Positions 1 to 64,000 of a DNA stretch of 64,000 bases are shown here, one piece after another. The notes under the pieces are model-generated. The model did not search any database and had not been told where the DNA came from. It saw only the letters and a list, made by a program, of their open reading frames with translations. Numbering within the stretch: position 1 is the stretch's first letter; each line of letters opens with the position of its first letter. The position numbers and the translations under genes were made by a program. Source of the DNA: Candidatus Poribacteria bacterium (GTDB lineage Bacteria > Poribacteria > WGA-4E > WGA-3G); assembly GCA_963665235.2 (NCBI GenBank), contig CAXXLX010000001.1, positions 3,008,001 to 3,072,000 on the forward strand, given 5' to 3'.

Positions 1-585
1 GGAAAGTACAGCTTTACGGTCATCTTAGGGCTTGCTATTCACGGTGTAATCGTTTTACCAGTGTTGCTGCTACTTATCGGTCGGCGAAATCCGCTCAGCT
101 ATGTGAAGGGGATGGCGACCGCGTTGCTCAATGCGTTTTCAACTGCGAGTTCCAGCGCAACCTTGCCATTAACAATGGAAGGGGCTGAACACCAGAACGG
201 TATTTCTAACCGCACTGCCAGTTTTGTGTTACCGCTCGGGGCGACAATTAACATGGATGGCACCGCGCTCTATGAGGCAGTGGCTGTTATGTTTATCGCC
301 CAGGTGTACGCAATTACGATGCCGCTCCCGCAGCAAATTATTATTGTCATGACCGCGACACTCGCTGCTATAGGTGCTGCAGGTATTCCGGAGGCTGGGC
401 TCGTCACGATGGTTGTCGTGCTGAGAGCCGTTGACCTACCGATTGAGGGGATAACCCTCATTCTTTCTGTTGATTGGCTGCTCGATAGGTTCCGCACTAC
501 TGTCAACGTTTGGGGCGACAGTGTTGGTGCTGGTGTCATTGAAACGTTGGAAGCCAAAGGTGATTCAACGCCAGCGGCAGCGTAG
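1..585 (+). CDS. Dicarboxylate/amino acid:cation symporter (DAACS/GltP family), 5' truncated by the window edge
   Basis: Motifs [29 protein letters not shown] and [16 protein letters not shown] are DAACS signatures; the frame is open from the window start. Confidence 0.93.
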
Positions 586-627
586 CATAGCGCAGAACAG
601 ACGCAAATTCGGAACATAATGTAGATT

Positions 628-690
628 TTTCGGGGAGGGGTAAAACCCTCCCCCCTTTATCCTCCCACAATCGGGGGGGAATGCGTAAAT
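628..690. repeat. GC-rich palindromic intergenic repeat (CCCCCTTTATCC..CC type); related copy at ~32287-32325 in the opposite orientation
   Basis: ggggaggggtaaaaccctcccc hairpin followed by ccccctttatcctcccacaatcggggggg; similar to the reverse complement of ctccccccgcctgcggggggataagggggg. Confidence 0.55.
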
Positions 691-715
691 CCTATAATTG
701 TAAACTTTACCACAG

Positions 716-2928
716 ATGAGTACACAAAACGAAACAACCTCACAGCAATCACCGCTTAGTGGTGCAACGATTCTCGCTATTCTGAGCGTCGCGCTCGCGG
801 CGGGATGGATTGCATTTGCCTACTATAAGAGCGGCAGTACCGATGCAGATGGAAATCGGATGCTACTTCTGCACCCGATAGTGCCAATTCTGCTTACCGT
901 GCTGCTAATCAAGGTTTACCGATGGGTTGACATAAAATTTATCGTCAACCTTGAAATTGTGATGATAGTCTTATGGGTTTTTGTTCGGCTGTTAGGTGTG
1001 CTCATGCCGTTCATCCTCGGCTTCGGATTCGCCTATCTCTTCAGATTTCTCTGGAACGTACTTCCGTTCCCTAGGCAGTATCAACGCGCAATCGCAACCT
1101 TGATAATTATCCTCGCCTGTATCGGCCTATTTTTCTATACAGGTAAACAGATGACCAATCAAGCGAAACAGATGACAGCAGGTTTGCAGAAGTTTTACTA
1201 CAAAACTATCCAACCTTATGTTTTCGGTGAAAAGCTTAAAGCAATCGCTATCGGCGTAGAGGGTGACACTGAGACACTTTATCGCACCCAAGGGCTTTAC
1301 CTCATAAAAGGGAATGAACCCCTCGGTTCTAAGTCCAGCATTCCTACTGCTCAACTTATTGACAGACCGATACAAGCAATTGCGGTAGGTGAAAACCGTA
1401 TCTATGCGGGCACGCAAAGCGGGCTCTATTGGCGTGACAAAAACGACGATGCATCTATATGGAAAAAGGTAGAGAAGACACCTTTCGGTAATCTTTCAGT
1501 TCAAGCTGTCAACATTCCGAATTGGGACAGTACCCACATCTATGTCGGAACATCTGAGGGGTTGTTTAAAAGTGAGGATTCGGCTAAGAATTGGAGCGAA
1601 CTTGAGCCAACAATGTTTGGGGACCTCTCAATTATCAGTATCGTTTCGCTTGAGGATACCCCCGGGGGTGGCCATGGAGCAAGCACGCCTACCGACGAAA
1701 ATAGTAAGTATATCTATGTCGCTATCAGGTCAACTTCCGAGCAGGACGAGCCGGGTACAGGGGCAACAGTGTATCGGCAGCTACAAAATTCCGACCGTGG
1801 CTGGGAACCGCTCCTTATGAGCAATCTCCCTTATCTCTATACGCTCGCTGCTGGAGATAGGGAACCTGCTCAACTTTACGCTGGCACGGCGAACGGCATC
1901 TATCAATGTAATACACTTCCGGAATGGCAGGAAATCGAGAACGGCGAAAAACAGGCAACGCTGTCTCTTGAATGGCAGCAAACAGAGGGAACAGAGGTAT
2001 TATCAACCCCTATTTCACTTTTAATCACAACCCCCCTGGGAGTATACGCTGGCGATGAAAAACAGCTCTGGTATCGTACTATAGACGCAAACGGTGCTGG
2101 AACTGAGCCGAATGAACAGAGTGCTAACGATTGGGAAAACTATTTTAAGATTGAAGCGGATGGTGTTCTGGATACATACAAAGATAACACTATTGTGATG
2201 CAGGTCAAATCATATTTGACCGAAAAAATACCGACGCTCGCCCAAAAAACGGGCACCGTCTTCAATTTCGCGGGTTCTCTCGCTTCGCAGCTCGGTGGAT
2301 TTCTCGCCACAGTGTTTCTCGGATTTATTGTTTTTGTCTATGCGAGTCAATCGTTTGAGAACTATTTTCGCAGTTTTACCGACTTTGTTCCAGAAAAACA
2401 TCGTGAGGCTGTCAAGGCTTACCTGATTGAAATTGATAAGAACATGCAGCAATTCCTGAAGGGACAGGTGACAGTCATCGCGATTGTGTCGGTAATCTCC
2501 TGTATCGCTTATGGCGCAATCGGTGTACCTTTCGCGCTACTCATCGGCCTACTAGCAGGGTTTTGTAATGCTATTCCGACTTTTGGGCCTTTTATCGGGG
2601 GGGGTTCGCGTTCTTGGCAATGATTATGGGCTTGGCAGCAGGCGATTTTAATCTCATCGAATTTCTCATCCGCTGTGCCTTTGTCTTAGGTGCCATCTTC
2701 GGTATTCAGGCAATTGACAATTCGCTCATCTCACCGAAGGTGATGAGCAGTGCCGTAGATGTTGACCCGTTGCTCATTATGTTCGCTGTTATCGTTGGTG
2801 CCGCAATACTCGGTTTTTGGGGTGTCCTGCTTGCAATTCCGATCATCGTCGTGATAAAATCTGTTGTTGCCATCTCAAAAACTGCTGAAGACGAGACAGC
2901 AGACGAACCTGCTCTGGAGGAACAGTGA
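716..2928 (+). CDS. AI-2E (PerM) family transporter with a large inserted beta-propeller-like soluble domain; frameshifted at the G-run ~2597-2604 (ORFs 716-2623 and 2614-2928)
   Basis: N-terminal TM helices, C-terminal AI-2E motifs (FLKGQV, LLAGFCNAIPTFGPFIG, then DNSLISPKVMSSAVDVDPLLI in the next frame). The middle has repeated IYAGT/IYVGTSEGLFKSED motifs. Confidence 0.82.
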
Positions 2929-4274
2929 TGGAAAATCAATCTAACGTTGTCGCAATTGTCGGTAGACCTAACGTAGGAAAATCGTCCCTCTTCAATCGAA
3001 TTACAGCAGAAACCCGACCGAGCCGGACACACCCGAAACGGGTCGCTGTCGTCAACGATACACCGGGCGTAACCCGAGACCGAAATTATGCAGACGTAAA
3101 GTGGCGTAAACAGCCCTTCACGATTGTAGACACCGGGGGGCTGGACGTTGACCCCGATGACCCGCTTATAGATAACGTTCAACTTCAGGTAGAGCAGGCA
3201 CTCGCGGAGGCACTCCTTATCCTGTTTGTCGTCGATGCCCGGGACGGTATTATGCCCCACGATTCGATCGTCGCGGATAAACTCCGAAAGGCGGGCAAAC
3301 CCATTCTCCTCGTTGTCAATAAGGTCGATGGCGAACGTTTTGAAAACACGGCTGCTGAATTTTACGCACTCGGATTGGAAAACCTAACCCTGATTTCGTG
3401 TGTCCAAAATATCGGTATTCGTGAGCTGCTTGACAAAGTGGCAGATGCGCTCCCTGAAACTGCTGACACCTCGGAAGAGGGGGTTGAGCCTATAAAAATT
3501 TCTATCGTCGGCCGGCCGAACGTCGGTAAATCCTCTATTCTTAATTCGCTGCTCGGCGAAGAGCGTATGATTGTGGATAATCGCCCCGGTACAACGCGCG
3601 ACGCTGTCAATATACAGCTTCTCTACGAAAACGTCCCGTTTGAATTGGTTGATACGGCGGGGATGCGGCGAAAATCCGCAATTAAAAATGAATTGGAATC
3701 CGCAACCGTACAACGTGCTATCCACAGCATACGCCAAAGCGACATCGCTACCTTGGTCCTAGATGTTACACAGGAGATAGCACAACAAGACAAAACTATC
3801 GCCAGTTTTATTGCACGACACGGAAAAGCCTCTGTGTTAGTCCTCAATAAATGGGATTTAATTGAGAAGGATAACACAACCCACCAGAATTTTATGGCGG
3901 ATATTGCTGCAGAAGTTCCACAGCTAAATTATGTTCCCAAGGTTTTCATCTCCGCATTAACCGGACAGCGCGTCACAAAGATCCTTGATATTGCCCTTGA
4001 CGTTCATCGTGAATATTGCACCCGTATTCCGACTCCTGCCCTTAACGAATTGCTTATAGAACTACGGAACGCGCATCCGCCGCCACGTGTAAAAGGCACA
4101 CGCCCGGCACTTAAATATATCACCCAAGTTGAGACGCGCCCGCCGACCTTTCTCATTTTCGGCAGAAATGTGCATCGGGTCCGACCCCCTTATACAGCCT
4201 ATCTGATTAACAACATCCGGAAAGCCTTCGGGTTTCACGGTACCCCAATTCGTCTTTTTTATCGGAGGAGTTAA
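2925..4274 (+). CDS. der: Ribosome biogenesis GTPase Der (EngA)
   Basis: Two G domains (GRPNVGKSS twice, DTGG/DTAG, NKVD/NKWD) and a KH-like C-terminus ([10 protein letters not shown]). Confidence 0.97.
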
Positions 4275-4280
4275 GGTGCG

Positions 4281-4305
4281 GCGGGTTGGGAGACCCAACC
4301 CCTAC
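4281..4305 (-). repeat. GTAG-type REP palindrome
   Basis: Reverse complement reads gtaggggttgggtctcccaacccg, a GTAG tetramer followed by a hairpin. Confidence 0.7.
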
Positions 4306-4319
4306 GAGCTATTGGTTTA

Positions 4320-4418
4320 TGGCTGTTGACTTATAGCAGGAAGTCTCTAACGCGTGTCAAAAACCTGCTTAGAATCACAACCTCTTGCTAATTGCCATTT
4401 GCTAATCGCCATTTGCTA
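4320..4418. repeat. Dispersed intergenic repeat with TGCTAAT-like heptamer units; second copy at ~45480-45585
   Basis: ggctgtt..cttat...gtcaaaaacctgcttag...ctcttgctaattgccatttgctaatcgcc aligns with ggctgttagcttat...gtcagaaacctgtttag...ctcttgctaatcgccaattgctaattgctaatcgc. Confidence 0.65.
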
Positions 4419-4431
4419 TATGAGGTATACC

Positions 4432-5403
4432 ATGGCACAGAAAAAGATTTTTATCACGCGTCCCATCCCGGAACCGATTCTCGTTAAAATTCAAGCTGAA
4501 TACGATGTTGACATGTGGCACACCAGTGCCATCCTGCCCCCTATCGCTGAAAAAATTCCACCGCTTGATGGATTGATGACCTACGGACATGAATTGGTCA
4601 CAGCGGAGATGTTTGACACTGCGCCTAATCTCAAGGTTGTCTCTGTTGTCGGTGTCGGCTATGACCATGTCGATGTAGATGCAGCGAGAGAACGCGGCAT
4701 CGCGCTCGGACACACCCCCGGTGTGCTCAGCGACACCACTGCGGATATGACCTGGGCACTTCTGCTCGCTGCCGCGCGAAATGTCGTACCCGCCTATACC
4801 CACGTCCAGGTCAACAAACAGTGGCACTACTACGACCCAAATATTCTTTGGGGGTATGATGTTCATCATGCAACTATAGGGATTGTCGGTATGGGACGTA
4901 TCGGGTATGCTGTTGCAAAACGGGCCCTCGGATTTGACATGAACGTGCTTTATTACAAACGGAATCGCCGACACGATTGGGAAGATGAACTCGGTATTGA
5001 ATACGTTGAACTGGAACATCTCCTGAAGGTTTCCGATTTCGTGACGCTCCATGTTCCGTTGACAGAAGAGACGACTCACATGATTGGTAAGGCAGAGTTT
5101 GAATTGATGAAACCGACCGCTGTTTTAGTGAATATCGCCCGTGGGCCTGTCGTTGACCACGATGCCCTCTATGACGCTCTCACAACGGGACAGATCGCTG
5201 GTGCCGCGCTTGACGTAACTGAACCGGAGCCGATTAACACCGCTCATCCGCTTCTTGGGTTAGATAACCTTATCATTGCCCCGCATCTCGGCAGTGCCAC
5301 TGTCCAAACGCGAATGAAGATGGCAACGATGGCGATGGAGAATTTATTCGCTGGGTTGAAGGGTGAACAGTTGCCTTACGGGGTGCTGCAGCCACGGGGA
5401 TAG
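4432..5403 (+). CDS. D-isomer-specific 2-hydroxyacid dehydrogenase (glyoxylate reductase / D-glycerate dehydrogenase)
   Basis: VGYDHVD, GIVGMGRIG Rossmann motif, VNIARG, AALDVTEPEP, PHLGSAT. Likely start is MAQKKIF after gaggt. Confidence 0.92.
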   Translation: MAQKKIFITRPIPEPILVKIQAEYDVDMWHTSAILPPIAEKIPPLDGLMTYGHELVTAEMFDTAPNLKVVSVVGVGYDHVDVDAARERGIALGHTPGVLSDTTADMTWALLLAAARNVVPAYTHVQVNKQWHYYDPNILWGYDVHHATIGIVGMGRIGYAVAKRALGFDMNVLYYKRNRRHDWEDELGIEYVELEHLLKVSDFVTLHVPLTEETTHMIGKAEFELMKPTAVLVNIARGPVVDHDALYDALTTGQIAGAALDVTEPEPINTAHPLLGLDNLIIAPHLGSATVQTRMKMATMAMENLFAGLKGEQLPYGVLQPRG

Positions 5404-5536
5404 TAAAAGCTGTTAGGTGGCAGAGTCATTTAGTCCGGTAAAGACGAATTGACTCCCTCGGTTTTTTAATCGAATTGCATTTGTCATCGATTTTTGTTAG
5501 AATTGCATTGTATGTAAAAGGCGGGTTAAGCGTCCC

Positions 5537-5960
5537 GTGATAGACCCAAGTCTAAAGACTTGGGCTTCCGCAAAGTTATGCGAAAGCATTTGTGGCTTCA
5601 AGCGACATTGCTTTTGTTCTGAGAATGTCAAAAACAAAAGTCTGACGATGCCTAAGCACAAGGGACGCTACCCCGCCCCCGCCCCGAAGTGCCTTAAAAA
5701 ACGATTTGATGTGTTACGACTTACATTCTCGTGGGATACAGCATTACCTGGATTTCCCGAACACATGACAAGCATATTTTAGATATTTATGAGGTGTGCA
5801 GGCTTTTACGTAGTTGTCTCAATATCAAGCAATATACCAGTGCATCAACTCACAACCGATGCCGAACACTATTTAGTTAGACGTGAGAAACCGAAAAAGG
5901 TTTAATGAATATAGGCGCCGCTACTACATCCCAGACCTGAAGGATTGGGTTTTGTAGCGG
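5537..5960 (-). mobile_element. Non-autonomous, degenerate IS200/IS605-family element (PATE-like tnpB remnant)
   Basis: Subterminal hairpins cccaagtc-taaa-gacttggg (5545-5564) and cccagacc-tgaa-ggattggg (5930-5949, enclosed by ccgctac/gtagcgg). The minus strand ends in TCAC. No intact ORF. Confidence 0.6.
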
Positions 5961-5983
5961 AACGTTGATAAAGGAGAGAAAAA

Positions 5984-6490
5984 ATGAAATTAATCGTAAT
6001 TTTGAGTGTAATCCTTTTGCTCTTTATCGTGCCTGCGTTTAGCGACCTCACCCCAGATGATATTAACATGCTTCGTTTGATTATCAAAGAGGAGGTTGAG
6101 TCGGCGATTGGGGCATCCGAGATAAGGATGAAAGAGTATATCTCTCAGGAAATTAAGTCGGCGATTGGGGCATCCGAGACAAGGATGAAAGAGTATGTCT
6201 CTCAGGAAATTAAAACTGTCAATGTCACAATTTCGGAAATGGACAAACGTTTGAACCAGATTTTTGCACTAGTAATCGGTTTAATCGCGTTAATCGTAGT
6301 TGTCGTTGGAATTCCCCAAATCATCGTTACATTACAGCGGAAAGAGGTGCGCGCCCAGGACGAAAAGCTTGAAGTGCAGCAAAGACAACTTGAAACGCAG
6401 CAAAAACAACTTGAGGCGCAGCAAGAGCAGATTAAAACGTTGCAGCGACAGCTGGAAGCACTTCCGCAGGAACGCGTTGTGGGCCCTTAG
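5984..6490 (+). CDS. Hypothetical protein: signal peptide, coiled coil, one TM helix, Q-rich coiled-coil tail
   Basis: RBS aaggag, hydrophobic N-terminus, internal 19-aa duplication, IFALVIGLIALIVVVVGIP TM segment. Confidence 0.8.
   Translation: MKLIVILSVILLLFIVPAFSDLTPDDINMLRLIIKEEVESAIGASEIRMKEYISQEIKSAIGASETRMKEYVSQEIKTVNVTISEMDKRLNQIFALVIGLIALIVVVVGIPQIIVTLQRKEVRAQDEKLEVQQRQLETQQKQLEAQQEQIKTLQRQLEALPQERVVGP
6099..6212 (+). repeat. 57-bp in-frame tandem duplication within the CDS
   Basis: agtcggcgattggggcatccgaga(t/c)aaggatgaaagagtat(a/g)tctctcaggaaatta occurs twice. Confidence 0.9.
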
Positions 6491-6550
6491 TGCTTAGACC
6501 GCATCAACGACGACATCAAATGTCGGATAGGGTTGCGAAAATGAACGCTG

Positions 6551-7639
6551 CTAACGCCGACCCGTACTTACTCGCTGAAACTCCGCCAGATATGCTTGGC
6601 TGATATCCGGATTGTTTTTGATAATCAGAAGGTTTTCACAGTTTCGAATCGCAGCATTTTTTGAGAAGTTGTATGAACCGGTAATCACCGTCTCTCCATC
6701 GATAATCATCACCTTATGATGCATCATCGCATTATTTTTATCCTCGAGTACTAGGATGCCCGCCTCTTTCATTGATTCATATTCGGAATGTTCATTAATC
6801 TGTCGCTCTTCAAACACCCCCGCCACTGTGATTTTGTTTTTAAAACGTTCGCGTATCGCCGCGCCGAGTTCATCGTGTGTAAACGAAAACGCCATGAAAT
6901 AAATTGACCGCTTTGCGGACGTAATCTCTTCTAAGAGTGCTGAAATCGTGTTGTTTTCGGGGGAGAAGTAGGTAAAAACCTGTGTACCATCGCTTAGCGT
7001 CACCTGTGGGTGTGGAATACGCTTCTCGGACCTTCTACCGAACTCTCCATCGTTAAACATTTCCTCGAATTCCCATGTAAAGTTATCGGCAAGCTTCACC
7101 GAATTGAGGTAGATGACGTTATTGTTGTTCTTATGAGCCCCATTATAAGTTGTGTTGTAAGACCCAGTCCAGACGTATCGCTTGTCGATGACGATAAATT
7201 TGTTATGCATCAAACCCGTGTATCCCGCATCATCAACTACAGGGATGCCTTCCGCCTGCAACCGTTCAATTTGCCTTTCACCGGCATACTTAGCTTCGGT
7301 AACAAGCCTGACCGTCACGTTGCGTCCGTGTGCCTCAATGAGAGCATCGGCTATCGGTTTAGAATTGAGTTGCTGCAGAGCAGCATCAATGCCTATCTCC
7401 GCTGCTGCAAGTTTTGCAACGAGCCGTTTTTCAAGCGAGTGCGGGTTATTCACATCAACTTCTCCAGAAACTTCGCTAAAGTAAACCTCCCACGGGCTGT
7501 CGGGGCCGACTATCGGTTTTCCTATATAATTGCAGAGGAAGCCGAGTGCAACGGCACCAAACGAAATCAGCAGGAACAGTATAAACTTTGTGCCCCAGCT
7601 CTTGGGTTCTGTGTTATTTGTGCTTGTATCGGCATTCAT
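6551..7639 (-). CDS. Phospholipase D superfamily protein (two HKD motifs), membrane anchored
   Basis: HNKFIVID...WTGSYN and HHKVMIID...ITGSYN, plus an N-terminal TM helix. Start MNADTST follows the upstream gene. Confidence 0.88.
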   Translation of the reverse strand: MNADTSTNNTEPKSWGTKFILFLLISFGAVALGFLCNYIGKPIVGPDSPWEVYFSEVSGEVDVNNPHSLEKRLVAKLAAAEIGIDAALQQLNSKPIADALIEAHGRNVTVRLVTEAKYAGERQIERLQAEGIPVVDDAGYTGLMHNKFIVIDKRYVWTGSYNTTYNGAHKNNNNVIYLNSVKLADNFTWEFEEMFNDGEFGRRSEKRIPHPQVTLSDGTQVFTYFSPENNTISALLEEITSAKRSIYFMAFSFTHDELGAAIRERFKNKITVAGVFEERQINEHSEYESMKEAGILVLEDKNNAMMHHKVMIIDGETVITGSYNFSKNAAIRNCENLLIIKNNPDISQAYLAEFQRVSTGRR

Positions 7640-7643
7640 AACT

Positions 7644-8534
7644 CTATACCCCCCACCTTCGCCGTGAATCTTTGAGCGGTTCGAGCTGTGCCTGCTGTTT
7701 CTTCCACCTGTAATGTCCCTTCGGTTTGTCCCCAATCCATCGTTCATCTGCTATTTCTGCTGCGAGTTGATAGCGGGTGTCCGCCGTTATCCGGACTTTG
7801 TTGGAGGTATTAACAAGCGAAGCGTGCATAAGGAACATACTGAAGATAACAACATCGCCTGCTGAAAACGTTGTAGTTGCCCAGCGGCCCCCGAATTTCT
7901 CAATAACTTCAATCGGATTATCGCTAAAGTGTCCCTCAATCAGGTCACGGTCAACATCTGCCTTTCCGTAAGTTTCGCGTACCTTTTCAAATCGGTTGGA
8001 ACCGAGGCAGAAAACGATGGGCCCCATGTCCAAAGAGACATCCCCGAAGGGTGTCCAGCAGGAGTAGAGATTTTGTGTCCCTCTCCCCATAAAGACGATA
8101 TCGCAGTGAATCGGGGAGCCAGCACCGGGGCCCGCGGTACGGAGCCACTTAAAATCGAACGTCAGCGCGTTGCCCCCGAGGAAGTGCTTGAAAAAGTTCA
8201 TCACCGGTGCCCCTTCGACTACCGCTTTGAATGCTGGCAGCTGCGTCAATGCTATGTTTCCCATTGACCCGGTTGAGGTCGGTTCAGGATAATCTGGATT
8301 GAAAATACCATCCATCAGTGGGGTATTTGGTGCAAGCATGTCCTTCTCTGTGAGTTTCTCCAAAATCTGCCGCCGTGCAGCGAGAACAGTTTCCGGGTCA
8401 TGTAGCCCGCGGATAAGCAGATAGCCATCCGTTGCTATCCGTTCTTGAAGTGCCTCGGGGCTATCGAGAATATCGTTGCTTTCCCGTAAATCGGTGCTGA
8501 CTTCCACTTCCTGATGCAAAAAAGGCAGTTTCAT
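7644..8534 (-). CDS. Phytanoyl-CoA dioxygenase (PhyH) family Fe(II)/2-oxoglutarate oxygenase
   Basis: DGYLLIRGL, HCD (HxD) motif, GDVVIFSMFLMHAS, RITADTRYQ. Confidence 0.88.
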   Translation of the reverse strand: MKLPFLHQEVEVSTDLRESNDILDSPEALQERIATDGYLLIRGLHDPETVLAARRQILEKLTEKDMLAPNTPLMDGIFNPDYPEPTSTGSMGNIALTQLPAFKAVVEGAPVMNFFKHFLGGNALTFDFKWLRTAGPGAGSPIHCDIVFMGRGTQNLYSCWTPFGDVSLDMGPIVFCLGSNRFEKVRETYGKADVDRDLIEGHFSDNPIEVIEKFGGRWATTTFSAGDVVIFSMFLMHASLVNTSNKVRITADTRYQLAAEIADERWIGDKPKGHYRWKKQQAQLEPLKDSRRRWGV

Positions 8535-8535
8535 T

Positions 8536-8731
8536 TTTTTAATATTTCCTTGCGGTTTGATAGGGCTGGGTTCTTAGAGAACGTCCATCGCCATATATCC
8601 AGCGCGGCACGTTGTTTGCGCTTACTTTTCTGATTTTTAATATTTCCTTGCGGTTTGATAGGGCTGGGTTCTTAGAGAACGTCCATCGCCATATATCCAG
8701 CGCGGCACGTTGTTTGCGCTTACTTTTCTGA
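8536..8731. repeat. Perfect 98-bp direct tandem duplication in the intergenic region
   Basis: tttttaatatttccttgcggtttgata...gcgcttacttttctga at 8536-8633 and 8634-8731. Confidence 0.95.
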
Positions 8732-8736
8732 CTATC

Positions 8737-10779
8737 CTATTCAATCGACACCGTCGATGGTGGGACTTCTTTCAACCACGCGAGATTGAACCGATAATGT
8801 TGTCGGCTGCTGATTAGGTGAATTAATCCGTTTCTGCCTTGGCATACAGATAGATAGCCGCCGGGTTCAGCACTGTTCAATCCCATGGTAAAAGGTCTGC
8901 CATCCATCGTTTCAATGTCTCTATCGGGGCCGTCATCTGTAATCAATCGGGTGTGCGTCCAGGTTTCGCCATCATCGAATGAGAGTGCCCCGAAGAGCCC
9001 TGTTACGAGCCGTTCGTTTCCTGATTCGTCAAGGAGTGGCATTGTTTCAGGTATTTTGCGGCTGCCCGTAAAGGAGGCGAGAAAAATCGGCCCCTCCTTG
9101 AGTCTGAGCAAAACACACCGTTGTCCACCGGAAACAGGTGGGAAAGGACTTGCGCTGTAATGCCATGTCTTCCCATCATCGGCGGAGATGCTTTTCGGCA
9201 TCCGCCCATCAATTGTATCGCCGCGTCCATACGCCAGGAGCCTGCCATCAGTGAGTTCGACGACAGCCGCGTGAATTCCGGCAATCCATCCCCCGCTTTT
9301 TCCAGCAGCAAATTCAGGGATAGGTTGTCCTGCCCCGGGGTCGTACCAGGTTTCACCATCATCGTCGCTTAGCCACACAGCGGTACCGCCATTTCCGCCG
9401 CTCACTGCGTCACAAGCGAGCAGTATTGAACCGTCTTGTCTTCGGAAAACCGATGCAATCGGCATGTGTCGCAGGCGGTGTTCGGGTGAGATAAAGCGCG
9501 GTTTTGACCAAGTTGCCCCATTGTCATCAGAATATCGCATCACCAGGGCGAGGGGCCCCCAGGTCGCTGCAGCGGACAATCCGTTGAAGTGATAGAGCCG
9601 TCCCTTTTCGTTGCACCACAGCGAGGTTGCGTGATTATTCCTGTCAGGTGGTCCCCAAAACGGTTCGGCGGGCTCCCATGCGTTTTCGCCATATCGCAAT
9701 CGACTCGCGGCAACCGTCAGCTCCCGTCCCCGTTCTGTCACGCACGAGTACCATGCTGTGAACATATCACCGTTCGGGCATTCCGCAATCGCGGGTACGT
9801 GATTATGTGCTGAAAAAAGCGGCCCGTTTGAACCCTCCGGAATTTTTATGTATGTGAGCGGCTCCGCAAAGTAAGGGGTAGTGGTAGGCACACGCGCTTG
9901 CGTCTCCACATCTGTATCGCGTTCTGTCTGTTTGACGTTGCGTCCCCACAACGGCACCTTTGGAGCCGGCAGTTCCGTAGCTGTTTCAGGTATCGCCCCA
10001 CACACGACTCGGAAACCGATGTACCAGTGTTTATCTTCTGGCACCGCGCCCATCCGATTCGCGGAGCGTAAATAGCAGAGCAGCGTTGAATGGCTACCCC
10101 CCCGCGTCACTCGGTACAACCCATCTTCCCTCCCAATCGGGTCAACTTGTGGATGCGGTTCGTACTCTCCGTACCAATCGTGGCACCATTCCTCCACGTT
10201 TCCGTGCATATCGTATACGTTCCAGGCATTCGGCGTAGTTTTGCCGACGTGCAGTGCCACAATTTCCTCGGTGCCGCGGCTTCGGCCGGCATCCGGATAC
10301 CAACTTTCTCCAATGTTTTTGTGGAATTCAGGAGGCAAGACATCGCCTGTATGAAAATGGGTTGTTGTTCCTGCCCGGCACACATATTCCCATTCCGCTT
10401 CTGTAGGGAGTCGATATGGCATGCCTTCCTGCTCGGAGAGCCAGTCGCAAAAGCGTGTTGCATCGTGCCAACTCACAAACACGACCGCTTCGTCATCTTC
10501 CTGCGAAAAACCTAATTTTCCCCGGAGTTTGCTATGTGCAGGCTCAAATTTTTCGTACTGAACATTCGTCACCTGAAAACTGCTGATATAAAAGGGTGTG
10601 CTGAGCGTCACTTGATGTACCGGCTGTTCATCCCAATCGCCGTCGCGTAGGTGTGCCTTCCCAGCTGTTAGCTCATCAGCAAGGTTCGCGCGTTCCGAAC
10701 CCATCATAAAAGTGCCGGGTTCAATTCTAACGAACTGCATACCTATTGCGTTCGTATAAGTCTGTCCTTGAATTTTCAC
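8737..10779 (-). CDS. SUMF1/FGE-sulfatase domain fused to a BNR/sialidase-like beta-propeller
   Basis: N half: FMMGS, RLPTEAEWEY, YDMHGNVEEW, RGGS, IGFRV. C half: Asp-boxes SDDNGATW, SDDDGETW, SADDGKTW, SFDDGETW. Confidence 0.88.
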   Translation of the reverse strand: MKIQGQTYTNAIGMQFVRIEPGTFMMGSERANLADELTAGKAHLRDGDWDEQPVHQVTLSTPFYISSFQVTNVQYEKFEPAHSKLRGKLGFSQEDDEAVVFVSWHDATRFCDWLSEQEGMPYRLPTEAEWEYVCRAGTTTHFHTGDVLPPEFHKNIGESWYPDAGRSRGTEEIVALHVGKTTPNAWNVYDMHGNVEEWCHDWYGEYEPHPQVDPIGREDGLYRVTRGGSHSTLLCYLRSANRMGAVPEDKHWYIGFRVVCGAIPETATELPAPKVPLWGRNVKQTERDTDVETQARVPTTTPYFAEPLTYIKIPEGSNGPLFSAHNHVPAIAECPNGDMFTAWYSCVTERGRELTVAASRLRYGENAWEPAEPFWGPPDRNNHATSLWCNEKGRLYHFNGLSAAATWGPLALVMRYSDDNGATWSKPRFISPEHRLRHMPIASVFRRQDGSILLACDAVSGGNGGTAVWLSDDDGETWYDPGAGQPIPEFAAGKSGGWIAGIHAAVVELTDGRLLAYGRGDTIDGRMPKSISADDGKTWHYSASPFPPVSGGQRCVLLRLKEGPIFLASFTGSRKIPETMPLLDESGNERLVTGLFGALSFDDGETWTHTRLITDDGPDRDIETMDGRPFTMGLNSAEPGGYLSVCQGRNGLIHLISSRQHYRFNLAWLKEVPPSTVSIE

Positions 10780-10821
10780 GTGTTGCCTACTTTTCTGGTC
10801 TCAGATGCTATAATTATCACT

Positions 10822-10850
10822 ATTATAGCAAATTTTGTGGAAATAGACAA
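10822..10850 (-). promoter_or_regulatory. Sigma70-like promoter for the FGE-sialidase gene
   Basis: Minus strand TTGTCT-17 nt-TATAAT. Confidence 0.55.
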
Positions 10851-10875
10851 ATTTAATTTAAATATGCAAAATATC

Positions 10876-10904
10876 TTGAAAATTATTGCTGAGCATGGTA
10901 TACT
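10876..10904 (+). promoter_or_regulatory. Sigma70-like promoter, divergent from the previous one
   Basis: TTGAAA-17 nt-TATACT with an extended -10 TG. Confidence 0.55.
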
Positions 10905-10967
10905 TTAAAATAGGTCTTACGCAATTATGGAAATTGTGTTATAATCTGGACTGACATAGATGTTGAG

Positions 10968-11246
10968 TTGCGTAATAATTTGATTGTGGAACAGTGGGTA
11001 TTGAGCGGTCGTGAAGAGGGTCGGCAAGAAGGTCGGCATTTGGGTGGAAAAGCGTTCGCCATTGAGCATATATTGGAAGTTCTCAATGAGCGTTTCCAGG
11101 TGAATGTTGTAGCGATGTTAACCCCCGCGCTTGAAGCGATTGACGATTTAGACGTTTTCAAGGGGCTACTTCGATCGGCCTCGGCGGCGGAACACTTAGA
11201 GGATTTTGTCCGCACATTAGAAAACTGCGTCAACGGAACGCAGTAG
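10968..11246 (+). CDS. Small protein resembling the C-terminal part of Rpn/YhgA-like (DUF4351-like) proteins
   Basis: GREEGRQEGR repeat followed by ILEVLNERF...LEAIDDLDVFKGLLRSA. TTG start is uncertain. Confidence 0.55.
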   Translation: MRNNLIVEQWVLSGREEGRQEGRHLGGKAFAIEHILEVLNERFQVNVVAMLTPALEAIDDLDVFKGLLRSASAAEHLEDFVRTLENCVNGTQ

Positions 11247-11325
11247 GTATTGTGCAAATATAGCAACCGAGTAACGTGTGGTGCACAAACACCAAAACCT
11301 AATAGAATCGATATAGGAGAATATT

Positions 11326-12087
11326 TTGAAAAACGTGTCTATTTACCATTTGGCCGTGTCCATTTTCTTATTCACGGCTATTTTTATCACCGGAATTTGT
11401 TTTGCTAACGACCTTGTCCTGCACCTCTCGCTTGACGAGTTAAACGGAGACGTAGCAAAAGACTGGTCGGAATTCGGAAATGATGCCACCTTTAGCGGCA
11501 ATCCCAAATTAATCGATGGCAAATTTGGGAAAGCGGTCGACTTTGATGGAAAAACCTCGGCACAAGTTGCCGACCACGCAAGCATCGATATTGTTGACGG
11601 CGTTACGATTGAATTCTGGGCAAATGTCCGCGCAGGCGGCGATGTTCAGACAGGTGTCGAAAAAGGGCCAACCTGGGGCGCAGGTTTATATACCCTCGCA
11701 GCCTTTTACCGAGGGGGCTCAATCCTACAATTCTTTGATTTACCCGATAATTGTGACGACGAAAATGTAGGGGCCAGCATTCAGGATGGCACATGGCACT
11801 TCCTCGCTGGCACATGGGATGGCAAAACTATCAGACTTTACATCGATGGTGAGCTCAACGCGCAAATGGCCTGTGCGGGGAAACTCACACCCAATAATGG
11901 CCCGCTATTTATCGGAGCACGCGGCGGAACGGAACGTTTTCTCAACGGTGCCCTTGATGAAATCAAAATGTACAACTATGCCCTGACACAGGATGAGTTG
12001 AAAAACGATATGGAAAATCCACTCCCCCTGAATGTTCAACCCGAGGCGAAATTAGCAACGACATGGGCGCGTCTCAAAGCGCAATAA
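11326..12087 (+). CDS. Secreted LamG (concanavalin A-like) domain protein with the C-terminal KLATTW tail
   Basis: Signal peptide, GKFGKAVDFDG, WHFLAGTWDGKTIRLYIDG, GALDEIKMYNYALT; ends VQPEAKLATTWARLKAQ. Confidence 0.88.
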   Translation: MKNVSIYHLAVSIFLFTAIFITGICFANDLVLHLSLDELNGDVAKDWSEFGNDATFSGNPKLIDGKFGKAVDFDGKTSAQVADHASIDIVDGVTIEFWANVRAGGDVQTGVEKGPTWGAGLYTLAAFYRGGSILQFFDLPDNCDDENVGASIQDGTWHFLAGTWDGKTIRLYIDGELNAQMACAGKLTPNNGPLFIGARGGTERFLNGALDEIKMYNYALTQDELKNDMENPLPLNVQPEAKLATTWARLKAQ

Positions 12088-12109
12088 CTGACTTAGCGGA
12101 GGAATATTG

Positions 12110-12400
12110 GTAAAGATCACCCTGCTAAAGCATGGGTGCTTTGACATAGCAGTATTCGGGCAAACAGCCCGCTCCTACGCCACACGTTCCCTGTCAAAGA
12201 TTAAGTTCTTCACTACAGTCATATATCGGTATATCTGTGGTGGTGCACAACGGTGTTTCGGATGCTCCCCAAGTCCGATGTAAACGCTGATATACCGATC
12301 TGGATGGGGAAATATACAACCTCTCGGAAGGAAAACAAATGACCGCAGGTCATCAGTTTTTCCTCTAGGTCATCCGTTTTACTTCCGTAGGGAGATTACA
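12110..12400 (+). ncRNA. omegaRNA (HEARO-like) scaffold of the IsrB element
   Basis: ~290 nt upstream of the ORF with stems ctttgaca/tgtcaaag and atcggtatatc/gatataccgat, and tcgga/tccga whose loop tcccca can pair with tgggga (pseudoknot). Confidence 0.75.
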
Positions 12401-12404
12401 AACT

Positions 12405-13454
12405 ATGTTTGTTCCGGTTCAAAGTCCGTCTGGCAAGCCATTAATGCCGACACATTCTAACAAAGCAGGCATGCTAATCAAAAAAGGATTGGCAACGCCA
12501 TATTGGAGTAATGGTATCTTTTGTATTCGGTTAAACTACGAGACAAAAGAACACACACAGGAAATCTGTGTGGGCGTGGATCCTGGTTCCAAGAAAGAAG
12601 GCTTCACGGTGAAGTCTGCGGCTCACACATATCTGAATGTGCAAGCGGATGCACATAACAAGGTTGGGAAGAAAATCGAAAAGCGGCGGACGCTGCGGAG
12701 AGGCAGACGCACACGGAAATGTCCGAATAGGAAAAAGAAGCAGCACAACCTGTCGAACCGGAAGCGTATCCCCGCAGGCACACGTGCAAGATGGGATTGG
12801 AAACTTCGCATATTAGATTGGTTGTCTAACCTCTATCCTGTCACACACGTCTGTGTTGAGGATATTAAGGCGCGGACAAAACAGTATCAAAAGCAGTGGA
12901 ATCAGGCCTTTAGTCCTTTGGAAGTCGGAAAGCATTGGTTCTATTCAGAGGTAGAAAAGCGATGGAAACTCCTGACTTTACAAGGGTTTGAAACCAAAGA
13001 GATACGCGATCGTCTCGGTCTCAAGAAGTCGTCAAAGAAGTTAGCAGAAACCTTTGATGCACATTGCGTTGATAGTTGGTGCTTGGCATATCACACCGTT
13101 GGCGGTTTAGAGATACCCGACAATACCGATATATTCTGTATCTCACCGATACCGATACGTAGGCGAGAACTCCACAGACAAAACCCGCAGAAAGGTGGCA
13201 ATCGTCCGCGATATGGTGGCACCTTATTAGGGGATGGACTTGTTAAAAACACATTGATAAAGCACGACAAATATGGACTAACACGTCCGAGGTCCCACCG
13301 AGGACATCCTATTGCGGGTGTTAATGCGAAAGGCCTATTCTCTGTCTATTCAAAAGATGGACACCGATTAACAACGGGTGCGAAACGCACAGATTTTCAA
13401 GTCCTCACACGCCTGAACTTTCAATATAGGAGCGGTGTGAGGGAAAAAGAATGA
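12405..13454 (+). CDS. isrB: IsrB RNA-guided nickase (RRXRR/PLMP domain, split RuvC, no HNH)
   Basis: PLMP motif (GKPLMPT), RuvC-I VGVDPGSK, Arg-rich bridge helix RRTLRRGRRTRK, RuvC-II VCVEDI, RuvC-III HCVDSW. 349 aa with no HNH insert. Confidence 0.85.
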   Translation: MFVPVQSPSGKPLMPTHSNKAGMLIKKGLATPYWSNGIFCIRLNYETKEHTQEICVGVDPGSKKEGFTVKSAAHTYLNVQADAHNKVGKKIEKRRTLRRGRRTRKCPNRKKKQHNLSNRKRIPAGTRARWDWKLRILDWLSNLYPVTHVCVEDIKARTKQYQKQWNQAFSPLEVGKHWFYSEVEKRWKLLTLQGFETKEIRDRLGLKKSSKKLAETFDAHCVDSWCLAYHTVGGLEIPDNTDIFCISPIPIRRRELHRQNPQKGGNRPRYGGTLLGDGLVKNTLIKHDKYGLTRPRSHRGHPIAGVNAKGLFSVYSKDGHRLTTGAKRTDFQVLTRLNFQYRSGVREKE

Positions 13455-13517
13455 ACTTCGTTCATTTGTTTCCCCTCCCCGTGCTAAAGCAACGGGGTCT
13501 CCACACCGAAGATTTTG

Positions 13518-14099
13518 ATGAAAATAGTAGTTTATCTATTACCGCTAATAATTATCCTACCAACCCTAATTAGCTGTGCCATGCGCGCCAATGAACCGAT
13601 TGGGACGGAGGAGATTGAACCCGAAGAACAGGTGGCAGTCGTCACAACCGATAAAGGTACATTCGTTGTTGAGTTTTATCCTGATTCTGCCCCTGTGGCA
13701 GTTGAAAACTTCAAAAAACTCATTAACCAGAAGTTTTACGACGGCTTAACATTTCACCGAAAAGTTGACGAGCCCGGTTTGAATGTCGTTCAAGGCGGAT
13801 GTCCGGATGGTGATGGAATGGGCGGCCCCGGGTGGACAATCATCGACGAGTACACCAATTCCAACCAGCGGCCCCATGTGAGAGGTACAGTCGCTATGGC
13901 ACGGACAGGCGCACCAAACTCATCCGGGTCACAATTCTATGTCTGTTTGAAACCGCAACCCCATCTCGATGGACAATACACCACCTTTGGTGGCGTAATT
14001 CAGGGCATGGAGGTCGTCGACCGGCTATCAGTAGGCGATATCATGACAAAAATCCGACTGGAGGCGAAATCAAACTATGTTAAGCCAACAGCAGAGTAA
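13518..14099 (+). CDS. Cyclophilin-type peptidyl-prolyl cis-trans isomerase, probable lipoprotein
   Basis: FYDGLTFHR, VQGGCP, GTVAMAR, SSGSQFY, HLDGQYTTFG; lipobox LISC. Confidence 0.92.
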   Translation: MKIVVYLLPLIIILPTLISCAMRANEPIGTEEIEPEEQVAVVTTDKGTFVVEFYPDSAPVAVENFKKLINQKFYDGLTFHRKVDEPGLNVVQGGCPDGDGMGGPGWTIIDEYTNSNQRPHVRGTVAMARTGAPNSSGSQFYVCLKPQPHLDGQYTTFGGVIQGMEVVDRLSVGDIMTKIRLEAKSNYVKPTAE

Positions 14100-14664
14100 T
14101 CTCATATCCACCGCACTTCTGATTTTAGCCGGTTTGTTTGTCATTCTCCTCTCAGGTTGCACCCAACAAGAAGAGACAAAAGCACCGGCACCTCGTGCAC
14201 GACCAACTGGCAAAGGTGAAGTGCAAACGCAAGCGAAACAGGAGATTGACCCGGCTACCGTAGTGGCTGTTATTGAAACGGAAAAAGGCAACATGGAATT
14301 CGAATTTTTCGCAGCGGATGCACCGCAAACCTCGAAAAACTTCATCAAAAACGCGAAACTCGGGTATTATAAAGATGAACCCTTCAAACGTGTCGAGGAG
14401 CTTCTGATTCAGGCGGAGTCACGTTTTGTCGATGACACTATGCCTATTGAGCAAAACGACAAAACACCGAAAAGAGGTATTGTGGCAATGGCAAAGGAGG
14501 AGGGTGCCACCGTCTCACATGCCGCTGCCTTCTTTATCTGTAAAGATACCCTCGTTTTGGATAGTGACTATACCATTTTTGGGAATCTTATCAGCGGGTT
14601 CGATGTTCTTGATAGTATTGAACGCAACGACAGAATTATCAACATCACCATTCGCGACAAGTAA
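14077..14664 (+). CDS. Divergent cyclophilin-like lipoprotein
   Basis: Lipobox LSGC, IETEKG, APQTSKNF, RGIVAMA, YTIFG; several conserved cyclophilin residues are altered. Confidence 0.8.
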   Translation: MLSQQQSNLISTALLILAGLFVILLSGCTQQEETKAPAPRARPTGKGEVQTQAKQEIDPATVVAVIETEKGNMEFEFFAADAPQTSKNFIKNAKLGYYKDEPFKRVEELLIQAESRFVDDTMPIEQNDKTPKRGIVAMAKEEGATVSHAAAFFICKDTLVLDSDYTIFGNLISGFDVLDSIERNDRIINITIRDK

Positions 14665-14723
14665 TAAGAGATAGGGCGGCCCCGCCGGGACCGCCCATTC
14701 ACTCACACCGAAAGGAGAAATGA

Positions 14724-15101
14724 ATGGCACTAACAGTTATCCGAACAGCCCGTCCCAGTCCAGTCTGGCAAGAAAGCTACGTGCGCGTAAAAAAGGGACA
14801 ACGGCTCGTCATTGATGCAGACGGCGCGTGGTCCCCTGACCTGCAAAACCGAATTGGATGGTGCGGGGCTGATGGAGTCGCAAAAACCCCAGGCGGTGAC
14901 AGCTATCTACTGCCGGGCACAAACATCGGCGCCCTTATCGCTAAAATTGGCAATGTCGTTTTCGCACCAGGCTCACGATACGATAACCCCGCACCCGCAG
15001 ACGGTGTTATCTTTCTCGCTATGAACGAAAACCCTAATAACAACAATCAAGCTGGAAGCCTCCTCGTACAAATTATTGTCCTCGACGACGAAGACCAATA
15101 G
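14724..15101 (+). CDS. Small PA-IL/LecA-like (galactose-binding fold) protein
   Basis: RBS aaggag; WQ...KGQRLVIDADGAWS...GALIAKIG...IFLAMNE pattern typical of PA-IL-like domains. Confidence 0.6.
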   Translation: MALTVIRTARPSPVWQESYVRVKKGQRLVIDADGAWSPDLQNRIGWCGADGVAKTPGGDSYLLPGTNIGALIAKIGNVVFAPGSRYDNPAPADGVIFLAMNENPNNNNQAGSLLVQIIVLDDEDQ

Positions 15102-15135
15102 GTTTGAACACACGTTTCAAGACAGGAGAAACGAA

Positions 15136-15588
15136 ATGGAAGAGACCGCAACTCATGAAGAGAGCCAACACCCCGCTGTTAGTTTTACATCCTATCTTCA
15201 AGAGCTTGTCACAACCGCTTTTCTCTCTCTAGAGGGATACCGCGACCCAGAAACAGAGCGGGTTGTCGTCAACCTCGGAATAGCAAAACATGTGATTGAT
15301 ACCTTAGAGATGCTGGAAGAAAAAACCAAGGGAAATCTCACAGCACCGGAAACCAATTTCTTGGCAAATTCCCTGTACGATTTGAGAATGGGATATGTTC
15401 GCGTGGTCAATAGGCATCAGGAAGCAGCCCAAGAGGAAACGACCTCAACTGAAACGCAAGCGGAGACCGAAACGCAGGACACCGCCGCAACCGATACGCA
15501 AGAGGCAACACCCGAGCACGACACCGCCTCAACTGAACCTGACGAAACGGACATCGGTACAAACACGGCAGAAAATAGCGATACGTAG
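15136..15588 (+). CDS. DUF1844 family protein with an acidic, T/E-rich tail
   Basis: NLGIAKHVIDTLEMLEEKTKGNLT...LYDLRMGYV; RBS aggag. Confidence 0.8.
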   Translation: MEETATHEESQHPAVSFTSYLQELVTTAFLSLEGYRDPETERVVVNLGIAKHVIDTLEMLEEKTKGNLTAPETNFLANSLYDLRMGYVRVVNRHQEAAQEETTSTETQAETETQDTAATDTQEATPEHDTASTEPDETDIGTNTAENSDT

Positions 15589-15666
15589 CCTTGAGAATCA
15601 AGCGAAACTCTAATTAATTTCTTTGGAGGGCATTCTCTAACAGAGACAATATCGTAACGGAGAATA

Positions 15667-16686
15667 ATGAACTATCAACGCAGAGTCATTATCGCGTTCT
15701 CACTATTGATGGGACTTCTAACCATCGGAACCATCGGGTATTACATACTAGAAAAAAACAATCCGAACGCAGAATGGGACCTATTTCAGGCAATCTGGAT
15801 GACCGTAACTACGTTAACAACGGTCGGATATGGCGATGGGGGAATGGGTATTACCGGCCGTGCCTTTACCATTTTCCTTCTCATCGGCGGTTTCGGACTG
15901 TTTTTCTATAGCGTTACTATTGCAACCTCCTTCCTCGTTGAAGGGCAATTGCTCATCTTTTTCAAACAGAGAAAAATGATACGAACTGTTGAGAAAATAT
16001 CAAACCATTATATAATCTGTGGACTCGGAGATACAGGCGTGCATGTCCTCGATGAAATGTTGGAAACTGAGGCGAATTTTGTCGGAATTGAAATCGAAGA
16101 AGAGCGTCTGGAGCATCTGACTGAAACCCGTGAATTTCTACATCTACATGGGGACGCTACCGATGACGATGTGCTCCTCCGGGCAGGTATTGTGCGAGCC
16201 CAGGGGCTGGTCGCCTGTCTCAGCCGCGATCAGGATAATCTGTTCGTCGTGATTTCAGCAAAAAAACTCAACCCGAATTTACGGGTCGTCTCTAAAGCAG
16301 TGGAACATAATTCACCCGGAAAACTTGTTACCGCCGGCGCGGATGAAGTCGTTTTGCCGGACCATATCGGCGGCATCCGACTTGCATCGGGAATACTCCA
16401 ACCGCATCTCATCGATTTCTTTACGAAAATACGGGGAGGTCAGCAGTCAACCCGGTTCTCCGAAGCCATCATCCAACCGGGGTCTCCACTAGATGGGATA
16501 TCCCTACAGGAAGCGCATATTCAAGAACAGACCGGATTAGTTGTTATCGCAATCCGAAATAAGGATGGAACGTTTAGCTATAATCCGCACGATGATAAAA
16601 GAATCGCAGCCGGGGATGCGATTTTCATAATCGCTGACCGGCTGCAGCTGCAAACGTTACATAAGCTCACCGGGGACCCATTTTGA
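15667..16686 (+). CDS. Potassium channel with RCK (TrkA-N/TrkA-C) domains
   Basis: Selectivity filter TTVGYGD, two TM helices, IICGLGDTG RCK-N and a TrkA-C domain. Confidence 0.92.
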   Translation: MNYQRRVIIAFSLLMGLLTIGTIGYYILEKNNPNAEWDLFQAIWMTVTTLTTVGYGDGGMGITGRAFTIFLLIGGFGLFFYSVTIATSFLVEGQLLIFFKQRKMIRTVEKISNHYIICGLGDTGVHVLDEMLETEANFVGIEIEEERLEHLTETREFLHLHGDATDDDVLLRAGIVRAQGLVACLSRDQDNLFVVISAKKLNPNLRVVSKAVEHNSPGKLVTAGADEVVLPDHIGGIRLASGILQPHLIDFFTKIRGGQQSTRFSEAIIQPGSPLDGISLQEAHIQEQTGLVVIAIRNKDGTFSYNPHDDKRIAAGDAIFIIADRLQLQTLHKLTGDPF

Positions 16687-16819
16687 GGTCAAATAATTGG
16701 AACCCCTCCCAAAAACGGGGTTGTTTTCTGTTTTAACCCATGCTATAATAAATCACCGTTTTCAGGAACAAAAGTGGACCGCTAGGTAAATTTGAGAGGT
16801 TTTGAAAGGAAATACTTGT

Positions 16820-18358
16820 ATGCTTGCAACAGTCATTAGCAGTGCAGTTCTAGGCATTGATGCCTATATTGTCACAGTTGAGGTGGATGTCGCGGATGGC
16901 CTCCCCGGGTTCAGCACTGTCGGTTTGCCAGACAGTGCTATTAAAGAGAGTAAAGACCGGGTTACCGCTGCGATTAAGAACTCCGGGTTCTACTTTCCCC
17001 CGGACAGAATCACCGCCAACCTGGCACCTGCGGATATCCGTAAAGCGGGGTCTGCATTTGACCTTCCGATTGCCCTCGGGGTTATGGCCGCAACAAATCA
17101 GGTAGCTAGCAATCGGCTTGAAGACACAATGGTATTGGGTGAACTTGCGCTTGATGGAAGCATTCGGAGTATACAGGGGGGCCTACCAATAGCTATTGCT
17201 GCAAAAGAGCACGGTTTGAAGGCTCTCATTTTGCCCGCTCAAAATGCGAAGGAAGCCGCAATTGTTGAAGGCGTGGAAGTTTATCCCGTAACTAGCTTAA
17301 CGGAAGCCACCGAATTTCTGAACGCTGCGAGAGAGATTGAACCTGAACCCCACACGCTCGATGCCACGGAAGAAAACCCGCTAACCGAAACATATCTCGA
17401 TTTCATTGACGTTAAGGGACAGGAACATGTGAAGCGCGCCGTTGAGGTCGCCGCCGCAGGCGGACATAATCTCATCATGATTGGACCGCCCGGCTCCGGT
17501 AAAACGATGATTGCCAAACGGATTCCTTCAATCCTCCCCAAGTTGTCTGTGGACGAATCTTTGGAAACCACGAAAATACAGAGCATCGTCGGTATTTTAC
17601 CGAGCGACACGCCTTTAGTTCTGACGCGGCCGTTTCGCTCACCGCACCACACAATTTCAGACGCAGGACTCATCGGCGGCGGAAACGTACCGCGCCCCGG
17701 CGAAGTCAGTCTCTCCCACAACGGCGTCCTCTTCCTAGATGAACTCCCCGAATTTCGCAGGAACGTACTCGAAGTCATGCGGCAACCCCTTGAAGATGGA
17801 CACGTCACAATCTCGCGCGCTGCTGCATCGCTCACCTATCCCGCGAATTTTATGTTAGTCGCAGCGATGAACCCGTGTCCCTGTGGATTTTTCAGCGACC
17901 CGACCCGAAACTGCAAGTGCTCCCCTAATCAGATTCAGACCTACGTCTCTCGTATTTCTGGACCCCTGTTAGATAGGATTGATATTCAGGTAGAGGTGCC
18001 AGCGGTAAAATATGATGAACTTTCAGCGGACGTAACAGGTGAACCGTCAAAAACCGTGCGGGAACGGGTCGAAGCAGCGCGTCAAGTTCAGCAGCGACGT
18101 TTCCACGGCACCACAATCCATGCGAATGCCAACATGGAATCCAAGCAGATTCGGACGTATTGCAAAATTGAAGCTGAAGCACAAGATTTACTCCGCATCG
18201 CCATCACGCAATTGGGCTTAAGTGCTCGCGCCTATGACCGAATCCTAAAGTTGTCACGCACCATCGCAGACCTAGAAGCTAAACCCGATATAACAGCACC
18301 CCACGTCTCTGAAGCTATACAATATCGGAGCTTAGACCGGAGTTTTTGGAAAAAATAG
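16820..18358 (+). CDS. comM: YifB/ComM family Mg-chelatase-like AAA+ ATPase
   Basis: [66 protein letters not shown]. Confidence 0.92.
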
Positions 18359-18408
18359 CAGCGATAATAATGTTAAGACTCGCGAAGGTATAAGGACGAG
18401 GAGAAAAA

Positions 18409-19761
18409 ATGCAACCTAACTTCATTATTTTTCTAACGGACGACCAGGGATACGGCGACCTTTCCTGTATGGGGGCAACCGATTTCAGAACACCACACCT
18501 CGACAGAATGGCAGCTGAAGGGGCCCGATTCACAGATTGGTACTCCAATTCGCCGGTCTGCTCCCCCTCACGCGCATCGCTACTGACAGGCCGATATCCG
18601 TGCCACGCAGGCGTTCGTTCTATCCTGGCGGGCCACCGCACTGCAACTGGGTTGCCACCCTCCGTTCCTACGCTTGCAACTGCACTTAAGGAGCTTGGGT
18701 ATTACACCGCAATGTCAGGAAAATGGCATCTCGGACTCGCAGAGGGGTCGCGCCCGGAACATCATGGATTTGATGATTGGTTCGGATTTATGGCAGGATG
18801 CATCGATTTCTTCTCTCATATCTTTTATTGGGCATTGGGACGACCCGATTTCGACCAAACGCACGACCTCTGGGAAAACGGCGAAGAAATTTACCGAAAT
18901 GGCGAATACTTTACAGAGCTGATTACCGAATATGCGGTCAGATATATCCGAAAAGCGGTTCAACTTGATAAACCATTTTTCCTTTATGTTCCTTACAATG
19001 CCCCACATTACCCGATGCATGCCCCACAGGAATATGTAGACAGATTTCCAAACCTACCTTGGGACAGGCAGATTATGGCCGCAATGCTCAGCGCAGTTGA
19101 CGATAGTGTCGGCGAAATTTTTGCTGAACTTCAACGACTCGGAGTTGCTGAAAACACCTTCTCCTACTTTCAGAGCGACAACGGCCCCTCGCGGGAAACA
19201 CGAAACTGGTTAGATGGCACACAAGACCCGTATTATGGCGGCAGTGCTGGTAAACTCAAAGGGCATAAATTCAGTCTCTATGAAGGCGGCATCCGTTCAC
19301 CCGGAATCATGCATTGGCCTAAAGAAATTCCACCTGGAAATGTCATAAGTGAATATGGTCTAGCAATGGATGTTTTTCCCACCTTTCTATCCGCTGCCGA
19401 TGCTGACCTTTCCAAATATCAACTTGATGGACTAAATTTATTACCGGTCGTATGTGATGGTCAATACACCCCGCACACCGATATTTTCTGGGAAATGGGC
19501 AAACAGACCGCAGTACGGCGAGGCAAATGGAAATTAGTGCTGAATGGTCAATTGGTAGAAGGCGCGCCCCCAGAAGACGATGTCCATCTCGCAAATCTCG
19601 AAACCGATATGGGGGAAACGAATAATCTAAAAGACCAACACCCCGAACTCACCGCTGAACTCACCGAAGCAGCGAAAACCTGGCGACAAGGGATTGAAGA
19701 ACATTGGGAAGCACATAAATCGGAACGAAACGGAACAACCGGCTATGTCAGGAGGTCGTAA
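18409..19761 (+). CDS. Arylsulfatase A-like (formylglycine-dependent) sulfatase
   Basis: PNFIIFLTDDQG, CSPSRASLLTGR signature, GKWHLG, SDNG. Confidence 0.94.
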   Translation: MQPNFIIFLTDDQGYGDLSCMGATDFRTPHLDRMAAEGARFTDWYSNSPVCSPSRASLLTGRYPCHAGVRSILAGHRTATGLPPSVPTLATALKELGYYTAMSGKWHLGLAEGSRPEHHGFDDWFGFMAGCIDFFSHIFYWALGRPDFDQTHDLWENGEEIYRNGEYFTELITEYAVRYIRKAVQLDKPFFLYVPYNAPHYPMHAPQEYVDRFPNLPWDRQIMAAMLSAVDDSVGEIFAELQRLGVAENTFSYFQSDNGPSRETRNWLDGTQDPYYGGSAGKLKGHKFSLYEGGIRSPGIMHWPKEIPPGNVISEYGLAMDVFPTFLSAADADLSKYQLDGLNLLPVVCDGQYTPHTDIFWEMGKQTAVRRGKWKLVLNGQLVEGAPPEDDVHLANLETDMGETNNLKDQHPELTAELTEAAKTWRQGIEEHWEAHKSERNGTTGYVRRS

Positions 19762-19762
19762 A

Positions 19763-20512
19763 ATGCTAAACGATAACCAAGATGCCTATGGACACCTACT
19801 TTTAGATTATCATAACGGCACAGAAAACGTCGAAATTGTAGAGAGGGAAGATGGGTTTATCGGTATAAGTTCATTTGGCCCGGCAACCTATTTTGCGAAA
19901 CATGCAGATTGGGGTGAGCATCAAAGACTCGCAATAGAACACGCTGCAGGATGGGCATTAGATATTGGTTGCGGTGCAGGACGGCACTCTCTCTATCTTC
20001 AGGAACAGGGGTTTGAAGTATTAGGGGTGGATAACTCGCCATTAGCCATCCAAACCTGCCGAAGCCGGGGCCTCAAAAACGCGCTTGTCACACCTGTCAC
20101 ACAGTTAAGTTCCAAAACCGGGACCTTTGATACGATTCTCATGATGGGACACAACTTTGGACTCGTCGGCAGCTATAAAAGAGCAAAGTGGCTATTGAGA
20201 CGTTTCGCTGCTATGACAAGCGATACCGCGAAAATTATCGCGGAAACAATGGACCCGTATCAGACAGAAGCACCTCACCACTTAGCGTATCATCAATTTA
20301 ACCAAGCTCGAGGCCGAATGACCGGTCAACTGCGTCTACGTATCCGTTACCTAAAATACGCCACGCCGTGGTTTGATTTCCTTTTTGTTTCAAAGCCAGA
20401 AATGGAAAACATCCTTGATGGAACAGCATGGCGGGTTGAACACTATATTGACACTGTGACCACCCCCACTTATATTGCAATTTTAGGGAAACGTTCGCGT
20501 TCCAGAGACTAA
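19763..20512 (+). CDS. Class I SAM-dependent methyltransferase
   Basis: LDIGCGAGRH motif I; start MLNDNQ after aggagg. Confidence 0.88.
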   Translation: MLNDNQDAYGHLLLDYHNGTENVEIVEREDGFIGISSFGPATYFAKHADWGEHQRLAIEHAAGWALDIGCGAGRHSLYLQEQGFEVLGVDNSPLAIQTCRSRGLKNALVTPVTQLSSKTGTFDTILMMGHNFGLVGSYKRAKWLLRRFAAMTSDTAKIIAETMDPYQTEAPHHLAYHQFNQARGRMTGQLRLRIRYLKYATPWFDFLFVSKPEMENILDGTAWRVEHYIDTVTTPTYIAILGKRSRSRD

Positions 20513-20524
20513 ACGAGATATGCC

Positions 20525-21421
20525 ATGACACCTTTTAAGTTCGCCTTTATTACGGACACACATCTTTATCCAAATGCCCCCAAAAACTTTGCAAGTGGGC
20601 TTCAACAGCAAAAAAACAGTCTTGCCCTTTACAAAAAATTGATAGGGCAACTGAACGCATTTGACCCTGCATTCGTGATTCATGGCGGAGACATTGTGTG
20701 CGGCGGAAAAAGTTTCGATATGCCAGTAGACGAATATGAAGCAGCACTAGAGACCGCAAAACTACTGGGGGAACGCCTAAATGCCCCCTGCTATTATATA
20801 CCGGGCAACCATGATTTAGACCCTGAAACAGGCTCCAAAGCCGCCTATTTAGAGCAATTCGGCATAAACGGCATGGGGTCCGTCAGTTTCACCCACGAAA
20901 ACGTCCGGTTTATTCTGCTCGATGCACAAGAAGTTCCGGAAGACCTGACGCATGGATATGTCAGCACGAATCAACTTGCATGGGTCGAACGCGAATTAAA
21001 AAGAGCCGATGACTACGGTGAAGAAATCTTCATCTTCTCGCATCAACTCCCCTTTCCAAGCGTTGAATTTCAGGGAACCGGCTCCAGAATTGCCAACTCC
21101 GCAGAAATCCTCGAAATTGTCGCACCTTTTGAAAGACACATTTTAGCCTTTTTTTGTGGACATTTACATCTTAACCGTGTCTTCAGGGAACAGGGAATGT
21201 TATGCATCGTCACCTCCGGCATTATCTGCTACCCGATGATGTGGCGGCAGGTCTATGTATACCCCGACCGAGTTGATATAAAATCTGTCGCTGTTGACCT
21301 GCCAGAAGTCGTTGCTGAATCTGAAGCCGTCAGTCCAGATAACAATCTATATCTGTTAGGTCGGCCCAGAGACCAAGAATTTAGTATCCCACGGCGAAAT
21401 GAAGGAATTGTTAGGGAATGA
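20525..21421 (+). CDS. Calcineurin-like metallophosphoesterase
   Basis: TDTH, HGGD, PGNHD, FSH and GHLH motifs. Confidence 0.9.
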   Translation: MTPFKFAFITDTHLYPNAPKNFASGLQQQKNSLALYKKLIGQLNAFDPAFVIHGGDIVCGGKSFDMPVDEYEAALETAKLLGERLNAPCYYIPGNHDLDPETGSKAAYLEQFGINGMGSVSFTHENVRFILLDAQEVPEDLTHGYVSTNQLAWVERELKRADDYGEEIFIFSHQLPFPSVEFQGTGSRIANSAEILEIVAPFERHILAFFCGHLHLNRVFREQGMLCIVTSGIICYPMMWRQVYVYPDRVDIKSVAVDLPEVVAESEAVSPDNNLYLLGRPRDQEFSIPRRNEGIVRE

Positions 21422-22422
21422 TTAAAGTTCAAAACCTCTCAAAAAACTACGGCCCATTTAAGGCACTCAAAGATATCTCCTTTACCGTAGACACGGGGCA
21501 AATTGTCGGGTTTCTTGGGCCTAACGGGGCAGGTAAAACCACGACGATGCGAATCTTGACCTGCTTTATGCCCGCAAGCAGCGGAAAAGCCACAGTCGCA
21601 GGGTACGACGTTTTCAAAGAATCCCGCGAGGTACGCAAACGTATCGGATATCTGCCAGAAAACGTCCCGCTCTACCTGGAAATGACTGTCACAAAATACC
21701 TCTCTTACATGGCAAAGATACGAGATGTCCCCCGTAAACAGAACGCAGAACGGTTGGATAATGTTATTGAGGCATGCGGTTTAACCGAACGACGGCATCA
21801 GATTATTGGGCAATTGTCGCGCGGTTTCCGACAACGCGTCGGTTTAGCACAAGCACTCGTCCATGAACCGGAAGTCCTAATTCTGGATGAACCAACATCC
21901 GGATTAGACCCACGCCAAATTGTCGAAATCCGAGAGTTGATTAAACTGCTCGGCAAAGAGCGAACCATCCTTTTCAGCACACACATCCTTCCCGAAGCAA
22001 GCATGACGTGTGAACGACTACTGATTATCAGCCAGGGCAGGCTCGCCGGGGATGTTGAATTGTCCAACGGGCGCGCTGTATCTACACGAACCTTCGTAGA
22101 TGGTGACTCCTCGCTTGAACCCGCTACTTCGGAAGAAAACGCAGGCCCGATAAAAACACTCACTCTCGTGGTGGCAGACGGGCCCCCTGATGATATAGCG
22201 AATGCACTCAGCGGCCTCCCAGACGTGATTACGGTTGAACAAGCTGCTGACAGTGCTGATGACGCGGCGACATTTCACGTTCACTATACTTTGGAAAAGG
22301 ATATTCGGGCGATGCTGGCAAAAACTGTCGTCGCGCGTGGATGGAATCTATTGGAAATGCGTATCGACGAGATGAGTTTGGAGCGATTGTTCCTGTCCCT
22401 AACCTCCAAAACGCCTAGATAG
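21418..22422 (+). CDS. ABC-2 type transporter ATP-binding protein
   Basis: Walker A GPNGAGKT, signature LSRGFRQR, Walker B LILDEPT, H-loop STH. Confidence 0.93.
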   Translation: MIKVQNLSKNYGPFKALKDISFTVDTGQIVGFLGPNGAGKTTTMRILTCFMPASSGKATVAGYDVFKESREVRKRIGYLPENVPLYLEMTVTKYLSYMAKIRDVPRKQNAERLDNVIEACGLTERRHQIIGQLSRGFRQRVGLAQALVHEPEVLILDEPTSGLDPRQIVEIRELIKLLGKERTILFSTHILPEASMTCERLLIISQGRLAGDVELSNGRAVSTRTFVDGDSSLEPATSEENAGPIKTLTLVVADGPPDDIANALSGLPDVITVEQAADSADDAATFHVHYTLEKDIRAMLAKTVVARGWNLLEMRIDEMSLERLFLSLTSKTPR

Positions 22423-22482
22423 GGACGGTTCGCCAAGTAATAGGCATTCTCCGTATACCCTACATAAAAAAATCTTTTTCCC

Positions 22483-22511
22483 TTGACAAACTTTCGGTTT
22501 TTGTATAAAAT
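22483..22511 (+). promoter_or_regulatory. Sigma70-like promoter P1
   Basis: TTGACA-17 nt-TAAAAT. Confidence 0.65.
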
Positions 22512-22573
22512 AGAATCTGTGATAGACACCCAGCTAAAGAATCTATAAAGACTTTTGAGAAAAACATTTTTCC

Positions 22574-22601
22574 TTGACTTTTTTTCAAAATTTTGTATAA
22601 T
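22574..22601 (+). promoter_or_regulatory. Sigma70-like promoter P2, just upstream of the structured region
   Basis: TTGACT-16 nt-TATAAT. Confidence 0.6.
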
Positions 22602-22607
22602 TGTTAA

Positions 22608-22975
22608 TGATTTCAAATTGTGACGGTCAACTTGTCCGGATACACCCTATTCTACAAGAAGCATCGAGGCTAATGTCTGCTTTAGACAAAACCCTAAGGG
22701 GGCGGTTTGTACCCATCGGTATCAGGACAGATGCTCAACGCCAACGAAAGGTGACAAAAATGCAAAATGCAAACACCGCTCGAAATATTAAGAGAATGTG
22801 TGCAATCCAGCTGAGCCAATCTGATAGTTGGTCTCTGCACCATCTCTTTGCATCTTCACCCGTCACACGTTTTATTAGCTTATCGTTAACCCCCCCCCTT
22901 AATAATTTAAACAATCGTAATAGTATATTAGATATCAACGGGTCAGTATTGAGAGTAGCTGCTGGCCTGTTTTTG
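22608..22975 (+). ncRNA. Candidate unassigned structured RNA (sRNA or cis-regulatory leader)
   Basis: Multiple nested stems (tgtgacgg/ccgtcaca, tgtccggatac/gtatcaggaca, atgcaaa/tttgcat, gtgca/tgcac), with a promoter upstream and a terminator-like hairpin downstream. Confidence 0.5.
22937..22975 (+). terminator. Intrinsic terminator-like hairpin upstream of the 23136 gene
   Basis: aacgggtcagta / tgctggcctgtt stem with G-U pairs, followed by a T-run. Confidence 0.55.
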
Positions 22976-23135
22976 TGCCTGCGCGTTCTCTTTCTTGTGA
23001 AGGAGGTTTCGTTGCGGGCTATTTTGTTTGCAGAAATCGGGATGGACGCATCCCGACAAAGCACTAACGCTACGTATCAAGGGACTTGTACTGTTTTGTC
23101 CCATCTACCTTAAGTTTTAAGAAAGGAGTTATTAC

Positions 23136-23957
23136 ATGAAAAAGCTGATAATAGCTGTAACTTTTACGCTCGGGTATCTCTTCGCGATAGTCGTTAGTCC
23201 AATGCTCGGGCACGCTGCTCCCCTCGGCGAAGTCGCAATCTTTACCGAACAAGCTGGTTGGATTGCACTAGACAAAGCCAAGGAGGAAGGTAAGGAATTG
23301 GCAGACCTACTCAAGAAACCCGCGAAGGTCGTCACACTCGGCGATCAGGAAATCGGAGAGTGGGCTGAAGAACGCATCGATAACGATATATCTGACATCA
23401 TTGTTACATTCGGTTGGTTTCCAACTACACTCTATAAACCCGGGAACGCTGAACCGGACGATTCTATTGCTGAAAAATTCCTTGAAGGCGGAAATGTCAT
23501 CCTCAATACTGCGGATTATATTTTCTATGTTACAGAAGGCGGCGGCGCAAACGGCGTGGCCGGCCTACAGAATATGATGGACCTCAATAATGTTGAGATG
23601 TGGTCGGACGGAACCGCTATCGCCCCGACAGAGGATGGCAAGAAATATACGCCCAGCCTCAGGAATTTTGTCTCAGCCCGGACCTTCAAAGCAGACCAAA
23701 TTGTAGATCCGTGGGAAGTTGAAGTGGTTTTCGGTGATAACGGTGCGGGGTTTCTGGATCCGGCCATTGTTCACGATACCGAAACTGGGGGCCGCATCGG
23801 AATTGCTTTTCAAGAACCCAATGTACCAACCCTCCCACGCGGTAAGGTCCTAGCCGAAATGATCGATAACTATCTCGCTGAAGTACTCGGGGCACACGCG
23901 GTCGACCCAAACGCCAAGGTCACCACAACCTGGGCGCAAATCAAATCAGATTTTTAA
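23136..23957 (+). CDS. Secreted hypothetical protein (paralog 1) with the C-terminal KVTTTW tail
   Basis: Signal peptide, RBS aaggag, high similarity to 24050-24868; ends VDPNAKVTTTWAQIKSDF. Confidence 0.85.
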   Translation: MKKLIIAVTFTLGYLFAIVVSPMLGHAAPLGEVAIFTEQAGWIALDKAKEEGKELADLLKKPAKVVTLGDQEIGEWAEERIDNDISDIIVTFGWFPTTLYKPGNAEPDDSIAEKFLEGGNVILNTADYIFYVTEGGGANGVAGLQNMMDLNNVEMWSDGTAIAPTEDGKKYTPSLRNFVSARTFKADQIVDPWEVEVVFGDNGAGFLDPAIVHDTETGGRIGIAFQEPNVPTLPRGKVLAEMIDNYLAEVLGAHAVDPNAKVTTTWAQIKSDF

Positions 23958-24049
23958 CTTGTAACTTTAGGGACGTACCGTTCGGTCCGTCCCTATAAAC
24001 CTACTATTCCAATAATATCATTGGACAAAATCTCAAAAAGGAGAAATTA

Positions 24050-24868
24050 ATGAACATTAGAAGTCTATTATTCTTATTGGCAATCCCCGTTGCCTTTACT
24101 TTCACGGCATCTAGCTGGGCAGCCCTCGGCGATGTCGCCATTTTCAGCGAAGCTGCCGGATGGATTTCAAAAGAGAATGCTGACATCCAGCGCGCTATTG
24201 TCTTTGATAATCTGCAAGACGCGGTCCCTGCTGTCGACGAGGTCGTCTATAAAACCGATGCAGAAATCGGACCCTGGGCAGAAGAACGTATCGACGATGG
24301 CATCGCAGACATCATTATTGTGTTCGGATGGTTCCCAACAACGCTTTACACCCCCGGAAATGCCCAACCTGATGATTCTATTGCCGAACGGTTCATCTAC
24401 GGCGGCAATGTTATCTTAAATTGTGCTGACTATATCTTCTATGTTACCGAAGGCGGCGGCGCAAACGGGGTAGCCGGCTTGCAGAATATTATCAATCTCA
24501 ACGTAGATATGTGGGGGGACGGAACGCAAATTACCCCAACTGACGTTGGAAAGGAATTTACACCCTCTCTTGTAGATTTTACCTCCGGACGACCGTTTAA
24601 AAGTGAGCAGATCGTTGATCCGTGGAGCGTTGAAGCCGCTTTTGGTGATAACGGAGCAGGATTTTTCGATCCCGGTATCATTAAACTCAACGACAGCAGC
24701 GGACGCGTCGGAATTTGCATGCAAGAACCCAATGTAGGCGACCTTCCCCGTGGACAGGTGCTTATTGAGATGATCGATTTTATCTCGCAACAAGCAGATA
24801 TAGCTACACCTGTTGAACCCGCAGGAAAAGCATCTACGACATGGGGACATCTCAAAGCTGTACGCTAA
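24050..24868 (+). CDS. Secreted hypothetical protein (paralog 2) with the C-terminal KASTTW tail
   Basis: Shares FGWFPTTLY and ADYIFYVTEGGGANGVAGLQN with paralog 1; ends VEPAGKASTTWGHLKAVR. Confidence 0.85.
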   Translation: MNIRSLLFLLAIPVAFTFTASSWAALGDVAIFSEAAGWISKENADIQRAIVFDNLQDAVPAVDEVVYKTDAEIGPWAEERIDDGIADIIIVFGWFPTTLYTPGNAQPDDSIAERFIYGGNVILNCADYIFYVTEGGGANGVAGLQNIINLNVDMWGDGTQITPTDVGKEFTPSLVDFTSGRPFKSEQIVDPWSVEAAFGDNGAGFFDPGIIKLNDSSGRVGICMQEPNVGDLPRGQVLIEMIDFISQQADIATPVEPAGKASTTWGHLKAVR

Positions 24869-24898
24869 AGTCAAAAACGTACCATAACCCAATTTTAC

Positions 24899-24938
24899 AA
24901 AAAAGGGCATCTTCCGAAAGGCGGATGCTCTTTTTTTC
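24899..24938 (+). terminator. Intrinsic terminator, probably bidirectional
   Basis: aaaaaa-gggcatc-loop-gatgctc-tttttttt. Confidence 0.8.
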
Positions 24939-25030
24939 TGCACCGAAGTGTGCTGTTCAAAAAATTGTTGATTTTTTAATAAATTTGTGATATAAAATCA
25001 GAAATATCTTTTTAAACGGAAGAAATACCT

Positions 25031-25996
25031 ATGAAACTCGTTACATTCAAACATCCTTCGTTAGATAATCCGCCTTTTACATCTGATGTCTCGGATGTCG
25101 GAGCGTGGATTGATGACCAAATTCTGGTGCTCTATGTAGGTGCACGAGATATGATTGAGCTTTTTGAACGTAATCTTATAGAAGAAGCATCAAAGCGGAT
25201 TGAGTCAATATTAAACTCACTTAAAAAAGGTAGGGATATGTCCGATATCGTTTTCCCAATTGAGGAGGTGCAGCTGCTCGCGCCATTTCCGAATCCAGTA
25301 AGTCTACGCGATTTCGGGGTCTTCAAAACCCACATGGATGCCGCCTCACGGATTACCGGCAAAGAGATATCCCCCGAGTGGTTCAAACTCCCTAACTATT
25401 ACCGCGGCAGCACTAGCCCAGCATCCATTGCTGGACATGGAGCCGTTGTGACATGGCCCAACTACACCGAAAAACTCGATTTTGAATTGGAATGGGGGGT
25501 TTACATCGGCAAAACCGGGAAAAATATCTCAATTGCAGAAGCCCCCGACTATATCGCTGGTTATACCATTTATAACGACATTAGCGCACGCGATATTCAA
25601 TTCCGACACATGACACTCTCACTCGGACCCGCCAAAGGGAAAGACTTTGATAATAGCAACATTATGGGACCGTGTCTCGTCACCCCAGATGAAATCGGTG
25701 ACCCCTACAACCTCAAAATGACTGCAAGGGTTAACGGTGAAGTGTGGGCGGAAGGCACTACATCCGATATGTATTACTCCTTCCCAGAAATGATTTCATT
25801 TATATCACAGTCAGAAACGCTTTTCCCCGGCGATTTTTTGGGCTCCGGCACCGTCGGAAACGGATGCGGATGGGAGCTTGACAGATGGATTCAACCGGGA
25901 GACGTAGTCGAACTTGAGGTTGAAAACATCGGCGTCCTCAGAAACCGTATCGGACAACCTGAAGAGAATCCAGCCGCTTGGAAGGAAAAGGTTTAA
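25031..25996 (+). CDS. Fumarylacetoacetate hydrolase family protein
   Basis: SLRDF, LDFELEW, GYTIYNDISARDIQ, AKGKDF, PGDFLGSGT. Confidence 0.92.
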   Translation: MKLVTFKHPSLDNPPFTSDVSDVGAWIDDQILVLYVGARDMIELFERNLIEEASKRIESILNSLKKGRDMSDIVFPIEEVQLLAPFPNPVSLRDFGVFKTHMDAASRITGKEISPEWFKLPNYYRGSTSPASIAGHGAVVTWPNYTEKLDFELEWGVYIGKTGKNISIAEAPDYIAGYTIYNDISARDIQFRHMTLSLGPAKGKDFDNSNIMGPCLVTPDEIGDPYNLKMTARVNGEVWAEGTTSDMYYSFPEMISFISQSETLFPGDFLGSGTVGNGCGWELDRWIQPGDVVELEVENIGVLRNRIGQPEENPAAWKEKV

Positions 25997-25998
25997 CC

Positions 25999-26748
25999 GT
26001 GCGACTTGAAAATAAAGTGGCCATTATCACTGGCGCAGCATCCGGTATCGGAAAAGCCACCGCCAAACTCTTTGCCCAACATGGCGCGAAGGTCGTTGTG
26101 GCAGATATTAATGAAGATGGTGGAAACCGCACCGTCGTTGACATTCAAGACAGCGGTGGCGACGCAATTTTTGTCCAAACCGACGTAACCATTGCTGATG
26201 ACACTGTGCGGATGGTTGAGGAAACCGTCAAAAGATACGGAAAATTAGATATCTTGTTCAACAATGCTGGAATTGCGATGCGGCTCCCCGTTGCCGATTT
26301 GCCCGAAGCCGACTGGCATCACTGTTTGGGGGTTAACCTCACCGGCGTTTATCTCTGCGCCAAGGCAGCAATTCCGCAGATGCAGAAAAACGGCGGCGGC
26401 TCCATCATCAACATGTCCTCCATTTACGGGCTTGTCGGCGCGGATGTTCGGGCCGCCTATGTTGCCTCCAAAGGGGGGGTAACCAACCTCACCCGTGGAA
26501 TGGCACTCGATTACGCGCGGGACAATATCCGCGTCAACTGTATATGTCCGGGTTTCGTTGAAACGCCTTTAGTTGCGGGGGTCGTCAAAACCCCGGCGGA
26601 ATATCAGAAACTTGCAGACAAACATCCGATGCGCCGCCTCGGGCAACCTGAAGAGATCGCTTATGGGGCATTATATCTTGCCTCTGATGAATCCGCATTC
26701 GTTACAGGCATTGCCCTACCGATTGATGGCGGCTATACGGCTGCCTAA
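25999..26748 (+). CDS. Short-chain dehydrogenase/reductase (SDR)
   Basis: TGAASGIG, NNAG, YVASK (YxxxK), NIRVNCICPG. Confidence 0.94.
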   Translation: MRLENKVAIITGAASGIGKATAKLFAQHGAKVVVADINEDGGNRTVVDIQDSGGDAIFVQTDVTIADDTVRMVEETVKRYGKLDILFNNAGIAMRLPVADLPEADWHHCLGVNLTGVYLCAKAAIPQMQKNGGGSIINMSSIYGLVGADVRAAYVASKGGVTNLTRGMALDYARDNIRVNCICPGFVETPLVAGVVKTPAEYQKLADKHPMRRLGQPEEIAYGALYLASDESAFVTGIALPIDGGYTAA

Positions 26749-26776
26749 ATCCATAGACGCGTGTGTGGTGTGGTGC

Positions 26777-26851
26777 GTAGGGGTGGGGTTTCCCCGCCCG
26801 ATGTGTTTCGTTATGAGGTGTGGTGTGTAGGGGCGGGGTTTCCCCGCCCGA
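26777..26851 (+). repeat. Two GTAG-type REP palindromes
   Basis: gtaggggtggggtttccccgcccg and gtaggggcggggtttccccgcccg. Confidence 0.8.
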
Positions 26852-27088
26852 TTTGAAACTACTGAAAAAACCGTTGAAAAAGTTAGCGAATTTCGGGTAT
26901 AATATTAACGTGAGTTTGGAAAAAGTTTTCCTTAGTATACGGAAAGTGAATAGCAACACCTCGAGAACCGTTGATGGAACGCCCTACCAATGTAGATGCA
27001 ACGACTTAGCCGCGACGTTGTGTTGAAGTTGCTATGAGGAGAATCCCGACCTGCAACGTGCTGTCTATCGCCATTTTGGGAGAAATGT

Positions 27089-29801
27089 ATGAGAAAAATT
27101 TCCTATTGTGCCTTTCTCATCTTACTTATAAACAGCGCGTACCTATTCAGCTTCGGTGAACCGACACTCTTTTATATATTCAACGTCCTGTTCCACGTTG
27201 TACTCGGGACTGTTCTGATACTTCCGTTCAGCATCTATGTCTATCGGCAGGTCAGGTCCAGTTTTCACGGTGAGGGGAGCGAAACTCGACACCCCCGTGT
27301 GGTCGCTAATTTGGGAATTATCGGTATAATTATCGGTATCATCAGCGGCGTGTCCCTGATGATTGTTGGGGCGACAGCTCCCTATCGTTGGCTGCTCATT
27401 ACGCATATCGTCAGCATAAGTGCTGGTAGCCTTCTCTTCTGCATTTATCTATTGAGACATAGTACACGTCTGACCGCACCGCTGAGAAAGGTGACCATCG
27501 GTGTGCTAGTGTGTGTCCTGCTTTTCCCGATCGGCGCGAAACTTGGGCAACGTTTCCTGCCGAACCCGCAATATCTGGTCAAAAATCCGGCACTGCCACC
27601 AACTAGTATGTACGAGGAGGGCGGGGGCACAACCGGACACTTTTTCCCCGCAGCCGTTGAAACCGTAGCCGGGGACCTAATTCCAACTGACTTCTTTCTC
27701 ACGTCAGAGTCATGTGCAGCAAAAGGATGCCACCCGGACATCTATCGGCAATGGAACGAATCCGCACATCATTTCTCCTCTTTCAACAACCAGTGGTACC
27801 GAAAATCAATTATCTATATGCAGGAGGTCAACGGCATTCAACCCTCAAAATGGTGTGGCGGCTGCCACGACCCAGCGATTTTACTCAATGGCGTAATGGA
27901 TAGACCCATCCGAGAAAATATGCATACCCCCGCAGCACAGGCAGGGTTAGCATGCACCGCCTGCCACTCCATTGAAAACGTGAAGGATACCATGGGCAAC
28001 AGCGGATATATCATTAAATATCCACCGCTCCACAATATCGCCGCAAGTGACAATCGTATCCTCCGAAGTTTGCACAACTATCTCATCAAACTTGACCCGG
28101 AACCGCACAAAAAAAGCTTCCTCAAACCGTTCCATCGTAAAAACACTGCCGAGTTCTGTTCCACCTGTCATAAAGTGCATCTAGATGAACCGGTAAACAA
28201 TTTCCGATGGATCCGCGGCTTCAACGACTATGACCAGTGGCAAAAAAGTGGTGTCTCGCATCAAGGGGCGTTATCCTTCTATTATCCCGAAAAAGCAAAA
28301 AAGTGTACCGATTGTCACATGCCCCTTGTCGCCTCTAAAGATGCAGGAAATATCGATGGCAAAGTCCACAATCATCGGTTTCCGGCTGCGAACACGGCAC
28401 TCCCCTTTGTGAATCAACACCCGGAACAACTTAAGGTTGTCACACAGTTTTTGCAGGATGACGTGATAACCCTCGACCTATTTGCAGATGGCATGCCGAT
28501 TCCCAATAACGGCACACAAGTTCCACGCGGGGGAGATACCCGTATTGATGTTGTGGTCCGCACCCGCAATATCGGGCACCATTTTCCCACCGGAACGATT
28601 GACGCTTTTGACATCTGGTTGGAACTCAAAGCCACCGATGAAAACGGCAAAATCGTCTTTTGGAACGGCAGAATTGCTGCACCTGACCGAAACGGACCCG
28701 TCGACCCCAGCGCGCATTTTTACCGCAGTTATATGCTTGACGCACACGGAAACCTTATTAACAAACGAAACGCATGGGCACTCCGAACTGTACTCTATAC
28801 AAACACTATCCCCCCAGGAGCCGCCGACACCGTTCGATATCGATTAGAGATTCCCCCTGATTGCGGAGAAGTGCTCTCGCTTGAAGCAAAACTCAACCAT
28901 CGCAAATTCAACTGGTGGCATACACAGTGGGCTTATGCGGGAGTCCGAGACCCAGAGGATACAGATTTTCAGGTTGATAAAGGCTACGACGATGGAAAGT
29001 GGGTCTGGCAAGGCGATACCTCCGATGTAGCAGGAAAAATCAAAGCCATTCCAAACCTCCCGATTACCGTAATTGCCGCTGCCAAAACAACCTTGAAAGT
29101 TGTAGACGCACATCAGGTGCAATCTCAAAAAGTCGTCCCCACACCACCGTCGCCATCACAAGATACACGCGAACGTTGGAACGACTACGGCATTGGGCTC
29201 CTCCTCTCAAGGCGACCTCAGAGCCGCGCAGACCGCGTTCCTAAACGTGACCGAAATTGACCCGGACTATCTGGATGGATGGGTGAACGTAGCGAGATGC
29301 CGCATCAAAGCGGGAGATATGCAAGGGGCTGAAGCCATGCTCAAAAAGGCGTTTGACATCCAAAAAACATTGCCACCTGAAAACCCGCATCGAGGAAAGG
29401 TTCACTATTTCTATGCCCTTGTTCAAGAAGCTTACGGAAACTACGACGTAGCAATTCAACACCTCCAGCACGCCACGGCACAATTTCCACGCGACACACG
29501 GGTCCGCAATCAATTGGGACGCATGCACTTTCTAAAACGGGAATATGACACTGCTCTATCACAATTTCAGAAAACACTTGAGGTTGACCCGGAGGATTTA
29601 GATGCACATTACAACATGATGCGATGTTATCGTGCCTTGAAAAATATACCCATGGCAGCGACATCGCAAAAACTGTACCTACGATTCAAGGCAGACGAAT
29701 CTGTTGATGCGATTACCGGCATTCCTCGCCGCACAGACCCCAATGCCAACCGTGAACGTCAGCCAATTCATGAACACACCAACAGCTATTTGACTGATTG
29801 A
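27089..29801 (+). CDS. Membrane-anchored multiheme c-type cytochrome (c554-like) with C-terminal TPRs; frameshift at ~29200 (ORFs 27089-29260 and 29193-29801)
   Basis: N-terminal TM helices; CGGCH, CTACH, CSTCH, CTDCH plus atypical CAAKGCH. The TPR begins RWNDYGIGLL and continues QGDLRAAQTAF in the next frame. Confidence 0.82.
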
Positions 29802-29828
29802 ATTCCGAAGCACCGCTATCACAGATTC

Positions 29829-30050
29829 AGTATTCGGGCGACAAGCCCGCTCCTACAAAGTGAGGTTCCCTCTCTCGCTAGGTCTGCCTCTTAAGGAACA
29901 TTATCCCAACTTGTGCAAATTTAGGCGATATCCTTGTAGGGGCGAGGTCACCTCTCCCGCTAGGTCTGCCTCTAAATCCCATTATCTATGGACTTTATCA
30001 ACGCGCTGCGTCCGTCTTGGTAGTAGTAGGGACCCGTGTCTCCTGCCCTT
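29829..30050. repeat. Cluster of GTAG-type REPs between convergent genes
   Basis: cgggcgacaagcccgctcctac (reverse), gtaggggcgaggtcacctctcccgctaggtctgcctctaaatcccattatc (near-identical copy at 33898-33948), gtagggacccgtgtctcctgccct. Confidence 0.75.
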
Positions 30051-30065
30051 ATACCGGTCAAGGTT

Positions 30066-31121
30066 TTATTTCTTCAGCACTCCCCACGTTACTTTTTTTT
30101 TATCGCGTGGGGTAACAGGCAGCACATCATCACTGATCCAATCCAACATTACATCATGCCCCGGGTGGTTTGTGAGCCGTGTAATCACGTGTGTCTGGCG
30201 ATGATACTTATAGATATTGGCATCTGGGAAGTCAAAATCACCCGGGAGTGCTCTGTTCAAAGGTATAGCTGCACGTGCACTAAAAACGATTGATTTCCCA
30301 TCATCCATCCAGTCAACGCTAATTCCTTCCTGGTCCTCCGGTATTTGTAGCTGTCTGATGTTTTCTCCGTTGCGGTCACATATCATATACCGAAACGCTT
30401 TGAAAAAAGGCCCTTCCCTGGGCTCATTGGGTACATGCACGGTTTTCCACTCTTTCTGGAGAAACACAATGTGTTTGCCATCAGGGGACCAACGCGGTCT
30501 TGAACGGTGAATCCAGAATTCCCCGCCTACAGCCGGTGCCGGTATCAATGGGCGGTGGTTGCGCCCATCGGCATCCATTATCCAAATCGTGGTATGGACT
30601 CCGTGCGTTGTAGGCACTGCACATATTATATGCTTGCCATCTGGTGACCAATCATGCTGGATACCCCAGAAATCCGATATTTTTTTCATCGTTCCCGTTT
30701 TTATATTCAGCACATAGGTACCGTTTTTTTGAACACGGTCCTTGTCATGAATAGGACGTTCAAGTTCAAAAACGATAGACTGACCATCCGGTGAAAATGA
30801 AGCTATATTGAGAGTACTCCCATCATTTTCTGTGAGTTGCCGAATGTTTGTGCCATCTGGATCCATCAAAAAAAGAACGCCCCTTCCATTTATCCGGACA
30901 CTTCTTTCAAACAGGATGTGTTTGCCATCGGGAGACCACCTATGTGGGTAGGGGTCTAACTCTTCGGATTCTGTGAGTCCTGTCTGGTTGCTGCCGTCAT
31001 CGTTCATCACATAGATACCTTGAACACCCTCGCGTTTTGAGCTAAAAACAATTTTGGCATGGGCGGCGGTTGACAAAAGCAGTAGCAGCAGGCATAAAAG
31101 AAAAACTTTGTGTGCCTTCAT
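30066..31121 (-). CDS. Secreted TolB-like (PD40) beta-propeller protein with the C-terminal K..VTWG tail
   Basis: Signal peptide MKAHKVFLLCLLLLLLSTAAHA; repeated WSPDGKHI/FSPDGQSI; ends VTPRDKKKVTWGVLKK. Confidence 0.88.
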   Translation of the reverse strand: MKAHKVFLLCLLLLLLSTAAHAKIVFSSKREGVQGIYVMNDDGSNQTGLTESEELDPYPHRWSPDGKHILFERSVRINGRGVLFLMDPDGTNIRQLTENDGSTLNIASFSPDGQSIVFELERPIHDKDRVQKNGTYVLNIKTGTMKKISDFWGIQHDWSPDGKHIICAVPTTHGVHTTIWIMDADGRNHRPLIPAPAVGGEFWIHRSRPRWSPDGKHIVFLQKEWKTVHVPNEPREGPFFKAFRYMICDRNGENIRQLQIPEDQEGISVDWMDDGKSIVFSARAAIPLNRALPGDFDFPDANIYKYHRQTHVITRLTNHPGHDVMLDWISDDVLPVTPRDKKKVTWGVLKK

Positions 31122-31177
31122 GGGTATGCTCCTTAAAGAGAGTGGCAGGGGAACATGCCCCCCGCCAGTAAAACAAA

Positions 31178-32060
31178 TCATGGACCGTCGTCCGAAGTAA
31201 ACGTCACAGCCGTTGTCCCTGTCTGTTGTTTTGTATCTACTTCCCAGTCGTCTCTTTCAAGATTACCTGTCGTTGTACTCACCTGAAGGTGGGTGTGCGC
31301 GCCAAAATAACGCTTATCACCTTTTTCAAGGGTGCCGATGAAACGATTGAATTCCCTCCCATTGTCGTCAAAAGCACCGGGATAAAAATACTGAGAGGTT
31401 TCACCAACTTTAATAATTTCGGGTGGCTTGGTATCGCGTCGCTCAGGAGCTATACGGGCACCCTTGGGTCCGTCGTATTCATTCGTTATGAACCACGGAG
31501 CAACTTCCAGCGGGTTCTCGTTTGGGTTTTTTGCCTTGAGGTTATCCGTTGGGTTTGAGGCATAGGCAAAAGAATCCATAACAACATACGAACCGTCGTA
31601 GTAGAATCTACTGATCTCCGCGTAGCCGATGGCACCCGTCTTTTTACCTATTCGCCACAAGCCGATGGATTCAAACATCCTCACTTTGTAGGAAGCGGTG
31701 TCTTGGTCAATATTACCATCTTCATCCATGAACGATTGAACCACAGCCTTTATCGTATACTTCTCCCCTTTAATCTTACCGGGTGTTTTATCAGCAGGAG
31801 AGAAATAGGCAGTCGTTTTCGGATTGTTTACATGACTACTGCTCCATCCCACATAAACATCATTAATATACCACCACACATCTGAAAACGGTTCATCCGT
31901 TTTTAGATAAGTCGTGTGGTATGTGATACCGTTATAAGAATACTCTGTCGGTGTCAGATGGGAACTCCACAATCTTAATGGCTTCACTATTCTGGACACC
32001 GACTACCAATAGAGAACAGAGTATCGCGATTGCGATACCGATTGATTTCAATCCTATCAT
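31178..32060 (-). CDS. Secreted hypothetical protein, frameshifted near 31950
   Basis: ATG at 32060 gives a signal peptide MIGLKSIGIAIAILCSLLVVGVQNSEA..., which stops after 42 codons; the body continues in another frame (ORF 31178-31999). Confidence 0.6.
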
Positions 32061-32595
32061 TTTTTTCTCTTTTGCTATATAGCCTATAGTCCTGTTTAGG
32101 GGTCCCTATCCTTGTTCGGTAGACATTCCATCCGAAGTTAAGAAGGGATTGGGGTACCCTGTCAACATGGTAAGTTATCGATATTCTAAAACGTTTTCAT
32201 ATTTCTGTCAACAATTTTTTTGAAAGTCCTGTTATAGTAAGGCTTACAATTATTTATACATGGCAATGTGGCAAAAACGCCCGGTTTTCCTCTCCCCCCG
32301 CCTGCGGGGGGATAAAGGGGGGTCTTAAAGTCAATGTCCATTTATTTTCCAACTTTACTATATTTAGCACGATTTTCGCTATTTTCTGCAAAATGAATTG
32401 GGTATTAGCTCCATCCGGGCGAAAAGTTTCATGCGCGAAAACCTCTTCTTTCCGCGTTCTCCGCGCTAATCCGCGATTTGTGGCGGACTCGCCCAAATGC
32501 GACGTGCATTCATAAAATTCCGGATTGAAAATCCTCTTGCCAAAATTTCGGAAGTACGCTATTATCTTTTTATCACTAAAAAAAAGGAGCAAAAC

Positions 32596-33018
32596 ATGGC
32601 AGTTTTTTTACATACACGTGTTCGCGTAAGCGATCTGGACAACTCTATTAATTGGTATTGTGACCATCTGGGGTTCAAAGTGCTCAGCCGCAGCGATAAA
32701 TCCCCAGCGGGTAACCAAATTGTACATCTTGAGCTTCCGGGAAACGACCATACGTTAGAATTAACCTATTCACCCGATTTTGAACTTCAGGTGCAGGAAG
32801 ACCTGATGCACTTCGCTATTGGTGTCCCAGATCTGGTTGCGTTTTGCGACGGTTTAGAGAAAGCCGGTCTGGAAATTTGGCCAGATGGGTGGCGTAAGCA
32901 ATTTACATCCGGTGGCATGAAGATGGCATTCATCACCGACCCAGATGGATACGAGGTTGAACTACTAGAACGCAAAGATGCCACCGGCGACCCGCTCAGC
33001 GTGCTGGAAGAGTCGTAA
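32596..33018 (+). CDS. VOC family protein (lactoylglutathione lyase-like)
   Basis: FLHTRVRVSDL, LELTY, HFAIGV, AFITDPDGYEVELLE; RBS aaggag. Confidence 0.88.
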   Translation: MAVFLHTRVRVSDLDNSINWYCDHLGFKVLSRSDKSPAGNQIVHLELPGNDHTLELTYSPDFELQVQEDLMHFAIGVPDLVAFCDGLEKAGLEIWPDGWRKQFTSGGMKMAFITDPDGYEVELLERKDATGDPLSVLEES

Positions 33019-33059
33019 AGGGGCGGTTGTGAGCAGAGAGACCTGGCCCTCTTCTACTG

Positions 33060-33876
33060 TTAGACATAGGGCCAGAACTGATTCCATGCCGTCATCCAGT
33101 CTCGCCCGCGGCTTTCAACAGTGACGGGGCCCGTTATTTCAACCCCCGGTCTTCCCTTGAATTCTGCGACTTTATCAGCACTTGCCACCTCAATTTTGAT
33201 TGTTGTCGGCTGTGTGGGGACGTACGGTGTGACGCGTGTTAAATCTGTGAGTGCCGCTCTCGCAGCGTCTTCTATCAGTTGACGGGCGCGGACAGGCGAA
33301 AGTTGCCGCGCGCTAAATCGGCTCAATCCTTTCTTAACAGCGACCGTTGGCAGTTCCTCGCCGAGGAGGGATTTCGCTTCTCGGCAGACTGCCGTGTCGC
33401 CTGTGACAAGCGCGATAGGAACGCCATAGTGACCGTTGAGCGCTGCATTTACACCAGTTTCACCGACAAGTTCATCGTTGAACCAAAGATTTCTATACCG
33501 GACACTACTAATCGTATGACACAACACGCCATCGGGCGTACCGCTGCGGGCATGCATTCCAATCAGCAAGCATGCATCACAGCCATCCTCCCACATCTCA
33601 TCATAGCGGCCCCAGCCGTGGTGTGCCACCCATTCGCAATCCGGATGAATTTTATCTGGCACGAGTGAGTTGAAGGTCCAGCCTTCGCCTGCCCCGTGGC
33701 AATCTACGACGACAATCTCTGTCGCTCCTGCTGCTTTCGCTCCGCGCACCGCAGCGTTAATTTCTTCGGTATAGAGGTGCCGCCCCTCTTCGAACATCGC
33801 AGCTCCCTCCATTAACCTGCTCCCACACGACAATACCGCTTACACCCTCCATATCAGACATGATTAGCACTCGCAT
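33060..33876 (-). CDS. M55 family D-aminopeptidase (DppA-like); frameshift near 33805
   Basis: ATG at 33876 gives MRVLIMSDMEGVSGIV (DxEG motif); the remainder (VDCHG, IGMHAR, LCHT, GE) is in the adjacent frame. Confidence 0.85.
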
Positions 33877-34004
33877 TTTTCTTTTCTCCTATTCATCGTA
33901 GGGGCGAGGTGACCTCGCCCGCTAAGTCTCACTCTAAATCCCATTATCACTTAGATTTAGTATAGCCCCGTTATCCTTAAAATACAAGCACAAATGCTAG
34001 AATC

Positions 34005-34033
34005 TTGACTTATCGCGTCTATTGTGGTATAAT
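34005..34033 (+). promoter_or_regulatory. Sigma70-like promoter of argS
   Basis: TTGACT-17 nt-TATAAT with an extended -10 TG. Confidence 0.7.
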
Positions 34034-34067
34034 TCATTTAGAAAAAACACTCCGGAAATAAAGCAAA

Positions 34068-35831
34068 ATGGAGAATACACATTTTAATTCTATAGACAGG
34101 GACGCAATTAAAGCGGAAGTTCACGCCATGCTGCAAGCTGCAATTGCTGCTGCTATTGCGGAAAACTGTTTGCCCGCAGCAGGAGACCTCCCGACGCTCG
34201 ACGTGCCAGATATTCCGTTTTCGCCGACCAAAACCCCTGAACATGGCGATATTGCGACCCCGGTCGCATTGGGACTGGCGAAAAAAGCACGTCTAGCCCC
34301 GCGCTGTTGCACAGTAGCCGAAATAATTGATAAGCATATCGAACGGGATAAATACCCGAGTATCAGCGAGCTTAAAATTGCAGGACCGGGTTTCATCAAT
34401 ATCCATCTTTCCAAAACGTGGCTTTACGACACCCTCCGGCGGATTGCAGCCGAGACGACAGAATACGGCAAATCCGACAAAGGCGCAGGCTCTAAAGTCC
34501 AGGTTGAATTTGTCAGTGCGAACCCCACCGGACCGCTTAACGTCGTCAGTGGACGTGCCGCAGCAGTTGGGGACACCCTCGTCAATTTGCTAAATGCCGT
34601 AGGTTATCAGGCGGTCCGTGAATACTATGTCAATGATGCGGGGGGGCAGGTGGACCGACTTGGTGAATCCATAGATATCCGCTATCGACAAGCACTCGGT
34701 GAAACCGATTTGGAAATTCCGGAAGGCGGGTACCATGGAGAATATTTACAGGATTTCGCAAATACTATCATCGCAGCGGAAGGCGACATCTACCTTAAAC
34801 TTGACACACCTGAGCGGGTAGCACGTTTCCGGGATAAAGGAATTGGACACCTGCTAGAACAACAAAAAATCGCTTTGGAACGTTTTCGGGTTAATTTTGA
34901 TGTTTGGACCAGTGAAAAAGCAATCCGTAACAGCGGAAAACCTGAAGAGATTATTGAGCTGTTTCGTCAAAAGGATTACCTCTACGAAGCAGAAGGCGCG
35001 ACCTGGTTTCGCATGACGGATTTCGGCGACGACAAAGATTGCGTTGTCATACGGAGCAATGGCGAATACACCTATTTCGTACCAGACGCTGCGTATCACC
35101 GCGATAAATTTGACCGGGGGTTCAATAAGGTCATCGACCTGCTCGGCCCTGACCATCAGGGGCACGTTATGCGACTAAAAAATTTCGTGAAGGCTCTCGG
35201 TTTATCCGACGACTGGTTGGAGGTCGGCATCATTCAGCAGGTCAACCTTGTCGATGCAGATGGCACTCGGCGCGATATGTCCAAACGGAGCGGACAGTTC
35301 TTTACGCTTGACGCACTCATCGACGAACTAGCCGCGACTGTTGGAGAACGGTTCGCTGTGGATGTCGCCCGGTACTTCTTTCTGATGCGTGGCAACAATA
35401 CACATCTCGATTTTAATCTTGAGCTTGCTGTCACACAGGCAACTGAAAACCCCATCTTTTATATTCAATATGCCCATGCAAGGTGCTGCAGCATCTTGCA
35501 GCAAGGCCGAGAAGAACAGATTCAGCCAAAACCTATTGAGGATGTATCATTGGAACTGCTTGCAGAACCGATTGAACATGAACTGATTCGAAAATTGGCG
35601 GATTTTCCATCAATCGTGCTCTCTAGTGCTGAAGAACGCGAAGTACACCGTATCGCCCATTATCTAAACGAGTTAGCCGGACAGTTTCATCCATACTACA
35701 ATAAACATCGCGTCCTTGAGGCATCAGATATGGAACGGACACACGCGCGCCTCATCCTTGTCCAAAGCGTGCAGACTGTATTAGCAAATGGTTTGAGGGT
35801 GTTAGGCATTTCGGCACCGGAGTCAATGTAA
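34068..35831 (+). CDS. argS: Arginine--tRNA ligase
   Basis: AGPGFIN, EFVSANPTGPL, REYYVNDAG, MSKRSG, YIQYAHAR, LGISAPESM. Confidence 0.97.
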   Translation: MENTHFNSIDRDAIKAEVHAMLQAAIAAAIAENCLPAAGDLPTLDVPDIPFSPTKTPEHGDIATPVALGLAKKARLAPRCCTVAEIIDKHIERDKYPSISELKIAGPGFINIHLSKTWLYDTLRRIAAETTEYGKSDKGAGSKVQVEFVSANPTGPLNVVSGRAAAVGDTLVNLLNAVGYQAVREYYVNDAGGQVDRLGESIDIRYRQALGETDLEIPEGGYHGEYLQDFANTIIAAEGDIYLKLDTPERVARFRDKGIGHLLEQQKIALERFRVNFDVWTSEKAIRNSGKPEEIIELFRQKDYLYEAEGATWFRMTDFGDDKDCVVIRSNGEYTYFVPDAAYHRDKFDRGFNKVIDLLGPDHQGHVMRLKNFVKALGLSDDWLEVGIIQQVNLVDADGTRRDMSKRSGQFFTLDALIDELAATVGERFAVDVARYFFLMRGNNTHLDFNLELAVTQATENPIFYIQYAHARCCSILQQGREEQIQPKPIEDVSLELLAEPIEHELIRKLADFPSIVLSSAEEREVHRIAHYLNELAGQFHPYYNKHRVLEASDMERTHARLILVQSVQTVLANGLRVLGISAPESM

Positions 35832-35860
35832 TACCATTTCTAATTGGAAATGTCTCTTTA

Positions 35861-36119
35861 TTGTAGCATAAACTTCCAGTTTGTGCGTTGTAGCATAAAC
35901 TTCCAGTTTGTGCGTTGTAGCATAAACTTCCAGTTTGTGCGTTGTAGCATAAACTTCCAGTTTGTGCGTTGTAGCATAAACTTCCAGTTTGTGCGTTGTA
36001 GCATAAACTTCCAGTTTGTGCGTTGTAGCATAAACTTCCAGTTTGTGCGTTGTAGCATAAACTTCCAGTTTGTGTGCTTTATTGTAGCATAAACTTCCAG
36101 TTTGTAGCATAAACTTCCA
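35861..36119 (+). repeat. Tandem array of a 27-bp GTAG-REP unit (7 identical, 1 variant, 2 partial copies)
   Basis: Unit ttgtagcataaacttccagtttgtgcg, with internal hairpin gcataaac-ttcca-gtttgtgc and no spacers. Confidence 0.93.
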
Positions 36120-36140
36120 TTCTCCGTTTCATTTCTAACA

Positions 36141-36222
36141 AACGGTAATGATAGAATAATTAATAAAAATGGTATAACTTCAACGGTAATGATAGAATAA
36201 TTAATAAAAATGGTATAACTTC
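36141..36222 (+). repeat. 41-bp perfect tandem duplication containing an extended -10-like element
   Basis: aacggtaatgatagaataattaataaaaatggtataacttc occurs twice. Confidence 0.9.
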
Positions 36223-36254
36223 AGCCAACACATACCTTCGGAGAGTTATCAGCA

Positions 36255-37601
36255 ATGGCAATAGATTACAAAAAACTTGATAAAGCCCATGTGTGGCATC
36301 CACTGTTTCAGCATCAGCAGCTTGATGCAACCGATTTAGTTGTTTTTAAATCTGCACACGGCACAACGCTTATCGATGCGGATGGACGCGAATACTTAGA
36401 TGCCTACTCCGCTTTGTGGAATGTCAACGTCGGGTACGGTAGAAAAGAGATTGCTGATGCTGTCTACGCACAGGTACAGGAGTTGGCTTACTATCCGCAC
36501 TCACAAATTAATGTTCCAGCGACTTTGCTAGCGGAACGGTTAGCAACGTGCCTACCGGGCGATTTGAACCACGTCTATTTTTGCAACAGCGGCTCTGAAG
36601 CGAATGAAACAGCTATCAAAATCGCGCGCCAGTACGGCAAACAAGCCTATCCGGGGGAGAATCGCTACAAGATTATCAGCCGATATCGTGGTTACCACGG
36701 ATTCACCTACGGCGCGCTGGCAGCCACAGGACAAGCACGCAGACGCAAACCGTTCGAACCGCTGGCACCAGGATTCCATCACGTCCACCCGCCCTACTGT
36801 TATCGATGCCCACTCGGTTTGGATGAACGCTCCTGCAATATTGCATGCGTTCAGGAAATCGAACGCGTCATTCAGGCTGAAGGGCCCGAAACCGTCATCG
36901 CTGTTATTGCTGAACCGATCATCGGTGGCGGCGGTGTGATTGTCCCGACAGATGAATACTTTCCAAAATTGCGAAAAATCTGTGATGACTACGGGCTACT
37001 TCTTATCCTTGATGAGGTTATTACCGGCTTCGGACGGACAGGAAAACTGTTCGCTTGTGAGCATTGGAACGTACAACCGGACCTCATCACCCTCGCCAAG
37101 GGTTTGACGAGCGGTTATATTCCCCTCGGGGCATGTGTTGCATCAACAGCCGTATTTGAGACGTTCCTTGGTACCCCCGACGAAAATCGAGAATTTGCCC
37201 AGGTCTGTACCTACGGCGGACATCCTGTCGCTTGTGCTGCGGGGCTCGCGAACCTTAACATTCTCCAAGAGGAACAGCTTTCAGAGAATGCAGAAAAAAT
37301 CGGGACCTATCTATTAGAGAAATTAAAGACGTTACACACTTTACCGATTGTCGGGGATGTCCGCGGCAAAGGATTAATGCTCGCTGTGGAACTCATCGAA
37401 CCGGATGGGGCACACCTGCAAACAGCCCAGACGAACCGAATCGTCGGTCAGCTGAGAGAAAAAGGGGTAATCGTCGGTAAAATTGGGCACGCCGTAGACG
37501 AACCAGAAAATATCATCTTTATCGCACCACCCCTCATTCTCAAGAAAAACGAAGCAGACCGAATCTTTGAAACGTTACGAGATGTACTTATCCAGCAGTA
37601 G
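36255..37601 (+). CDS. Class III PLP aminotransferase (omega-amino acid transaminase-like)
   Basis: [50 protein letters not shown]. Confidence 0.93.
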
Positions 37602-38438
37602 ACCTAACTTGTGTCGGGTCGTTTGCGGTATTTTGCTTGCATCGGTAGCAATTGCATACTGAAGCGCATTTGAACACCCACACCCGCGCTCCTCATCCGG
37701 AATCCTAGCGACAACCGCCCGGACAGTCCGTTTTGAGGTTGACACATTCGCAAGGAGGTTCTCAAGAATCATCTCAGTGGTTACGTTGTCGTGTTCAGGA
37801 TGCCAGCAGTCGTAATCGGTTGAACAAGCGAGAACAGCATAACAGATTTCCGCTTCACGCGCTAATTTCGCCTCTTGTGCAGCGGTCATCCCGATAATAT
37901 CGAACCCTAATTGCCGATACACGTTCGATTCTGCTTGTGTGGAAAATGCCGGCCCCTCCATACAGATGTAGGTACCGCCGTTATGAACAGATGCACCGGC
38001 TTCGGTCGCAGCCGCGTATAAAAGATTACCTAAAATCGAACAGAACGGGTGTGCAAGACTAATATGTACCGCAATTCCCTCACCGAAAAAGGTTGACACC
38101 CGATTTTTGGTATGGTCATACAACTGGTCTGGAACAACGAAATGGCGTGGTTCAATCGCCTCTCTTAAACTGCCTACGGCACTGACAGAGATGAGCCACT
38201 CTACACCCAACGATTTTAAGGCATAAATATTGGCAGGAACATTTATATCAGCGGGGAGTAGCCGATGCCCAACACCGTGACGCGGCAAAAAAACAACCGG
38301 CCGCCCATCAAGGTTGCCTAAAACAAGGGCATCGCTCGGAGCTCCAAACGGAGTCTCAACCGTTATCTCTTCGATATCGGTTAAACCCTCCATTTGGTAA
38401 AAACCGCTACCCCCAATGATTCCTATTTTGACACTCAT
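37575..38438 (-). CDS. mtnP: S-methyl-5'-thioadenosine phosphorylase
   Basis: IGIIGGSG, LPRHG, SAVGSL, MEGPAFST, IGMT, TDYDCWH. Confidence 0.93.
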   Translation of the reverse strand: MSVKIGIIGGSGFYQMEGLTDIEEITVETPFGAPSDALVLGNLDGRPVVFLPRHGVGHRLLPADINVPANIYALKSLGVEWLISVSAVGSLREAIEPRHFVVPDQLYDHTKNRVSTFFGEGIAVHISLAHPFCSILGNLLYAAATEAGASVHNGGTYICMEGPAFSTQAESNVYRQLGFDIIGMTAAQEAKLAREAEICYAVLACSTDYDCWHPEHDNVTTEMILENLLANVSTSKRTVRAVVARIPDEERGCGCSNALQYAIATDASKIPQTTRHKLGLLLDKYIS

Positions 38439-38491
38439 ATATATCTATTCTCCAAAGGAAAAGCGAAGCAGCAAACTGCTTTTGATTCATT

Positions 38492-39313
38492 ATGGCATTG
38501 CTAAACTGTGGAAATTGGACACTTGAAGGAAAATCTAGCTCAGCTGTCGCTACATACATTCGCGTGAGAGAGCTTGACCTAATTTTTGACCTCGGCAGGT
38601 GTCCAATGCATTTTATAGGGACAGACAACGTCTTTATTTCCCACTTCCATCTCGACCATTATTTTGGGTTACCTATCTATATCAGTCAACGGTGGCTTGC
38701 AGGAATGCCCCCAGGCAATATCCACGTACCAGCAAACGGTTTTAAGCAGCTACAGAATATTCTCGATCGAATTTCTGCCCTCGATTCAAGTAAGAATTGG
38801 AGCTATCAGATTACACCCGTGCAAGTTGGAGACGCTATTCCCTTTAGGCGAAATCTCGTTGCACACATCTTACCGAGTGAACACAACGTTCCTGCTGTGT
38901 CCTATCTCATTTGCGAAATTCGCAAAAAACTGAAACCCGAATATCATAACTTACCGGGACCTGACATCGCCGCACTCAAACAGGAAGGCGTTGAAATTAC
39001 AAACGAGGTGCAGTTACCGCTCATAGCATATTTGGGCGACACGCGCAGCATTCCGATGGACGCGCACCCCTTACTTAAGCAGTGTAAACTCCTTATATGT
39101 GAGTGCACTTTTGTTACACCTGAACACCGAGAACGCGCCAAAAGGACAATGCACCTCCACCTAGACATGTTACCGCCACTCCTATCGCAATTTGAGAGTG
39201 AGCATATCGTCTTGATGCACTTCTCACGCCGCTATACACCGGAACTCATCCAGCATCAAGTTTTCGACCGTCTACCGGTTTCTGAACATTCGCGCGTTCA
39301 GCTATTTTTGTAA
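38492..39313 (+). CDS. MBL-fold metallohydrolase (RNase Z-like)
   Basis: SHFHLDH, AYLGDT, ICECTF, MHFSRRY. Confidence 0.85.
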   Translation: MALLNCGNWTLEGKSSSAVATYIRVRELDLIFDLGRCPMHFIGTDNVFISHFHLDHYFGLPIYISQRWLAGMPPGNIHVPANGFKQLQNILDRISALDSSKNWSYQITPVQVGDAIPFRRNLVAHILPSEHNVPAVSYLICEIRKKLKPEYHNLPGPDIAALKQEGVEITNEVQLPLIAYLGDTRSIPMDAHPLLKQCKLLICECTFVTPEHRERAKRTMHLHLDMLPPLLSQFESEHIVLMHFSRRYTPELIQHQVFDRLPVSEHSRVQLFL

Positions 39314-39352
39314 CTTGTAACCTTCAACGCTCAGCTAAACCCACAAACTGCA

Positions 39353-40756
39353 TTAGTTTGCTGCACCGGGATAAGATTTCGGATCTTGATCGGACGTGCC
39401 GTGTTCTTGTTCTACATAGAACTTATAGCCATCCTGGTCCTGGTCAAGTTCATATTGCCGGACCCGCTGTTCCGCTTCGCGAAAGTAGGATGAATCTCCT
39501 TTTGAGAGGCTCATATACGTTTTGAACCCTTCATAAGCATTACTAAATTCCCGAATAGCACTAAAGCAGATGGCTTGTTGGTAGACCCCTTCGTTCCGCC
39601 AGATGGACTCCGGTGCCTTGTCGAACAGCTCCTCGTAGGATTCAATAGCACGTTGATAATTTCCATTTTCCTGGTAAAGACGACTTTTTTGGAACAGTGC
39701 ATCCGCAGCAGCGTATTTCCTATATGACAGGTTTGTAGCCAGGGTCGCGTAGGTTTGAATGGCAAACGGGTAATTGCGCAGTTTCACCCAATTTCTAGCA
39801 ATTTGCTGAAAACACTGCACGACAAGATCGGCACTGCCCATCAAATATAACTCACTTGGTAGCACCTCACGGCCCGCTGCTTGGAATTCTTTTGCCTTTT
39901 TGCTCGTATTCTGCTGAATCTCAGCTTGGAGCTGATCATTTTCGGTCAAAAGGTCCGCAGTCTTCTTCAGCAACGTTTCCGCTCGAGATGCCTCGTAAGA
40001 ATCCGGAAACTTTTGAACAACCGCTACAAACGCACCCCAACCCCCACTGTTCGTATAGTCATACATTTCGTAAAAGTAGATGTTTCCGATCTGGAATTGG
40101 GATTGTGAAGCCTTTTCGTGTTCCGCGAATTCTGCAACCACTCTCTTATAGGTCTCAATCGCTTGCGGATAATTCTCTAAAGACTCATAAGCTTGGGCAA
40201 CTCTATAAAGTGCCTCAGCAGCAATATTAAAGGTTTCTTCTGTCGGCTCAGTATCGTAAATTGCTTTGTAGTTTTGATATTCTGCTCGCTTAGCGTTGAT
40301 AATCTCGCGGTTCCGCCGAATACTATCTATACCGCTCTTCGCCTCACTCGCGTAGTATCCAGTAGGGTCAAGGGTAACGATAGCCTCATAATGCTCAGTG
40401 GCTTGATCCCATTCATAACGCTTTTTGTAGATTGCGGCGATTTGATAATGGGCGCGCTGCGCGTATTTTCCCCCGGGGGCTTTTTCAAGCACCTCTATGT
40501 AAAGTGTCATCGCTTTATCGTAAAGTTCCTGTTTCTTGGCGCGCTGCTTCTTCAAAACTTCCGGCTCATCGGAACGAACTACCACAGCTTCAGCCTTCTC
40601 AAACGCAGTATCAGCATTCTGAATCCTTGCACTCAGTGGAATAATGTCAATCCCACCCTGGCAACCGATAAGCGTCACTGCCAGAAAACCGAATGCAAGC
40701 AGAAGCAGATAGCTTCGATGTATTCCCAGCCTTAAGCCGGGTATGAAACGGGTCAT
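39353..40756 (-). CDS. TPR-repeat lipoprotein (BamD/CpoB-like repeats)
   Basis: Lipobox LIGC and multiple TPR pairs (AHYQIA, ALYRVA, SQFQIG, ALFQKS). Confidence 0.8.
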   Translation of the reverse strand: MTRFIPGLRLGIHRSYLLLLAFGFLAVTLIGCQGGIDIIPLSARIQNADTAFEKAEAVVVRSDEPEVLKKQRAKKQELYDKAMTLYIEVLEKAPGGKYAQRAHYQIAAIYKKRYEWDQATEHYEAIVTLDPTGYYASEAKSGIDSIRRNREIINAKRAEYQNYKAIYDTEPTEETFNIAAEALYRVAQAYESLENYPQAIETYKRVVAEFAEHEKASQSQFQIGNIYFYEMYDYTNSGGWGAFVAVVQKFPDSYEASRAETLLKKTADLLTENDQLQAEIQQNTSKKAKEFQAAGREVLPSELYLMGSADLVVQCFQQIARNWVKLRNYPFAIQTYATLATNLSYRKYAAADALFQKSRLYQENGNYQRAIESYEELFDKAPESIWRNEGVYQQAICFSAIREFSNAYEGFKTYMSLSKGDSSYFREAEQRVRQYELDQDQDGYKFYVEQEHGTSDQDPKSYPGAAN

Positions 40757-41039
40757 GTTGTTAATCCTCCTCAAAAGTAAATAGTAAAAACTTACCGGGG
40801 TGTTCATTAAACCTACCGGCTTTCCGTATTTTCATTAAGTATAACAGATTCAAAAAAATTGTCAAGAAGAAATTTGTTTTTTTACACTTTTTTTAAGGCT
40901 GTCTAATTCTGAGTATTGAATAGGTTGCCGAACAATATTAAATTTAAAATATTAAAGGATGCGTAAAATTTTTGTGCTTAACGGGTTATGTCCGAGCGTG
41001 CTGTGCAAGCGATACCTTTCTATATAGGCGGACACCTCT

Positions 41040-41235
41040 TAAACTCCGCGTCTTCCGCGTTCTCCGCGCTAATCCGTGATTCAGACAAAAAACGCTAAAA
41101 CTATAATCACAAAACTTTGATTGTTACGCACCTTAAACTCCGCGTCTTCCGTGTCCTTCGCGCTAATCCGCGATTCAGACAAGGCGGATAATCCGCGCCT
41201 TCTGCGTCCTCCGCGCCTTCCGTGATTCAGACAAC
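41040..41235. repeat. Cluster of dispersed repeats (ccgcg..tccgcgctaatccg.gattcagacaa); other copies at ~32445-32480 and, reversed, ~50446-50490
   Basis: Three imperfect copies, each ending gattcagacaa. Confidence 0.75.
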
Positions 41236-41336
41236 ACACGCGAAATCCACTCTGCCCCCCTCCACGCTTCCACCCTTCCGCCCTTCCATCTAACCCTTTG
41301 ACAAAAACTTTACACACTCAATATTAAAAAACCTAC

Positions 41337-41365
41337 TTGACAAATCAGATTAAAATATGTAAAAT
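41337..41365 (+). promoter_or_regulatory. Sigma70-like promoter
   Basis: TTGACA-17 nt-TAAAAT. Confidence 0.6.
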
Positions 41366-41441
41366 AGACGTGTCATACAAATTATGGAGGGAGTAAAATG
41401 TCCCTCTTCGGTAAACATAAATTATCGCAAGGAGGCAAATT

Positions 41442-42344
41442 ATGGAAAACGCAGCTTACAAAATTGGCGTTGTGGGGGTCGGACGGATGGGCGCGAACAT
41501 TGCCCGACACCTCAATGACGAAGGATTTGATGTAGTGACCGTATATGATGTCGCAAGCGAACGCGCACAAGAACTTGCAACGGAACTCGGGGCAACAGCG
41601 ACAGACGAACTCGCGCAGGTCACCGCACTTGCAGATTATATCATCACCGTTGTTACGGACGACGCAGCGATGCGCCAAATCTTCTCCGAAGATGCTGATG
41701 ACAGTCTACTCAAAAACGCATCCGGAAAACTCTTTATCAACTGTGCCACAATTAGTCCACAGGTACATGTGGATATTGAACAACTCGCTGAGAAGCACGG
41801 CGCGGAAAGCCTTGAAGGCTGCATGGCGAGCAGCATTACACAAGCAAGGGAAGGCACACTCTATCTGATGTGTGGCGGTAAAAAGGCAACCTTCGATAAG
41901 GCACACCCAATTCTCGATTCAATGAGCGTTTCCCTACGGTACATCGGCGAAGCAGGAAGAGCAGCACAAGTCAAGGCATTGGTAAACATGGTTATGAATA
42001 TTAACACTGCCGGGCTGGCAGAAGGACTCGGCTTGGGAGCAGCACTCGGATTGGATTTGGAGATGTTGCAAGAAGTATTTGCACAGACAGGCGCAAACTC
42101 CCGCGTTTTGGAAACAGATGGCGAGGATATGCAGATTCGCGACCATGAATGCTATTTCTCGTCCGCACATGCATCTAAAGATTCCGGTATTGCACTTGAC
42201 TTGGCAAATGCTGAAGGCATTAACCTTCCGCTTGCACAGGCAACCAAAGACCAATACGACCGCATGATTGAACTCGGATTGGGCGACCTAGATAAGTCCG
42301 GCATCGCTGAATTGACGTTCCCCGGACGCGGCGAAAATAAATAG
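41442..42344 (+). CDS. NAD(P)-dependent oxidoreductase, 3-hydroxyisobutyrate dehydrogenase family
   Basis: GVVGVGRMGANIA, GTLYLMCGG, AAQVKALVN, KDSGIA. Confidence 0.9.
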   Translation: MENAAYKIGVVGVGRMGANIARHLNDEGFDVVTVYDVASERAQELATELGATATDELAQVTALADYIITVVTDDAAMRQIFSEDADDSLLKNASGKLFINCATISPQVHVDIEQLAEKHGAESLEGCMASSITQAREGTLYLMCGGKKATFDKAHPILDSMSVSLRYIGEAGRAAQVKALVNMVMNINTAGLAEGLGLGAALGLDLEMLQEVFAQTGANSRVLETDGEDMQIRDHECYFSSAHASKDSGIALDLANAEGINLPLAQATKDQYDRMIELGLGDLDKSGIAELTFPGRGENK

Positions 42345-42405
42345 GGGGCAGCGCATAAAGCGGCTCTGTCGAAATTTTTCGGTGCGTAAAACAAGGAAAG
42401 AAGCA

Positions 42406-43131
42406 ATGCTCAAAGGCGTAATTCTGGCCGGGGGCTTAGGCACCCGTTTGCATCCGCTCACAAAGGGCATCAGTAAACATCTCTTGCCTGTCGGCAATGA
42501 ACCGATGGTGTTTCACAGCGTCAAGCAGCTCACAACAGTAGGAATTACCGATATCTTGATTGTGACGAATCCGCCGTACGTCGAGGATTTTGTGAACGCG
42601 CTCGGAAGCGGAAGCGACTTTGGGTGTGAATTCACCTATCGCGTACAGGACGAGCCAAAAGGCATTGCCCATGCACTCGCGTTAGCTGAAGGGTTCACCG
42701 CCGATAGCAGAATCGTTGTCCTGCTCGGCGACAACATCTTCGAAACCTCTATTCAGCACGCCGTTACCGATTTTCATGCACAACAGGCCGGGGCCCGTGT
42801 GCTGCTCAAACAGGTGAATGACCCTGAACGTTACGGCGTGGCCACCCTGAATGGAAACCGTATTGTCGCAATTGAGGAGAAACCAACGCACCCTAAAAGC
42901 AATTATGCGGTGGTAGGTGCCTATTTCTACGATGCCGAGGTATTTGACATCATTCGCACAATTGAACCCTCAGCGCGGGGTGAATACGAAATAACCGCGG
43001 TCAATAACGTCTATATACACCGCGGGCAGCTCGAATACAGCCACGTGAAGGGCAGATGGGTCGACGCTGGAACCCCGGAGTCCCTCGCTGAAGCGAATCA
43101 GATCCTTTTGAATCGGGAGAACAAACTTTGA
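42406..43131 (+). CDS. Sugar-phosphate nucleotidyltransferase (short RmlA/SpsI-like)
   Basis: KGVILAGGLGTRLHPLT, SKHLLPV, LGDNIF, EEKP, PSARGEYEIT, WVDAGT. Confidence 0.9.
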   Translation: MLKGVILAGGLGTRLHPLTKGISKHLLPVGNEPMVFHSVKQLTTVGITDILIVTNPPYVEDFVNALGSGSDFGCEFTYRVQDEPKGIAHALALAEGFTADSRIVVLLGDNIFETSIQHAVTDFHAQQAGARVLLKQVNDPERYGVATLNGNRIVAIEEKPTHPKSNYAVVGAYFYDAEVFDIIRTIEPSARGEYEITAVNNVYIHRGQLEYSHVKGRWVDAGTPESLAEANQILLNRENKL

Positions 43132-44339
43132 AACCAACGCAAAATCCGCTCCTCTCAATTGTTGTCCCGGTCTATAACGAGGAGGAGAACGTCCTGCCCC
43201 TATTTGAAAAAATAGAGACGGTATGTGAGACAATTGACGAAACTTATGAGGTGCTGTTTGTGGACGACGGAAGCCGAGATAAAACCTTTGACGTGCTTAC
43301 CGAATTGCACGAGCGGGCACCGCAAGTCGTCGTCATCCGATTTGAGGAGAATGCCGGGCAAACCGCAGCGATGGCCGCAGGATTTCAATTCGCACGCGGA
43401 CAACGGATTATCAGCATGGATGGCGACCTGCAAAATGACCCCGCTGATATTCCAAACCTGCTTCGGAAACTTGACGAGGGGTACGACCTGGTGTGCGGAT
43501 GGCGAAAAGAACGGCACGATAAATTCTGGAGCCGACGCGTCCCCTCAATCGTTGCCAACTGGATAATTGCAAAGGTAACAGGTGTCCCAATTCACGATAA
43601 CGGCTGTTCACTCAAAGCCTATCGGTCAGAAATGATCAAACAGGTACCGCTTTACGGAGAGATGCACCGGTTTATTCCGGCTATCTCCACAGTAGCGGGC
43701 GCACGCATCGCTGAAATTGTGGTCACACATCACCCGCGACGCTTTGGCACAAGCAAGTACGGACTCGGCAGGGTCTGGCGTGTCATGCTCGATATTATCG
43801 CCTTTAAGCTGATACTCTCAGTTTTTACACCGAAGTCGGCATCGCAAGACGATTCTGCACAGCAACAGACATGTGACAACCGAGGCCGCCCAAAAATCCG
43901 GGCCTTTCTCGCTTTTCTGTTCTTCAGCACCCTTTTCTTCGTGCTCGGATGCCTGTTATTTGATGTCGCTATGCTTGCAGCATTCAGCACTATTGGATTG
44001 GGGGTAGCGTTGATAGGGCTCGGTTTGATTGCCATATCCACGCTTGCCAAGGCGCAGCAAGAATCAGCGGAGTTGGGCAGCCTTGCGCGTTTTTTCATGT
44101 CTCGCTGCGCAAGACGACCGAGCCGCTGTTTCGGACCTGTTGGTGCAATGCTGTTCTTGATTGGTATAGGACTGACAATTTGGATGCTGAACCTCGGAGC
44201 CGTTTTAATGAACATCGGTATTTTGATATTCTGCACCGGTTTACTCGGGGAACTCATTGCCTTTGCCAACGCCAAGCGGGTTACAGATTATAAGGTCAAA
44301 ACCCTTTTGAGCACCCCTGAACGAGGTGAAACATTTTGA
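43128..44339 (+). CDS. GT2 glycosyltransferase (ArnC/DPM synthase-like) with C-terminal TM helices
   Basis: SIVVPVYNEEEN, VDDGSRD, MDGDLQNDP, GEMHRFIP. Confidence 0.9.
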   Translation: MKPTQNPLLSIVVPVYNEEENVLPLFEKIETVCETIDETYEVLFVDDGSRDKTFDVLTELHERAPQVVVIRFEENAGQTAAMAAGFQFARGQRIISMDGDLQNDPADIPNLLRKLDEGYDLVCGWRKERHDKFWSRRVPSIVANWIIAKVTGVPIHDNGCSLKAYRSEMIKQVPLYGEMHRFIPAISTVAGARIAEIVVTHHPRRFGTSKYGLGRVWRVMLDIIAFKLILSVFTPKSASQDDSAQQQTCDNRGRPKIRAFLAFLFFSTLFFVLGCLLFDVAMLAAFSTIGLGVALIGLGLIAISTLAKAQQESAELGSLARFFMSRCARRPSRCFGPVGAMLFLIGIGLTIWMLNLGAVLMNIGILIFCTGLLGELIAFANAKRVTDYKVKTLLSTPERGETF

Positions 44340-45472
44340 AGAACTCTCTTGAGAGCTGGCGAGCCGAATTTCCGGTAACCGAAACCTATATCTATATGAA
44401 TCACGCTGGCGTTGCCCCGTTGTCACGGCGGGTGCAGGATGTGATGGGAGCATTTATAGAGGATGCCACTGTCAACGGCGCGGTCAATGCCGAGCGTTGG
44501 GCTGAAACTGCTGAAGCCTGTCGGGCAGTCGCTGCACAGCTCATCAATGCCGATACAACAGAAATCGCGTTTATGAAAAACACAACGCAAGGCATACTCA
44601 TCGCGGCAAACGGTATTGACTGGCGAGAAGGCGACAACGTCGTCACAACGGCGGTAGAGTTTCCCGCAAACGTCTATCCCTGGTGGAGTCTGAAAGAACG
44701 GGACGGTGTGGAAACGCGGATGGTCCCCGAACGTGATGGATGTATTCATCTTGAAGACATCGCTGCAGCCATCGACAGGCGGACGCGCGTTGTAACAATT
44801 AGCCATGTAGAATTCGCCTCCGGCTATCGGAACGATATTCAAGCGATTGGAAACTTGTGTCGAGAACGCGATATCTGGTTTGTTGTCGACGCAATTCAGA
44901 GCCTCGGTGCAATTGAGGTGGATGTGAAAGCGTGCCACGTTGATATTCTCGCCGCCGATGGACATAAGTGGTTGCTAGCCCCAGAGGGAGCGGCGATTTT
45001 CTATTGTGCCGACGAAAAACGGGAACGGCTCATCAATACAAATGTTGGATGGGCAAGTGTCGTTAACCCGCGCGATTTTCTCAACTACGACCTTACCCTC
45101 AAACCGGATGCTACCCAGTTTGAGGAGGGCTCATACAACAGTGTCGGTTTATACGGACTCAACGCAGCGATCGAATTAGTCCTTGAGGTTGGCATTGCTA
45201 ACATTGAGACGCACATTTTAGACCTCACTACCCGTTTAATCACAGGATTGGAAGCCAAAGGATATCGGACTATCACACCCAAAATGGAGACTGAGCGAGC
45301 AGGCATTGTTATCTTTGAAAGCGTGAAGCAGACACCCGCTGAAACATATAAGGCACTCCTTGAACAGCACATAATCACTGCCGAACGGGGCAGCGGTGTC
45401 AGGGTCTCGCCACATTTTTATAACACCGAAGCGGAAATCACACATCTGCTCGATGCTTTACCCGCTTTGTAG
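44336..45472 (+). CDS. Class V PLP aminotransferase / cysteine desulfurase-like enzyme
   Basis: YMNHAGVAP, EFPANV, VDAIQSLG, GHKWLL, RVSPHFYNT. Confidence 0.9.
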   Translation: MKNSLESWRAEFPVTETYIYMNHAGVAPLSRRVQDVMGAFIEDATVNGAVNAERWAETAEACRAVAAQLINADTTEIAFMKNTTQGILIAANGIDWREGDNVVTTAVEFPANVYPWWSLKERDGVETRMVPERDGCIHLEDIAAAIDRRTRVVTISHVEFASGYRNDIQAIGNLCRERDIWFVVDAIQSLGAIEVDVKACHVDILAADGHKWLLAPEGAAIFYCADEKRERLINTNVGWASVVNPRDFLNYDLTLKPDATQFEEGSYNSVGLYGLNAAIELVLEVGIANIETHILDLTTRLITGLEAKGYRTITPKMETERAGIVIFESVKQTPAETYKALLEQHIITAERGSGVRVSPHFYNTEAEITHLLDALPAL

Positions 45473-45601
45473 GTCAGTTTGGCTGTTAGCTTATGGAAAC
45501 CAGAGTGACACTGAAGCGCGTCAGAAACCTGTTTAGCTTCAAAAACTCTTGCTAATCGCCAATTGCTAATTGCTAATCGCTAATTACCTAGGAACGAAAA
45601 A

Positions 45602-47023
45602 TTGCGTATACACACACAAAACAACATCAAACAGGTTATAACAACCTGCTTCTGGTTTATCATCGGATTTTTGATAGTCCTTAGCGGATGCATGCCCCCC
45701 GGGGGTAGACAGAAAGTCAGTCGGATCCGGTTCTCTGTTCAGAATACGTTGCCTATCCCCCGGAAAAATGTTCCGATTGTGCTGACAAGCGAGCAACTCC
45801 GAAAAGTTAATCCCGATTTCTCCTTCAAAGCCTTTTCTGTTGTTACCGGAGAAGCCCCAAAGGAGGTACCAATTCCTGCCCAGGCCGATGACCTCAACTA
45901 CGATGGCGAACGGGACCAGATCAGCTTTCTGCTCACCCTGGAGCAGGGGGAAACGAAAGAGATTTCAATCCTTTATGACCCGACTGTGCCGACAACGCTA
46001 ACGCTTGATATTAATAAACAGACGCGCGCGGGGATTTTTCCTGAGCTGAACGCGGTCGCCGCCCTGGAATCTAATCTGATTGCCTACATCTTGAAACCGA
46101 ACGGGGGTGTTATCGCCTACGGCAAAAAGCGGGCAGAACTTTTTAGTGTTGATGCAATGTTTCAAGGCGAATTAGGATACGGCAACACACTCTCGCCGGA
46201 GTTCAGACTCCATTTTGAAACCAACAGCGTCCCGCTTTCCCAAAACCCGCAGGCATTGAGGATAGAGGTTAAAAAACCTGAACAGCAGTGGATAATTCAT
46301 GACCTTGAGAATCAGGAGAGCTACTTCATCCGTAAATCCGAAGAGCAGCTTGATCTCTCCAAATCCATCGGTTTATCGCTAAACGCGCTCCTTGACCCTG
46401 AAAATACAACTATGGTCGCACTAACACCCGAAGATGGGGTAATTGGATGCGGAGGGTTTGCCTTATGGGATAAAGAGAAATCGGTATTCATTCCGATACC
46501 CGATGAAGGCGATTATGTCCGTATCCTCGCCGACGGTTCCATCCGTTCCATTGTTCAACGAATTCTTCCGGAATGGAACGTCAACGGCAAAATCCTGCGG
46601 TTAACCTCAACAACTTTTATCTATGGCGAAAATCCGTGGCTTGAACATCAGCTCCATGTTGATGGAGACCTACCGGCGGAATATGCTATTGTCGCCGGCA
46701 TTCCGAATATAGGTGGGACCTCCGGTACCGATGGGGAATTAGGGGCAATATGGAGTTGGGGAACAGCGGGGGCAGGCGTGGCACTGATTTATCCAACCAC
46801 AACTGCCAGTGAATTAATTTCCACTGATGAACCTTTTTTCCCAGTGACTTTAAACCTTGATACGGAAGGACGACTCAGTTATCGCGCCTTAGCTGTCTGG
46901 CGTGGCGGCATTGATGGAATAGAGACCGAAACCGAGTTCGCGGACTATGTCCAAGTTACAGCAACCTCAATGCAGAACCCGCCGCGAATCAAATTTTTGC
47001 CCCCAGAGGACGTGGAAAAGTAG
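45602..47023 (+). CDS. Lipoprotein with a DUF4861-like domain
   Basis: Lipobox LSGC; IPAQADDLNYDGERDQISF, ESNLIAY, YGK, IGCGGFALW. Confidence 0.6.
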   Translation: MRIHTQNNIKQVITTCFWFIIGFLIVLSGCMPPGGRQKVSRIRFSVQNTLPIPRKNVPIVLTSEQLRKVNPDFSFKAFSVVTGEAPKEVPIPAQADDLNYDGERDQISFLLTLEQGETKEISILYDPTVPTTLTLDINKQTRAGIFPELNAVAALESNLIAYILKPNGGVIAYGKKRAELFSVDAMFQGELGYGNTLSPEFRLHFETNSVPLSQNPQALRIEVKKPEQQWIIHDLENQESYFIRKSEEQLDLSKSIGLSLNALLDPENTTMVALTPEDGVIGCGGFALWDKEKSVFIPIPDEGDYVRILADGSIRSIVQRILPEWNVNGKILRLTSTTFIYGENPWLEHQLHVDGDLPAEYAIVAGIPNIGGTSGTDGELGAIWSWGTAGAGVALIYPTTTASELISTDEPFFPVTLNLDTEGRLSYRALAVWRGGIDGIETETEFADYVQVTATSMQNPPRIKFLPPEDVEK

Positions 47024-47091
47024 TGCTATCTTCTGTAGGAGCGTGCTGTGCACGCGACCTCTTATAAAAAATTCACGGGATGGAGAAAACT

Positions 47092-47703
47092 ATGCTAAAC
47101 AAGGAGAAATGTCTACAGCTTATCGCTGCACAACGCACCGACGACATCGTCGTTACGACGATGGGAACAGCCGCACCGTGGGGCAAATTGTCCACGCATC
47201 CGTTGGATTACGCATCTGTCGGCAGTGCTATGGGGCACGCCGCTGACTTCGCACTCGGCATTGCCCTTGCCAAACCTGAAAAAAAGGTCGTCGTACTCAA
47301 TGGCGACGGAAGCATGTTGATGTGTCTAGGCACACTTGCAACCATTACAGGTTTGAAAAATCCGCCTACCAACTATCTCCTTTTCGTTTGTGATAACGGA
47401 ACTTATGAGGTAACCGGCAATCAACCGGTGCCACGAAGTCCTAACTTTAGCTGGACAACTATAGCGAAAGGTGCCGGTTTCCAGCAGGTTTACGAATTTG
47501 ATGAAGCGGATGCGTTTGAGAAGGCACTGCCAAAAATTTGGAATCAACCGGGCCCGCTCTTCGTGAACCTCAAAATCGCAATAGCCCATGAACCGCCCCC
47601 GAATCGATGGGGTGCGTTTCCGTATCCATATTTGCAGGAGTCGCTTGCAACATCAACGCACAAGCTGCGAAAAGCACTTGCTGCCAAAGGGAAAAAATTA
47701 TGA
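47092..47703 (+). CDS. ThDP-binding protein, beta-subunit type of sulfopyruvate/phosphonopyruvate decarboxylases
   Basis: GSAMGHA, GDGSMLM...DNGTYEVTGNQP ThDP motif; only ~200 aa. Confidence 0.82.
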   Translation: MLNKEKCLQLIAAQRTDDIVVTTMGTAAPWGKLSTHPLDYASVGSAMGHAADFALGIALAKPEKKVVVLNGDGSMLMCLGTLATITGLKNPPTNYLLFVCDNGTYEVTGNQPVPRSPNFSWTTIAKGAGFQQVYEFDEADAFEKALPKIWNQPGPLFVNLKIAIAHEPPPNRWGAFPYPYLQESLATSTHKLRKALAAKGKKL

Positions 47704-48599
47704 CACAGAAATTAGAGACCCGCCGAATGGGACGCACTGAAATGAAACCGAATGCGCTTGCACTTGGGGCTGCATGGTTACCGGGAAAACCGGACGCTGA
47801 AGTCATCGGCGCAATACGACGCGCTGTTGAACTCGGTATCAACTATCTCGACACCTACCCCGGCCATGCTGAACATCTCTGGGGAGAAGCCCTCTCCGGC
47901 GGTTTGAGAGAAAAGATATATTTGCAAGCCAAGGTCGGCACACACCCTGAGCGTAGAAAAGATTTCTCAGCGGATGGCACAAGGTGGAGTGTCACGAATA
48001 GCCTCAAAGACCTCCGAACGGACTATCTGGATGCCGTGCTAATCCACGACCCGATAGACATGGAGAGTGTGTTGGATAAGGGACGCGCATTGGATACGCT
48101 TGTAGAAATGAAAGCGGAAGGTCTAATCCGAAACATCGGCGCGGGGGTGCGTTCCCACGAGTTCCATAGAGAACTGATTGAAACGGGACATATTGACATT
48201 ATACTCACCTTTTTGGACTATACGTTGTTATCCCAAACCGTAGCGAAGACAACGTTGCCGTTGGCACGCGAACACGATGTCGGCATTATCCTCGCGAGCC
48301 CGTTAGGTATGGGTAATCTGACCGGTGCGGAACCGAACCTTGAAGACGAACGTCGCCGGAATCCCGATGCTGAACCGAAGGCGCACGCGATGTGGAGATG
48401 GTGTCAGGAACATGGGGTTAATATACGTCATCTGGCGATGCAGTTCTGTCTTGCCGCGCCGATAGAGGGTGTCGTCATGTTCGGGCCCGCAGACAAAGCA
48501 CAAGTGGAGGATGGATATGAAGCGGCGACAGCGGACATTCCAGAGCAGCTCTGGGAAGCCTTTGAGGCGGAATTCGGCATTCAGCGCGGTATGATGTAG
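47700..48599 (+). CDS. Aldo/keto reductase
   Basis: GINYLDT, SLKDLRTDYLD, IHDP, GLIRNIG, ASPLGMG. Confidence 0.9.
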   Translation: MTQKLETRRMGRTEMKPNALALGAAWLPGKPDAEVIGAIRRAVELGINYLDTYPGHAEHLWGEALSGGLREKIYLQAKVGTHPERRKDFSADGTRWSVTNSLKDLRTDYLDAVLIHDPIDMESVLDKGRALDTLVEMKAEGLIRNIGAGVRSHEFHRELIETGHIDIILTFLDYTLLSQTVAKTTLPLAREHDVGIILASPLGMGNLTGAEPNLEDERRRNPDAEPKAHAMWRWCQEHGVNIRHLAMQFCLAAPIEGVVMFGPADKAQVEDGYEAATADIPEQLWEAFEAEFGIQRGMM

Positions 48600-48622
48600 A
48601 ATATTTCTGTGAAGGAGAAAAG

Positions 48623-48934
48623 ATGATGGAAACAGTTGAAAAGCTCGCTGAAAGACTGACTGCGGTAGAAAAGATGTTGACAGGGGTAACACGCCAACTC
48701 TCTCTGCTAATTGAAGAATTAGCACTCTACCGTCAGGAAGCAGATGTAGGTAAACCTGTCTATGCAGATAAGCAAGAGGCAGCGAAAATCCTACAACCAT
48801 TTTTTGAGCAGCTCGGAATTCTAGAGCTTGACCCTATATCTATTGAAGAACTCCATGAAAGTATGGAGCGTAACGGCATTCCTGCTGATGGCAATGAGTT
48901 TAGTCGCGCCATTATCGAAGAACGGGAGAAATAA
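48623..48934 (+). CDS. Small hypothetical protein, possibly antitoxin-like
   Basis: RBS aaggag; acidic and helical, ending FSRAIIEEREK. Confidence 0.65.
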   Translation: MMETVEKLAERLTAVEKMLTGVTRQLSLLIEELALYRQEADVGKPVYADKQEAAKILQPFFEQLGILELDPISIEELHESMERNGIPADGNEFSRAIIEEREK

Positions 48935-48941
48935 CTGTGTA

Positions 48942-49547
48942 TTATGCCTTTTGTGTCACCATGCTTGCGAGAATGCCCAGAATTTTGTCACATCGGTCAA
49001 GCATATAGGCTGCCATGTCGATATGGAGCTGTTTCCCTTCCAATTTGAGGAAAAGCCAATTTATTCCTGTTGTAGTGGCCCCATAAACGCGCGGAATGTC
49101 GTTCCCCTTTTCGGTATTAAAACGTTGCGCGGCTACCATCTCGGCAACACACTGTCCGAGCCCAGTTGTTAAGTCATCTTTCTTCGCCTCAACAAGCATA
49201 ATGACCGGTGCCTCCAGATAATATTGTTCGGGGGAGAGGCTCACGAGGAAATCGCAAACACCTGTCAAACCGTTTTCTGTATCAACATTGAAATCGATAC
49301 CCGAAAAGAGGCTGATACGGTGTTCAAAGTGTTCCCGAAGTTCAATCAGCACATCGGCGACGATCATCTCTGATTTCGCCTTTTCTGTCCCGATTGCAAC
49401 GGCTAACGGCACCTTTTTCACTAAGGCTTTAGTAAGCTCCGCGCTCGGTTCAACCCGCTCCGTTTCAGAAAACATGCCTACGGATTGTACCGTTTCGAGC
49501 TGAAATGCTTTTCGCACTGTTTCCAGAGTGAAGTTGCTATAAGCCAT
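48942..49547 (-). CDS. Conserved hypothetical protein, PD-(D/E)xK nuclease-like
   Basis: MAYSNFTL start, SEMIVADVL, GVCDFL...VEAKK, GQCVAEMVAAQ, YGATTTG. Confidence 0.75.
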   Translation of the reverse strand: MAYSNFTLETVRKAFQLETVQSVGMFSETERVEPSAELTKALVKKVPLAVAIGTEKAKSEMIVADVLIELREHFEHRISLFSGIDFNVDTENGLTGVCDFLVSLSPEQYYLEAPVIMLVEAKKDDLTTGLGQCVAEMVAAQRFNTEKGNDIPRVYGATTTGINWLFLKLEGKQLHIDMAAYMLDRCDKILGILASMVTQKA

Positions 49548-49548
49548 A

Positions 49549-50349
49549 TTATCCCTTTACACCTGCTGCCAACTCCGAACCGAATTGTTTCACTGCATCG
49601 AGCAATTCCGCTTCATTTTCCATATTCTCTTCGATAACATTGATGATGGCACTCCCGACAATTACGCCATCGGCAATTTGAGCAACCTGTGTTGCCTGTG
49701 CAGGCGTTGATACACCGAACCCTACACTAATCGGTTTTTCTGTGTGATTCCGCAGCTCAGTCAGCATCGGTGCAATTTCGTCTGATAAAGTCGCCCGTGC
49801 CCCTGTCACGCCTGTTACCGAGACGCAGTAAATAAACCCGGTACTGACAGCGGCAATGCTTTGCATCCGTTCCGGTGGACTGGTCGGTGCGACGAGAAAG
49901 ATAGTGGCGAGGTTATACTGCGGGGCAACTGCCAAAAGGGGTGCCGCCTCCTCCGGGGGCAGGTCTGGCACGATGACACCGTCGACTCCTGCGTCTTGTG
50001 CAGCCTTACAAAACGCCTCCTCTCCCATCCGAAAGATTGGGTTATAGTAGGTCATCAGTGCAATCGGGATATCTGTCTGTTGGCGGAGGTCTGCCACCAT
50101 TCCCAATATTTGCTGGAGCGAGATACGGTGTGTTAGCGCGCGTTCACTTGCGCGTTGGATAGTAGGCCCATCGGCTATCGGGTCCGAAAACGGCACACCG
50201 AGTTCAATGAGGTCTGCACCTGCTTCCTCAAGTGTAAGGAGGAGTTTAGAAGTCAATTCTGGGTTTGGGTCTCCAGCGCAGAGGTACGGCATAAATGCGC
50301 TAACCCCTTCGGCGCGGAGTTCCTGAAATTTTTTGTCAATACGATTCAT
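49549..50349 (-). CDS. trpA: Tryptophan synthase alpha subunit
   Basis: IELGVPFSDPIADGPTIQ, MTYYNPI, GVTG, VGFGVS, DGVIVGSA. Confidence 0.97.
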   Translation of the reverse strand: MNRIDKKFQELRAEGVSAFMPYLCAGDPNPELTSKLLLTLEEAGADLIELGVPFSDPIADGPTIQRASERALTHRISLQQILGMVADLRQQTDIPIALMTYYNPIFRMGEEAFCKAAQDAGVDGVIVPDLPPEEAAPLLAVAPQYNLATIFLVAPTSPPERMQSIAAVSTGFIYCVSVTGVTGARATLSDEIAPMLTELRNHTEKPISVGFGVSTPAQATQVAQIADGVIVGSAIINVIEENMENEAELLDAVKQFGSELAAGVKG

Positions 50350-50391
50350 AAATATAATTGCGTTTCAGCTTTCTGATAATAGTTTTTCTCA

Positions 50392-50420
50392 ATTATACCT
50401 TGCATGGGGGGGATTGTCAA
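50392..50420 (-). promoter_or_regulatory. Sigma70-like promoter of trpA
   Basis: Minus strand TTGACA-17 nt-TATAAT. Confidence 0.7.
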
Positions 50421-50594
50421 GGGGAGTTTTTTGGGAAGGGTTTGTATGAATCGCGGATTATCGCGGAGGACACGGATTTCGCGGATTTTAAGAGGTTTAT
50501 GCATCCTTATGCATCATGGTCTTATGATTACGGGTATTGCGTCTTTGTAGAATTTGTTCATAATTTCAAATTTGTGCTATTAGCATCGTCAATA

Positions 50595-51134
50595 TTATCT
50601 TTTACCTTGGACAGCCTTAGAAAGTTCGCTAATTCTATTTAAAACGAAGTACCATATAACTGTTACAATGTACAATATTAACAAACTAAATGGGATTGTA
50701 ATAACAAGGGACAAGATTCCTATCAAAACTGCGATTTTAACAACATCTGATTCTGTTTTATACTCCTTAAGGCTTTGTTCAATGGTATTAAGATCGCTGG
50801 AATACTCTGAGGTCTTAACCTTGACTCTCGCCATGGCAATTTGTCTATTGTAGTTTGACAAATAACCTTTCCAACGGGGGTATCTCCAGTTACCTGAGCC
50901 TATTGATCTTGGTGATCCATCGTATCCAATGTTATCAATATCACTCCATGTGAGAGATCCTTCACTCAGTGTATTTAACAAATCCGCCACATGTTTTTCT
51001 ACTCGTATAATTTCTTCTTTAGTATCAGCGGTATCAATTTGGCCTGAATAATACCCACCTGCAATTATCGTTGATAACAAAATACCTATGACGCTTGATA
51101 TTATACACCGTGCCTTAGTATAGAATTTTGCCAT
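50595..51134 (-). CDS. Hypothetical membrane protein (AT-rich)
   Basis: 179-aa ORF with N- and C-terminal TM helices. Confidence 0.65.
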   Translation of the reverse strand: MAKFYTKARCIISSVIGILLSTIIAGGYYSGQIDTADTKEEIIRVEKHVADLLNTLSEGSLTWSDIDNIGYDGSPRSIGSGNWRYPRWKGYLSNYNRQIAMARVKVKTSEYSSDLNTIEQSLKEYKTESDVVKIAVLIGILSLVITIPFSLLILYIVTVIWYFVLNRISELSKAVQGKR

Positions 51135-51281
51135 AATAGGACCTGTTTATCTACAAATATTTACGCAACAAGTGGTTTCGGACTCGCAAGAAATTTCAAA
51201 ATTGCTTTAAACCTTGATATAGATTATAGTTCTTGGAGGTGAAATTGGGAGACTTTGAAATCTCCCAATCGGTTTCGCAAG

Positions 51282-51425
51282 CTACCTACATTTTTTACTG
51301 CGGCGTTTGCGTGGTTTGACAGTTTCTTTAACCGTTGTAGCGGGACGCTTTTTATCTGTTCCTTTGGGCAGAAAACGTCCTGTTTTAGCATCGCGTACGC
51401 GAGTGCCAGACGATTTTTTACTCAT
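51282..51425 (-). CDS. Small basic protein (47 aa) with an RDAKTGRF motif
   Basis: Strong RBS ggaggag before MSKKSSGTRVRDAKTGRF. Confidence 0.65.
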   Translation of the reverse strand: MSKKSSGTRVRDAKTGRFLPKGTDKKRPATTVKETVKPRKRRSKKCR

Positions 51426-51503
51426 AGCAATCACTCCTCCAATATAGAGTAAGATTATTGTGTAGGCGGTCCTCCACCGTTTATAGGCGTGCATACAAAC
51501 ACT

Positions 51504-51851
51504 TTACACAGAATCATCATGTTTCCTGAACCTTGCTGACATAACGTTGAATCCACGTATTCCAAAATAAACGAATACAAACCAAATACCCGTCGCGACC
51601 AAGACAATAAGCAACCTTTCAGCATTTAGAAGTAATCCAAAAAATAATATAAAAAGGCAACACCCCTTAATCCAACCCCGTTGCGTCGTAAGATAAGTAT
51701 ATATGCTCGGAAGAAACAACACTTGACAAATATCTGTTAGAACTCCCTCACCCCTTACTATGTCCCAGAGAGCTTCAAAAGGAATACCGTATTTTACACC
51801 TTCAAATAAAAGATATATTATAAATCGATAGTAACGATAGAAATCCTCCAT
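51504..51851 (-). CDS. Hypothetical membrane protein
   Basis: 115-aa hydrophobic ORF with RBS gagggg. Confidence 0.55.
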   Translation of the reverse strand: MEDFYRYYRFIIYLLFEGVKYGIPFEALWDIVRGEGVLTDICQVLFLPSIYTYLTTQRGWIKGCCLFILFFGLLLNAERLLIVLVATGIWFVFVYFGIRGFNVMSARFRKHDDSV

Positions 51852-51920
51852 CTACTGCCCCTCTCATATCTGGTCCCGCTAAACTCTTTTGCAATACCGT
51901 TTCTTCTTAATTGATTCAAT

Positions 51921-51985
51921 CTTAGCGTCCCTAAAACCGATTACTTGCCAAGCAGAAAATTACCGGCACGCTCACATGGAGAAAC
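51921..51985 (-). repeat. Partial copy A of the promoter-leader repeat
   Basis: ttagcgtccctaaaaccgattacttgccaagcagaaaattaccggcacgc matches copies B and D. Confidence 0.8.
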
Positions 51986-51999
51986 CGCCTAATGTTAAA

Positions 52000-52449
52000 T
52001 CACGGAACGCTTGAAACAAAGTGATTTTCGGGAGTTTTGTGATTATTGGAAATAGGTTTGGTTTCTACTATCCCTTTTGAATAACTAATAGTGGTATCAA
52101 AATTGCACAGAAAATCCAAACCTAATATGGCATCTGTAGTTATATCAGGAGCCAATTGATGAAGTATAATATCCATATCATTTACCGATTCACCAATTGC
52201 TTCAACTTTTGAAACTCTTATAATCTTACTCCATCCTGAACCATAAACCCCAGAAAACGCCGCCATCTCTTTAGGTTTCGAAATATCATAACCTAAATTT
52301 GAAGCGACTTTTGGAGGTATCACACTACGCGCTGCACCAGTGTCCAGCACTGCACTCATTGTTAAAGAAGATTCAAGTGTCTCACTATATACAGTCAAAT
52401 TCAAGATGATTAACTTATCTCTAGAAATATTGAAACGAATACATCCCAT
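52000..52449 (-). CDS. Retropepsin-like (clan AA) aspartyl protease
   Basis: AVLDTGA catalytic motif and ILGLDFL. Confidence 0.85.
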   Translation of the reverse strand: MGCIRFNISRDKLIILNLTVYSETLESSLTMSAVLDTGAARSVIPPKVASNLGYDISKPKEMAAFSGVYGSGWSKIIRVSKVEAIGESVNDMDIILHQLAPDITTDAILGLDFLCNFDTTISYSKGIVETKPISNNHKTPENHFVSSVP

Positions 52450-52676
52450 TAAAGTATGAACAATCTATCTTCAGGCATTTTGCCGGTATAGTGTATCGCT
52501 GCTCCTCCTATAAATCCGCCTAATGCATCATAGACATCATCACGGACTCTGCTATGAACAGAAACGATACCGCCTAGGAGTTCAGTATTCTCACTGATTT
52601 CAGGTTCTATAATAAACAACCACTCATTTGGATATTTCCGTTCCATTTCTGCTATCGTTAAACGTTCAGCATCCAT
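52449..52676 (-). CDS. Small acidic protein translationally coupled to the protease (DUF5678-like)
   Basis: RBS gaggag, KYPNEWL motif, TAATG stop/start overlap. Confidence 0.7.
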   Translation of the reverse strand: MDAERLTIAEMERKYPNEWLFIIEPEISENTELLGGIVSVHSRVRDDVYDALGGFIGGAAIHYTGKMPEDRLFIL

Positions 52677-52702
52677 TTTATAATAGTCTCCTCAAATCTG
52701 GA

Positions 52703-52847
52703 ATTGGACGAATACGGTCGGGTTACCGAAAAACTCGACAGCAAACGATTTTAGCGTCCCTAAAACCGATTACCTGCCAAGGAGAAAATTGCCAACACGC
52801 TATTATTAATTATACACCCCAGAAAAGCATTTGTCAAGTTAAAATTC
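52703..52847 (-). promoter_or_regulatory. Copy B of the repeated promoter plus long-hairpin leader module
   Basis: Minus strand TTGACA-17 nt-TATAAT, then the hairpin cttggcaggtaatcggttttag...ctaaaatcgtttgctgtcgag. Confidence 0.75.
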
Positions 52848-52941
52848 AGAAAAATGTCATTTTTTTGAATTTTAAGGGTTTTTGCACCTTTCCAAATCCT
52901 CCGAAACGGGTAAAACCCATCGTTAGCATTTCGGATAACGA

Positions 52942-52995
52942 CAAACTGATTACTTACCAAGAAGAAAATTACCAGCACACTCACGATGGGAAATC
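52942..52995 (-). repeat. Degenerate partial copy C of the promoter-leader repeat
   Basis: aaactgattacttaccaagaagaaaattaccagcacactcac. Confidence 0.65.
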
Positions 52996-53103
52996 TTCTA
53001 ACCGCGCCCCCTACGCGAAGCGAGGCTACAAACTTTACCTATGAGACTGGGGTGTGGCTGCCTTCTACAAACAAAATGTGGCATATAGAAATTGTCCAAT
53101 ATC

Positions 53104-53469
53104 TCACCCAACTGTCTTATCTTTTCGCTGATGTACAATAACACGATTGCCATCGGGGTCTTTAATAATTGCCCAAAAGCATACAGCGGATTCTCCTAAA
53201 GGCGAAAGAGCATGAATTCCTGCCTGCTCTAATTCTTCCACGGTAGTCTGCGCGTCCTCAACAGCAAGCGCGACTGTTCCGCCACCGGGATGTGTGAAAT
53301 CATAACCCTGTCCTAATACCAATGTGCCGGGGTTTATCTCAAATTCTGCCCATGTGCCTTCATGCACCAAACATGCTAGTGGGATTCCAAGCAGGTCACG
53401 ATAAAAGGCGAGTGATTTTTGCATATCGCTCACCGCAAAGAAAGTAAAGTCAATGCCTAATATATTCAC
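53104..53469 (-). CDS. VOC (glyoxalase/bleomycin resistance) family protein
   Basis: AVSDMQKSLAFYRDLLG, WAEF, KDPDGN. Confidence 0.88.
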   Translation of the reverse strand: MNILGIDFTFFAVSDMQKSLAFYRDLLGIPLACLVHEGTWAEFEINPGTLVLGQGYDFTHPGGGTVALAVEDAQTTVEELEQAGIHALSPLGESAVCFWAIIKDPDGNRVIVHQRKDKTVG

Positions 53470-53665
53470 AACTAAAGTCTCCTCTATTCACGCTTAAAGT
53501 GATATACTAACCCAAGTTGCTACTTATAAGTTTTTAGACTTGGAAACACCGTCTTTAATGAAAATATGCTGAGAATTAGCTAATATTTGTCCCGTTCCCT
53601 TCCAATTCGCACACAAATATGCACAATCTGGAAGATTATGCTACTATGTGGCAACTTAGGTTATA

Positions 53666-54652
53666 CTAGGCAGCAAGGGTTTGGATGGGGTATTCAAGAG
53701 GCTCGGGTGCTGTCCAGAACGGATGCCAATCTGTGGCGCGCTCCGTTCCGATGTAAAGCGTTTTTCCAATGACTGCCCACGCTGTTCCCTCGGATGTAAA
53801 CGCAATATAGCCTGTCCTAATCCGATCCGTGGAGTTTGTGAGCTGATCGTTGAGTTGAGTCCACGTCGCGCCGCCATTCTCCGAACGGCAGAGCCAAGCA
53901 CCCCCGCCTCTCGGTCCGTTCTGGACTGTGGCAATTAGTAGGTCTGGGTCTGCTGGATGTACGGCAATAGCGGTACCGTAGCGAACCGGCAACCCTTCAA
54001 TCCGATTTACCCACGAGTCCCCTCGGTCTGGACTGATATAGACACCGTTGGCGGTGTTCGCATACACCTGATAATCGTTCGCAGGACACGTAGCGACCTG
54101 ATGAACATCTTTATGAAGCTCTGGCGTGACGGGTTCCCAAGAAATCCCTTCATCGTGGGAACGCATGATACTTCCGACGTGGATATCTGCGTAACAAAAA
54201 CCGTCTTGGGTTTTGGCAAAAGTTCGGACAGCTGGAGGACCGCCCCACGGGGTATACCAATCTTTCCGACATTCTAATTCGTCAAACGCGATGACCCGCT
54301 CAGCCGGTCCTTCTGTTCCAACGAGGCGATAGACATAAGCTCCCTCATCCGTTCCGATGAGCAGTGTCAATGGCTCTTCATTAACAACGAGCAGCGAAGC
54401 GATTGGAGCTTCTATACCCGTTGGAATTCGTTTTTCGTCATCTTCTGATAAAATTAGTAGCGTTCCATCGGATAGGGCAGAGACCACGGCTTGACCTTTT
54501 GACAGTGAAACCATTGTGCCGTGTGCATTCCTTCCGCTGTCTGTGCCTTTATAGATTTGGATGGGTTCACCGTTTCCATCATCTTCAACAGCGTAGATAG
54601 CGTCATAAGTGGCGATAAACATTACGTAATCTCCTTTTGATAATTTCGCCAT
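53666..54652 (-). CDS. BNR/Asp-box beta-propeller protein (start uncertain)
   Basis: RSHDEGISW, SPDRGDSW, RSENGGATW; WYTPWGGPPAVR, DVHQV. Confidence 0.75.
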   Translation of the reverse strand: MAKLSKGDYVMFIATYDAIYAVEDDGNGEPIQIYKGTDSGRNAHGTMVSLSKGQAVVSALSDGTLLILSEDDEKRIPTGIEAPIASLLVVNEEPLTLLIGTDEGAYVYRLVGTEGPAERVIAFDELECRKDWYTPWGGPPAVRTFAKTQDGFCYADIHVGSIMRSHDEGISWEPVTPELHKDVHQVATCPANDYQVYANTANGVYISPDRGDSWVNRIEGLPVRYGTAIAVHPADPDLLIATVQNGPRGGGAWLCRSENGGATWTQLNDQLTNSTDRIRTGYIAFTSEGTAWAVIGKTLYIGTERATDWHPFWTAPEPLEYPIQTLAA

Positions 54653-54974
54653 TATATCAATCCAAGTTATCGGCAAGGCGATAGTATTTCCGTAGGTCAC
54701 CAGCCGTATAAATTTCAACGTTGTCTTAATTTTGCGGATTTACGGCAAAATTAAACCAGAGTCGCTGTGATTTTAATGCAACTTCCACATTCTGTCAAAT
54801 CAAAATTCGCGCCCGAGTGTGTAGGTATTTCATCAAAATGTTGCATGGCAGGCGGGCCTGAAGCGCAAATTATCTCGGATGAGGCAAATTCATAGTTAAT
54901 TTAGCATAGACACAGCAATAGGTCTTAATAGTCAAATTTCTTCACGACACCAATGCCTCCCTATTCGGCAGCGG

Positions 54975-55406
54975 TTAGTCCTTTATGCTATTGCCATTCG
55001 CTGTGACTCCCGGCGTGCTGTTTTGTGAAGGCGGTGCTTCGTCAAAGGGAAGGCCTTTTGCCTCTGCCTCCAACCGGCGAGTATTCCAAGCAGCTATCTC
55101 TTTATATACCTCGGCTTTAGCGGCAGCGGCAAGTGCTGCATCATGCTTTTCTATTTGCCGTTTCATCAAATTCCAGAATAACATAAGTAATGAACCTCCT
55201 ACATCTAAACAAAATGTTAGAAAGAATGCGGTAGGTATCGCGTCTGTGACATCAGCGGCTATCAGGCGAACCCGTTCAGAAAAACTGTTCACCTCAACAG
55301 GCGGTGCCGTGAAAAGATAGCTCACTACCGCTACAATAAAAAAAATCGCGTTCCCTAATCCAATATCTTGAGTGAAACTGAAGAGAGGTGCCCGCTTCTT
55401 TTTCAC
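54975..55406 (-). CDS. Hypothetical membrane protein
   Basis: GTG start after aaggag, two TM helices, C-terminal AWNTRRLEAEAKGLPFDEAPP. Confidence 0.65.
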   Translation of the reverse strand: MKKKRAPLFSFTQDIGLGNAIFFIVAVVSYLFTAPPVEVNSFSERVRLIAADVTDAIPTAFFLTFCLDVGGSLLMLFWNLMKRQIEKHDAALAAAAKAEVYKEIAAWNTRRLEAEAKGLPFDEAPPSQNSTPGVTANGNSIKD

Positions 55407-55656
55407 ACTATGCTCCTTTTTTATTGTATAAGTTAACGTGATTTCGAAAAAACTACATCCTTCTATGCAATAAACCCCTTCGCCTATTCCTGGCACTTCA
55501 AAGGCACATGTGCACTCAGCGGAATGTCGGTTTCGGCAACACCCTCCGCTTGTAGGTTTCAATTCCCTTCAAACAAGCAAGTAGATGTGCACGCGCAGAG
55601 TTATCTGCAATTGCAGTATGCACTGAATTTCAATTCCCTGATCTGCCGGCGGCCAC

Positions 55657-55800
55657 AATTTTACGAATACGGGCAGGTTAGCGAAAAACTCGACAGCAAA
55701 CGATTTTAGCGTGTCTAAAACCGATTACTTGCCAAGCAGAAAATTGCCTGCACGTTATTATTGATTATACACCCTAAAAAAGCGTTTGTCAAGTTAAAAT
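55657..55800 (-). promoter_or_regulatory. Copy D of the repeated promoter plus long-hairpin leader module
   Basis: Minus strand TTGACA-17 nt-TATAAT and the same hairpin as copy B. Confidence 0.75.
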
Positions 55801-55831
55801 GAGGGTTTTTGCAATTTGTTGCGTTCTTTAT

Positions 55832-57004
55832 CTATGTCAGTGCAGGCAGCTCCGGCAATTCCATCCATCTGCGATTTTTCCAAGATTCCATGCCCTTTTC
55901 TGCTAACTGAACCCCTTTCGCTCCTTCAAGCAGCGTCCACGGAAACGGTTCATCCGCAACGACATGTCGAAGGAAGAGCTCCCACTGTGCCCGAAACGCA
56001 TTTTCGTACGTTTCCTGTTCAGGAATTTTGAGCCATCCATCAAAAAATTTAATCGGTTGTTCAATGTCGGGATTCCAGACAGGTCGGGGGGTACCAGAGA
56101 GTGGTTGAATCCAACAATCTCGCAAACCGGCAATAGCGGACCCGTTCAAACCGTCTACCTGTATTGTCAACAGGTCATCTCGGCGGACACGGACTGCCCA
56201 GGAGGAGTTGAAATGTGCAACAATTCCATCCGCGAGTTCAAAGGTAGCATACGCGGCATCTTCAGCCGTGCATTGATACGGTTCGCTGTTTTCATCCCAA
56301 CGTTGTGGGAGATGCGTCGTGGCGATACAGGAGACACCTTTGACAGCACCGAAAAGGTTGTCTAAAACATATCGCCAGTGGCTAAACATATCGAGAATAA
56401 TACCGCCGCCATCTTCGGCGCGGTAGTTCCATGAGGGACGCTGGGTCGGTATAGCGTCGCCTTGGAAAACCCAATATCCGAATTCTCCCCGGATAGCGAT
56501 AATTTTACCGAAAAAGGCTGCATCTATCAACCGTTTCAGTTTCCGAATACCGGGCAGCCAGAGTTTATCCTGAACCACTCCGTTTTTAAGTCCTGCTTTC
56601 GCCGCCCGTTCATAGAGACGATATGCATCGGCGGTTGTGGTAGCCGTCGGTTTTTCACAATAGATGTGTTTACCAGCGGCTATTGCCGCTTCAACTGCAG
56701 CGACGCGAAGTGACGTGACCTGTGCGTCAAAATAGACAGTATAAGTGCTGTCAGCCAAGGCAGCGTCTACATCCGTACTCCACTTTTCAACCCCCGTCAC
56801 TTTGGACAATTTTTCAAGTTTCGTCGGATTTCTGCCGACAAGGAACGGGTCGGGCATGATGACTTCACCATCCCCGATTGGAATGCCGCCGTCTTCGGCA
56901 ATTGCTAAGAGAGAACGGATGAGGTGTTGGTTCGTTCCCATCCTCCCGGTGACACCGTTCATGATAATACCGACTCGGTGTGTTTTCTGCACATCATTTG
57001 TCAT
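55832..57004 (-). CDS. Gfo/Idh/MocA family oxidoreductase
   Basis: GIIMNGVTGRMG, KHIYCEKP, GGGIILDMFSHW. Confidence 0.9.
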   Translation of the reverse strand: MTNDVQKTHRVGIIMNGVTGRMGTNQHLIRSLLAIAEDGGIPIGDGEVIMPDPFLVGRNPTKLEKLSKVTGVEKWSTDVDAALADSTYTVYFDAQVTSLRVAAVEAAIAAGKHIYCEKPTATTTADAYRLYERAAKAGLKNGVVQDKLWLPGIRKLKRLIDAAFFGKIIAIRGEFGYWVFQGDAIPTQRPSWNYRAEDGGGIILDMFSHWRYVLDNLFGAVKGVSCIATTHLPQRWDENSEPYQCTAEDAAYATFELADGIVAHFNSSWAVRVRRDDLLTIQVDGLNGSAIAGLRDCWIQPLSGTPRPVWNPDIEQPIKFFDGWLKIPEQETYENAFRAQWELFLRHVVADEPFPWTLLEGAKGVQLAEKGMESWKNRRWMELPELPALT

Positions 57005-57006
57005 AG

Positions 57007-57459
57007 TTAATCCTTTACGGGTTTGTCAGTGCATTGAGATGCTGCACCTTTGGGGAGTGGTGGGGCATCGACACCCGCTTTCGGCAGTGTGCCGGCTAAT
57101 TCCTGTTTCCAATGTTCGACATCGCCTGCTGGCCCATAGCAGTATACCATCTTCATAGGGGTGTCGCCTGTGTTTGTCAACTGGTGGAAAACCCATGAAG
57201 GGATAAAAACGGTCTGACCTGCGGAGAGTGTTTGCCGTTCCTCGCCGAGACACATTTCGCCTTCCCCTTCAACGATGAAATAAATCTCTTCCTGTTCGTG
57301 GTTATGCCATGGAACTTGTCCACCGTTCGGCTCTAAGACGACAAATCCCAAACAAAATTCATCTATCTGAATTGGGGATGCACCACCGACAAGGTTTTTG
57401 GTTGTTCTACGGGCGGGATAGGTGCGTCCATCCATTTTGTTGACATCTGCAATAAGCAT
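57007..57459 (-). CDS. Cupin domain protein
   Basis: PWHNHEQEEIYFIVEGEG and FIPSWVFHQLTNTG. Confidence 0.88.
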   Translation of the reverse strand: MLIADVNKMDGRTYPARRTTKNLVGGASPIQIDEFCLGFVVLEPNGGQVPWHNHEQEEIYFIVEGEGEMCLGEERQTLSAGQTVFIPSWVFHQLTNTGDTPMKMVYCYGPAGDVEHWKQELAGTLPKAGVDAPPLPKGAASQCTDKPVKD

Positions 57460-57492
57460 GATATAATCCTTTCAAAGTAAATTGGGTGAAAC

Positions 57493-58089
57493 CTATTCAA
57501 AGAGTTCAGCCACCTGACAAGAAAATCCTTCTATAACGTCCTCACCGGTGAGTGTGTCATTCCGCGTTAGTAATGTGATGTCTGTCTCCGAACGATAAAC
57601 CGTCACTGTTTTTGATGTGGGTTGAATAACCCATACGAGCTGTGTGCCTGCCTCAAGGTATGCTAAAACCTTTTCATCAATACGGTAGATCGTATCTGTC
57701 GGTGAAACCACCTCAACAGCGAGGTCCGGCGGGAACTGAAACGCTTTACTCCGGTCAGCGGGGAGCCGGTCTGTTGAAACGAAGGCGATATCAGGGATTA
57801 GCATCCTTTCACCAATCCAGAAGCTTGTATTCGCTATATAGACACGTCCTAATTGGTTTTCACGAACATATAGGTGTAACGGCGAAATTAGGTTCAGGCT
57901 AATTTCACTGTGCTCTCCTGGAGTAGGGAGCCTCGGCACTAATTCTCCTTCGATGTATTCATAACCCTCTAAATCGGTTTTAAGGAATTCCTCAAACGTC
58001 ATCGTGATTTTAGAAGGGTACTCCCCTTGTAGCAAGGAGACGGTGGCAGGTGTGTCGGGAGGCAGTGCGTCGTATTCTTTTGTGTTCAT
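57493..58089 (-). CDS. Uma2 family PD-(D/E)xK endonuclease
   Basis: YEYIEGELV, PDIAFV, PDLAVEVVSP, YLEAG. Confidence 0.9.
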   Translation of the reverse strand: MNTKEYDALPPDTPATVSLLQGEYPSKITMTFEEFLKTDLEGYEYIEGELVPRLPTPGEHSEISLNLISPLHLYVRENQLGRVYIANTSFWIGERMLIPDIAFVSTDRLPADRSKAFQFPPDLAVEVVSPTDTIYRIDEKVLAYLEAGTQLVWVIQPTSKTVTVYRSETDITLLTRNDTLTGEDVIEGFSCQVAELFE

Positions 58090-58130
58090 GTTTCGTTCCC
58101 CGCTATTTTGATTAAAAGTGTTGTTTCAAA

Positions 58131-58166
58131 CACTGCTCTCCCACCGTTTTAAGGGGGAGAGCAGTG
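58131..58166 (-). terminator. Hairpin downstream of ppdK, probable terminator
   Basis: cactgctctccc / gggagagcagtg perfect 12-bp stem. Confidence 0.6.
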
Positions 58167-58188
58167 CAGAAAATATTTTGGATTAAGC

Positions 58189-60816
58189 TTAGTCCTCAAT
58201 AACAGCTTGTGCTGCAGCGAGCCGTGCAATTGGAACACGGAACGGGGAGCAGGATACGTAATTGAACCCTAATCCGTAGCAGAATTTTACGGAGCTGGGT
58301 TCGCCGCCGTGTTCACCACAGATGCCTACTTTCAGGTCAGGTCGTGTAGCGCGTCCCTTTTCACATCCCATTTGCAGGAGACTGCCGACACCCTCCTGAT
58401 CGAGAATTTGGAACGGGTCGTATTCGAGCACGCCGTTTTTGACATATTCGCCAAGGAATTTTTCCGCGTCGTCGCGGCTCATACCGAAGGTTGTCTGTGT
58501 GAGGTCATTAGTGCCGTAGGAGAAGAACTCGGCTTCCGCAGCGATTTTATCGGCGGTCAGGGCTGCCCGCGGTAGTTCAATCATCGTCCCGACGAGATAG
58601 TCGACGCGTGTGCCTGTTTCTTTGAAGACGGTTTCGGCTGTTTGAACGACTACTTCGCGCTGTAACGAGAATTCATTGAGATGTCCGACGAGCGGAATCA
58701 TAATTTCGGGCAGAACTTCAATACCGCGTTGTGCTACATCGACAGCGGCTTCAAAGATAGCGCGTGCCTGCATTTCGGTTATCTCTGGGTGAACGATACC
58801 GAGTCTACATCCCCGGTGTCCGAGCATCGGGTTAAATTCGTGTAATTCCTCGACGCGTTCGCTTAGTTTTTGTGCCGAGACCCCGAGTCGCTCCGCAAGT
58901 TCATTGATTTCGGTTTCATTTTTCGGCAGAAATTCGTGAAGCGGTGGGTCAAGCGTTCGGATAGTGACGGGGTAGCCTGCCATTGCTTCAAAAATACCGA
59001 TGAAGTCGGAGCGTTGATGCGGTAGCAATTTTGCGAGTGCTGCTTCGCGTTCTGCTGTTTCATCAGCGAGGATCATTTCTCGGACAGCGTCGATACCTGT
59101 GCCGAAGAACATGTGTTCAGTTCGGCAGAGTCCGATGCCTTCCGCGCCAAATCCGATTGCGTTTTGTGCATCCTCCGGGGTATCCGCGTTAGTACGAACA
59201 TCCAGCGTACGGACTTCGTCAGCCCATTCCATCAAGATGCCGAATTGTCCGCTGAGTTCCGGTTGGATAAGCGAGACCTCCCCACTAAGCACATCACCTG
59301 TGGAGCCGTTGAGTGTAATGAAGTCACCTTCAGCGAATCGTTTACCGCTTGCGTAAAATTCAAGATTTTCTTCGTGGATGAATAGGTCGGCGCAGCCAGC
59401 AACACACGGTTTTCCCATGCCGCGTGCGACGACAGCGGCGTGGCTGGTCATACCGCCGCGGGCAGTGAGTATACCTTGTGCGGCATCCATGCCGCCGATA
59501 TCTTCGGGTGAGGTTTCGGAGCGGACGAGGATGACCTTCTCCCCTGCGGCTGCCATCTCTTCAGCGCGAAGCGCGGTAAAAACGACCTTACCGACAGCGG
59601 CACCGGGCGAGGCGGGTAAACCTTGTGCAATAATATCAACTTCCGCTCCCGGGTCAACCCTTGGGTGCAACAGTTGGTCCAGGTCATTTGCTGGGACGCG
59701 TGTGAGGGCAGTAGGTTTATCGATTAACCCCTCTTCGACCATTTCAACGGCGATACGGACAGCGGCTTGACCGGTACGTTTCCCGTTACGCGTCTGGAGC
59801 ATGTAGAGTTTGCTTTCCTGAATAGTAAACTCAACGTCTTGCATTTCGTGATAGTGCTTCTCAAGCCTTAACCCGATATCGACCAATTCATCGTAAGCAT
59901 CGGGCAAGATATTTCTTAATTCTGCGACCGGCAGCGGCGTGCGGATACCCGCCACAACATCTTCACCCTGCGCGTTGATGAGGAATTCGCCGTAAAATTG
60001 GTTCGCGCCGGTGGATGGATTACGCGTAAAGGCGACCCCTGAGCCGGAGGTACCCCCCAAATTTCCGAAGACCATGGCTTGAACGTTGACAGCCGTGCGT
60101 CCAAGTTCTTCTGAAATGTCGTTAAGGCGGCGATAGGTAATCGCGCGCGGGTTGCCAGAGGATTCAAAAACGGCATCGCGTGCCATGTCTAATTGCTGCC
60201 GAGGTTCATCAGGAAAATCGCTGCCAGTGTGCTGCTTGACAGCACTTTTGAATTCGTGGACGAGTTCGATTAAATCGGCGGCTTCTAATTCGGTATCTAA
60301 TGTGACACCTTTTGCCTCTTTCTTTGCTTCGAGTAAGTGCTCAAACTCATCATGCTCGACGTTAAGTACAACGTTCCCGAACATCTGGATGAAGCGTCGG
60401 TATGAATCGTAAGCGAAACGTTCGTTTTCCGACTTGGCGATAAGTCCTTTCACTGTGTCGTCGTTTAGCCCCAGGTTGAGAATAGTATCCATCATTCCGG
60501 GCATGGATACAGCTGCACCGGAGCGAACGGAGAGGAGCAATGGGTTTTCGGTACCGCCAAATTTCGCGTTCATAGCGGATTCTAATTTGTGCAGGTTTTC
60601 CTCAATCTGCTTATCAAGTCCAGTCGGGTACTGTTGTCCGTTGTCGTAGTAGAATTTGCAAACCTCTGTGGAGATAGTGAAGCCGGGGGGTACGGGTACG
60701 CCGAGGTTGGTCATCTCAGCGAGGTTTGCACCTTTACCGCCGAGTAGTGTTCGCATTGTGGCGTTTCCTTCACCTTCACCGGCACCAAAGAAGTAAACAT
60801 ACTTCGGTTGTGACAT
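58189..60816 (-). CDS. ppdK: Pyruvate, phosphate dikinase
   Basis: LLGGKGANLAEM, SVRSGA, GGMTSHAAVVARG (phospho-His), GIGLCRTEHMF, GTNDLTQ, GICGEHGG. Confidence 0.97.
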   Translation of the reverse strand: MSQPKYVYFFGAGEGEGNATMRTLLGGKGANLAEMTNLGVPVPPGFTISTEVCKFYYDNGQQYPTGLDKQIEENLHKLESAMNAKFGGTENPLLLSVRSGAAVSMPGMMDTILNLGLNDDTVKGLIAKSENERFAYDSYRRFIQMFGNVVLNVEHDEFEHLLEAKKEAKGVTLDTELEAADLIELVHEFKSAVKQHTGSDFPDEPRQQLDMARDAVFESSGNPRAITYRRLNDISEELGRTAVNVQAMVFGNLGGTSGSGVAFTRNPSTGANQFYGEFLINAQGEDVVAGIRTPLPVAELRNILPDAYDELVDIGLRLEKHYHEMQDVEFTIQESKLYMLQTRNGKRTGQAAVRIAVEMVEEGLIDKPTALTRVPANDLDQLLHPRVDPGAEVDIIAQGLPASPGAAVGKVVFTALRAEEMAAAGEKVILVRSETSPEDIGGMDAAQGILTARGGMTSHAAVVARGMGKPCVAGCADLFIHEENLEFYASGKRFAEGDFITLNGSTGDVLSGEVSLIQPELSGQFGILMEWADEVRTLDVRTNADTPEDAQNAIGFGAEGIGLCRTEHMFFGTGIDAVREMILADETAEREAALAKLLPHQRSDFIGIFEAMAGYPVTIRTLDPPLHEFLPKNETEINELAERLGVSAQKLSERVEELHEFNPMLGHRGCRLGIVHPEITEMQARAIFEAAVDVAQRGIEVLPEIMIPLVGHLNEFSLQREVVVQTAETVFKETGTRVDYLVGTMIELPRAALTADKIAAEAEFFSYGTNDLTQTTFGMSRDDAEKFLGEYVKNGVLEYDPFQILDQEGVGSLLQMGCEKGRATRPDLKVGICGEHGGEPSSVKFCYGLGFNYVSCSPFRVPIARLAAAQAVIED

Positions 60817-60872
60817 AAAAATCCTCCTATTATCGTTTATCGGCTGTCGGAGACTTCGGTCCCCAAGTGCTG

Positions 60873-62234
60873 CTATATTGAGTAAATCATACGACTTGCT
60901 TCTTCAAATTCTGGTTCGAGTGGGTCAGTAGAGAGGTAGAGTTTCTGGTACGGTTCATAAAGTTGGATGTAGCTCCAGTTCACGCCACAAAGGATTTTAC
61001 CGGTATTAACGAGTTTGATGAATCTGCCTCGGAATTTTGCGCGGGTTCGTTCAGGTGGGGAGTGCATTGCGCGGCGAATCTGTGCATCCTCCACAATCCG
61101 CTCTATCAAACCGCGTTTTTCTGCTTTATAGTAAACGCTGTTATCCGGGCGGATGTTGTGATATTCGAGGTCAAAACGTTTCACCTCCGCTGAATCCCAG
61201 TCGACAGAGCGGCGGTTTACATAAGCTTCAATCCATTTTCGCTTGATGACCCAATCGAGTTCGCGTTCCAGTTGCATCGGGTCATCTTGTAGGCAGGTCA
61301 TGACATATTCCCATCGTGCCATAACTTCATCGGTTGTCGGGTCGGATTCTGCCTGTTCGAGGTACCGTTTAGCACACTCAAAGTATTCCCATTGGAGTTC
61401 TACGGCTGAAAGTCGTTTGCCGTTTTCAAGTTCGATAAGTCGTTTGCAGGTGGTATCCTCAGAGATTTCCTTTATCGCTTGGACCGAGTTTCGCAATGCG
61501 AATCGCTTTTGAATGAAGTGGTCTTCAATCATTCGGAGCACGATTCCGGTTGTACCGATTTTTAGGAATGTTGAAAATTCGGACATATTGGAATCGCCGA
61601 CGATGACGTGAAGGCGTCTATATTTTTCTCTGTCGGCGTGCGGTTCGTCGCGCGTATTAATAATTCCACGTGCAGTAGTTGTGGCGATGGAGACCTCTTC
61701 CCGAATGTGTTTGGCACGTTGGGAAATTTCATAGGTGCCTTGGTCGCTGGGTTTGACTTTTCCTGCGCCTGCAAAAACTTGTCGTGTAACGAAGAACGGA
61801 ATAAGCTGTGAGGCCAATTGTCGGAAGCTCACTTTATTTCGTTCCATGAGGTAGTTTTCGTGACATCCATAAGTGTTTCCGACGGTATCGAGGTTATTTT
61901 TGAAGATTGAGATTTTTCCTCGGAATCCATCAGCTCGCATCTTCCGTTCGGCGGTGGTTGCAAGTCTTGTCACGATGCGTTCCCCCGCCTTATCGTGTGC
62001 AACGAGTTCAGCGACATCATCGCATTCCGGGGTTGCATATTCAGGGTGGCACCCAATATCTTGATAAAACCGGGCACCGTTTTCTAGAAAGACATCGGGG
62101 TACATCCGTCCGGAAATAATTTCGTGAAACAGGTACATGACTGCGTTTTGAACTGTGAGCGTTTTTCCCTTACTGTTCTCGGGGGTACAGATGATACCGT
62201 ATTCGGTTTCTAATCCATATATTCTACGATGCAT
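60873..62234 (-). CDS. pafA: Pup--protein ligase
   Basis: RRIYGLETEYG, FLENGARFYQDIGCHPEYATPEC (PafA-type rather than Dop-type YVDHAHPE), GCHENYL, RDEPHAD, RRLHVIVGD. Confidence 0.9.
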   Translation of the reverse strand: MHRRIYGLETEYGIICTPENSKGKTLTVQNAVMYLFHEIISGRMYPDVFLENGARFYQDIGCHPEYATPECDDVAELVAHDKAGERIVTRLATTAERKMRADGFRGKISIFKNNLDTVGNTYGCHENYLMERNKVSFRQLASQLIPFFVTRQVFAGAGKVKPSDQGTYEISQRAKHIREEVSIATTTARGIINTRDEPHADREKYRRLHVIVGDSNMSEFSTFLKIGTTGIVLRMIEDHFIQKRFALRNSVQAIKEISEDTTCKRLIELENGKRLSAVELQWEYFECAKRYLEQAESDPTTDEVMARWEYVMTCLQDDPMQLERELDWVIKRKWIEAYVNRRSVDWDSAEVKRFDLEYHNIRPDNSVYYKAEKRGLIERIVEDAQIRRAMHSPPERTRAKFRGRFIKLVNTGKILCGVNWSYIQLYEPYQKLYLSTDPLEPEFEEASRMIYSI

Positions 62235-62934
62235 GGTTTAAAACCTCTGTGAGCTGTTCCGTGGAAAATCTACGAAATTTGCGCCGTCCATTGTTTAGGT
62301 CAAGGCAGGCAACTTCTATAGTTTCTGGGGTTATCTCGTAAGGTTCAGGTTCGTCAGTCTCGATGATGTGAAAAGTTCTCGCTGCAAGTTGGACCGCTTC
62401 CGGTAATGCCATATTTTCGTTGTATCTCTCTTTAAGGATAGTCTCGATTGCCTCGGCTCTGCCGCCGATAACGGCAAACTTTTCCTTTTCTTCGTAGGTA
62501 CCATCAAAAACAATCTGGTAAATCTGGCTTCCCCCGGTCGGATTTTCGTCGATGCCGCAGACGAGCAGTTCAATCTCAAGCGGTTTCGTGTCCCAGGCCT
62601 GCGCGATTACCCCCATGTGTTGTGAGTAGAGATTGGTTAACCATTTTGCGGTGACATCTTCCCTATCGTAGGTGTACCCTTTGACTTCCGCTTCCCTTAT
62701 ACCTGCCACCCGGAGTGTCTCATATTCAGAGACGCGCCCGGCTGAGGCGAGTGCGATTCTGTCATAAATTTCGGACACTTTAAAGGTAGTTCTACGTGGA
62801 TTCTCTGCCATTATCAGAAGGCCGGTTTCATATTCTAAAGCGATTACCTCTTTTGCTTGTTCAATTCCGAGGCGAACGAACTCTCTCTTATCTTGGCGTA
62901 TCTGTTCAGGGGATACATAATAGGGTGTTGACAT
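62224..62934 (-). CDS. prcA: 20S proteasome alpha subunit
   Basis: PYYVSPEQ N-terminus, KVSEIYDRIA, YDREDVT, IEVACLD, RRKFRR. Confidence 0.92.
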   Translation of the reverse strand: MSTPYYVSPEQIRQDKREFVRLGIEQAKEVIALEYETGLLIMAENPRRTTFKVSEIYDRIALASAGRVSEYETLRVAGIREAEVKGYTYDREDVTAKWLTNLYSQHMGVIAQAWDTKPLEIELLVCGIDENPTGGSQIYQIVFDGTYEEKEKFAVIGGRAEAIETILKERYNENMALPEAVQLAARTFHIIETDEPEPYEITPETIEVACLDLNNGRRKFRRFSTEQLTEVLNHAS

Positions 62935-62978
62935 GCCAGCCTCCTTAACGGTCTATTTTGCACGCTTCGCTCCCGTGC

Positions 62979-63773
62979 CTACGGTTGATGTTCTAGGCGG
63001 GATATCAACTCCCGATACAGTTCAGCCACAGTTTCATCAGGTATTTCAGAGACACCGCTCTCCGTAATGACCGTCAATGTTGGAAAAATTTTCCGGATTA
63101 GGTCGGGTCCACCGGTGGCAATATCCTCATCGGCTGCGTCCCAGAGGGCTTCAACGATCACTTTTTGTGCAGTCTGTTCAGACATCCCCGGCTGGTATAG
63201 CTTTTTTAGGGTGCTGCGTGCATCTTTTCCGCCGGAACCGATGGCGTAATAGGTGTCTTCCTCGTAACGTCCGCCGAGGGCATCGTATTTGAAGATGCGG
63301 CCCTGCTTACGTTTTAGGTCGTATCCTGCGAAGAGTGGCAAAACAATCAACCCTTGCATAGCCAAGCTCAGATTTGTTCGGACAAGACTGGACAGATAGT
63401 TGGCTTGCCCATCTAGGCTGAGAGATGTCCCCTCAATTTTTTCATAAAATTCCACTTGGACTTGAAAAAGTTTCGCCATTTCGATACACGGGCCAGCAAC
63501 GCCGGCGACAGCGATGGCAGCGTGTTTATCTATTTTATAAACCTTCTGAATTCGCCGTTCACCAACCTGATTTCCTTCGGTAGCTTGCCGGTCGCCAGCG
63601 ATAATGACCCCTTCATTGTATACAGCGGCGAGGACGGTAGTTCCCTCCAAATAGTTGTGCGACATAGTTTCGCGTAAACTGCTTAGATGGTTCCAGGCCC
63701 CTACCTGGTCCGGGGCACGATTTTTCAGAATTTGTAGGAAATCGGTGGACTCGTAGTCCTGGAGTTTGAGCAA
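62979..63773 (-). CDS. prcB: 20S proteasome beta subunit with propeptide
   Basis: EG|TTVL autocleavage site (Thr45), AGDRQAT, AIGSGG, DAADEDIATGGPD. Confidence 0.92.
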   Translation of the reverse strand: MLKLQDYESTDFLQILKNRAPDQVGAWNHLSSLRETMSHNYLEGTTVLAAVYNEGVIIAGDRQATEGNQVGERRIQKVYKIDKHAAIAVAGVAGPCIEMAKLFQVQVEFYEKIEGTSLSLDGQANYLSSLVRTNLSLAMQGLIVLPLFAGYDLKRKQGRIFKYDALGGRYEEDTYYAIGSGGKDARSTLKKLYQPGMSEQTAQKVIVEALWDAADEDIATGGPDLIRKIFPTLTVITESGVSEIPDETVAELYRELISRLEHQP

Positions 63774-63775
63774 TC

Positions 63776-63973
63776 CTACTGCCCTCCCCGTTGGATATAG
63801 TTTTCCACGAATTCCTCGGAATCCTCTTCCAAAATCTCATCTATTTCATCAAGGAGTTCATCCAAACCTTCTGTCCACTCGTCAGCATTTTCCTTGAGTT
63901 CGGGATTGGGTTGGATCTCCTCGGTTTCGTTCACAGTGGGTTCTCGGTGTTCTTGCTGTTTTTCGCGTGGCAT
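63776..63973 (-). CDS. pup: Prokaryotic ubiquitin-like protein Pup
   Basis: 65 aa, acidic, DELLDEIDEILEE...FV..YIQRGGQ C-terminus; RBS aaggag. Confidence 0.92.
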   Translation of the reverse strand: MPREKQQEHREPTVNETEEIQPNPELKENADEWTEGLDELLDEIDEILEEDSEEFVENYIQRGGQ

Positions 63974-64000
63974 ATTCTACTCCTTTTCAAATTAGCTATG

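Follow-up and report, generated by a model that had tools for sequence, protein, structure and literature searches.

A repeated leader cassette with an upstream reading frame, a poly-C run and a putative terminator precedes secreted-protein genes in one family of Poribacteria

The locus and its genes

Positions 22574-23135 of the window (the whole 64,000-nucleotide stretch of Candidatus Poribacteria DNA that was analyzed) comprise a long leader ahead of two genes for secreted proteins. All features described here lie on the plus strand. The first gene that the leader would control (23136-23957 in the list of open reading frames, 273 amino acids) is preceded by a ribosome binding site at 23122-23128. 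Its product has an N-terminal hydrophobic segment that by eye resembles a signal peptide, and it ends in ..KVTTTWAQIKSDF. Orthologues of this gene are present in 61 of 61 genomes of the family. The second gene (24050-24868, 272 amino acids, ending in ..KASTTWGHLKAVR) was taken from the same list and is, by comparison, a paralogue of the first. No Pfam or NCBIfam family was found for either protein. An atlas search returned Poribacteria clusters only, and the first protein falls in such clusters. In one cluster, 55% of the members have a DUF4960 domain, which is a lead to function only.

The main promoter, TTGACT-16-TATAAT with a TG before the -10 hexamer, is located at 22574-22601 and matches the consensus at 11 of 12 positions. 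A second promoter-like site, TTGACA-17-TAAAAT, is found upstream at 22483-22511 and also matches at 11 of 12 positions. An earlier note on this DNA had described two promoters about 90 nt apart, and both are indeed present. The main promoter is conserved in homologous leaders, which are preceded by a promoter of the same type (TTGACA, a spacer that is T-rich or contains GAAA, and TGTATAAT). Two related loci have sites similar to 22483-22511 upstream of the main promoter, and in the window this upstream site has no cover in the RNA contigs of the one study that supplied them. A promoter scan found two sites, a number that does not by itself exceed chance (1.7 +/- 1.3 in shuffled sequences). The same kind of scan revealed no further promoter-like site between the terminator and the genes in the window.

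The leader probably starts at about 22608. Its 5' part (22608-22746) shares homology with the same part of related leaders and varies in length. This part has local hairpins at 22631-22635/22654-22658 and 22674-22678/22684-22688, neither with covariation support, and a G run at 22699-22706. A separate test of three small hairpins in the 5' part found 72.4% of cells paired, compared with 70.0% in shuffles, and covariation equal to that of shuffles; they were rejected as evidence of structure. The G run is predicted to pair with the poly-C run in both minimum free energy (MFE) and centroid folds.

A cassette with a fixed order of parts

The leader is one representative of a cassette in which the order of the parts is fixed: a promoter, a 5' leader, a ribosome binding site with an upstream reading frame (uORF) that starts at ATG or GTG, a poly-C run, a variable hairpin, and a terminator hairpin with a U tract. 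Two further hairpins and then the gene lie 3' of the terminator. The window's genome, G000, has 25 copies of the cassette. These copies and those of other genomes are paralogues and orthologues, so the counts given here are not independent. The genes behind the copies include those for exported carbohydrate-binding proteins (Laminin_G_3, discoidin), a homologue of sulfatase-maturing enzymes, and a DUF4007 gene. A TTWG motif is found in 68 open reading frames of G000, and 10 of the 25 cassettes are directly upstream of such a frame on the same strand. A MITE-like mobile element was set aside as an explanation of the copies, which carry a promoter and include these 10.

A model of the module comprising the poly-C run, hairpin and terminator (R1) matches 70 of 112 genomes of the window's Poribacteria family. 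In a sample of the phylum, R1 has a match in 57 of the 99 genomes that belong to this family and in none of the 51 that belong to eight other Poribacteria families. Among the genomes searched, the cassette is confined to one Poribacteria family. The window matches R1 at 22890-23050 (model positions 1-161) with 127.1 bits and an E value of 9.5e-30, a match that holds by construction because the window is one of the 12 sequences from which R1 was built. Independent copies score from 33 to 170 bits. The window contains the poly-C run, the variable hairpin, the long terminator hairpin and the U tract in the order that defines the cassette.

An alignment of upstream regions indicates that the leader is kept upstream of the orthologous genes in relatives. 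BLAST searches of G000 and 40 relatives with the whole intergenic stretch revealed only fragments, which correspond to the promoter module and 3' pieces; the homology of the leaders became visible once the upstream regions of orthologous genes were aligned. The literature searched on Poribacteria and on leader peptides with homopolymeric tracts did not contain a description of the cassette.

The upstream reading frame

The uORF comprises 117 codons and a stop (22760-23113), as judged from the list of reading frames and a comparison of copies. It passes through the poly-C run, the hairpin P1, the terminator, and the hairpins P3 and P4, and its stop codon (23111-23113) is 22 nt before the ATG of the gene. 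A purine-rich ribosome binding site, AAAGGTGA, is read directly from the sequence at 22747-22754. At the equivalent position, other copies have sites of the GGGGGA, GGAGG or AAGGA type, 6-10 nt before the start codon. The sequence AATGC at the start is invariant in all 15 homologous leaders.

The frame is kept open. Between the start and the poly-C run, the 15 leaders contain no stops in the uORF frame, compared with 29 and 59 in the alternative frames. In the window, the start codon (ATG at 22760) is 130 nt before the run. Every one of the 25 copies in G000 has an ATG (20 copies) or GTG (5 copies) 93-150 nt before the run in a frame that is open into it, and 16 of the 25 have a clear match to the Shine-Dalgarno sequence by our own pattern. 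Eighteen copies were examined in other genomes, one of which (L058) has no poly-C run and was left out. Of the remaining 17, 16 have one frame that stays open for the last 132 to 279 nt ahead of the run, and in 14 of those 16 the other two frames close within 37 nt.

The peptide itself is not conserved, with column entropies of 0.77, 0.84 and 0.70 by codon position. A coding signature is absent before the run, where substitutions per site are 0.188, 0.158 and 0.195 by codon position, and 80 codon differences are synonymous as opposed to 213 that are not. It is also absent behind the run in the longest open frame (0.289, 0.276 and 0.281; 92 synonymous versus 546 nonsynonymous). Moreover, orthologues read the terminator region in differing frames. 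As far as these comparisons reach, selection is on the openness of the uORF only and not on its peptide. A listed open reading frame of 170 codons was likewise rejected as a protein: it has no Pfam family and no coding signature.

The poly-C run and the frames behind it

The poly-C run consists of nine C residues at 22890-22898, which are read as Pro-Pro in the uORF. A small A/U-rich hairpin (TTAGC/GTTAA, 22875-22889) directly precedes the run in MFE folds, with 69% of cells paired and no covariation support. The run is 7-10 C long in all 25 copies of G000 and 7-31 C long in 20 close copies. In every copy it is read as two or three prolines, and in aligned copies it stays a homopolymer of C instead of becoming a mixture of proline codons. 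The homopolymer suggests a role at the level of the nucleic acid, which our preferred model does not need. MFE folds of 15 of the 25 copies pair the run with the G run of the uORF ribosome binding site, a predicted interaction that suggests a different or additional mechanism.

In the window, the three frames reach their stops +9, +1 and +212 nt behind the run, and the 3' end of the terminator stem is at +121. This is the layout known from the pil1 leader discussed below, in which alternative frames end either before the hairpin or within or behind it. All 25 copies in G000 have at least one frame that closes no more than 22 nt behind the run and at least one that is open for 152 nt or more. 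A frame free of stops for 150 nt after the run is found in all 25 copies in the sense orientation and in 6 of the 25 in the antisense orientation; 200 dinucleotide shuffles gave a mean of 10.75 copies and a maximum of 18.

The state of the frame goes with the family of the gene that follows. In the window's subfamily, the uORF stops within or behind the terminator in all 20 close copies, even as the length of the run varies from 7 to 31 C. In 19 of these 20, one C more or fewer would bring the stop forward to a point 73-127 nt short of the 3' end of the terminator stem; in the twentieth (L051), the pattern used did not place the terminator. Cassettes before P0002 relatives in other genera are of the long form in four of four cases, and those before another gene family are of the short form in six of six, with runs of 9-11 C. 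Within G000, the 10 long copies are exactly the 10 that precede proteins with the TTWG motif (10 of 10, compared with 0 of 15 other copies). In short copies, about 100 nt separate the stop from the 3' end of the terminator stem downstream of it.

The putative terminator and the 3' hairpins

The run is followed by the hairpin P1 (22937-22971), whose position is conserved and whose sequence is variable: judged by eye, a hairpin at this position is found in most MFE folds of the 25 copies in G000, with stems of unrelated sequence. The next element (22977-23029) consists of a hairpin (22977-23019) followed by a U tract (23020-23029). It has the layout of an intrinsic (Rho-independent) terminator, with an unusually long stem that contains internal loops. 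In 37 distinct sequences, 95.6% of its cells are paired, compared with 87.3% in shuffles, and changes on both sides of a pair occur in 46 cells, compared with 16.6 expected; none of 500 shuffles reached either value. Control positions slid along the alignment have 35-51% of cells paired. The inner part of the element (22987-23006) is also picked up by a simple scan. The earlier note had placed a terminator-like hairpin at 22937-22975. That hairpin does fold in the MFE structure, but the conserved terminator is the one that follows it.

The hairpin P3 (23037-23056) lies directly after the U tract. It had been pointed out in the earlier note as a perfect hairpin, and it does fold; equivalents with differing stems are found in 11 of 11 orthologous leaders and also in paralogues within G000. 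The hairpin P4 (23081-23102, GGGAC/GUCCC) is likewise matched by a hairpin in the corresponding place in all 11 orthologous leaders. RNAalifold applied between the U tract and the ATG missed both P3 and P4 because the alignment is out of structural register, and both were found sequence by sequence.

Transcript evidence

A metatranscriptome contig of 764 nt from a related strain extends from about 22622 to 23402 and thus spans the leader, the terminator and the start of the first gene. The segment is therefore transcribed. All RNA data are assembled contigs from one study and carry no information on 3' ends, levels or minority variants. The RNA contigs, which derive from a strain that is roughly 92% identical, begin at about 22622-22626, and these starts are a weak hint at the 5' end. 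The stretch 22454-22615 has no RNA contig, though one DNA run covers it. The ends of four RNA contigs at 23091 and the starts of two others at 23062 resemble an assembly break and not a 3' end. The strain in the RNA run has an A and eight C residues in place of the window's nine C, with no reported difference in the length of the run. In the DNA run X4, two contigs cover the poly-C run with no reported difference in length, although contigs drop minority variants. Scans of metagenomes for length polymorphism of the run obtained 0 loci with a locus-specific pattern and only 7 loci with a family-level pattern.

A proposed model of translation-dependent readthrough

We consider it probable that 22574-23135 is a leader cassette specific to Poribacteria in which transcription of the secreted-protein genes downstream is coupled to translation of the uORF. 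We infer that the hairpin terminates transcription and that ribosomes relieve this termination, so that some signal would be read. A strong promoter of the sigma-70 type at 22574-22601 would give rise to a leader of about 530 nt. A ribosome would initiate at the ATG at 22760, pass the nine C residues at 22890-22898, and then traverse P1, the terminator at 22977-23029, P3 and P4 before it halts at 23111-23113, 22 nt short of the start codon of the gene. When the ribosome trails RNA polymerase across the terminator, the hairpin would be blocked and transcription would reach the genes. When the uORF is not translated, the terminator hairpin would form and the transcript would end at about 23029. 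The poly-C run may set the frame, so that one C more or fewer would put the stop just behind the run. The run could be a slippery switch at the level of DNA or RNA, or alternatively a Pro-Pro pause site.

The earlier note had offered an attenuator of the two paralogous secreted proteins as one of its readings. This idea is supported in substance because the leader has its own promoter, the terminator covaries and has a U tract, no promoter-like site follows it, and a contig joins leader and gene. The uORF and the poly-C run had been missed, and the hairpin named as the terminator was the wrong one.

Alternative explanations

The other reading in the earlier note was a new class of large structured noncoding RNA, with a domain of about 250 nt closed by 22619-22626/22860-22867, that acts as RNA itself. 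Several observations are compatible with it. The segment has its own promoter and a terminator-like element and is transcribed, and all eight pairs of complementary segments that had been listed are present in the sequence. Also, as had been supposed, no known RNA family matches: Rfam at gathering thresholds gave 0 matches in the 64,000-base window, and at E values up to 10 the region 22300-23250 gave a single match, to PK-HAV on the minus strand, with 23.6 bits (gathering score 50) and an E value of 2.7. The structure itself fared poorly. The MFE of 22605-22980 is -91.2 kcal/mol, compared with -84.55 +/- 5.29 for shuffles (z = -1.26), and 10 of 100 shuffles are at least as good. In the 15 homologous leaders, the 53 proposed pairs are paired in 63.7% of cells, compared with 62.7% in shuffles (50 of 500 reach this value); their covariation score is 0.107, compared with 0.103 (107 of 500); and RNAalifold predicts 0 pairs. 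The closing helix pairs in only 45.7% of cells, and the helix gtgca/tgcac in 27%. The helix tgtct/agaca is the only well-paired one (93% of cells), but it has no change on both sides. In addition, the strain in the RNA run seems to lack about 15 nt around 22654-22668, as judged from the loose-end letters of its contigs, and one arm of the proposed pseudoknot lies there. The domain, which has neither conserved pairing nor covariation, coincides with a reading frame that is kept open and is mostly the coding part of the uORF. Comparative tests have already largely refuted the structured domain, and we regard such an RNA as highly improbable. Only slightly more credible, and still very unlikely, is an ordinary gene for a small protein (117 amino acids here, 40-60 in short copies) that has its own promoter and terminator and is merely upstream of the secreted-protein genes. 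The promoter, Shine-Dalgarno site, start codon, open frame and terminator of such a gene are all present and conserved. However, the peptide is not under purifying selection and has no Pfam match, the frames behind the poly-C run differ among orthologues, and in the window's subfamily the reading frame crosses its own "terminator". A gene of this kind is also hard to reconcile with the 10 of 25 copies that directly precede same-strand frames with the TTWG motif, or with a leader that a contig joins to a gene lacking any promoter-like site of its own after the terminator.

The remaining two explanations concern the poly-C run. Phase variation is a special case of the preferred model, in which the run is the actual control input: a hypermutable run would gain or lose one C, in DNA or by slippage of RNA polymerase, and thereby flip the uORF between a short form that ends just behind the run and leaves the terminator to form (off) and a long form that crosses the terminator (on), in mixed populations of cells. 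This is possible, though we think it doubtful. It would account for the presence of both an early-stopping and a long-open frame behind the run in all 25 copies of G000, for the relocation of the stop ahead of the 3' end of the terminator stem by a single C in 19 of 20 close copies, for run lengths from 7 to 31 between flanks that align with few gaps, and for the preference for a C homopolymer over mixed proline codons. A precedent is the GCAGA repeat of pil1 (PMC3894217). However, the state of the frame tracks the downstream gene family from one species to another, even where the run changes in length (20 of 20 long, 4 of 4 long, 6 of 6 short, and 10 of 10 versus 0 of 15). The state is fixed by the gene family and is not scattered, a pattern that a freely flipping switch would not give. 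Also, at the level of contigs, no difference in the length of the run was reported between the two DNA contigs of X4 or between the window and the strain in the RNA run. The stable state per gene family is what a physiological sensor would need. In such a sensor, ribosomes would pause at the Pro-Pro(-Pro) of the run, and the speed of recovery, set by the activity of EF-P or the level of charged tRNA-Pro, would decide whether the ribosome stays close enough to RNA polymerase to mask the terminator; or else the pause would set the loading of Rho on C-rich unstructured RNA. Every copy has two or three prolines to read, and the logic has precedents in the proline-codon leader frames mgtL and mgtP of Salmonella and in the attenuator of pyrBI. 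But selection for proline codons alone would permit CCA, CCG or CCU, and nothing ties secreted lectin-like proteins to the supply of proline. Moreover, the ribosome on a short copy leaves the RNA about 100 nt ahead of the terminator, which would hardly be masked by a pause at that point. We view a sensor as unlikely.

Implications

Poribacteria are abundant, uncultured symbionts of sponges, and almost nothing is known of their gene regulation. The cassette represents a candidate regulon, recognized from sequence alone, in which exported carbohydrate-binding and other genes would be placed behind a translation-dependent terminator. A bolder and more tentative proposal, perhaps true but probably not, is that about 25 poly-C-gated attenuators per genome switch individual genes for exported lectin-like, sulfatase-maturing and defence functions when one C is added or lost, either in DNA or through slippage of the polymerase. 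If so, the symbionts in one sponge would form a patchwork of cells that differ in surface and secretome. The consensus states that are conserved would then be those of a selected majority, with a minority of cells in the other state. For annotation, these "intergenic" stretches of 0.4-0.6 kb are neither empty nor structured RNAs, and long open reading frames within them, such as the listed frame of 170 codons, should not be called proteins.

Comparison with known systems

In the pyrBI and rph-pyrE operons of E. coli, a leader reading frame extends into or through an intrinsic terminator, and readthrough depends on how close the ribosome is to the polymerase. UTP is sensed through pausing of the polymerase in U-rich stretches, and the genes controlled are those of pyrimidine synthesis. 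The Poribacteria cassette shares the reading frame through the terminator, but has no apparent link to a metabolite and has a poly-C run inside the frame. The trpL, hisL, pheL and thrL leaders comprise reading frames of 14-30 codons with runs of regulatory codons and a defined scheme of alternative 1:2, 2:3 and 3:4 hairpins, and control synthesis of the same amino acid. The cassette resembles them in having a translated leader frame upstream of a terminator and a peptide whose identity is unimportant beyond a run of one codon. In contrast, its frame has 40-117 codons, and the genes controlled would encode secreted proteins.

The leaders of mgtA and mgtCBR in Salmonella include mgtL and mgtP, have mixed proline codons and conformational switches of the RNA that respond to Mg2+, ATP or proline, and are single loci. 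The cassette likewise has consecutive proline codons in a leader frame and a long 5' leader, which in the Salmonella systems governs elongation of transcription into the coding region and would do so here, but it is repeated. In the contingency loci of Campylobacter, Neisseria, Haemophilus and Helicobacter, the tract is located within the coding sequence or the promoter of the regulated gene itself. The cassette is similar in its G/C homopolymers of at least 7 nt, in the many surface or secreted-protein genes involved, and in its occurrence in a host-associated bacterium. It differs in that the tract lies in a separate upstream frame that would gate a putative terminator.

The closest parallel is the pil1 locus of Streptococcus gallolyticus, in which long leader peptides prevent formation of a premature terminator, according to Danne et al. 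2014 (PMC3894217). As described there, pil1 shares with the cassette a promoter, a leader reading frame with an internal repeat tract and, before the genes for surface or secreted proteins, a premature terminator of the stem-loop type. That report states that short leader peptides stop before the terminator, and it proposes that frames reaching into or past the hairpin block its formation (PMC3894217). In pil1, the tract consists of about 22 GCAGA pentanucleotide repeats and the short form stops 39 bp upstream of the terminator (PMC3894217). The tract of the cassette is a homopolymer of 7-31 C, and its short form stops about 100 nt ahead of the point where the terminator stem ends on its 3' side. 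Unlike pil1, the cassette is present in many copies (25 in the genome) before many unrelated genes, has a frame state that is conserved per gene family across species, and is known from the sequences of uncultured organisms of another phylum. Streptococcus is the only experimental case that we found of a terminator gated by a leader peptide with a repeat tract. The cassette would carry this kind of gating into another phylum and to a homopolymeric tract.

The locus and its proposed large fold

Candidatus Poribacteria are sponge symbionts. In the window (G000:C1:3008001-3072000), a gap of 713 bases separates an ABC-transporter ATPase gene (21418..22422, forward strand) from two paralogous forward-strand genes, which encode proteins of 273 amino acids (23136..23957) and 272 amino acids (24050..24868). 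By eye, both proteins have an N-terminal hydrophobic, signal-peptide-like segment. The two genes belong to Poribacteria-only clusters without an assigned family, and every one of 61 genomes from the Poribacteria family contains an orthologue of the downstream protein. The gap houses a cassette comprising a promoter, a leader, an upstream open reading frame (uORF) with a poly-C run, and a series of hairpins.

An earlier note described here a structured RNA domain of about 250 nucleotides, closed by 22619..22626 and 22860..22867. Two promoter-like sites that it reported are present at 22483..22511 and 22574..22601, each matching 11 of 12 positions; its eight complementary segment pairs are all found where it placed them, and the stretch has no match to an Rfam family. 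The predicted minimum free energy (MFE) of the large fold is -91.2 kcal/mol versus -84.55 ± 5.29 for shuffled sequences (z = -1.26; 10 of 100 shuffles at least as good). In 15 homologous leaders aligned from the promoter to the poly-C run, the 53 proposed pairs are formed in 63.7% of cells, versus 62.7% in shuffles (50 of 500 equal or exceed), with a covariation score of 0.107 versus 0.103 (107 of 500). Pairing reaches 45.7% of cells for the closing helix and 27% for gtgca/tgcac; the tgtct/agaca hairpin, the only well-paired one, pairs in 93% but shows no compensatory change. Because pairing and covariation resemble those of shuffles and RNAalifold predicts 0 pairs, these tests rule out the domain as a conserved RNA structure. 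On sequence evidence, what occupies the 5' half is a translated frame and not an RNA domain.

The terminator-like element

The hairpin at 22937..22975, which the earlier note took for a terminator, does fold, as does its second hairpin at 23037..23056, but the terminator-like element is the next hairpin downstream, at 22977..23019. This long hairpin directly precedes a U tract (23020..23029, forward strand), and 22977..23029 is therefore a predicted intrinsic-terminator-like element. Among 37 distinct matches to a covariance model built from 12 sequences spanning the poly-C run to just past the terminator, 95.6% of the long hairpin's cells are paired, versus 87.3% in shuffles, and 46 cells are changed on both sides, versus 16.6 expected (0 of 500 shuffles reach either value), in an alignment fitted to the model, which favours structure. 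Slid controls are paired in 35 to 51% of cells.

MFE folds of the 25 cassette copies in the window's genome show a common order of parts: poly-C run, A/U-rich spacer, hairpin P1, terminator with U tract, and hairpin P3. P1 stems are unrelated among these copies. P3, which is the second hairpin at 23037..23056, and P4 (23081..23102), both on the forward strand, occur in each of 11 orthologous leaders, and their stems differ.

The upstream reading frame

The ATG at 22760 lies within an invariant AATGC, and its frame lacks stops up to the poly-C run in 15 of 15 leaders, where the other two frames contain 29 and 59 stops over the same interval. Each of the 25 copies in the window's genome has a start codon (ATG in 20, GTG in 5) 93 to 150 nucleotides upstream of the run, in a frame open into it, and GGGGGA- or GGAGG-type sites precede most of these starts (16 of 25 by pattern). 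Among 18 copies examined from other genera, 17 carry the poly-C run (L058 is the exception). Of these 17, 16 have one frame that stays open from 132 to 279 nucleotides upstream of it, the remaining two frames being closed within 37 nucleotides in 14 of the 16; at the L051 copy, two frames stay open over slightly more than 100 nucleotides.

Change is spread evenly over codon positions. Upstream of the run, column entropies are 0.77/0.84/0.70 and uORF substitutions per site 0.188/0.158/0.195, with 80 synonymous versus 213 non-synonymous codon differences. Behind the run, the substitution values are 0.289/0.276/0.281, with 92 versus 546 codon differences, counted in the longest open frame, which need not be the true one in every case. 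Homologous terminator regions are read in different frames by orthologues. Given the flat codon-position profile and the differing frames, what is conserved is translation as such and not the encoded content, as expected of a regulatory leader ORF; selection does not act on the peptide itself.

The frame has a characteristic relation to the terminator. In every one of the 25 copies, at least one frame is stopped within 22 nucleotides behind the poly-C run and at least one is open for at least 152 nucleotides, past the terminator. A stop-free stretch of 150 nucleotides behind the run occurs in a sense frame in 25 of 25 copies and on the antisense strand in 6 of 25, versus a mean of 10.75 and a maximum of 18 copies in 200 dinucleotide shuffles, although the copies are related and the 25 of 25 overstates their independence. 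The uORFs are either short, stopping just behind the run (15 copies), or long, stopping within or behind the terminator (10 copies). The window's uORF (22760..23113, forward strand) is long: its stop lies 91 nucleotides past the 3' end of the terminator stem, 22 nucleotides short of the gene's ATG. All 20 copies of its subfamily are long, with poly-C runs of 7 to 31 and stops from -15 to +311 relative to the stem's 3' end. Adding or removing one C in 19 of the 20 moves the stop to 73 to 127 nucleotides upstream of that end; in the remaining copy, L051, the pattern used did not place the terminator. In the close copy L046 (G086:C2, about 777,749 to 777,909), the run of 31 C encodes at least ten prolines in a row, and the uORF keeps to the long frame even so.

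Distribution and downstream genes

Searched by BLAST in 40 relatives, the stretch returned fragments only. Once aligned, upstream regions of orthologues fall into two groups. Leaders of the window's genus and of genus g3 are long, clearly homologous and preceded by a conserved promoter (TTGACA, a T-rich/GAAA spacer and TGTATAAT); in genus g6 the leader is short and unrelated. The g3 genome G021 contains five full leader copies with a different ORF behind each; all five ORFs have a hydrophobic start and end in ..KL(T/S)TTWGxLK.., an end motif shared by both window proteins. The covariance model has hits in 70 of 112 genomes from the Poribacteria family, at most 13 in any one genome. In a phylum sample searched under strict filters, it has hits in 57 of 99 genomes from the same family and was not found in the 51 genomes searched from eight other families. 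An nhmmer profile of its matches yields the 25 copies in the window's genome, one of them within the window.

Orthologues of the window genes are found at g6 loci L021, L024, L025, L027, L032, L033, L036 and L037. Most sampled g6 orthologous loci have the same gene pair behind a short leader of about 100 nucleotides with its own promoter and no cassette, and one g6 locus, L079, has the cassette; thus, gains or losses of the cassette appear to have occurred at orthologous loci. The promoter and first 30 or so nucleotides of the transcript (22567..22633) recur with 84% identity at L002 (G000:C1:3478079-3478147), which lacks the poly-C cassette and lies about 110 nucleotides upstream of an ORF with a GKT (P-loop-like) motif. 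This similarity may reflect a shared promoter module.

The window's genome has 68 ORFs of at least 120 codons ending in a TTWG-type motif, and 10 cassettes lie directly upstream of 12 of them. Both window proteins carry the C-terminal motif ..(V)(E/D)P..KL(T/A)TTWGx(I/L)K.., for which NCBIfam and Pfam hold no covering model; it looks like a lineage-specific sorting or anchoring tag. Many TTWG ORFs in this genome bear Laminin_G_3 domains. Taking the longest ORF starting within 1 kb of each cassette, 20 of the other 24 downstream ORFs were scanned with Pfam (the four omitted are three of less than 160 amino acids and one second gene). Ten have a family above cut-off: Laminin_G_3 is the best hit in five, and 3keto-disac_hyd, F5_F8_type_C, FGE-sulfatase, PD40 and DUF4007 occur once each. 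Two have weak hits only, and eight have no Pfam hit. The DUF4007 gene (E = 5.5e-91), at L143 (G000:C1:1819583-1820509), is preceded by a short cassette copy. Tandem direct repeats of about 30 to 33 nucleotides, with units beginning TTGTAGCATAAAC, adjoin two copies (G000:C2, about 55,450 to 55,780, between the cassette and its gene; G000:C1, about 503,800 to 504,000), and may represent another type of variable tract.

Transcription, mechanism and the poly-C run

Three metatranscriptome runs of one study contain contigs from a strain that shares about 92% identity with the window. A 764-nucleotide RNA contig begins at about 22622, crosses the terminator and reaches 23402, and a second extends from about 22626 to 23091; 22454..22615 has no RNA contig, though a DNA run covers it. 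This coverage fits a start at the 22574..22601 promoter and read-through into the gene, but it is weak evidence, since neither transcript ends nor levels can be read from contigs and DNA may be present in an RNA library. Judging from the loose-end letters of the contigs, this strain apparently lacks about 15 nucleotides of the 5' leader, at about 22654..22668. It also lacks 2 nucleotides at 22924, and in the window sequence the frame thus entered is likewise open through the terminator, to about 23065.

The best-supported reading of the cassette is a translation-dependent attenuator. A ribosome on the uORF would pass through the terminator and keep the hairpin from forming, and transcription of the genes would depend on uORF translation.

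The poly-C run could serve such an attenuator as a frame switch for the uORF. The stop geometry around the run and terminator fits this role, as do the wide variation in run length among copies and the retention of the tract as a C run and not as mixed proline codons. However, a freely flipping switch sits poorly with a frame state that goes with the family of the downstream gene and is kept across species: in the window's genome, the long copies are exactly the 10 preceding TTWG ORFs, cassettes of other genera before P0002-like genes are long in four of four cases (8, 8, 10 and 12 C), and those before a homologous gene of about 480 amino acids are short in six of six (9 to 11 C). Possibly, the run is instead a Pro-Pro pause site or a polymerase slippage site. 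It might also pair with the G run in the ribosome-binding site of the uORF, as MFE folds predict in 15 of the 25 copies; in the window, its predicted partner might be the G run at 22699..22706.

The attenuator reading has precedents, and pyrBI is controlled by a mechanism of the same kind. The same logic was demonstrated experimentally in Streptococcus gallolyticus, where transcription of the pil1 pilus operon is raised by longer leader peptides with a stop within or behind a premature terminator (PMC3894217). Unlike pil1 and pyrBI, the cassette has a homopolymer tract and a long uORF, and it occurs in many copies before unrelated genes in a different phylum. Literature searches returned no description of a Poribacteria poly-C cassette. 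The kind of mechanism is already known, and what differs here is the type of tract, the length of the uORF, the multi-copy spread and the phylum.
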